DNA from: Candidatus Latescibacterota bacterium
GTDB taxonomy: Bacteria > Latescibacterota > UBA2968 > GCA-2709665
Length of the DNA: 33,119 nucleotides
Direction: 5' to 3'
Assembly: GCA_963662665.2 (NCBI GenBank)
Contig: CAXXJS010000004.1
Coordinates: 1-33,119, forward strand
Shown: positions 1-33,119 of the stretch, in pieces
Position numbering within the stretch: position 1 is the stretch's first letter
Layout: every line of letters starts with the position of its first letter
Made by a program: the position numbers and the translations under genes
The notes under the pieces: model-generated
Seen by the model: only the letters and a program-made list of their open reading frames with translations
What the model was told of the DNA's origin: nothing
Databases searched by the model: none

Positions 1-1
1 C

Positions 2-160
2 AGCCTGGACAGGGCGCTGGCTTCTGAAGTCGGCGACCTGCTCTTCGAGTTGCATGCCCGGGAGGAAACGATCCTGATCGGGGTCACGCACAGCCTGGAG
101 ATGGCCGCCCGGTTTGAGCGCCGGCTCGAGTTGCGGGAGGGAACGTGCGTGGAAGTCTGA
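2..160 (+). CDS. ABC transporter ATP-binding protein (LolD/MacB-like), C-terminal end; partial at window edge
   Basis: Manual frame-2 translation SLDRALASEVGDLLFELHAREETILIGVTHSLEMAARFERRLELREGTCVEV* shows a D-loop remnant (SLD) and H-loop (VTH). Overlaps the start of the permease gene. Confidence 0.85.
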   Translation, partial: SLDRALASEVGDLLFELHAREETILIGVTHSLEMAARFERRLELREGTCVEV

Positions 161-3100
161 CCTTTTTCTGGCGGATCCATCTGTTCGTGATGCTCGGTGT
201 GGCCGTGGCCACCGCCGTGCTCACCGGGGCCCTGCTCGTGGGCGATTCGGTCCGCGACAGCCTGCGCGACCTGACCCTCGACAGGCTGGGCGAAATCGAA
301 CACGCGCTCGTTTCGGAACGTTTCTTTCGCGAGGGTCTCGCACGGGATATCGAGGCGGCGGGGGATGGATCGACGGTTGTGCCGGCGGTGACCCTCGCCG
401 GATCGGCGGTGCATCCGAAAGGCGGGGCGCGGGCCTCCCGCGTTACGATTCTGGGTGTCGACTCCAGGTTCGGGGGTTTGTTCCATGCCCACGTGCCCGA
501 CCTCGCCCGCCGCGAGGCGGCGACGCCATTTGTCGCAAATGAGTCCCTGAGGAAAGAGCTGAACGCGCGCGTGGGCGACGCAATCCTGCTTTCGTTTGAA
601 CCTCCGGGTGAAATCCACCGGGAATCGCTGTTCGGGCGAGAAGAGGTCTCGGAATCGATACAGACCGTACGCGTGCGACTCGCGGCTGTCCTGCCGGACG
701 GGGGGATGGGTCGTTTCGGTTTGCGCGTGCGGCAGGACGTGCCGCTCAATGCGTTTGTGTCGCTGCCGGTATTGCAGGAAACGCTGGGTTTGCCGGGACG
801 GGTGAATATGCTCCTGGCAACGAAGGGGACGCGGGAGGCGGGCGGTCCGGCGCCGGCGCTTTCCCTGGCCGCAACGCTGGACGATCTGGGACTTTCAATG
901 CGGGTGGAAGCCGGTCATCTCGCGGTTGAAAGCACACAGTACTTTCTGAAACCCCACGTGGCGGATACGGTCTTGGGCCTCGCGGACGACCGGGGAATGC
1001 CAGGGCTGGCGATACTCACCTATCTGGCCAATACGATCCAGGTAGGGGATCGGGCGGTGCCCTATTCGACAATCGCCGCGATGGACGTGGGGCGACTCGG
1101 AACCCTGCAACTGACGGACGGGCGCCGGGCGCCGGTTCCCGGTGACGGGGAAGTGTTGCTGAATGCGTGGGCGGCGAGCGACCTTGACGCCGATACCGGC
1201 GACGACGTCGAGGTGGTTTATTTCGAAGTCGGGCCGAAGGAAGCGTTGAACGCGCGCCGCGTCACGTTAACGCTGGCTGGTGTCGTGACCATGGAAGGCC
1301 TGGGCGCCGATTCCCTGTTGACACCTGAATTTCCGGGCCTTCACGACGCGGAAGATATGCACGCCTGGGACCCGCCCTTTCCGGTGGATCTGAAACGTAT
1401 ACGGCCCGTTGACGAAGCCTATTGGGACGCCTACCGCGCCGCGCCCAGGGCCTTCGTGTCGGCGGCGACGGGCCAACGTCTGTGGCGGAGTCGATTCGGC
1501 AGTCTGACGTCCATTCGGATTGGAACGCTGCCCGAAGAAGGTATCAACCGATCCGCCGAACGCTTTCGGGCGGGGCTTCGTGAGGCGATCTCGCCCGAAT
1601 CCGCGGGGCTGGTATTTCAGCCGGTAAGGAAACAGGGTCTGGCCGCTGCTTCGGGCTCTACGGATTTCAGCTGGCTGTTCATCGGATTCAGCCTTTTTCT
1701 GATTGTTTCGGCGGCGCTGCTCGTGGGTCTCCTCTTCCGGCTCGGCGTGGAACAGCGCGCCGACGAGGTGGGTGTGTTGTTGGCTGCGGGCTTCCCGCCG
1801 AAGGCAATCAGAAGCCGGTTCATGGGTGAAGCGATCCGGCTGGCGGGCCTGGGGGGGCTGGCGGGGCTTGCGGGAGGCGTTGCGTACGGATGGATTATGA
1901 TTGCCGGGCTGCGGACCTGGTGGGTCCCTGCCGTTGGGACCACGGAACTCTCTTTGCATGTGAGCGGATTCAGTCTGGTGGCGGGATACATGATTTCACA
2001 GCTTGTGGTTCTGTTAACGATCCGGTTGACGGTCCGGCGATTGGGACGCCTGCCCGTACGCGCGTTGCTGTCGGGGACCGTTTACGAGGACTCCATTGTC
2101 AGCAGGCGGCGTACCGGAGCGTATGCCATTGCCGGCCTGAGCCTGGCAGCGGCCTGCCTGGCCGGCGCGGCGTACGCGGGGCGCGAGGCGTCGATGGCGC
2201 TGTTTTTCGGATGCGGTGCGTTCCTGCTGGTTTCGGGTCTGGCCCTGCTCTCCATGTGGTTTCACGCCAAAGGACACGCGGCGGCACGGGGAATCTGGCG
2301 TATGGGCGTGCGGAATTGCGCTCGGAATCCGGGACGGAGCCTGCTTTGCGCGTCATTGATCGCGAGCGCCTGCTTTGTGGTTGTGGCGGTTGGCGCCCAT
2401 CGCCGCGGTGACGTCACGGGGGATGCGTTGTCCGGTCGGTTGTCGGGTGGTGGAGGATTTCAGCTCGTCGCCGAGACGGATGCGCCGATCTATCACGATC
2501 TCAACTCGGAAGACGGACGTTTCGAGCTCGGATTTTCCGACGAAGATGCGGGTGTACTGGACCGGGCGCGGATTGTGCCGTTCCGGCTGCTGCCCGGGGA
2601 AGACGTGAGTTGTCTGAATCTTTACCGGCCCGGCAATCCCCGCGTTCTGGGTGTGCCGGAAACGATGATTCAGCGGCGAGGATTTCAGTTTGAACGGCTG
2701 TTGGATGAAACGGAAGATCCGTGGTCCTTATTGACGCGGCGCGTGGAGACCGACGTGATTCCCGCATTCGGCGACGCAAACTCGGTCACCTGGATCCTGC
2801 ACAAGAAACTGGGCGATGAAATCCCTGTGCGAACGGGCACTGGCGAGACCGTCAGGCTGCGGCTCGTGGGCCTGCTGAAGGACAGTGTTTTCCAGAGTGA
2901 ATTGCTGATATCGGAGCAGAATTTCACCGCATATTTCCCGGACGTGGGCGGCTATCGCTATTTTCTGGTCGAGACAGAACGGCCGGGAGAAGTGAGCGCC
3001 CTCCTGGAGCGGCGGTTGCAGGACGCCGGTCTGGATGCGGCGTCGACGGCCGCGAGGCTGGACCGTTTCCGGACGGTGGAGAATACGTACCTGTCCACGT

Positions 3101-3465
3101 TTCAGACGCTTGGCGGGCTGGGGGTGCTCCTGGGCACGTTCGGTCTTGGGATTGTGATGGTGCGTAACGTCGTCGAACGCCGGGCTGAACTCGCGGCGTT
3201 GCGGGCGATGGGATTTCGCAGGTCTCTGGTGTCCGTTCTCCTCGCTGTGGAGAACGGATTTCTGATGTCAGCGGGCCTTGTTATCGGCGGGTTGTCCGCG
3301 GTGGTTACCACCGTGCCCCATTCTACGGTTGGCGAACTGCCATTGGCGTCGCTGCTGACAACGCTCGGCACAATCTTCGGCGCGGGCCTGGCCGCGGGCG
3401 CCGCCGGGATCTTTGTTGCGCTCAGGACCCCGCTATTGCCCGCGTTGAAGCGGGAAGGCGCGTGA
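145..3465 (+). CDS. Large ABC transporter permease, FtsX/MacB-like, tandem-duplicated (1106 aa)
   Basis: N-terminal TM 'LGVAVATAVLTGALLVGDS'; two FtsX-type signatures (EQRADEVGVLLAAGF, ERRAELAALRAMGF); large periplasmic domains; follows the ABC ATPase. Confidence 0.9.
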   Translation: MRGSLTFFWRIHLFVMLGVAVATAVLTGALLVGDSVRDSLRDLTLDRLGEIEHALVSERFFREGLARDIEAAGDGSTVVPAVTLAGSAVHPKGGARASRVTILGVDSRFGGLFHAHVPDLARREAATPFVANESLRKELNARVGDAILLSFEPPGEIHRESLFGREEVSESIQTVRVRLAAVLPDGGMGRFGLRVRQDVPLNAFVSLPVLQETLGLPGRVNMLLATKGTREAGGPAPALSLAATLDDLGLSMRVEAGHLAVESTQYFLKPHVADTVLGLADDRGMPGLAILTYLANTIQVGDRAVPYSTIAAMDVGRLGTLQLTDGRRAPVPGDGEVLLNAWAASDLDADTGDDVEVVYFEVGPKEALNARRVTLTLAGVVTMEGLGADSLLTPEFPGLHDAEDMHAWDPPFPVDLKRIRPVDEAYWDAYRAAPRAFVSAATGQRLWRSRFGSLTSIRIGTLPEEGINRSAERFRAGLREAISPESAGLVFQPVRKQGLAAASGSTDFSWLFIGFSLFLIVSAALLVGLLFRLGVEQRADEVGVLLAAGFPPKAIRSRFMGEAIRLAGLGGLAGLAGGVAYGWIMIAGLRTWWVPAVGTTELSLHVSGFSLVAGYMISQLVVLLTIRLTVRRLGRLPVRALLSGTVYEDSIVSRRRTGAYAIAGLSLAAACLAGAAYAGREASMALFFGCGAFLLVSGLALLSMWFHAKGHAAARGIWRMGVRNCARNPGRSLLCASLIASACFVVVAVGAHRRGDVTGDALSGRLSGGGGFQLVAETDAPIYHDLNSEDGRFELGFSDEDAGVLDRARIVPFRLLPGEDVSCLNLYRPGNPRVLGVPETMIQRRGFQFERLLDETEDPWSLLTRRVETDVIPAFGDANSVTWILHKKLGDEIPVRTGTGETVRLRLVGLLKDSVFQSELLISEQNFTAYFPDVGGYRYFLVETERPGEVSALLERRLQDAGLDAASTAARLDRFRTVENTYLSTFQTLGGLGVLLGTFGLGIVMVRNVVERRAELAALRAMGFRRSLVSVLLAVENGFLMSAGLVIGGLSAVVTTVPHSTVGELPLASLLTTLGTIFGAGLAAGAAGIFVALRTPLLPALKREGA

Positions 3466-3550
3466 CAGCCGCTGGTTGTGTCCTGTCTCGGAAGACGATC
3501 GCCGTAATTTGGACGTCACGTCGGCCGCCTGGAAGAACGACCACGGCCTG

Positions 3551-3690
3551 AGTCGCTCCCTGAGCCTGTCGAAGGGTCGGCGAAGGGCGTTGAGGAGCGC
3601 TAAGCTAGTTGGAAAACGCGGGCATTTCGACAAGCCGTTTCGAGGGTCTCAGCACAGGCAGTGCAAGCACTTCGACATGTTCTCACCGCA
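3551..3690. repeat. REP-like intergenic element (CCCTGAGCCTGTCGAAGGG core plus degenerate inverted copies)
   Basis: Core at 3558-3576 recurs at 23139-23157 with one mismatch. Degenerate reverse-orientation copies (TTCGACAAGC, TTCGAGGGTCTCAG, CTTCGACATG) lie at about 3626-3685. Confidence 0.6.
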
Positions 3691-3857
3691 AGCGACGCAG
3701 TGAGACGGGATGTTGCGGCGGTCGAATGGAGGACTATTTCCGTGTCAGCCCGTCCAGCAACCGAAAAAGAAATTCAATTCCGGAATCGCAGGGCGTATCT
3801 TCAATGAAAGGCACGAAGTCGGAATTCACCGGTCGTACGTCGTGAGAGGAGCGCGTT

Positions 3858-5159
3858 ATGTATCGATTATCTCTGGCCGTGACAGTTTTCTGCCTGTTGG
3901 TTGCTACCGGACCGGCGGCGTCGGATTGGCCGCATTGGCGCGGCCCCAACCAGAACGGGGTGGTCCATCGCGGGGATCCTCCCCTGGAGTGGAGCGAGGG
4001 GAAGAATATCAGGTGGAAGGTGCCAATCCCCGGTCACGGCCACGCGACCCCGATTGTCTGGGGGGATCGGATTTTTGTGCAGACGGCAATCCCCACCGAT
4101 AGCATTGTGGAAAGCGATGGCCGGGGAAGGCGCGCCGCACCGCCGATTGTGTTCAAGTATGTCGTGATGGCGCTTGACGGCAGAAGCGGGAAAACGGTTT
4201 GGGAAAAGGCGGTTCGCGAGGCCCGTCCTCACGAAGGGATGCACCGGACGGCTTCGTTCGCGTCGAACTCCGGAATAACCGACGGCGAGCACCTGTACGC
4301 CTATTTCGGTTCACAGGGCCTGTACTGTCTGGATTTGGACGGCAATTTGAAATGGGAGAAAGACCTTGGAAAATACTGGAGCCGGAACGCCTTTGGCGAG
4401 GGCGCGTCGCCGGCGATTTACGGCAACACCCTGGTGATCAACTGGGACCACGAAGGAGACTCGTTCATTGTTGCTCTGGAAAAGAAAACAGGCAGGGAAC
4501 TGTGGCGCAAAGACCGGGACGAGGTTACGTCCTGGTCCTCGCCCCTGCCCCTCGAGCACAAGGGCAGACGTCAGGTTATCGTGAGCGCGTCGAGTCGCAC
4601 CCGGAGTTACGACCTGAAGACCGGGGCTCTGATCTGGGAATGCGGCGGATTGGGGTCGAACGTGATTCCGACCCCCGTACACGCGGAAGGCGTAGTCTAC
4701 GTGGCCAGCGGGCACGGGAGCCCGGCAATGCAGGCCATATCGCTGGATCGCGCGAAGGGGGATATTTCCGGGTCGGATTCGGTGCTCTGGGCGATTTATC
4801 GGGATACTCCCTACGTGTCGTCACCGCTGTTGTATGGAGACAGGATCTATTTCCTTAAGAATCGGCGAGCGATTTTGTCGTGTTACAACGCCAGGACAGG
4901 GGAGCCGATTTACGGTCCGAAACGCCTGGACGGGATCGGCAACGTCTACGCGTCGCTTGTCGGCGTGAAAGATCGAATCTATATAACCGATCTGGATGGC
5001 AATACCCTCGTGCTTAAAGACAGTCCGGAATTCGAGGCGCTGGCGATAAACACCCTGGATGAAGGCATCGCCGCGTCACCTGTGGTTGTGGACGACGCAC
5101 TATATTTGAGGGGACGCAGACATCTCTATTGTATTGCTGAAGACGGCGGGGACCGGTAG
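3858..5159 (+). CDS. Secreted PQQ-binding-like (BamB-like) beta-propeller protein
   Basis: Signal peptide, 'DWPHWRGP' N-terminal motif, repeated 'ALDxxTG.xW' blades, SSP motifs; RBS AGGAG upstream. Confidence 0.9.
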   Translation: MYRLSLAVTVFCLLVATGPAASDWPHWRGPNQNGVVHRGDPPLEWSEGKNIRWKVPIPGHGHATPIVWGDRIFVQTAIPTDSIVESDGRGRRAAPPIVFKYVVMALDGRSGKTVWEKAVREARPHEGMHRTASFASNSGITDGEHLYAYFGSQGLYCLDLDGNLKWEKDLGKYWSRNAFGEGASPAIYGNTLVINWDHEGDSFIVALEKKTGRELWRKDRDEVTSWSSPLPLEHKGRRQVIVSASSRTRSYDLKTGALIWECGGLGSNVIPTPVHAEGVVYVASGHGSPAMQAISLDRAKGDISGSDSVLWAIYRDTPYVSSPLLYGDRIYFLKNRRAILSCYNARTGEPIYGPKRLDGIGNVYASLVGVKDRIYITDLDGNTLVLKDSPEFEALAINTLDEGIAASPVVVDDALYLRGRRHLYCIAEDGGDR

Positions 5160-5196
5160 TACCGGAAACCGGACCGGAACGGAGAGAGGAGTTTCG

Positions 5197-6195
5197 ATGA
5201 AGCGGCAAGCGGGCATCGATCGGTTTGTTTCTGTAGTCATCATAATATTGCTGGGTGCGGTTGGCTGTGAGGCGCCGGACAGTGAACGGGAGTCGTCCGA
5301 ACCCGCCCGCCGGTTCCTGAGTGTTGGTACCGCTCCACCCGGGGGCGCGTTTTTCGTTGTCGGCGGGGCAATCGCCCAGGTTGTGGACGATCACGGTGGC
5401 GCCCTGTCCTGGGACGTGACCGCGGAGGCAACAAAGGGGACGCAGGAAAATATCCGCCGGCTCGTACGCGGCGAACTGGATTTCGCGCTGGCCAACGCCG
5501 CGATCTCGTATTTTGCGGTGCGGGGCCAGGGCGCCTGGGGTGAAAAGCAGGAAATCAGCGCCGTGATGACGCTGGCGCCGAATATCGCCCTCTTCGTTAC
5601 GCCGCAGGGATCGGGACTCCGAAACATCGGCGATCTGAAGGGCAAAAGGGTGGTCGTTGGCCCCGCCGGAGCCGGATTCGAGTATTTCCTTGAGCCGATC
5701 CTGAAGGCTCACGGTGTCACCTACGAGGATTTCAGCCCGCTGCACAATACGCAGGCGGGGGCCGTGGATATGCTTGCGGACGGATCCGCCGCCGCCGCGT
5801 TTCTCGGCGGCGCCGTGCCCACAGCCTCCATAACCCAGGCGAGCGCTTCCCGGAACATCCGTTTTATACCCTTCGGCGCCGCTGAGAAAGAGCGCTTGTT
5901 TCAGGACTTTCCCTTCTTCAATGCGGCGACCATTCCGGCGGAAACCTATCGCGGCCAGGCCGAAGCTTTTGAGGGGATGAACGTGGGTTCGATGCATCTG
6001 GTGACGCGGGCCAGCCTGGACGAAGAAACCGTCTACCGGTTTACAAGGATCCTTTACGAGAACCGCGCGGAGGTGGTCAGGAAACATCCGGCGGGCAAAG
6101 CCATCCATCCGCGGAACGTGATTAGGAATACGGGCACGCCCTTCCATAAGGGTGCGGTCAGGTATTACAGGGAAATCGGGATCTGGCCCAACTGA
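5197..6195 (+). CDS. TAXI family TRAP transporter solute-binding lipoprotein
   Basis: Start MKRQ after AGGAG; lipobox-like AVGC; motifs 'GTAPPGGAFF', 'ATKGTQEN', 'PFHKGAVRYYRE'. Confidence 0.9.
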   Translation: MKRQAGIDRFVSVVIIILLGAVGCEAPDSERESSEPARRFLSVGTAPPGGAFFVVGGAIAQVVDDHGGALSWDVTAEATKGTQENIRRLVRGELDFALANAAISYFAVRGQGAWGEKQEISAVMTLAPNIALFVTPQGSGLRNIGDLKGKRVVVGPAGAGFEYFLEPILKAHGVTYEDFSPLHNTQAGAVDMLADGSAAAAFLGGAVPTASITQASASRNIRFIPFGAAEKERLFQDFPFFNAATIPAETYRGQAEAFEGMNVGSMHLVTRASLDEETVYRFTRILYENRAEVVRKHPAGKAIHPRNVIRNTGTPFHKGAVRYYREIGIWPN

Positions 6196-6196
6196 T

Positions 6197-8128
6197 ATGC
6201 TCGAGTCAAGGCTCTTTCGCGTCCTGGCGGCCCTTCTGGCTATTGTTGTCCTTGCTGAGGTCAACTATCCAGGATTGACGCCTCAAGCCCAACTGGCGGT
6301 TTTTGCCATGTTGGGCTTGAGTCTTGTATTCCTGAAGCACCCGGTCTGCGCCGGCGCCGCCAGGAGAGCGCTTCTGCGAACGCTGGATTATCTCCTCGTT
6401 GCGGCGGTTGTCTTCTGTTTCGGCTACGTGCTGGTTCAGACCGAACCGGTCTTCAGGAACTACTGGCTTGAAGGGCGCAGCCTCGGTAACCGCGCGGGGC
6501 TTGAGCAGCCGCTGGATTGGACCGTCGGTCTGGTTGGCCTCATCCTCGTTCTGGAGGCGACGCGCCGGGCGATTGGCCCGACTCTTCCGCTACTTGCCCT
6601 CGCGTTCCTGGGCTATGCCGCGTTCGGACACGCGATGCCGGACTGGCTGTTCCCGCACAGGGGATACGGCTGGGAGCGCATCGTATCCCAGACTTTTCTG
6701 CATTCCCAGGGTGTCTTCGGTATCGCGCTGAAGGTGATGTTCACTTACGTGTTTCTCTTCGTTCTGTTCGGCGCGACGCTGGAAGGGACCGGTGCGACCG
6801 GGTACGTGCTGGATGCCGCGCGACGGTTCTTTCGAAGGCGCACGGGGGGATCCGCCAAGGTTGCCGTGGTGTCATCCGGGATGATGGGTTCTCTATCCGG
6901 AAGCGCGGTTGCGAATACGGCCACGACGGGCACGTTCACGATCCCGATGATGCGTTCGGCCGGATTCCAACCCGTGGTTGCCGGGGGGATCGAGGCGGCT
7001 GCCAGTTCGGGCGGTGCGCTGGTGCCGCCCATAATGGGTGCCGGCGCCTATATGATGCTGGAAATGGTGGAGCCGTCGGTAACCTATCTGGAGATCATCA
7101 GAGCCGCCCTCATCCCGGCCGTGTTCTACTATACCGCGCTTCTGCTGATCGTTCACTTCTACGCAAAGCGCATCCGGGTGGCCGCGGGGAATGAAGCACC
7201 CTCGCGCCGTCCGCCGGGAGCTCAGGGGATTGTCTTCCTCGCTGCGCTTGTGAGTCTGATTCTGCTGATCGTCATCGGCTATACGCCGTTTCGGGCGGTC
7301 AGTATCGCCCTGGTCTGCATGCTCCTGGCGGCCGCATTGAACCCGGCTACGCGTACGGGGCCTCGTGCATTGTTACGTGCGGTGGCAAGCGCGGCCCACG
7401 GCGGCGTGTCCTTAATCGCGGCCGCCTCCTGTGTGGGAATCATCATCGGGGTGGTAACGCTGACGGGTATCGGCGCCAAGCTGCCCGGCGCCATTCTACC
7501 GCTGGCGCAGAACAACCTGGTCCTTGCGCTGATACTGCTGATGGTTTCCACCATCATCCTGGGGATGGGTCTGCCATCGGCCGTTTGCTATCTCCTGATG
7601 GCCACCCTTGTCGGCCCCGTTCTGGGCGAATTGGGCGTGGCGCCCCTGGCGGCGCACATGTTCATCTTCTATTTCGGGATGATGTCGATGGTAACGCCGC
7701 CCGTGGCGCTGGCCGCATACACCGCCGCCGCAATTGCAAAGGCGGACATCATGCGGACGGGCGTTGCCGCGTTCCGTTTTGCCCTCGTCGGCTTTGCCCT
7801 TCCCTACGCTTTCGTTCTGCATCCCGAGTTGCTTCTGGTTTCGCCCGATCTTTCGTCCACGTTGATTAACGTTCTTGTTGTGTTTCTGGGGATTTTTCCT
7901 CTGGCGACCTCCATCTCCGGCCATGGCTTCGCTCCGCTGAACGCGTGGCAGCGCGCCCTTCTGCTGGTTGCGGCGCTTGCCCTCTTTCTCACCCCTTCCG
8001 GAGGTACGCGTGTCTGGATTCAGGGATTCGCGCTGCTGTTTACCGGGATCATCGCTTATCTGAACTGGCGGTCCGCCCGTACCGCGCCCCTTTCATCGCA
8101 CAATTGCGCTGATCCGCCTGACCGGTGA
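6197..8128 (+). CDS. TRAP transporter fused 4TM/12TM permease
   Basis: Motifs 'SGSAVANTATTGTFTIPMM', 'PPIMGAGAY', 'ILGMGLP', 'TPPVALAAY'; ATG 1 nt after the TAXI stop. Confidence 0.92.
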   Translation: MLESRLFRVLAALLAIVVLAEVNYPGLTPQAQLAVFAMLGLSLVFLKHPVCAGAARRALLRTLDYLLVAAVVFCFGYVLVQTEPVFRNYWLEGRSLGNRAGLEQPLDWTVGLVGLILVLEATRRAIGPTLPLLALAFLGYAAFGHAMPDWLFPHRGYGWERIVSQTFLHSQGVFGIALKVMFTYVFLFVLFGATLEGTGATGYVLDAARRFFRRRTGGSAKVAVVSSGMMGSLSGSAVANTATTGTFTIPMMRSAGFQPVVAGGIEAAASSGGALVPPIMGAGAYMMLEMVEPSVTYLEIIRAALIPAVFYYTALLLIVHFYAKRIRVAAGNEAPSRRPPGAQGIVFLAALVSLILLIVIGYTPFRAVSIALVCMLLAAALNPATRTGPRALLRAVASAAHGGVSLIAAASCVGIIIGVVTLTGIGAKLPGAILPLAQNNLVLALILLMVSTIILGMGLPSAVCYLLMATLVGPVLGELGVAPLAAHMFIFYFGMMSMVTPPVALAAYTAAAIAKADIMRTGVAAFRFALVGFALPYAFVLHPELLLVSPDLSSTLINVLVVFLGIFPLATSISGHGFAPLNAWQRALLLVAALALFLTPSGGTRVWIQGFALLFTGIIAYLNWRSARTAPLSSHNCADPPDR

Positions 8129-8614
8129 TCGATACCCGGCAGCAGTCATCGATTTCAGGACTTCGTCTGCTTCCTGGCCGGACAATGTTCCATCCAGAAC
8201 ACAGGCCTTCAGGATTCCGACGGTTCCGGTGACGTCGATACCGTAGTCGAAACAGCGGTTCCTCGCCGTCCGATCGTCCGTCACAACAACACCCCCGCGG
8301 GTAAGCGCGAGGGTTATGCACGACGCTTCTCCCGGCGACAGGGCCCTCAACAGGCCCCTGTAGGTGTCCCGCTCATCGGAATTGAAAGAACCGGCATCTC
8401 CGAATTCGCCGTTGGCAACAGCCTTTTCGACCTCGCGCAAGCGGGAATAACCCGCGACAATTCCATCAGCGACCTCGTCCAGAACCTGAGATGTGACATT
8501 TGCGCATCGACCGTATCGGGCGATGACCAGGTCGAGGCGGCCTGAAAGGGCGAAATTGCTCAGTGTAACCGTATCGAAAAAATAAGCACTGCCCGATTCA
8601 GGCACGGGGTGCAT
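8093..8614 (-). CDS. PIN-domain toxin (DUF3368/VapC-like)
   Basis: 'FFDTVTLSNF', 'VLDE', 'LSPGEASCI', 'VVTDDRTAR', 'GTVGIL' PIN motifs; overlaps the antitoxin stop (alternative GTG start at 8605). Confidence 0.85.
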   Translation of the reverse strand: MHPVPESGSAYFFDTVTLSNFALSGRLDLVIARYGRCANVTSQVLDEVADGIVAGYSRLREVEKAVANGEFGDAGSFNSDERDTYRGLLRALSPGEASCITLALTRGGVVVTDDRTARNRCFDYGIDVTGTVGILKACVLDGTLSGQEADEVLKSMTAAGYRSPVRRISAIVR

Positions 8615-8912
8615 CCTCATCGCCGTAGACGTTGCGCTGGGGGATGCCATGTTCTTCGAGCCACGATCTCAGACGCAATACGTGCATTCCCATTTCTCTG
8701 GCAAGCTTCCCGAGGCTGATAAACCCGCCCTCGTAGGCCGCGAGCGCCTGGCTCTGTCGAAGCGGCAACTCGGCCAATGCAGGCTGGTAGCATGCCGAAA
8801 TCGCTTCCCGTACAAGCTGTCCCCTGCTCTTCCGACGGATCTCCGCCAATCTTCTCAGCTTCTGGTCCGTCTCGCTGTCGATCTTGACGTGCAGCGTCCT
8901 GTCATTTGCCAT
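8598..8912 (-). CDS. Antitoxin, ribbon-helix-helix (CopG-like) fused to UPF0175-like HTH domain
   Basis: MANDRTLHVKIDSETDQKLRRLA..SRGQLVREAI (RHH) plus 'YEGGFISLGKLAREMGM' (UPF0175-like); GGAGG RBS. Confidence 0.82.
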   Translation of the reverse strand: MANDRTLHVKIDSETDQKLRRLAEIRRKSRGQLVREAISACYQPALAELPLRQSQALAAYEGGFISLGKLAREMGMHVLRLRSWLEEHGIPQRNVYGDEDAPRA

Positions 8913-8930
8913 ATTCGCCTCCCGAATAGG

Positions 8931-8970
8931 TGTTGTATTTTTTGTATAATTATACAAGTTTTTATACAAT
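8931..8970 (-). promoter_or_regulatory. Putative autoregulated TA promoter/operator
   Basis: Perfect 16-bp palindrome TTGTATAATTATACAA (8942-8957) containing TATAAT on both strands; extra TTGTAT/ATACAA half-sites at 8933-8938 and 8964-8969; AT-rich island directly upstream of the RHH gene. Confidence 0.7.
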
Positions 8971-9147
8971 ATAACAAGTCTAAGTATATAATCTATCGGG
9001 GAAGGCGAGAAATGGGTAACTGTCGGGGATTGTTAAGTCAATCCTCTCCCCTCTCCCAGTCTCTTTCTTTGTGTCTTCGTGTGAGTTGATTTTGAATTTC
9101 AGCTGACAGCTGACTGCGGGATGCGCCGCAGGCTGATGACGCGCCTT

Positions 9148-10713
9148 CTACGGCGAAACGCCTCGTTTGTCGGTGGGGCCGAGCAGGGCCTGGAGGCGGT
9201 TGCGGGTGAGGGAAATGAAGTTGCAGAGATAGGGGCGGGTTTGCCGCGGATCGATGATTTCTTCTACGGCAAAGGCTTCCGCGGAGCGAAATGGGGACGC
9301 ATATTGACGAAGTTCCTCTTCGAGTTCCTTCTCGCGGGCTGCCGGATTCTCGGAGTTGGCAATGTCCCGCCGGTAGGCGGCGGCAACGCCTCCTTCTATA
9401 GGGAGGGAGCCCCACTCTCCCGAAGGCCAGGCGATCTTGAAATCCAGTTCGTCCATGTCGCCGGCGGCCATTCCGGCCATGCCGTAACACTTCCGGATCA
9501 CGAGGGTGAGGATGGGTACCCGGACACGGTGAATCGCAAAGACCGCCTTCATCCCTTCGCGAAGGGTGGCCTCCTGCTCGGCGGCGGTGCCGATCATGAA
9601 TCCGGGGATGTCCACAAAAAAGATCAACGGAATGTGGAAGCAGTCGCACAGTTCGATGAAATGGGTCTGTTTGCGCGCTTCTCCGGCGCCCATTGCGCCA
9701 CCGGATACCATCGGGTTGTTGGCGACAATGCCCACCGGCTGGCCGTTGAGCCTCGCCAGGCTGGTGATGAGCGCGCGTCCGAACGTCGGCTGGATCTCGA
9801 AGATGGAGCCCTTGTCCACAACAAGCTCCAGCAGGCGGTGCATCGAATAGGGGGAGGTGCGTTCACGCGGGACAATGGATAACAGTTCCTCTTCACACCG
9901 GTCAACCGGGTCGTCGCTGGACTCGGCGGGGGGCAGCTCCCATACGTTCTGCGGCATGTACGATAGAAACCGCCGGATCATGTAAAAACACTCCCGTTCG
10001 GTATCGACCGCGTTGTCCACGGTGCCGGCCGTGTCGACCGCGACGTCGGGTCCGCCAAGGTCTTCCTTTGATACCTCTACACCGAGCGCCCGCTTGACGA
10101 GGGGCGGTCCGCCTGAGAATATCTGGCTGGTGCGTCGTACCATGACGGACCAGTGCGAGAGTATGGCCCGGCCGGCGGGCCCGCCGGCCGCACTGCCGAG
10201 TACGGCCGATACAACGGGGACTTCGCCCAGGAGTTGGACGGAGCGGCCGAAACTGCTGACGCCCGGGAATACGGTGTAGCCCCGCTTTTCCGCGCCCCTG
10301 ACCGAACCGCCGGCCCCGTCGGCGAGGTTGATGAGCGGAATGAGATATTTGGATGCGAGGTCTTCGATAAAACCGCCCTGTCCGCCCTTTCGCCGGTGCG
10401 TACCGGGGCTGCTGCCTCCCCGAACGGTGAAGTCCTCACCGCCAATAGCCACGGGTCTTCCATTGATGCGGGCAACGCCCATGATGTAGGGTGCGGGCTG
10501 CACGCCGATGACGTTACCGGCCTCGTCGTACACGCCTGTGCCGCTGAGGCTCCCGACCTCCGTGAACGAGCCGCCGTCCACCAGGGCATCGATGCGTTCG
10601 CGAATGGTGAGCTTTCCCTGTCCGTGGTGGCGTTCGACGTTCTCGGCCCCGCCCATCTTCCTGGACCAGGACCGACGCGCGTCGAGTTCATCGGTTTCTT
10701 TCTGCCAGTTCAT
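9148..10713 (-). CDS. Acyl-CoA carboxylase, carboxyltransferase subunit (PccB/MccB-like)
   Basis: 'GKLTIRERIDALVD', 'DFTVRGGS', 'ARLNGQPVGIVAN', 'FFVDIPGFMIG', 'IRKCYG', 'IIDPRQTR'. Confidence 0.92.
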   Translation of the reverse strand: MNWQKETDELDARRSWSRKMGGAENVERHHGQGKLTIRERIDALVDGGSFTEVGSLSGTGVYDEAGNVIGVQPAPYIMGVARINGRPVAIGGEDFTVRGGSSPGTHRRKGGQGGFIEDLASKYLIPLINLADGAGGSVRGAEKRGYTVFPGVSSFGRSVQLLGEVPVVSAVLGSAAGGPAGRAILSHWSVMVRRTSQIFSGGPPLVKRALGVEVSKEDLGGPDVAVDTAGTVDNAVDTERECFYMIRRFLSYMPQNVWELPPAESSDDPVDRCEEELLSIVPRERTSPYSMHRLLELVVDKGSIFEIQPTFGRALITSLARLNGQPVGIVANNPMVSGGAMGAGEARKQTHFIELCDCFHIPLIFFVDIPGFMIGTAAEQEATLREGMKAVFAIHRVRVPILTLVIRKCYGMAGMAAGDMDELDFKIAWPSGEWGSLPIEGGVAAAYRRDIANSENPAAREKELEEELRQYASPFRSAEAFAVEEIIDPRQTRPYLCNFISLTRNRLQALLGPTDKRGVSP

Positions 10714-10767
10714 CTTTTCCTCCTGTACGGGCCACCCGCTGCATCCTGTTCCCGGGTTTCTCTACGC

Positions 10768-11979
10768 TTACGTCAAGTAGATGGTCTCCTGCCGGACCAT
10801 CGCGTCGATTTCGCCGGTATTGAATCCCGCCACCCGCGTCAGTACGTCCCGGGTGTCAACACCCACTTCCCGCCCGGCCCAACGCACTTCCCCAGGCGTT
10901 TCCGAAAGACCGGGTACGACGCCCGGCAACGTGACCGTACCCAGGACTTCATCCGGCATTTCCAGCAACATGCCTCGCGCCCGGTAGTGTTCATCGGCGA
11001 AAATGTCCCGCAGCGTAAATATCCGGGCGGCGGGTACGGCACTCGCGACCAGCTTCCGCTCCAGTTCCGGGAGCGGATGTGTCGACGTCCAGTCGCCAAT
11101 GATGTCGTCGATGTCGTCCTCGAACCGGGACCGCGCCGTGGGTGTCCGGAAGCGTTCTTCCCCGGCCAGATGCGGGGCGCCCATACATACCGCCAGTCGT
11201 TCGAAAGTCGCGTTGTTGCCGGCGGTGATGTGGATGAAGTCGCCGTCCGCCGTGGGATAGAGATTGTTGGGCGTGCTGTTCGGCAATCGGGACCCGGTGC
11301 GCGTGGGCACCGACCCGAGTTCGGCGAATGCCGGGACATGGGGTTCCATAAAGCTGAATGCCCCCTCGTACAACGCCGCGTCGACGACCTGGCCCGTGCC
11401 GGTCCGGGTCCGGGAAAAAAGCGCCAGAACGGCACCGAAGGCGGCATACAGCCCGGTGATGCAATCCGTGAGTGAGATGCTCGCGCGGCTGGGCGGTCGG
11501 TCGGGTTCGCCGGTGACTTCCCTGAGGCCGCCCACGGCCTCGCTCGTGACGCCGTATCCGGGACGATGCCGGTATGGGCCCGTTTGTCCGTACCCGCTGA
11601 TTCGCACGAGGATTATACCCGGGTTGACCTCGGAGAGGGTGTCGTAACCCAGGTTCCATTTTTCCAGCGTTCCCGGACGGAAATTTTCGACAACCACGTC
11701 GGAGGCTTTGATAAGTCGCTTGATGACGTCCTGTCCGGGGGGTGTTCTCAGATTGACCGAGATGAGATGCTTGTTGCGAAGGATGCTGGCCGCGTAGAGC
11801 GACCGGCCCCGGCTGCGTTTGCCCATCTGGCGGACGGGGTCTCCGGATGGCGGCTCCACTTTGATGACTTCGGCGCCAAAATCCGCCAGGAGTCGGCCGC
11901 AGAATGGACCGGAGACGGTACTTCCCATTTCCAGAACGCGACAGCCGGCCAGGGGTCCGGCATTGGAGGATCGTGCCAT
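10768..11979 (-). CDS. CaiB/BaiF (family III) CoA-transferase
   Basis: 'PLAGCRVLE', 'LADFGAEVIKVEPP', 'DVVVENFRPG', 'ISGYGQTGPY', catalytic Asp region 'SLTDCITGLY'. Start MARS lies 1 nt after the lactonase stop. Confidence 0.93.
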   Translation of the reverse strand: MARSSNAGPLAGCRVLEMGSTVSGPFCGRLLADFGAEVIKVEPPSGDPVRQMGKRSRGRSLYAASILRNKHLISVNLRTPPGQDVIKRLIKASDVVVENFRPGTLEKWNLGYDTLSEVNPGIILVRISGYGQTGPYRHRPGYGVTSEAVGGLREVTGEPDRPPSRASISLTDCITGLYAAFGAVLALFSRTRTGTGQVVDAALYEGAFSFMEPHVPAFAELGSVPTRTGSRLPNSTPNNLYPTADGDFIHITAGNNATFERLAVCMGAPHLAGEERFRTPTARSRFEDDIDDIIGDWTSTHPLPELERKLVASAVPAARIFTLRDIFADEHYRARGMLLEMPDEVLGTVTLPGVVPGLSETPGEVRWAGREVGVDTRDVLTRVAGFNTGEIDAMVRQETIYLT

Positions 11980-11980
11980 T

Positions 11981-13081
11981 TTATCGGATGAACGGGGATG
12001 GGATTTCGACACAGACTGCGCCCGGTACTTCAATGGGGCTGCCGACGGGATCGAGGGCGCCGGTGTCGGAGTTAATCCGGAAACACGAGACCACGTTGCC
12101 ACGCTGATTGGCGGCCAGGAGAAATTCGCCCGCGGGGTCGAATTCAAGGTTCCAGGGCCACGCGCCGCAAGAAGGCTCGTGGCCGAGCGTGGTGAGCTCG
12201 CCCGTTGCGCCGTCGATCGACATCACCACGATGCTGTCGTGGCCGCGGTTGGATCCGTACAGAAAGCGGCCGGATGGATGCACCCGGACGTCGGCGCAGA
12301 AGTTCTCGCCGCCGTAGTCGCCGGGCAGCGCGGAGAGCGTCTGACGTTCGGTGAGGGATCCGGACCCGGCATCGTAGTCGAAGGCGGCGATTGTGCTGTC
12401 GAGTTCGTTGATCACGTACGCCATGTTGCCGTCCGGATGGAAGGAGATGTGCCGGGGTCCGGCGCCGGCGCGTGTCGATACGAATCCCTGCCCTGTCGGC
12501 TCGATGGTCGCCGAGGATGCATCCAGTTCATAGCACATGACTTTGTCGGTGCCGAGGTCTGCGGCGAATGCGAAACGATGATCGGGGGAGAGGACAATGG
12601 AGTGAACGTGCGGGGCCTCCTGGCGTCCGGCGTCCACACTGGACCCCTCGTGCCGGACGACCTGCGAAACTGGTTGGAGTTGCCCGTCTTCGCCTATCGG
12701 AAGCGCGCTCAGGCTGCCTGATCCGTAGTTTCCCGATAGCAGACAGCGGTTTGTCCGGTCGACACTGAGATAACAGGGAAGGTCTCCGCCGGCGTGCTGC
12801 TCATTGAGCAGCGCAAGGCTGCCGGATTCCGGATCGATTGAGAACGATTTGATGCAGCCTCCCGGTCTGCCGTCGAATTCATCCACGGCGCAGGCCGCGT
12901 ACAGGAACCGCCCGCTGTTGTCAGCGGTAAGGAAGAAGGGATTGTGAACGTCCGGCACCTTTGACACGGCTTCGAGTTCGCCGGACGAGGCGTCGAGTTC
13001 GAGGATGTGCAGACCTTCTGTGCGATCATCCGTATACGTGCCCGCGTAGACGGTGACGTGACCTCCGGACTGATCTGACAT
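11981..13081 (-). CDS. Lactonase family beta-propeller (6-phosphogluconolactonase Pgl/YbhE-like)
   Basis: 'YAGTYT', 'RQEAPHVH', 'DLGTD', 'GAGPRH', 'YVINEL', 'SNRGHDSI'; AGGAG RBS before MSDQ. Confidence 0.92.
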   Translation of the reverse strand: MSDQSGGHVTVYAGTYTDDRTEGLHILELDASSGELEAVSKVPDVHNPFFLTADNSGRFLYAACAVDEFDGRPGGCIKSFSIDPESGSLALLNEQHAGGDLPCYLSVDRTNRCLLSGNYGSGSLSALPIGEDGQLQPVSQVVRHEGSSVDAGRQEAPHVHSIVLSPDHRFAFAADLGTDKVMCYELDASSATIEPTGQGFVSTRAGAGPRHISFHPDGNMAYVINELDSTIAAFDYDAGSGSLTERQTLSALPGDYGGENFCADVRVHPSGRFLYGSNRGHDSIVVMSIDGATGELTTLGHEPSCGAWPWNLEFDPAGEFLLAANQRGNVVSCFRINSDTGALDPVGSPIEVPGAVCVEIPSPFIR

Positions 13082-13412
13082 TTGCGTAACTCCTGTCCTG
13101 AAGACGCCTGTTCCCGGAAATTCAAGGTTCGAACGATCGCCGAAATGACTGTCGCGAAAGTCGGCTCTATTGTCGCAAGTGAAATATAGCCGGAAATCGG
13201 GCGAGATCAAAATTTTTTCGCTGGTTTACGCACAATAATTCGAACGGCGACTGCGACCGTCCTCAAACCGGGTGAAGCGCCGCAACCGCATCCACCGCAC
13301 TTCTTGTATTTCCGCCGCCGTGGAATTATCTTCTGGCATCGGACCGTTTCGTTCGCGACAACTATCCGTCTCGCGCCCTATTCTCGGCCAGAAACAACCT
13401 GTGAGGATGACA

Positions 13413-14258
13413 ATGGATACCGAATTGGTTCCCGCAACCAACGCGGACGGTCTACCGGTGGTGCCGATGACCGACGCGCAGAAATACACTTTCGATCTAA
13501 AAGGCTGGATTTGCCTGCCGGATTTATTCGACGAGGAGCAACTGGAACGCATCCGGCAGCATCAGATGGATTTTCTCTACCGGCGCGATACGCTTTCCCC
13601 GGAAGAACGCGACAACCACGGAGGCCCGTCGCAGGTGCTGCTGGACCATCCCGCCGTGGTTGGGGTGCTCAACGAAATCCTCTCGCACCGACCGCTGGCA
13701 ACCGAAGACTGTTACGGTTTCCGTTACGACCACACGTACACCAGCCATCGCAAGGCTGGCCACGATAACTTCGGTCCTCACGGGGGCGGCGCCTATTTTT
13801 CTTTCAGCGGCAATTCCCACATCTACCAGATGCTGCCGGGGAAGGTCCATTCGGGCCTGACGCGCGTAGTTTGGGAACTCAACGAGGTTGGCCCCGGCGA
13901 CGGGGGCACGATGTTCCTCACCGGCAGTCACAAGGCGGCGTTTCCGCGACCGGAGGAAATCAGCGGCCGGGAAAGTCCGCTGTGGGAGACCTATACATGC
14001 CCCGCGGGATCGGCAGTGATTTTCACCGAGGCGCTGTGCCACACGGGCACGCGCTGGACCAACGAGAGCCGCGACCGGTTAAGCCTCTTCACCTGCTACA
14101 ACACGGTAAACGCCAAGTGGGGCAAGGGCTGCCCGGCGCCCGAGGTGGTCGCCGCGCTGCCGCCTAAACGCCAGACGCTGTTCAGAGGCGTCTGGCACGG
14201 GATGAGAGAAGTACCGGGCATCAACCAGTACGTCGACGAGGCCAACCGGGCGGTGTGA
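13413..14258 (+). CDS. PhyH-like Fe(II)/2-oxoglutarate oxygenase with atypical HGG metal motif
   Basis: 'QKYTFDLKGWICLPD', 'RVVWELNEV..GDGGTMFLTGSHK', 'AGSAVIFTEALCHTG..W...DRLSL'; HGG where HxD is expected; GAGGA RBS. Confidence 0.82.
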   Translation: MDTELVPATNADGLPVVPMTDAQKYTFDLKGWICLPDLFDEEQLERIRQHQMDFLYRRDTLSPEERDNHGGPSQVLLDHPAVVGVLNEILSHRPLATEDCYGFRYDHTYTSHRKAGHDNFGPHGGGAYFSFSGNSHIYQMLPGKVHSGLTRVVWELNEVGPGDGGTMFLTGSHKAAFPRPEEISGRESPLWETYTCPAGSAVIFTEALCHTGTRWTNESRDRLSLFTCYNTVNAKWGKGCPAPEVVAALPPKRQTLFRGVWHGMREVPGINQYVDEANRAV

Positions 14259-14336
14259 ATCGTGACCTCTCCCTCCGGTCCCCAAGAAGCGGCAAGAGGT
14301 GAGTAGACGGGAGATGATATGAGTGACTGAAGAACG

Positions 14337-14461
14337 GGTAGACGTAAGACGGGAGAGGGTAGAGATTCCCAGCCCCGTACGGTTTCATTTCTTGCCGTAG
14401 GCATAAAGGAAGACTCAATCTGGCAAAGACGTCATCTACCGTCTCACCTCTCCCGTCTCAC
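14337..14461. repeat. Two inverted arrays of four degenerate heptamers
   Basis: GGTAGAC GTAAGAC GGGAGAG GGTAGAG (14337-14364) faces ATCTACC GTCTCAC CTCTCCC GTCTCAC (14434-14461). Confidence 0.55.
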
Positions 14462-14490
14462 CGCCACCGGACAAGATAGGAGATCTTGTG

Positions 14491-15291
14491 ATGAAAGTAG
14501 GCATATACGCTTCGTATTTCGGCAAGGAAGAACCCAAGGCATTTCCTGACGTCGAATCGTTTATCGACCTTGCTCGTGAGTTGCAGTTGGATGTGATCGA
14601 CTTCCGGGTGGACGTGGGTTTCGGCTCCCTGGACCGCGACTATCTTCGGGGTTTGAAGATAAGTTGCCTGAAAGCCGGGCTTCCCATCGGCTATCTCGCG
14701 TCGGGCGGCCATTTCGTTGGGACGGATGAGGAATTGCGACAGAAGGTGGAACAGGCAAAGGCCGACGTGGAGGTGGCCGCCTTCCTGGGAACGCCGATGA
14801 TCCGGCTCTTCTGCGGGGCCCCGGGGGTGGGGGACGCGGAACGCGAGATCCGATGCTTTCAGGAAGTGTGCGATTTCGCGGCGGATGCCGGGATTATCGT
14901 GGGTCTTCAGAATCACCCGAGTACAGGCGACAACGTCCTGCGCATTTTCAGGGAAACCGACCGCGAGAACTTCACGTTTATCCTGGACACCGGCCAGTGG
15001 GTGGGGTCGCCCGGGTTGAATCGCGGAGTCGTCGATCCGGACGTGGACATCTACCGCTACATGGAACAGACCGCGCCGCATGCGTCGCACGTCCGCGCCA
15101 AGATCTACAAGATCGACAGCGGCCGGGAGGAGTGGCTGGATTACCCTCGCATCGTTGGCATTCTGAAATCGGCAGGCTTCAACGGGGTGATTTCGATCAC
15201 GTTCGAGGGGCAGGACGTCAACGAATGCGACGACAGGGAGACGTTCAGGCTGGCGGCGAAGCACCTGCGCGAAACCATCGCCGCGGCGTAA
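14491..15291 (+). CDS. Sugar phosphate isomerase/epimerase family (xylose isomerase-like TIM barrel)
   Basis: 'IRLFCG', 'GLQNH', 'ILDTGQW', 'HVRAK', 'GFNGVISITFEG'; AGGAG RBS. Confidence 0.85.
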   Translation: MKVGIYASYFGKEEPKAFPDVESFIDLARELQLDVIDFRVDVGFGSLDRDYLRGLKISCLKAGLPIGYLASGGHFVGTDEELRQKVEQAKADVEVAAFLGTPMIRLFCGAPGVGDAEREIRCFQEVCDFAADAGIIVGLQNHPSTGDNVLRIFRETDRENFTFILDTGQWVGSPGLNRGVVDPDVDIYRYMEQTAPHASHVRAKIYKIDSGREEWLDYPRIVGILKSAGFNGVISITFEGQDVNECDDRETFRLAAKHLRETIAAA

Positions 15292-15331
15292 ACACAATGC
15301 GCGGAGCATGGCAGGAGATAGCGAAGAGCGA

Positions 15332-16063
15332 ATGCCGCGACTGACCGACTACCGTGTCCTCACCTTCGACTGCTACGGCACCCTCATCGACTGGGAGTGC
15401 GGCATCTGGGACGCGATCCAGCCGCTGATCATGCGCAACCCGGAGTCGTGCCTTACGCGTGACGCCGTGCTGCGCGCCTTCGCGCAATGCGAAAGCCTGC
15501 ACGAGCGAGCCACGCCCTGCCTTCGCTATCCGGAACTGCTCGCCCGGGTGCATGCGCGTATGACTGAGCACTTTGCGCTAGAAACCGACGACGAACTCAA
15601 CGCGGCGTTCGGCGCCGCTCTGCCGCACTGGCCCGCGTTCCCGGACACCGCCGACGCGCTTCGCATCCTCAAGCGGCACTACAGGCTCGTGATCCTTTCC
15701 AACGTCCACCGCGACGGCATCGCCGCCTCCAACCGAAAGCTGGGTGTCGAGTTCGACGCCATCTATACGGCGGAAGACATCGGTTCCTACAAGCCCGCCG
15801 ACGCCAACTTCGAGTACCTGCTGGCCCACCTGAAGGCTGACTTGAGTCTGGAACCCTCAGACGTGCTGCACACCGCGCAGAGCCTGTACCATGACCATGT
15901 TCCGGCAAGGAAATTCGGGCTGGCCACCGCCTGGATCGACCGGCAGCGGCTTTCGGAGGGCGGGAGTTGGGGCGCGACCGAGCGGGTGGAGGCGATACCG
16001 AATACCGACTTCGTCTTCTTCTCGCTCGGCGAGATGGCGGAAGCGGTTGAGGCGGGTGTCTGA
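15332..16063 (+). CDS. HAD-family hydrolase, haloacid dehalogenase type II-like
   Basis: 'TFDCYGTLIDWE' motif I, 'ILSNV', 'SYKP', 'LHTAQSLYHDHVPA'. Start may instead be 15308. Confidence 0.9.
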   Translation: MPRLTDYRVLTFDCYGTLIDWECGIWDAIQPLIMRNPESCLTRDAVLRAFAQCESLHERATPCLRYPELLARVHARMTEHFALETDDELNAAFGAALPHWPAFPDTADALRILKRHYRLVILSNVHRDGIAASNRKLGVEFDAIYTAEDIGSYKPADANFEYLLAHLKADLSLEPSDVLHTAQSLYHDHVPARKFGLATAWIDRQRLSEGGSWGATERVEAIPNTDFVFFSLGEMAEAVEAGV

Positions 16064-16559
16064 AGCCCGTGACTCAGCGCATACCGCTGGCAGGGCGGCT
16101 TCCAGCCTGGGAAGCCGTCACCAATGCAGTACTTTCTTCCTGATCGGTCCCCTCCTCAAATTAACATTCTCATCTAATGTGTGCGCCAGGGTCGGACCTG
16201 CGACTCCGGGCGCCGCCATTTCTCGTGATTTCCAGGAATGTCCATGCGCGACGCCACCTTCCGCAAAAACTCCACACCGCCGTCGCTGGTCGTCACGCGA
16301 TACTGCGCTCCGCCGGCCTGATTCAGTCCGGTGGTTATGTTCAGTGAGGGGTCGGTTGTATTCCTGCCACACCTGAACATGCACTCCAATGTGATTGGAC
16401 AGTCGTTCTGCGTTCTTCTCGAATTGAAATAGCGGGCCCATGAACCCCTGTCCGGGCAACCGAACTAAACCCAAACCTGCCGGATCAAGCCATTTGGTAT
16501 CCTCGGAAAAAGCACGTGGCGCATTATGTCGTCCGTACAGGTCGACGGCTGACAAGCCA

Positions 16560-16690
16560 TAATTGTCCGATAATTGGTAGTTTTCATCAATAATTCAACT
16601 GTTTCGCCCGAAAATTCAACACTAGTTCATGGAAAATTTGTTATAATTATTATTAAACGATGCGATGAAATTCATGGAAAAGAATTACGG
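16560..16690. promoter_or_regulatory. AT-rich regulatory region with extended -10 box and direct repeats
   Basis: TG-T-TATAAT at 16639-16647; TTCATGGAAAA at 16626-16636 and 16671-16681; AATTCAAC at 16592-16599 and 16613-16620. Confidence 0.45.
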
Positions 16691-16836
16691 TCTGAGACAC
16701 ACCACGCCGTAATCGTCGCAAATTCGCCGTCGTTAGGTTCCTTAACACTTTAGGTAAAGTTGACGCGATCAATATTGGCATTTAGGGGGCACGCCTAATC
16801 CGTCGCCGCCAGTTTGCGCTTCCGTTTCTGGACCCA

Positions 16837-17055
16837 ATGGGAAGCTCGACCTGCTTCCTCAGACTGAAATCCGTGACGATTTATGGATTGAACAGGTTAG
16901 ATGGCGACGGCGAAGTGGGGTTCTCCGACTTCGCTTATCTCTCGAGGCCCTTCGGGACAAACGACCCTGCTTGCGACCTGGACGGCAGCGGCGCCGTTGA
17001 TTTCGCAGATTTTCTTCTGTTATCCAAACACTTCGAAGGGACCGCGGCGAACTAG
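16837..17055 (+). pseudogene. Isolated dockerin-like/EF-hand C-terminal module (gene remnant or mini-protein)
   Basis: LDGDGEVGFSDFAYLSRPFG..DLDGSGAVDFADFLLLSKHF resembles the C-terminus of the downstream 1479-aa protein; no signal peptide or clear RBS. Confidence 0.65.
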
Positions 17056-17233
17056 GCTGTTTTCAGGTACGGAATTACGATTCTGGTGGAGGGATGTTTC
17101 GGACAGCCATACCGACTGGCGATTTCGAGTCACGGATGCCCGGTTTTTGTAGGGGCTGGTTCGAGAGTCGACCATGTTGCTTATGGATCGCTGGAGACAT
17201 GTGACACTCGCCGACTAAGCAGGAGGTAGTCCG

Positions 17234-20200
17234 ATGCGACGTTCCATCTGTCGACTTGTTTCGCTAAGCGGAATGGGAGCGATGTTCATTGTGACAGTGA
17301 GTCTCATCCTCTGCCCGCTATTGTACCGTGACGTTTTTGCCCAGAATGCGGACGAACACCCGCCGTTCTGTGAGCCCATTGATTTCTCGCGGATGCACCC
17401 CGAGGGTTCGGATGCCGCGGCGAAGCGGGCGTTCAGCCTGAACACGGGCGATCCGCGGACGGTACGGGTGATCTACTTCGTACCCAATGACCGTTCGTTT
17501 TCCGCCACCGTGGAGGACTCGATAAAGAGGGCGGTGCGGCAGGTTCGCACGTTTTTCGCTGAACAAATGAAGGCGCAAGGCTTCGGTCTCAATGCCATCA
17601 ACATTGAAGCCGGCGACGATGGCGATCCGCTGATCCACCGCGTTTCGGGCCGGCACAACGACGACCACTACGCCGACGGTACGCACTTCACCGTCTTCAG
17701 TGAGATCCGGCAGAATTACGACACCCGTGCGAACATCTATATCGCCTTTGTCGACAATGGCCGCAGGTTTACCCCGCGAGGAGGTCGAAACGGGAAAACA
17801 GGCGGAGAGGCATCCATGCGCGTGGATTCTGACTGGCAGACCGTGGCGCATGAACTGGGACACGGGTTCGGGCTGCACCACGACTTTCGTAATGATGCGT
17901 ACGTGATGTCGTATGGAAACGAACCGGACAGTTTATCACAGTGCGCCGCACATTTCCTTTCCGTACATCCATACTTTAATCCGGGGATAACAACCGAATG
18001 GACTGGTAGTCCCGCCGTCGAACTCATTTCATCGCCCAGATTTCAACCGAACGCGGAAGATATCACGGTTCAATTCAAAGTGGCGGATACTGACGGGCTT
18101 CACCAGATGATCCTTTTTGCTACGACTCCACTTATAAACTGGGGTGGCGGGTCCCCAGAAGTGAAGGCGTGGCGCGGAATGGCGAAGGAGGGAAATGTTG
18201 TCGTAGGCTTCGATTACCAACGCGATGCTGTGGGAATGATACAAAGCCCTGATTTGGAGAAGATTCACGTCAACGCGGTAGACTCGGATGGAAATGTCGG
18301 GCTGGCATGGTTCAACCTCGTAGGCGATTCGCCATATCATTACGCCTCATTTGTGGGGCATTCGCATTGGGTCTTCAGCGTGTTGTTCTCGCCGGACGGA
18401 AGGGCCGTGGCTTCCGGTTCATACGATAATACGATGCGGCTCTGGGACGTCGCCACGGGCAAGACTCTTTCCACCCTTTCGTATTCAAGCTCTATTGTTT
18501 CGATGGCGTTTTCGTCCGACGGGACGACCATCGCTTCGGGGCTGGACGATGGAATTGTCCTACTATCGGACGTCGCGACGGGCAAACACATCACGACGCT
18601 CCAGGGGCATACGGATGACGTCCGGTCAATAGCGTTTTCGCCCGATGGATCCACCCTTGCATCCGGGTCATACGACAACACGATCAAGCTGTGGAACGTT
18701 GGCGCGGGAGAGGCAATTTCCACACTCGTGGGTCATACCGACGGGGTGCCGTCGGTGTTGTTCGCTCCTGACGGGAAATTGCTGGCTTCCAGGTCATTGG
18801 ACAATACGGTAAGGCTCTGGGACGCGGTGACTGGCACCAGCCTTGCCACGCTTCCGCATCCAAATCCAGTCACTTCGGTGTCTTTTTCGCCCGATGGGGC
18901 GACTCTCGCTTCCGGGGCGGACGATAACAACGTCCGTCTGTGGGCGGTTGCTACAGGAGAACTCATCGACACTTTTAGGGGGCACGCGCGTGGAGTCACT
19001 TCGGTGTCTTTTTCGCCCAATGGGAAGATTCTAGCGTCAGGGTCATTCGATAAAACAGTCAGGCTGTGGAGAACAGATGAGGGAAAGGCCATCGCCACAC
19101 TGCAGGGCCATGAAAATGGGATCACCAGATTGTTGTTTTCGCCTGATGGAACGCTTTTGGCTTCAGCGTCTTGGGACCATACTGTGAAGTTATGGGAAGT
19201 TATCACGGGCGCGAGTCCTGCTACCTTTCGACATACGGAAACGGCCGCTTCAGTATCGTTTTCGCCGGATGGGAGATTCCTCGCCACTTCGGATAACAAA
19301 AAGGTCGAGTTATGGGATACGTCCGCGTGGACCCTGCCGCGTGCGCAAACACTGACGATCATTTCAGGCGACAACCAGGAAGGCGCAACCGGAGGTGTAT
19401 TGGCAAACCCATTGATCGTGGAAGTAGGAGATCAGTTCGGCGAACCCCTGGCGGGTGCGCAGGTTACGTTTACGATCATTGCAGGCGATGGAAGCCTCAG
19501 CAGCGGTTTCACAACACAGAATGCCACAGCCGGTCCCGACGGCAGGGCGCAGGTTTTCCTCACCCTCGGTTCCAATCCCGGACGGAATGCCGTCAGGGCA
19601 TCCATCGCCGAACTCGTAGTGGAAACCTTCAACGCCGTGGGTCTTGGGTCTCCGGTCATTGACAATAACGCCTTGGATATTCCGAGGTTGCATCTGCCGC
19701 TCGGGGCCTCCCTGCGTCTTGGAAAGGGCGCCATTGGTGAGAGCCAAAGGGCGGTTGCCTTTTCGCCGGACGGAAGGTCTGTTGCCGTTGCAAGTGGTAT
19801 CGGTGTTTGGCTCTACCCCATCGGAGCCCCGGAAAGAGTCACGCTGCTGCCCTCGAATGTCGTCCATTCGGTGTCCTTTTCGCCGGACGGCAAAACGCTT
19901 GTCTCATCCGGAGGGTGGCGTAGCGATGGCGAGGTCAGGCTGTGGGACGTGGCCACAGAAACCTATAACCGCATACCCATGCAAGAGGGTGACCTTACTA
20001 ATCTATTGCTATCACCGGACGGAAGAACCCTCGCCTACTCCGGAGGCGTGACCCTTAAATTACGGGACGTGACGGCGGGCAATGACGTGACGATCCTGGG
20101 GACGTATGGAGCGTTTGTGAACCATCCGACATGTGTCACGTTTTCTCCGGATGGAGCCACCGTCGCTTCTGGGCACAACGACGGGACAATCAGGCTGTGG

Positions 20201-21673
20201 GATGTAGCGACGCACAACATTATCTCCACCCTGGAGGGTCATCGTCGTAATATCGACTCCGTAACCTTTTCTCCTGACGGGAGAACCCTCGCGTCGGCCT
20301 CCGCTGACGGCACGGTCAGGATGTGGGACGTCGCAACGGGCATAATGTCCGTCACAGTGCGCGATGAGTCGCAGCCCGTTAGTGTGGCGTTTTCGCCAGA
20401 TGGCACGACCCTCGCGTCCGGCTGGTGGGATGGAAACGTCACATTGTGGGACGTGTCGGCACGACGAAATGTCGCAACGTTCTATGGTCACGGGGACATT
20501 GTTCAAGCTGTTTCATTTTCCCCGCGGGGAGGGACTCTTGGCACCGCATCTGTGGATGGTACAGTCCTACTCTGGGACCTGGCCACGGGTAATGCCACCA
20601 CTCTTACCGGGCATTCGGCAGAGGTTACGGGTATGGCATTCTCGCCGGACGGTGCAACGCTTGTTTCCCGTTCCATGACGAGCATGAATAAGGTCGAGTT
20701 ATGGGACGTTGAAAAGGGCCGGATGATCGCAACGCTTGGCGATCGAGAGTGCGCGCCGATCCGGTCAATATCCATTTCTTCCGATGGGACGACCCTCGCA
20801 AACGCATCGTTTGACGGGACGGTCACATTGTGGGATTTGGACGCTGGCAGCACTGTTGCCACGTTGCCACATTCCTTCGAAGTCATCTCGGTTTCCATTT
20901 CGCCCGATGGGGCGACCTTGGCCGCGGGGGATGCTGAAAGAATGGTCCACCTCTGGGACCTTAAGACTGAAGCGAAAATCAAAACGCTTTCCGGCCTCAG
21001 TCGTCCCGCTACAAGTCTGCTTTTCTCGCGGCAGGGTGCTACCCTCGCTGCGGGAACGTCCGGCGGAGCGATCAGGCTCTGGGACGTCGTGACGGGCGCC
21101 ACCATCCACGGCCTTGAAGGACACGCAAGATCGGTCCGCTCCATGGCCTTTTCAAAGGACGGGAAAACCCTGGCTACCGGTACCTACCAGGGTACGGTCA
21201 AGCTGTGGGATCTGGTCACGGGCACCGCCACGGCGACTCTGAAAGTAGGGGTCCCTTCGAGTGTGGCATTTTCTCCTGACGTGACGATGTTCGCCACTGG
21301 TACGCAGGATAAGCTGGTCAGACTATACGACCTGTTAACCGGCGAAGTTATCGCCACTCTTGAAGGGCACAATCACAACGTGGCCAGCGTGTTGTTTTCG
21401 CCCAGCGGCAAGACACTTGCGTCGGGGTCACGTGATGGCACGATCCTGCTGTGGGACTTGGCGCCGTACAGTGGATCTGAAACTCCCAATCCTGATTTCA
21501 ATGGCGATGGCGCAGTTGGTTTTGCCGACTTCATTCAATTCGCCGCGAATTTCGGACTGAGCCACGGCGCCGCGGATTATGACGGACGGTACGATCTGGA
21601 CAACGACGGCGAGGTGGGATTTTCGGACTTTCTGATATTTGCCCGGGACTTCGGAAAAACCGTAGGGGAATGA
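17234..21673 (+). CDS. Secreted multidomain protein: zinc metallopeptidase + 8 WD40 + Ig-like (Big_1-type) + 14 WD40 + dockerin-like EF-hand tail
   Basis: AGGAGGT RBS; N-terminal hydrophobic segment; HELGHGFGLHH and Met-turn YVMSYG; GH...FSPDG...LWD repeats; 'ISGDNQEG..GAQVTF..GRAQ' Ig domain; 'DFNGDGAVGFADF..DLDNDGEVGFSDF' tail. Confidence 0.9.
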   Translation: MRRSICRLVSLSGMGAMFIVTVSLILCPLLYRDVFAQNADEHPPFCEPIDFSRMHPEGSDAAAKRAFSLNTGDPRTVRVIYFVPNDRSFSATVEDSIKRAVRQVRTFFAEQMKAQGFGLNAINIEAGDDGDPLIHRVSGRHNDDHYADGTHFTVFSEIRQNYDTRANIYIAFVDNGRRFTPRGGRNGKTGGEASMRVDSDWQTVAHELGHGFGLHHDFRNDAYVMSYGNEPDSLSQCAAHFLSVHPYFNPGITTEWTGSPAVELISSPRFQPNAEDITVQFKVADTDGLHQMILFATTPLINWGGGSPEVKAWRGMAKEGNVVVGFDYQRDAVGMIQSPDLEKIHVNAVDSDGNVGLAWFNLVGDSPYHYASFVGHSHWVFSVLFSPDGRAVASGSYDNTMRLWDVATGKTLSTLSYSSSIVSMAFSSDGTTIASGLDDGIVLLSDVATGKHITTLQGHTDDVRSIAFSPDGSTLASGSYDNTIKLWNVGAGEAISTLVGHTDGVPSVLFAPDGKLLASRSLDNTVRLWDAVTGTSLATLPHPNPVTSVSFSPDGATLASGADDNNVRLWAVATGELIDTFRGHARGVTSVSFSPNGKILASGSFDKTVRLWRTDEGKAIATLQGHENGITRLLFSPDGTLLASASWDHTVKLWEVITGASPATFRHTETAASVSFSPDGRFLATSDNKKVELWDTSAWTLPRAQTLTIISGDNQEGATGGVLANPLIVEVGDQFGEPLAGAQVTFTIIAGDGSLSSGFTTQNATAGPDGRAQVFLTLGSNPGRNAVRASIAELVVETFNAVGLGSPVIDNNALDIPRLHLPLGASLRLGKGAIGESQRAVAFSPDGRSVAVASGIGVWLYPIGAPERVTLLPSNVVHSVSFSPDGKTLVSSGGWRSDGEVRLWDVATETYNRIPMQEGDLTNLLLSPDGRTLAYSGGVTLKLRDVTAGNDVTILGTYGAFVNHPTCVTFSPDGATVASGHNDGTIRLWDVATHNIISTLEGHRRNIDSVTFSPDGRTLASASADGTVRMWDVATGIMSVTVRDESQPVSVAFSPDGTTLASGWWDGNVTLWDVSARRNVATFYGHGDIVQAVSFSPRGGTLGTASVDGTVLLWDLATGNATTLTGHSAEVTGMAFSPDGATLVSRSMTSMNKVELWDVEKGRMIATLGDRECAPIRSISISSDGTTLANASFDGTVTLWDLDAGSTVATLPHSFEVISVSISPDGATLAAGDAERMVHLWDLKTEAKIKTLSGLSRPATSLLFSRQGATLAAGTSGGAIRLWDVVTGATIHGLEGHARSVRSMAFSKDGKTLATGTYQGTVKLWDLVTGTATATLKVGVPSSVAFSPDVTMFATGTQDKLVRLYDLLTGEVIATLEGHNHNVASVLFSPSGKTLASGSRDGTILLWDLAPYSGSETPNPDFNGDGAVGFADFIQFAANFGLSHGAADYDGRYDLDNDGEVGFSDFLIFARDFGKTVGE

Positions 21674-21790
21674 GCCGCTTTGGGGTTGGTAATTACGATG
21701 TTGGCGGAGGGGTGTATCGGGCAAAAGAGGAAGCTTCTATTCAGGAACCAAGTCGCACTCACTGCTGAATATGCCGTCAGGCGCCTTTGC

Positions 21791-22780
21791 CTACGCACAC
21801 ACGGGATCGTCCACCTTCCAGCGATTGTACGTCGGATCCGCGCTTCTGGCCAGCCGGCTTCTCGCCTCGTGCCACAGTCTGGCCCATTCGTCAGGATCAT
21901 GCAATTCGCTTTCCGGATTCGAGCGGCTGCGCGCGATGAATCCCGGGAATGACCCGCGCCCCGTGGGCTGGCCGATGGGGTTATAGCGCAGATCGAAGCT
22001 CCATCGGATGTTGTCGCTCTTATTCGGTAGCGAAGAATGGCAGTTCAGACGGTGGAAGAGTAACACGTCTCCGCGCTTCATGGGAAGCACCACGCCGTCT
22101 CCCTCCCGCAGCAGCCGGTCCGGAATCTGCAGGCCGAATCCCCGCGACATCGTCGCGGTCGCGTGGCAGTGATGTAGCAGTCCCTCTCGATGGCTCCGCG
22201 GGATGACCTCCAGGCAGCCGTTCTCGATCGTGGCGTCCCACAGGCCGAACCATACGGTCAGCATGTTCGTCTCATCGGCTTCCGGCCGCACAACGCCCGT
22301 ATCCTGGTGCCAGGGCGTGGCGCCAAGCTGGACGTGTCCCGTTGTTTCGTTGACGGGACACAGGTGCTCCGGCGGCTTCAGGCGGACGTGCTGCACGGGA
22401 TTGGAATAGATCTCGGGACCGATCAGGGATTCCACGGCATCCAGCAGCTTCTCATTCCGCAATAGCCGGAATACCGCAGGCCCCACCCACATCGGCGTAT
22501 CCGCCTGAACGTTCTTCTGCGGCAGCGAAAAGTCGAAATACTGGGCGTGCACCTTGCCCGACTCCGCGTAAATCCGCGCCAGCCGATCCCCGAACGGCAA
22601 GTCATCGTACGTTGAGGAGATGTCTCCGTTTTCGTAAAGTTCACAGGCAAGCCGGTCCAGAACGCCGGCGTACTCCTCGATCACCGGATCCAGGTCCTCC
22701 ACCGGATCGAACAACCCCCTCACGACCAGGTAACCCTGCTCTTCAAATTCCGCGACCTGCGCTTCGGTTAGATGAGCCAT
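21791..22780 (-). CDS. Phytanoyl-CoA dioxygenase (PhyH) family protein
   Basis: 'FEEQGYLVV', canonical 'TPWHQD', 'NGCLEVIPRSH', 'GDVLLFHRLNCHSSLPN..IRWSFDLRY'. Confidence 0.92.
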   Translation of the reverse strand: MAHLTEAQVAEFEEQGYLVVRGLFDPVEDLDPVIEEYAGVLDRLACELYENGDISSTYDDLPFGDRLARIYAESGKVHAQYFDFSLPQKNVQADTPMWVGPAVFRLLRNEKLLDAVESLIGPEIYSNPVQHVRLKPPEHLCPVNETTGHVQLGATPWHQDTGVVRPEADETNMLTVWFGLWDATIENGCLEVIPRSHREGLLHHCHATATMSRGFGLQIPDRLLREGDGVVLPMKRGDVLLFHRLNCHSSLPNKSDNIRWSFDLRYNPIGQPTGRGSFPGFIARSRSNPESELHDPDEWARLWHEARSRLARSADPTYNRWKVDDPVCA

Positions 22781-22932
22781 TTGTGTAATTCCTCTGAATA
22801 CACCACTCGATTAAGCGTTTCGCGTCGCCTTCCGCCGGTTCCGAACCCCCAACGAATATAAACCCACCATCGCCTTTTGGGAAGATGGAAGATTGACGTA
22901 TTCCTTCCAGTTCGCCAGGAACAACGGGGTAC

Positions 22933-23007
22933 TCACCTCGCAATCACTGTCATATTGAGTCAAGCGGTCTGAAGGTGGGGCGGACATTCCTGTCTGCCCA
23001 CATCGAT
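22933..23007. repeat. 75-bp direct repeat, copy 1, with REP-like hairpin GTGGGGCGGACA-TTCC-TGTCTGCCCAC
   Basis: 64 of 75 positions identical to 23737-23811 by manual ungapped alignment; the last 38 bp are identical. Confidence 0.85.
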
Positions 23008-23099
23008 GTCCTCCTGTCGGAAAAGAGAAATAAGGAAGAGCACACCGCCAGTTTTTCCGTTCCCTATTCGCGTCGAAGTCGCGTCAACACCTCGCCATC

Positions 23100-23186
23100 A
23101 CTCCCCCCTTGAGGGGGAGTCGCAGAAGCCGAGCCGATCCCTGAGCTTGTCGAAGGGCCGGCGACGGCTGATGCGGTGGGGGGTGC
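23100..23186. repeat. Composite REP-like element (ACTCCCCC-CTTGA-GGGGGAGT hairpin + CCCTGAGCTTGTCGAAGGG core)
   Basis: Hairpin at 23100-23120; core at 23139-23157 matches 3558-3576. Confidence 0.65.
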
Positions 23187-23269
23187 TGTTGCATTCTTCG
23201 ACACGAAAACATCGGGTTTTCTACGGGTCAATGCCGATTGGAAATCACTCGACGAGTGCAACGAGGCCG

Positions 23270-23656
23270 CTAACCGTGGCTATCTTGGTACGCCGCCGTC
23301 ACCGGGTAGTCCCCAGGCTTCCCCGTATCCCCACGCTGGATCACAAAATCCCTGCGGTCCCGGTATAGCCTGGCGCGGTTGATTACGTAGTCGACTCCGG
23401 GCTCAATTTCGTCCCAGTGGGTCATCAGCCAGTATTTGTACTCGCCAATAAAGAAATATGTGTTGTTCGTACTGAAGAAACGGCAAGCCACACCCTCCCC
23501 GGCGCGGAACCGCTCGCAGATTGCTTCAAGAAGCTCACCTTGCCCGTCCTTTTCGGACATCACGTATTCGTGGGGCCACGTTTCCCGATAAGTGGCCGCC
23601 TCCCGCCACGGGGCGTTGTCGATCAGTTCCTTCAGACCTGGTGGCATGTTTATCAC
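23270..23656 (-). CDS. Hypothetical protein (W..A.TY..TWPHEY ... YKYWLM ... INR motifs)
   Basis: 128-aa ORF with aromatic-rich motifs I recognise from small uncharacterised phage/island proteins; start may be the ATG at 23647. Confidence 0.7.
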   Translation of the reverse strand: MINMPPGLKELIDNAPWREAATYRETWPHEYVMSEKDGQGELLEAICERFRAGEGVACRFFSTNNTYFFIGEYKYWLMTHWDEIEPGVDYVINRARLYRDRRDFVIQRGDTGKPGDYPVTAAYQDSHG

Positions 23657-23736
23657 ACCCGAGTCGATAGTCGAGATAGGAATCTATTGAACGGCTTTGC
23701 TTCGTCGGAGATACCGATCCGCCGATTGCGGCGCTT

Positions 23737-23811
23737 TCACCTCGCAATCACCGATATGCTGACGTAGGCAGTTTGAAGGTGGGGCGGACATTCCTGTCTG
23801 CCCACATCGAT
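23737..23811. repeat. 75-bp direct repeat, copy 2
   Basis: Matches 22933-23007; lies 8 nt beyond the stop of the minus-strand MNT gene. Confidence 0.85.
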
Positions 23812-23819
23812 ACGTCTGT

Positions 23820-24128
23820 TCAATCAACGCGGGTTAGTTTCGCCTCGCGTTCAAGGAATGACGCCATTTCGGGATCTGCGTCAAGGTCGATAAGGTCCAC
23901 AGATCGCGCGAGTTCCAGCAGCAACTTGCCCTGGAGTTTATAAAACATGCTTGCGGGACACCCCTTGACCGCGAAATCGATATCCGATCGCGACGTGCCG
24001 CTCCCATCTGCGACGGAGCCAAAGAGATAGACAGCTTCGCATCCACCTGCTTTCAATATGTCTAATCCCCGAACCAAGTCGTGCCGCACCGTGTCTGGTA
24101 CACCCTCAATGTCTGTAACTTTAGCCAT
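23820..24128 (-). CDS. Minimal nucleotidyltransferase (MntA-like antitoxin), orphan
   Basis: 'VYLFGSVADG..RSDIDFAV' and 'SVDLIDL' Pol-beta motifs; AGGGG RBS; no HEPN partner gene follows. Confidence 0.85.
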   Translation of the reverse strand: MAKVTDIEGVPDTVRHDLVRGLDILKAGGCEAVYLFGSVADGSGTSRSDIDFAVKGCPASMFYKLQGKLLLELARSVDLIDLDADPEMASFLEREAKLTRVD

Positions 24129-24221
24129 CAGTCATCCCCTTTTTGTACTAATCGCTCGATTATGCGCGACGGGTGATGTCATTGCCAAGACGACGCCTGA
24201 AGAAACGCTTTCATTCGGCCG

Positions 24222-26909
24222 CTAATTTATCACGTTTGCCGTAACGCCGCAATATAAATGGGTCGACAAGGGATCCGGCATCCCGCGCACCTCTGCGAGA
24301 AACTCGTCCGATAACACGGAGATATCCGGCTTGTCCAATCCCGCGGCTGCAAAGATGTCCATCACGCCTTCTGAAGCCACGGCTTTGGAGACGATCTGTC
24401 GGACGGCCAGGTCCAACTCCTCCTGTGTATGCGTCACGCCGTCAGCTCGCTTGGACAGCGCCGTCCTCACCGCCTGAAAGAATGCCACGTCGTCCCGGAT
24501 GCGCGTCGTCTCGTCGTGAGGCACGGCAAGTGTGAACGCCTGGGATAGCGCACGCACCGCGTTCAGGCATCGCTCTTTGCCGTCCTCCTGGGCGAGGATG
24601 TGCTCCTGCGCGGCGGGTAGCAGATTCAATCGCTCCGTTGGTGTGCCGGCGGTCCAAGCCGTCCAGTCGAAGCCATGGAATAGACCGCTACACACCTCGT
24701 ATTTCTCCAGCATTACCGCCACGGCTTCCTTCTTGTCCAGAGCCGTAATACCAGTGCCGCCGCTCTCGGTGTACGTCGCCAACGCTTGTCGCAGGTCATG
24801 CGACAAACCGAGATAGTCTACTACCAACCCACCTGGCTTGTCCTTGAACACGCGGTTCACACGGGCGATGGCTTGCATCAGCCCGTGCCCGCGCATCGGC
24901 TTGTCCACGTACATCGTATGAAGGCTGGGCGCGTCGAAACCCGTCAGCCACATGTCCCGCACCAGGACCACGCGTAGCGGATCGTCAGGGTCTCTGAACC
25001 GGTTCGCCAGCGCCTCCCTCCGCGGCTTGTTGCGGATGTGCGGCTGCCAATCGAGCGGGTCGGAAGCGGAGCCGGTCATCACGACCTTGATGGCTCCCTT
25101 GTCGTCAGCGTCATCGTGCCAGCCGGGCCGCAATCGGACCAGTTCGCGGTAGAGGTCGATGCAGATGCGCCGGCTCATACAGACGACCATCGCCTTGCCT
25201 TCCAGCGCCTCCAGCCGCTGCTCGAAGTGGTCCACAATATCCTCGGCAATCTGCCGGACCCGCTTCGCCGCGCCGACCACCGCTTCCAACTGCGCCCACT
25301 TCGTCTTGAGCTTCTCCCGGCGCTCTACCTCTTCGCCCTCGGTGGCCTCCTCGAATTCCGGATCGATCTTCGGCTTTTCGCGCTCGTCCAGGGTAAGCTT
25401 CGCCAGTCGGCTCTCGTAATAGATCGGCACCGTGGCCCCATCCTGAACGGCGCTCTGGATGTCGTAGATGCTGATGTAGTCGCCGAACACGGCCCGCGTA
25501 TTGGCGTCCTGAAGCTCGATGGGTGTACCTGTAAAGCCAACGAATGACGCATTTGGCAGCGCGTCTCGCATATGACGGGCAAACCCGTCGATGAAATCGT
25601 ATTGGCTTCGGTGCGCCTCGTCCGCAATCACCACGATATTGCGCCTATCCGATAGCTCGGGATGGGTATCGCCCTTCTCTTCCGGGAAGAACTTCTGGAT
25701 GGTAGTGAAGACTACGCCGCCTGCGTTCACCGACAGTTTGCTCCTCAGGTCGGCCCGGCTCTCCGCCTGTGTCGGCGGCTGGCGCAGCAGGTCCTGGCAC
25801 CGGGAGAACGTGCCGTAAAGCTGGTCGTCCAGGTCGTTCCGGTCCGTGAGTACCACCACGGTCGGGTTTTCCATTGCCGGTTCGCTGATGATGGCCCCGG
25901 TGTAGAAGGCCATTGTGAGGCTTTTCCCCGACCCCTGGGTGTGCCAGACCACGCCGACGCGCCGGTCGCCCGGTTCGCCGCCCGGTTGCCGCCCCGTCTC
26001 GTAACGACCTCCGTCTTCGGCGGATTCTGCGGTCAATCTTTGTAGCTTCGCCGCTCGTAACGTCTCGTCAACTGCAACTCTCACGGCGTGGAACTGGTGA
26101 TAGCCCGCCATCTTCTTTTCCAGCGCGCCGCTGCCGTCGTCATCGAAAACGATGAAGTCGCGAACGAGCGCCAGGAAGCGGTTCTGATCAAAGACGCCTT
26201 CCAGCATCACCTGGAGTTCGGTCAATTGCTTATCCGCAAGCTTCTCACCGGCAACCGTGCGCCAGGGTTTGAACCACTCCTTTCCCGAGGTCTGCGTACC
26301 GATGCGGGCTTCGTTCCCGTCCGAGACCATCAACACTTCGTTCATCGAAAACAGCGAGGACAATTCGGCCTTGTACGTCTGAAGCTGGTTCCATGCTGTC
26401 CAGATCGTGGCGTCCTCGTCGGCCGGATTCTTGAGTTCGATCACACCCAGAGGTAAACCGTTTAAAAACAGCACGACGTCCGGTCTTCGGTTGTTCTTGT
26501 TCTCCGTGACCGTGAACTGATTCACCGCCAGCCAGTCGTTATTGTCGGTGTTTTCGAAATCCATCACCCGAACCTGATCGCCTCGCACGCGTCCGTCCGT
26601 ATCCCGATACTCGACTTCAACGCCGTTCACGAGCATCCGGTGAAACGCGCGGTTTCGGGCTTCCAGTGTAGATCCTTCGGGATGGGTCAACCTGCGGCAG
26701 GCATCGTCCAGGGCGGACATGGGCAGGGAGGGGTTCAATTCAGTGAGGGCGCCGCGAAGCCTGTGCTCAAGGACCACCTGTCGGTAGTCATCGCGCTCTG
26801 CGTCAGGCGTCTCCGGCGCAATATCGGGACCGTGCAGGACCTGCCAACCGAGACCCGAAAGCCACTCAAGAGCTGCCTGTTCAACGTCGGCTTCGGTGAG
26901 GGTGGTCAT
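24222..26909 (-). CDS. hsdR: Type I restriction endonuclease subunit R, C-terminally truncated (probable pseudogene)
   Basis: Nuclease motif '[21 protein letters not shown]', Walker A 'HTQGSGKS', 'DEAHRSQY', 'MWLTGFDAP', 'QAIARVNR'. Recognisable similarity ends at '[10 protein letters not shown]' (24276), followed by 17 unrelated residues. Confidence 0.93.
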
Positions 26910-26912
26910 GCG

Positions 26913-27263
26913 TCACTCCCGGATACGAACACGCGAATCTTCGACGATCCAAAGCTGTCCTTGAAGAGAGGAAACCAACTCACCAAGCAGGGCGCTCCCA
27001 ATGTCCAGCAAATGATCTCTCGATTGCCTGCTGGGTCGAATAACCACTATCCCAGGATACAACTCCGGCGGGTAGGACCTGATGTCGCTGAAATCCAGGT
27101 CCAACGTTACCAGGATTCGGCCTTCACGCCCGCAAACGGCGGCGAGGTTGGGATCGTCCGTCCCGATCATTTGCTGGTCAAACACGTTTATCGCGTCGTG
27201 CCCGGCTTCCACAAAGAGCGCTACCATCTCCGCAGGCAGATTTTCGTCGAATTTGAACCGCAT
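26913..27263 (-). CDS. DUF5615 family PIN-like toxin (VapC45-like)
   Basis: 'MRFKFDENLP', 'GHDA', 'GTDD', 'GRILVTLDLDF', 'PGIVVIR'. Confidence 0.88.
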   Translation of the reverse strand: MRFKFDENLPAEMVALFVEAGHDAINVFDQQMIGTDDPNLAAVCGREGRILVTLDLDFSDIRSYPPELYPGIVVIRPSRQSRDHLLDIGSALLGELVSSLQGQLWIVEDSRVRIRE

Positions 27264-27270
27264 GGCTTCC

Positions 27271-27498
27271 TCAGCGCGGTAAAGGTACCATACGCTCTCG
27301 GGCTAATTCCGCCGCGTAGTGTAGGGCAGCATGCACTCCCTCTATCGGTACTGAGGGATAACTCTTCGTAATGTCCTCCACCGTCAGACCATCGGCCAGA
27401 CAGTCCAGTACGACGGTGACCATAACCCGAGTGCCGGTAATGCAAGCCTTGCCGTGGCAAACGTCCGGCTTGCTCGATATGTAGTCTTGCCATCTCAT
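27271..27498 (-). CDS. DUF433 family antitoxin (VapB45-like)
   Basis: 'PDVCHGKACITGTRVMV..L..LADG....I...YP...V.AALHYAAEL'; AGGAGG RBS before MRWQD. Confidence 0.9.
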   Translation of the reverse strand: MRWQDYISSKPDVCHGKACITGTRVMVTVVLDCLADGLTVEDITKSYPSVPIEGVHAALHYAAELARERMVPLPR

Positions 27499-27499
27499 G

Positions 27500-27643
27500 C
27501 TAACCCTCCTGCGCATTCATTGTTATAGAGCCCAACCCCAACAGCCACAGATCATCCTGAGTGTTCGGATTGTCTATGACGGCCCGGTTCGGATTCTTCT
27601 TCGTCAGCTCGGAGACCACGTTCGTATCTAGGAGATAGCCGCT
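27500..27643 (-). pseudogene. VapC (PIN) toxin N-terminal remnant
   Basis: Not in the ORF track. Manual translation SGYLLDTNVVSELTKKNPNRAVID..NTQDDLWL..* is a typical VapC start 'YLLDTNVVSE'; start codon lost and frame ends after 47 codons. Confidence 0.8.
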
Positions 27644-27837
27644 ACGGGACGCGCGTGTGAGGGTGCCACGGTCGCAATAGCCACCGTGGCGCCATCCAGA
27701 GACATGAACTCCACCACGAAAGCTGCTTTATCGCGATGGAAGTGGATAATGGTGCCCACGTCGCCCGGTTTTAATTCTTTCCCCTCGTCACCATGAACAT
27801 CAGCGGTAAGCACGATCTGCTCATTTTCCTTGAACAC
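27628..27837 (-). CDS. DUF4926 domain protein
   Basis: 'IVLTADV....LKPGDVGTIIH....AFVVEFMSLDGATVAIATV'; AGGAGG RBS, GTG start; 3' end runs into the vapC remnant. Confidence 0.82.
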   Translation of the reverse strand: MFKENEQIVLTADVHGDEGKELKPGDVGTIIHFHRDKAAFVVEFMSLDGATVAIATVAPSHARPVAAIS

Positions 27838-27840
27838 TTC

Positions 27841-28026
27841 TCACCTCCTGCGTGGGTGCGCCGTAATGAACCTGGGATGCACACTCCCTGGGTCGACTTG
27901 CCAGACGGACCCTTTTACCGGATTACGCCCGTCCGGCGTCTCCATCCTGCCGTCCACATGATAGCGCGATCCGTATGCGGTCTCCACAACTCGGGCGACC
28001 ACACGGGATGCGGAATTAAATCTCAA
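27841..28026 (-). pseudogene. DUF6883-like protein, C-terminal half only
   Basis: 'VETAYGSRYHVDGRMETPDGRNPV..VWQVD.GS..PRFITAHP'; upstream of DUF4926; N-terminal half replaced by an hsdR 5' fragment. Confidence 0.72.
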
Positions 28027-28085
28027 TAGGCCACCTGCCAGTCAAGGGCCGCCTGCTCAACGTCGGCTTCGGTGAGGGTGGTCAT
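28023..28085 (-). pseudogene. hsdR: hsdR 5' fragment, copy B (20 codons)
   Basis: [20 protein letters not shown]; first 48 nt differ from the full hsdR start at 4 positions. Confidence 0.88.
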
Positions 28086-28092
28086 GATTTTC

Positions 28093-28305
28093 CTATGCCA
28101 ACATCAAGCCTTCGCCCTTGGGTTCCGGGATCGGGTCGCCGAATTCACGGGCCGTTTCCAGCCACAAGTCCACGGCCTGATTGATGTTCTCCAACGCCGC
28201 CTCTTGGGTATTGCCGTGGGCCGTGCACCGGGGAAGTTCGGGCACTTCGGCCACAAAGGCTCCATCTTCGTTGCTCCAGTAAATGATAATCTCGTACTTG
28301 TGCAT
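28093..28305 (-). CDS. hicB: HicB family antitoxin (short form)
   Basis: 'YEIIIYWSNEDGAFVAEVPELPRCTAHGNTQEAALEN...WLETAREFGDPIPEP'. Confidence 0.9.
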   Translation of the reverse strand: MHKYEIIIYWSNEDGAFVAEVPELPRCTAHGNTQEAALENINQAVDLWLETAREFGDPIPEPKGEGLMLA

Positions 28306-28394
28306 TACTCGCCCCCTTCGAAATGGTGTCTCAGGACGACCTGCCGTACCTGTCTTACCTGATACGGCTTGCTACCATCCCGTTGAAGGTTTAA
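28305..28394 (-). pseudogene. hicA: HicA toxin C-terminal remnant
   Basis: Not in the ORF track. Manual translation LNLQRDGSKPYQVRQVRQVVLRHHFEGGE*; TAATG overlap with hicB; N-terminal GSH-containing part absent. Confidence 0.8.
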
Positions 28395-28397
28395 CCG

Positions 28398-28565
28398 TCA
28401 CACAAGACGGCCGGCACGGGCAGGAATCCGCCCTTCAACCACGCTGACGCTGTTTATATCTATGACAGCTTCATGTTCGCCGTACAGTGCGTGAAAATGA
28501 GGCGGATTGTGGTCGCGAAAATGCAGGCGAATGCTGATGCCGTAGAATCTACAGAGTTCAGGCAT
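28398..28565 (-). pseudogene. DUF4160 family protein, 3'-truncated (55 aa)
   Basis: Not in the ORF track. Manual translation MPELCRFYGISIRLHFRDHNPPHFHALYGEHEAVIDINSVSVVEGRIPARAGRLV*; 'DHNPPHFHA' motif; the usual Trp-containing C-terminal helices are missing. Confidence 0.85.
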
Positions 28566-28803
28566 CGCGGCTCTGCATTGTCTGCTTCACGCCAGGCATC
28601 ACTTCCTCAACAGGTTTGCCGGTGAGTTGCATGTAAAGAGCGTTCGCACAGAGTTCAATGTCGTCGTCCCAGGCTATGGCTCTGTGGGAAGGCATATGCA
28701 CATTCTCGAAATATCCCGGCTCGTACCAGATTTTGAACACGCCCTTTCCGGCGAGATGAGACAGGTCAATCTCATCGGCGACGCCATCTGCATATCGAAG
28801 CCG
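28558..28803 (-). pseudogene. DUF2442 family protein, 5'-damaged
   Basis: 'RLRYADGVADEIDLSHLAGKGVFKIW..PGYFENV....AIAWDDDIELCANALY'; ATGCCTGA overlap with DUF4160; native start replaced by hsdR fragment C. Confidence 0.8.
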
Positions 28804-28840
28804 GGGCCGTCGCCTCGGCGGACTGCCTGTCGATTCGGTG

Positions 28841-28999
28841 CCGAGGCCTCCGCTCGAGCACGACCTGCCCGTAGTCCTCGCGCTCGGCATTGGGCATCAT
28901 ATCCGGCGCGATATATGGATCGTGCAGGATATGCCAGCCGAGATCCGAGAGCCACTCAAGAGCCGCCTGCTCAACGTCAGCTTTGACGAGGGTGGTCAA
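28841..28999 (-). pseudogene. hsdR: hsdR 5' fragment, copy C (about 53 codons)
   Basis: [53 protein letters not shown] aligns with [52 protein letters not shown]. Confidence 0.9.
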
Positions 29000-29736
29000 A
29001 GAGTGGTCTCGTGTTCTGTACCGGTGATGTTTGGATCCACCGAGTCCAGCGCTTCCTCGATTAGATCAAACACTAACTTGAAATGCTCAAAGTCCTGTGC
29101 AGTGCCATTCTCACAAAGCCAATCACATAAATTCGTCTTCTCACTACCGTTGACAGTCCAATTCTCAGGTATGGTAATTAGCTTACCATCCTCATCCGTG
29201 CCACTATGCTCTTCCTCGGTCCTGCTGAAAAATGCAGGTTTATGATGACGAGCTATTTCCAACGTCGATTTACTGAACAGGTTTTCGATGCCGTTTTTTA
29301 CTGGGCTTGACTCCAGCAATGGGATGGTCCGCTGCAGTAGCTTGCCTTTATCGCCGGGAGGTCTTTCGGTATCACTGTCAAACAAGAGCAATACCTGTTG
29401 GGGCAGTATCTCAGTTAGTGGTAAGATGGAGTCTTTCCATATCTTTGCTAGATTGCCTTTTCCACCACCGTACCGAACCTCGAATCTATCCAAAACCGCG
29501 TCCTTCCCAAGCAATCGCGAGGCTTCTTCTATGTACTTTTTGTCAGTTTTGCCTTCAAGGAATACAAATGGCCTTTGTGATTTCTCAATCATCGTTTGAA
29601 GGTCGTCATGGAATTTACGTGTCGAAGCAAATGCCTGATACGCATCACCAAATTCACTGAACTCTTCAGGGCTGATCTGCCGCCCTTTAGGCAACCGATA
29701 AATCAAGAAGCCATCTTCCCCAAAGACCTTGTTCAT
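28996..29736 (-). pseudogene. C-terminal TOPRIM-like nuclease half of an IS-interrupted ATPase-TOPRIM (OLD-like) gene
   Basis: 'VFLEGKTD', 'GGGKGNL', 'LLFDSD', 'GIENLF'; in frame with the ATPase half once the IS is removed. Confidence 0.78.
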
Positions 29737-29742
29737 ACCTAG

Positions 29743-31374
29743 GAGTCTGCGCCGCAGGAAAATTCATTTCAATGGACATGTAGTTGTAGGTATAATGGGT
29801 CGTGTAGTTGGTATATGTCAAGGGTATCGTTGTGTGTTATGTCAGGGGAGGGAGCGATCCATGCCGACAACGTTTCGACCGTATCACCCGGACCAGATAT
29901 TGCTGTTGGCGCCGGATCTTCGGGAGTGGGTGCCTGAAGGTCATCTGTCGCACCAGGTGAGCGATCTGGTGGATTCCCTGGATCTGGGGTCGTTCTACGC
30001 GCCCTATGAAGGCGATGGTCGTCGCAACGCGCCATATGATCCATCGATGATGTTGAAGGTATTGATCTATGGGTACGCGACGGGAGTGTATTCGTCTCGA
30101 GCGATCGCTGGGAAGCTGGAGGAGGACGTGGCGTTTCGTATGTTGGCGGCGGGCAATTTCCCACAACACCGGACGATCTGCGAGTTTCGGCGTCGTCACC
30201 TGGAAGATTTCGGGCGTTTGTTCGTGGAGGTGGTTGGTGTGGCACGGGAGATGGGCCTGGTACGTTTCGGGACGTTATCTTTAGACGGCACGAAGGTACG
30301 AGCGAAGGCCAGCAAGCGCAAGGCCATGAGTTACGAGCGGATGTTGAAGGAACAGGCTCGTCTGGAGAAAGAGATCGGGGCGTTGCTTTCGGGTGCTGTG
30401 TCGATTGATGCCGAGGAGGATGCACGTTACGGCGTGGATGTTCGTGGCGACGAGTTGCCGGTCGAGTTGCAGCGCAGGCAGGCTCGTCTGGCGGCGATCA
30501 GGGCGGCGAGGGAGCGTCTGGAAGCATCGCAACGAGCCGTCGACGATGCGCGCGGGCGCAAACCGGGTCAGAAGCGCAACCCGAAGGGCGGGCGGCCTTA
30601 CAAAAGAGCCTATGGCGAGCCCGACCCGAAGGCTCAGAGCAACTTCACGGACCCCGAGTCTCGGATCATGAAGACGAGCGCGGAGGGGTTCCAGCAGTGC
30701 TACAACGCGCAGACGGTGGTGGACGCCGAGCGTCAGATCATCGTGGCTGTGCATCTGGGGTCACAGGCCACCGATCAGGGCTTTATGCTCCCCTTGCTGG
30801 ATGGTGTGCAAGAGACATTCGGGGTCAAGCCGGACGCGGTTCTGGCGGATGCGGGCTACTGCAACGAGGAGGACCTGGCCACGCTTGAGGAGCGTGGCAT
30901 TGATGGTTACGTGGCGCTGGGGCGGGAGGGCAAGGAAAAGGTGGACGTCGATTCGGAGACGCTTCCGGCGACCCATCGCATGGGCGAGAAGCTCACCAGC
31001 CCGGAAGGTCGGGGCCTGTATGCGAAGCGCAAGTGGCTCTCGGAGGCGCCCAACGGATGGATCAAGGAGGTATTGGGCTTCCGGCGCTTCAGCTTCCGGG
31101 GGCTGGAAAAGGTGCGTGCCGAGTGGGATCTGGTCTGCCTCGCGTTGAACGTCAAGCGGATGGCAGCGTTGTCGATGTGTTGAAGCATGGGTTCGGGTGT
31201 CCTGTCCTTATGGACTCGACATACGGGAAACCACGATCCCTGGAATCTCGCCCTCAACACGCCTGCCTGCAACGATCACCGTACCCAAAACTCATCATAC
31301 CACTCCCAACATAACGACCAACCCGACTCACGGACACACCTCGCCCTTTGTAAAAACTCCTGCGGCGCAGACTC
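29743..31374 (+). mobile_element. IS1182-family insertion sequence, 1632 bp
   Basis: Perfect 17-bp terminal inverted repeats GAGTCTGCGCCGCAGGA (29743-29759) and TCCTGCGGCGCAGACTC (31358-31374); CTAG duplication at 29739-29742 and 31375-31378. Confidence 0.93.
29861..31183 (+). CDS. IS1182-family DDE transposase (440 aa)
   Basis: 'PYDPSMMLKVLIYGY..GVYSSRAI', 'SLDGTKVRA', 'NFTDPESRIM', 'YNAQ', 'LADAGY', 'RKWLSEAPNGWIK..GFRRFSFRG'; GGAG RBS. Confidence 0.92.
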   Translation: MPTTFRPYHPDQILLLAPDLREWVPEGHLSHQVSDLVDSLDLGSFYAPYEGDGRRNAPYDPSMMLKVLIYGYATGVYSSRAIAGKLEEDVAFRMLAAGNFPQHRTICEFRRRHLEDFGRLFVEVVGVAREMGLVRFGTLSLDGTKVRAKASKRKAMSYERMLKEQARLEKEIGALLSGAVSIDAEEDARYGVDVRGDELPVELQRRQARLAAIRAARERLEASQRAVDDARGRKPGQKRNPKGGRPYKRAYGEPDPKAQSNFTDPESRIMKTSAEGFQQCYNAQTVVDAERQIIVAVHLGSQATDQGFMLPLLDGVQETFGVKPDAVLADAGYCNEEDLATLEERGIDGYVALGREGKEKVDVDSETLPATHRMGEKLTSPEGRGLYAKRKWLSEAPNGWIKEVLGFRRFSFRGLEKVRAEWDLVCLALNVKRMAALSMC

Positions 31375-32512
31375 CTAGGACAAACAGAGGCGAATGAGTA
31401 GTGGCGATAAATTGAACTTTAGGGAACATCTGAATCAGTCTAGGTAGGACTTCATACTGATGTACCGTATGTAAGTGCAGATCTATCTCATCCACCAACA
31501 CAACCCCCCGTATGCTATCAGCACCTGAGAATGTCGATCCGCTCTGGTCAGAGTCGCGGAGAATGGACAAGAACAGGTTAAGTAGAGAAGTTTCCCCACT
31601 CGACAATTGGAAAATGTTGGGAACTATGGTCAGTGGGTCCGCCTCTAGTGAAACTACCCTATTATTGCGCGGCCCAATTCCAAATCTCGCATTCTGATTA
31701 TTCGTTACATTTCGAGCAACTCGAAGAGCAATTTGATATATGGTAGTCGCATTACCGGTAGGGCCCAATCGCACCGGCAATGAAACTGCCTCACCTTCAC
31801 CTGTAACTGGAAATCGTACCGGAGCAATTCGGGTCTCTAAAACAGCTTGGTCGTAAATGACACTAAACAGCCAGTTCTGGTTGTCGTGAAGCGGAGACGA
31901 CGCAATAACCTTCCGTTCAGTGGAGCCGGCAAGCTGCTTTAGGTGCATATGTTGCGCTTGCGCAGTGAGGCTTTCTTCGTTCAGCCAGGCAGGATCCTCA
32001 GAACGGTCGAACGGAAAGTACAATACGCAATTTGTAGAGAATATCTCCTTGATCTTGGTCTTCTGCGCTTCAGTGGTTGTTATGTTTGAGGCATAATGGT
32101 CGTTAGTGTTTGGTTCCATAGTTTTCCACATACTTTCGGCTCGTATCCCAGAAATTTCAATGGGGACATCGGAGTAGTCCATCTTATTTCGCCTTAGCCG
32201 CAATTCGCTGACATGCAAGCCATCCTCAAAGTCTACTCTGGCAAAGTAATGTTCATGCTCCGGCATGATATATTCACTGCTCCGAAGTTTATATACTTTC
32301 CCTGATTCTACTTCAGGGGTTTCTTGAAATGCAACTCCTTTGGCCGCGATGAGCCCATTGACAATGTGGGATAAGAGTATGCTTTTCCCTGACCCGTTTT
32401 CGCCAACCAACACTACGGGTTTTGGAATCTGTCCGTCGATGTCGAAGGGAAATTCGATATCAAGCTTCTCAATGGGTCCGTAGTTTACCAGTTGAATACG
32501 TTTCGAATACAT
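31328..32512 (-). pseudogene. N-terminal ABC/AAA ATPase half of an IS-interrupted ATPase-TOPRIM gene
   Basis: Walker A 'GENGSGKS', signature 'LSSGE', Walker B 'VLVDEIDLHLH', H-loop 'TTHSP'. Native sequence ends at 31375; the remaining codons read into the IS. Confidence 0.88.
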
Positions 32513-32557
32513 CAGAGCCCCTTATGTTTTTAACCAATATAAGCCCAATTTCTATGG

Positions 32558-32851
32558 CTACCCCTTTATCTTGCGATTAGGTACTTTTTCCAAAAAGGCC
32601 GTTTGCTGCAATTCAGACATGCTGACCGTGGTGAGGTGAAGGGTAAAATCTGGGAACGCTTCCGCTAGTGCCCGTGCAGCGCTTCCTTTCTCGAAATTCA
32701 CCTGAATCGGGCTCGCCGCTTCATAAACCAGAAGAATGTCAATGTCATTGAAGCGATTATGGCGTAGAAATGACCCGAACAGAAACACTTGGTCGAAAAA
32801 ACCAAGAGCGTCGTCGTCTAAGTTGAGGAACCCATCAAGTCGCTTGTTCAT
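32558..32851 (-). CDS. Small nucleotidyltransferase-domain protein
   Basis: 'VFLFGSFL....NDIDILLVY' GS/DxD motif; ATGA overlap with the upstream ORF. Confidence 0.78.
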   Translation of the reverse strand: MNKRLDGFLNLDDDALGFFDQVFLFGSFLRHNRFNDIDILLVYEAASPIQVNFEKGSAARALAEAFPDFTLHLTTVSMSELQQTAFLEKVPNRKIKG

Positions 32852-33117
32852 TTAATATTCCTGTGGGCAAACCGGAAGAAGTCATTCTGGCTGAAAAGGC
32901 GTACCCCAATATCCGAGGTATATTCACGTGCATCCTCACTTATGGGGGCACCGTTCCAGTTATGTAGGTTTACTACCAAGTCATCCCTCATGAGCTTCAT
33001 ATCGCTCACTTCCGAAATAGACAGTAGGTATTGGTAGCATAGCTTTATCTTGTGCCTACCGTTAAGGATCAATTCTGTCAGGTTGGCCATGTCAGAAAAC
33101 TCATACCGTATACCATT
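32848..33117 (-). CDS. Hypothetical protein, C-terminal part (frame open to window edge)
   Basis: Frame stays open upstream of the 33090 ATG (NGIRYEFSD-MANLT...); translationally coupled to the nucleotidyltransferase. Confidence 0.65.
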   Translation of the reverse strand, partial: NGIRYEFSDMANLTELILNGRHKIKLCYQYLLSISEVSDMKLMRDDLVVNLHNWNGAPISEDAREYTSDIGVRLFSQNDFFRFAHRNIK

Positions 33118-33119
33118 TT

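Follow-up and report, generated by a model that had tools for sequence, protein, structure and literature searches.

Recurring 5' stubs of hsdR hint at the way in which defence islands form within type I restriction loci

The interval between hsdS and hsdR of type I restriction-modification (R-M) loci is already known to collect defence genes, and the question addressed here is by which route these genes arrive. In the parts of the sources available to us, the site is named a potential recombination hotspot (PMC12255303), and prrC is given as an example of an embedded defence gene (EcoSal review). In the insertions with long target duplication described by Furuta, Abe and Kobayashi in 2010 it is the R-M system that moves, and a single target gives rise to both repeats, which are nearly identical (PMC2853133, as far as available). 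Concerning recombination between diverged sequences, the available part of PMC6382021 states that RecA needs about 25-35 bp of identity, and that strand exchange fails above about 15-17% divergence, where homology-facilitated illegitimate recombination (HFIR) takes over.

The DNA analysed here, a stretch of 33,119 nt from a Candidatus Latescibacterota bacterium (contig CAXXJS010000004.1; called the window in the following), probably carries the hsdR-proximal portion of a defence island that lies within a type I R-M locus. Between its cassettes the start of hsdR is repeated, and such short starts, or stubs, recur in related loci of many bacterial phyla.

The array in the window

The window contains three hsdR starts, all on the minus strand: one opens the long gene at 26909 (copy A), and the others are stub B (28085) and stub C (28999). 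A preliminary description of the sequence had placed them at these positions, each directly after the stop of a different gene, and the spacings match. Copy A is separated by 3 nt from the stop of a DUF5615 gene, stub B by 7 nt from the stop of hicB, and the TTG start of stub C overlaps the stop of an ATPase gene (TTGA). The direct repeats of 49-155 nt in the window are these hsdR starts. When the first 150 nt of hsdR were compared with the whole 4.86-Mb genome, no place other than these three matched at E<0.3.

The ATG at 26909 opens an HsdR of 895 aa (24222-26909), in which Pfam finds HSDR_N (E=1.4e-51), SWI2_SNF2, ResIII, T1R_D3-like and a T1RH-like_C match that is partial (positions 2-166 of 329). 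Beyond residue 877-878 there is no homology to any of the relatives. The HsdR proteins of the relatives have 1048-1133 aa, and the window copy is thus short by about 170 or more residues. Judged from these matches the long gene is a member of the HsdR family, though truncated, and because its 3' end is lost it is probably inactive.

The genes upstream of copy A, up to and including the ATPase gene, are also on the minus strand. The first are a DUF5615 (PIN-like) putative toxin (26913-27263; Pfam E=9.9e-21) and its partner, a DUF433 putative antitoxin (27271-27516; E=2.8e-20), followed by a VapC-like N-terminal remnant that is cut on both sides (27500-27631). The homologous piece in genome G013 lies after an operator-like palindrome and a Phd-like antitoxin; the names VapC and Phd-like are taken from reading the translation and not from a family search. 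Then come a small DUF4926 gene (27628-27837; E=1.7e-12), which is 90% identical at the nucleotide level to G009 and G012, and its partner, a DUF6883 gene (27841-28026). The latter, directly downstream of stub B, has lost its 5' end and matches profile positions 60-109 of 110, so that about the first 59 are missing. The full gene in G009 encodes 146 aa, and in both G009 and G012 the stub B lineage stands before an intact DUF6883 gene. In the alignment the window copy lacks about 290 nt, and a secondary deletion of that size, with possible microhomology, accounts for the joint at 28023.

Stub B itself (28023-28085) is an ORF of 20 codons, composed of hsdR nt 1-49, an internal deletion of 18 nt and a few more hsdR bases. 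It is 92% identical to copy A over 50 nt (28085-28037), with a longest identical run of 29 nt. The differences amount to 4 of 49 nt, and all of them are at third codon positions, as had been described before. A segment that is 94% identical to G013 stops within stub B. Upstream of it are a hicB-like antitoxin (28093-28305; Pfam HicB_lk_antitox / UPF0150), a short DUF4160 gene of 55 aa (28398-28565; Pfam positions 1-49 of 65) and, directly downstream of stub C, a DUF2442-like gene (28558-28802) without about 15 N-terminal codons relative to L057. The DUF2442-like ORF has no direct Pfam match and is named by its nucleotide likeness to L057, since its region is 90% identical to L057 3916-4317, an interval that overlaps with a DUF2442 gene of 96 aa (L057 4073-4363). 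Stub C comprises hsdR nt 1-155 (28845-28999) and aligns to copy A with about 80-85% identity over 97-157 nt; compared by allele, its identity is 80% with the hsdR of the window and 85% with that of G013. The gene ends in front of the starts are found elsewhere as well: that of the DUF5615 gene precedes a full-length hsdR in L051, L055 and L057 and a stub in L054, and that of hicB precedes a full-length hsdR in L052 and L056.

The ATPase gene, whose two parts are contiguous in L053, is interrupted in the window by an IS element of 1642 bp on the plus strand (29738-31379; 22-nt perfect inverted ends; Pfam DDE_Tnp_1 and DUF772), of which the genome contains 8 further copies with 99.5-100% identity. 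Its C-terminal part (28996-29736) matches RT-Toprim in PADLOC (E=1.5e-6), the TOPRIM likeness being weak, and its N-terminal part (31380-32512) resembles a PtuA-like ABC ATPase (Pfam AAA_21 / AAA_15; PADLOC PtuA E=5.6e-30). The ligA-hsdM-hsdS genes are located on another contig, C20, and there the IS interrupts hsdS at C20:133042. Because the IS cuts both hsdS and the ATPase gene and hsdR is without its 3' end, we regard the locus as decaying. The R-M system of this genome looks dead, and the window array is a decaying fossil and not a growing array.

It could be argued that the window is a chimeric assembly, with strain variants fused at the repeated hsdR start, given that the genome is a MAG of 66 contigs with 5.4% contamination and that a public run (X1) has variants with other sequence upstream of hsdR. 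However, zero-mismatch contigs from public runs of two studies bridge every repeat and junction, including those at 28023 and 28841, for which the preliminary description had considered chimerism. The bridging sequences, which are Logan contigs and not raw reads and of which one run may be the source sample, are records 10 (26088-27858), 13 (27832-28541) and 16 (28540-29700) of run X3 and records 21 (26881-28086) and 23 (28059-29700) of run X5. In addition, copies A and B are identical over at most 29 nt, and relatives with closed chromosomes have this architecture as well. A chimera is therefore extremely improbable.

Stubs in related loci

The survey covered 85 related type I R-M loci, all of which encode an HsdR of their own; these loci are not independent of each other. 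The relatives have the gene order ligA ... hsdM - accessory genes - hsdS - accessory cassettes - hsdR. N-terminal hsdR stubs were found in 25 of the 85 loci, closed chromosomes among them, and a more sensitive nucleotide search added further stubs in L052, L053, L058, L059 and L061. The 30 stubs of the 25 loci are all upstream of hsdR on the same strand and none is on the other strand. They begin at residue 1-9, with the exception of one that a contig end truncates. A single hsdR fragment was found downstream. The stubs lie between hsdS and hsdR and divide different defence or toxin-antitoxin (TA) cassettes, which include DarTG, RhuM-Fic, AbiEii, ThsB-8xMP and PARIS-like ATPases. Cassettes also adjoin hsdR without a stub, as in G007 and, for RhuM-Fic, in L114 and L106; in L074, DarT-DarG is located just upstream of hsdR. 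Relatives contain both the varied cassettes and the repeated hsdR stubs that the preliminary description had named as support for its reading. Many stubs have been inherited or transferred together and therefore represent fewer events than stubs: a shared 18-nt deletion marks one lineage (beta; stub B, L054, L053 and L052), the stubs of L073 and L074 are the same, and L075 and L108 have one joint in common.

The upstream junctions of the stubs are native, and in every case it is the 3' side that is broken. The 3' joints vary from case to case, from hsdR nt 21 to 746. In a table of 34 usable rows, 30 stubs end at nt 33-189 and none past nt 746 of about 3200; a mini-stub of 21 nt in G013 stands outside this table. 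Seven rows, together with a reciprocal break in L059, form a cluster at nt 48-50 beside TGGC, which a purely length-limited model does not predict. Four stubs are long (430, 481, 636 and 746 nt) and 80-89% identical to the adjacent gene, and these poorly fit an overlap too short for homologous exchange. The joint L054-12196 at the 5-nt microhomology CTGGC is the single clear case of its kind, the parental sequences being known for a minority of the joints only.

Remnants of hsdS can follow a stub. The 42-nt stub of L061 leads into an hsdS 3' remnant. After the 170-nt stub of L057 comes a short stretch whose reading resembles an hsdS 3' end, but which did not come up in the search for hsdS remnants. 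Such a remnant is the expected leftover of two concatenated hsdS-to-hsdR intervals. As a mirror image, extra hsdM 3' remnants are found downstream of hsdM in L053 and L054. In L062 the ThsB-8xMP pairs flanking a stub are only 58% and 53% identical (aa), and thus do not result from a recent duplication.

The stubs could also be what is left of tandem complete hsdR genes or R-M units that came first and were later collapsed by neutral deletions, the 5' end surviving since deletions cannot enter the selected gene just upstream. Deletions within stubs do occur, such as that of the beta lineage and that in the L063 stub, where residues 1-88 are joined directly to 308-376; the window joint at 28023 is itself secondary, a few long remnants exist (the four mentioned above), and hsdS 3' remnants after stubs also fit a deleted tandem. 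However, none of the 85 loci has a second full-length hsdR or a remnant exceeding 746 of the about 3200 nt, within a flank of up to 10 kb upstream or of about 13-16 kb depending on the locus set, and tandem complete R-M loci were absent from all relatives examined. None of the 30 upstream fragments begins inside hsdR, although erosion should often leave the piece on the side of the joint. The origin of the tandem would also stay unexplained, because it needs the same kind of joint. We therefore consider a collapsed tandem unlikely.

Origin of the stubs

The differences between stubs and their neighbouring genes are distributed over the codon positions as 76:68:196, so that 196 of 340 (58%) are at the third position; between functional alleles the distribution is 207:142:890. 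This bias indicates that the stubs derive from other functional alleles, as had been suggested for the window, and the ratios that most of the divergence is older than the truncation. In a set of 18 stubs, which are 75-96% identical to the adjacent gene, 13 match the hsdR of another genome better than the neighbouring one. Cassette blocks come from different alleles, transfer across phyla being probable in several cases. Together with the native junctions and the recurrence in relatives, the third-position bias supports the earlier reading of the array as stacked units of accessory genes and an hsdR start.

We propose that the stubs are scars of recombination events that joined the cassette blocks of different alleles by one homologous and one illegitimate crossover, which is probable but not certain. 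Each short hsdR start would be what remains, at the right-hand end of a block, of an hsdR that the block once had to itself; the ancestral blocks behind the window stubs would be '...hicB-hsdR' and '...ATPase-hsdR', and blocks from different alleles of one kind of locus would have been fused head to tail, with the illegitimate recombination on the 3' side of the stub. Incoming related DNA may find homology for pairing either in a cassette common to both loci or in the upstream R-M genes, which are conserved. If the far end of the donor extends only a short distance into a diverged hsdR, the overlap would be too short or too mismatched for RecA to complete the homologous exchange, and the free end would then be joined at a microhomology in the resident array, which is HFIR. 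The donor cassettes would be added before the resident ones instead of replacing them, and the donor hsdR start would stay as a scar. Later deletions would shorten the scars and nearby cassettes, and recombination within or between stubs might exchange or drop blocks. HFIR, known from laboratory transformation, has to our knowledge not been invoked before for the building of defence islands. We take HFIR as the most likely route. The same end structure would result from a circularised fragment and a single crossover, or from eroded tandem copies.

In the case of a circle, a single Campbell-type crossover at the start of the resident hsdR would integrate a cassette with the first n bases of hsdR, and the product would equal that of an insertion with long target duplication. 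Under this model stubs are working landing pads, and growth of the array beside hsdR would resemble that of an integron without integrase. The end structure is exactly that of a single crossover, the shortest stubs (21, 33 and 41 nt) are near the RecA minimum of 25-35 bp (PMC6382021, as available), the available part of PMC2853133 describes R-M units that are flanked by direct repeats of the target, 30-500 bp long, and one stub lineage is combined with different upstream partners. However, longer homology should integrate more often, yet most stubs are shorter than 200 nt, and duplicated repeats should begin identical, while the differences observed are allelic (later replacement of hsdR could explain this). 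The stubs also decay. Such integration seems quite improbable to us.

The preliminary description had assigned the hsdR 5' end the role of a recombination anchor, and this is borne out in part. The beta lineage follows hicB in two loci and an ATPase gene in another, and the G013-like segment ends inside stub B. Against it, some stubs contain stop codons and indels, and this decay argues for scars rather than maintained sites. More generally, the first 50-180 bases of hsdR might be portable homology, a RecA-dependent counterpart of the integron attachment site that works without integrase, which we regard as doubtful. If true, this homology would allow type I R-M loci of many phyla to capture, stack, swap and delete defence and TA cassettes, the hsdM 3' end would play the mirror-image role, and the stubs would be working landing pads beyond mere scars.

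Comparison with known systems

The recurrence of the stubs gives a hint of how type I restriction loci come to contain defence islands and points to a testable route by which they could grow without the machinery of mobile elements. As a simple, searchable scar, an hsdR 5' stub marks the boundary between successive cassette blocks. Stubs could therefore help to define the limits of unknown defence cassettes, and to follow and date the exchange of these. For annotation, short 'hsdR-like' ORFs in type I R-M loci should be taken as relics.

With HFIR the proposed scars would share the one-sided homologous anchor and the joint at a short microhomology (PMC6382021, as available); it differs that we infer the process here from joints alone. 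Integrons are alike in having variable cassettes on the same strand, a fixed platform and a short element recurring between the cassettes, but here there is no IntI, attI or attC, the joints do not fall at a specific site, and what recurs is a fragment of a gene. The Pfam scan of the window ORFs found no integrase or recombinase, the sole mobility gene being the DDE transposase, and DNA folds of the three hsdR starts compared with shuffled sequences gave no attC-like structure (z = 0.36, -0.11 and -0.35). Site-specific joints at a fixed position were rejected because the stub ends are scattered over nt 21-746 with a cluster at 48-50. The term integron-like, as used in the preliminary description, is thus not supported in the strict sense, also in view of the decaying array.

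As with prrC and with DarTG2 of EPEC, in the accounts available, defence or TA genes stand between hsdS and hsdR in the same orientation. The accessible portion of the literature searched mentions neither repeated hsdR 5' stubs between cassettes nor several cassette blocks stacked in one type I R-M locus. The insertions with long target duplication are similar in that a unit without mobility gene is found between direct repeats of tens to hundreds of bp (PMC2853133, as available). Near-identical repeats of one target were not found here, the identity being 75-96% with 58% of the differences at third positions. In contrast to these insertions, the repeat is the start of hsdR, its copies differ by 4-25% in an allelic pattern, the right-hand junction is the native junction of a gene with hsdR, and it is accessory cassettes that are stacked inside the R-M locus.

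An hsdR array with two stubs

Read along the minus strand from 32512 to 24222, the array starts with a PtuA-like ABC ATPase gene that is interrupted by a 1642-bp IS (29738-31379) with 22-nt perfect inverted ends. The ATPase gene is followed by hsdR stub C (28999-28845), a DUF2442-like gene that lacks ~15 N-terminal codons, a short DUF4160 gene, a stretch of ~90 nt, hicB, stub B (28085-28023), DUF6883 without its 5' half, DUF4926, an N-terminal VapC-like remnant, DUF433, DUF5615, and finally the long hsdR (26909-24222, 895 aa). The window is an entire contig (C4) of a MAG of 66 contigs and 4.86 Mb (92% complete, 5.4% contamination), whose nearest relatives are labelled Candidatus Latescibacterota and Gemmatimonadota. 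The preliminary description had placed hsdR starts at 26909, 28085, and 28999, and re-reading and aligning the sequence gave the same coordinates. Its spacings (3 nt after DUF5615, 7 nt after hicB, and a TTGA overlap with the ATPase gene) and its count of four differences between stub B and the long gene, all at third codon positions, are also correct. A nucleotide search of the whole MAG found no further hsdR start.

An assembly chimera was rejected because contigs bridge every repeat and joint. Of the words sampled from 26700-29100, 97-99% are present in each of six public sequencing runs from two studies, which are labelled as sponge metagenome or with a coded organism. Contigs, not reads, were compared for three of these six runs plus run X1, and one run is possibly the source sample. 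The junctions are spanned with zero mismatches by contigs of run X3 (26088-27858, 27832-28541, and 28540-29700) and of run X5 (26881-28086 and 28059-29700). Run X1, which contains 24% of the sampled words, has related but differing arrangements, in which one end is loose at 26910 and 26937-27262 is skipped at a joint. X1 was not counted as strain-level evidence because this metagenome contains several relatives. Closed chromosomes of relatives with the same architecture provide independent support against an artefact.

The ligA, hsdM, and hsdS genes of this genome are located on another contig, C20, where hsdS is truncated at 133042 by a copy of the IS that also splits the ATPase gene in the window. 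This IS has eight further copies of 99.5-100% identity (C20:131402-133042 and seven other places). Homology of hsdR to its relatives stops at residue 878 and the protein ends 17 residues later, so that the C-terminal part is missing, and an MNT-type nucleotidyltransferase gene (23820-24128) is found in place of the 3' end. Several cassette genes in the window are truncated as well. Because hsdS is cut, the HsdR C-terminus is lost, and cassette genes are broken, the array most probably represents a fossil record of past joins and not a working R-M operon.

The genes immediately downstream of hsdR are bracketed by a 75-nt direct repeat (22933-23007 / 23737-23811). Two short REP- or MITE-like elements (23097-23183 and 14327-14465, about 87 and 135 nt) each have dozens of copies across the contigs of the genome (73-100% identity), and the housekeeping part of the contig encodes a WD40-repeat protein of 1479 aa that consists almost wholly of repeats (17234-21673).

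Distribution and architecture of stub-carrying loci

When 60 relatives were searched with the first 60 HsdR residues, six genomes of genus g1 (G001, G003, G005, G010, G011, and G013) had a full-length hsdR and, a few kb upstream on the same strand, short matches. Short N-terminal matches are also present in G008, G016, and G057, in part at loci where a full-length gene is absent. By nucleotide search, nine of the ten genus loci carrying this hsdR contain stubs, the exception being G007. The survey was extended to 85 loci (the window, 14 regions, and 70 further loci after removal of duplicates), 76 of which have at least 3 kb of upstream sequence, and each locus was searched on both strands with its own HsdR (E<=0.01). 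This gave 31 secondary matches, 30 of which are located upstream on the same strand. They are distributed over 25 loci. Related loci with differing cassettes and recurring hsdR stubs, which the preliminary description had named as support, exist. The upstream fragments begin at residue 1-9 with one exception, which is cut by a contig end. Fragments on the opposite strand, or upstream fragments beginning inside the gene, were not found in any of the 85 loci, and the sole downstream fragment (L059) comprises residues 17-230. Beyond the group of the window, stubs are found in genomes labelled as Nitrospira, Dehalococcoidia, Thermoanaerobaculia, Beta-, Gamma-, and Deltaproteobacteria, Hyphomicrobiales, and Auribacterota. 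In a distant nucleotide search, 129 of 5426 E. coli genomes matched the stub-DarTG-hsdR stretch of L074, but only in the helicase core of hsdR (64-67% identity), and the single E. coli locus inspected is a compact hsdMSR without cassettes.

The stubs end at hsdR nt 33-189 in 30 of 34 usable rows and at 430, 481, 636, and 746 of about 3200 nt in the remaining four (L090 and L119 were left out as window-length artefacts and L057-9638 as too weak). G013 has a 21-nt mini-stub after hicB. By inspection we estimate at least 25 distinct joints, several stubs clearly being shared by descent or transfer.

Within the genus the order is syntenic: ligA, hsdM, accessory genes (SLFN/AlbA_2-HATPase_c_4, HEPN, hicB, DUF559), hsdS, highly variable cassettes, and hsdR. 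The cassettes include ATPases (PtuA-like, fused AriAB resembling PARIS, and an OLD-family ATPase with UvrD helicase), a 512-aa PIN_4 protein, FRG-TPR, AbiJ_NTD4, ThsB_TIR with 8xMP, Mrr_cat, SIR2_2, and small gene pairs as in the window. The fused AriA-AriB gene in G010 (L060:5491-7140; PADLOC AriAB E=4.7e-55) directly precedes an hsdR stub. The hsdM genes often have an in-frame DUF559 or GIY-YIG insert, and hsdS is usually fused to an N-terminal nucleotidyltransferase.

Such in-frame endonuclease-type inserts (DUF559/REase_MTES_1575 and GIY-YIG) are found in hsdM and, at two loci, in hsdS (L050:5045-7201; L053:14698-16569, minus strand; L059:3123-5513; L054:5055-7295; L059:6748-8730; and C20:136463-138658 of the own genome), and they divide the N6_Mtase match in two. 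They could be of the homing type and provoke breaks and recombination in the locus. Fusions of hsdS to an N-terminal MNT-type nucleotidyltransferase (NTP_transf_2 / Polbeta) are present in loci labelled as different phyla (L051:8817-10484; L055:9797-11446; L057:12101-13744; L061:8072-9775; L090:7185-8795; L126:5236-6888), and in L050 a HEPN-type gene (NTase_sub_bind) is located upstream of the fusion with two other ORFs in between. HsdR proteins with 81-84% aa identity to the window protein are encoded in Dehalococcoidia (L088, L090, L126, L130, L132, L139) and Caldilineaceae (L092, L093, L097). The identity inside the genus is 83-89% and thus scarcely above that to these MAGs labelled as other phyla, which suggests that this R-M family was recently transferred across phyla.

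Origin of the stubs and formation of the joints

Each stub retains a native upstream junction. Full-length hsdR in L052 and L056 is preceded by the same hicB end as stub B, and the DUF5615 end before the long hsdR is found before full-length hsdR in L051, L055, and L057, and before a stub in L054. In 18 stubs, differences to the adjacent gene are distributed over codon positions 1:2:3 as 76:68:196, compared to 207:142:890 between functional alleles of the genus. By our own arithmetic these numbers fit a mixture in which about two-thirds of the divergence is allelic and one-third reflects later decay. For 13 of the 18 stubs not the neighbouring hsdR but that of another genome is closer, and the ThsB-8xMP pairs flanking the stub in L062 have only 58% and 53% residue identity. 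From the third-position bias, the better matches elsewhere, and this low identity, we conclude that the stubs are derived from other alleles and not from recent local duplication. The native junctions, the codon-position bias, and the differing cassettes and recurring stubs of relatives bear out the proposal of stacked units from different alleles.

In loci from phyla other than that of the window, the cassettes between stub and hsdR are DarT-DarG (L074), RhuM-Fic (L075, L083, L086, L108), AbiEii (L098), SLFN-HATPase_c_4 (L115), Fic and a deaminase-HATPase_c_4 protein (L117, L138), ThsB-8xMP (L126), ThsB alone (L139), and a helicase with DUF559 domain (L141). Different cassettes occupy the interval from hsdS to the stub. 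Since RhuM-Fic adjoins hsdR directly without a stub in L114 and L106, cassette-hsdR is a native adjacency and a stub is the seam between two such units.

Several joints bear signs of recombination. Stub B, L054-13393, L053-13167, and L052-14256 all lack the same 18 nt between two TGGC repeats, yet their upstream neighbours are hicB, hicB, an ATPase gene, and a further, different sequence, respectively. In G009 and G012, the same stub lineage is followed by intact DUF6883-DUF4926, whereas the window lacks about 290 nt at this place. Between the window and G013 the hicB segment has 94% identity, compared to about 85% for hsdR, and it stops 21 nt into the stub. The stub lineage with differing neighbours and the G013-like segment ending in a stub are suggestive of the hsdR 5' end acting as an anchor. 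One joint has a CTGGC microhomology, and seven rows of stub ends cluster at nt 48-50, where L059 has the reciprocal break. A palindromic REP-like element (L059, oriented, 17300-17640) borders the partial hsdR copy in G016, adjoins putative transposase-like ORF remnants there (from translation), and is also found at the stub joint in G011 (L051).

Extra hsdM 3' remnants downstream of hsdM in L053 and L054 mirror the hsdR stubs. An hsdS 3' remnant follows the 42-nt stub in L061, and a short putative hsdS 3' end, read by eye, the 170-nt stub in L057. As a regular partner of the stubs such remnants were rejected, because in a search with seven hsdS C-termini L061 was the sole locus with a remnant immediately behind a stub; stub-independent extra copies are present in L144 and downstream in L061. 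A role of stub ORFs as translational couplers was also dropped: the stop of stub B overlaps a TTG in the shortened ORF of DUF6883, but comparable coupling is absent from stub C and from the stub of L075.

The structure X-hsdR(1..n) | Y-Z-hsdR requires one non-homologous joint. Our preferred route combines homologous crossover within the conserved genes upstream with an illegitimate joint at the short, diverged hsdR end of the donor. With a donor extending further into hsdR, the resident cassettes would be replaced without a scar, which would explain why the scars are 5'-only, short, and diverged. This inferred route rests on limits described in passages of PMC6382021, namely a RecA identity requirement of about 25-35 bp and, at divergence above about 15-17%, failure of strand exchange with homology-facilitated illegitimate recombination taking over. 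Integration of a circularised fragment by a single crossover, or erosion of tandem copies, would yield the identical end state.

Comparison with known systems

Overall, the observation of the preliminary description is confirmed and its interpretation partly supported. The array resembles an integron in outcome only, as a Pfam search of the ORFs found no integrase in the window and a fold test no attC-like structure at the hsdR starts. The relevant passages of earlier work already describe the slot between hsdS and hsdR as gathering defence genes and as a potential recombination hotspot (PMC12255303), prrC as a defence gene in this slot (PMC12707154), and R-M units between long direct target repeats (PMC2853133). 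Among the papers covered by a full-text literature search (titles, abstracts, and passages), none was found that describes hsdR 5' stubs recurring between embedded cassettes. The significance of the stub pattern is its generality and testability, and it is a variant of embedded defence islands and illegitimate recombination scars.
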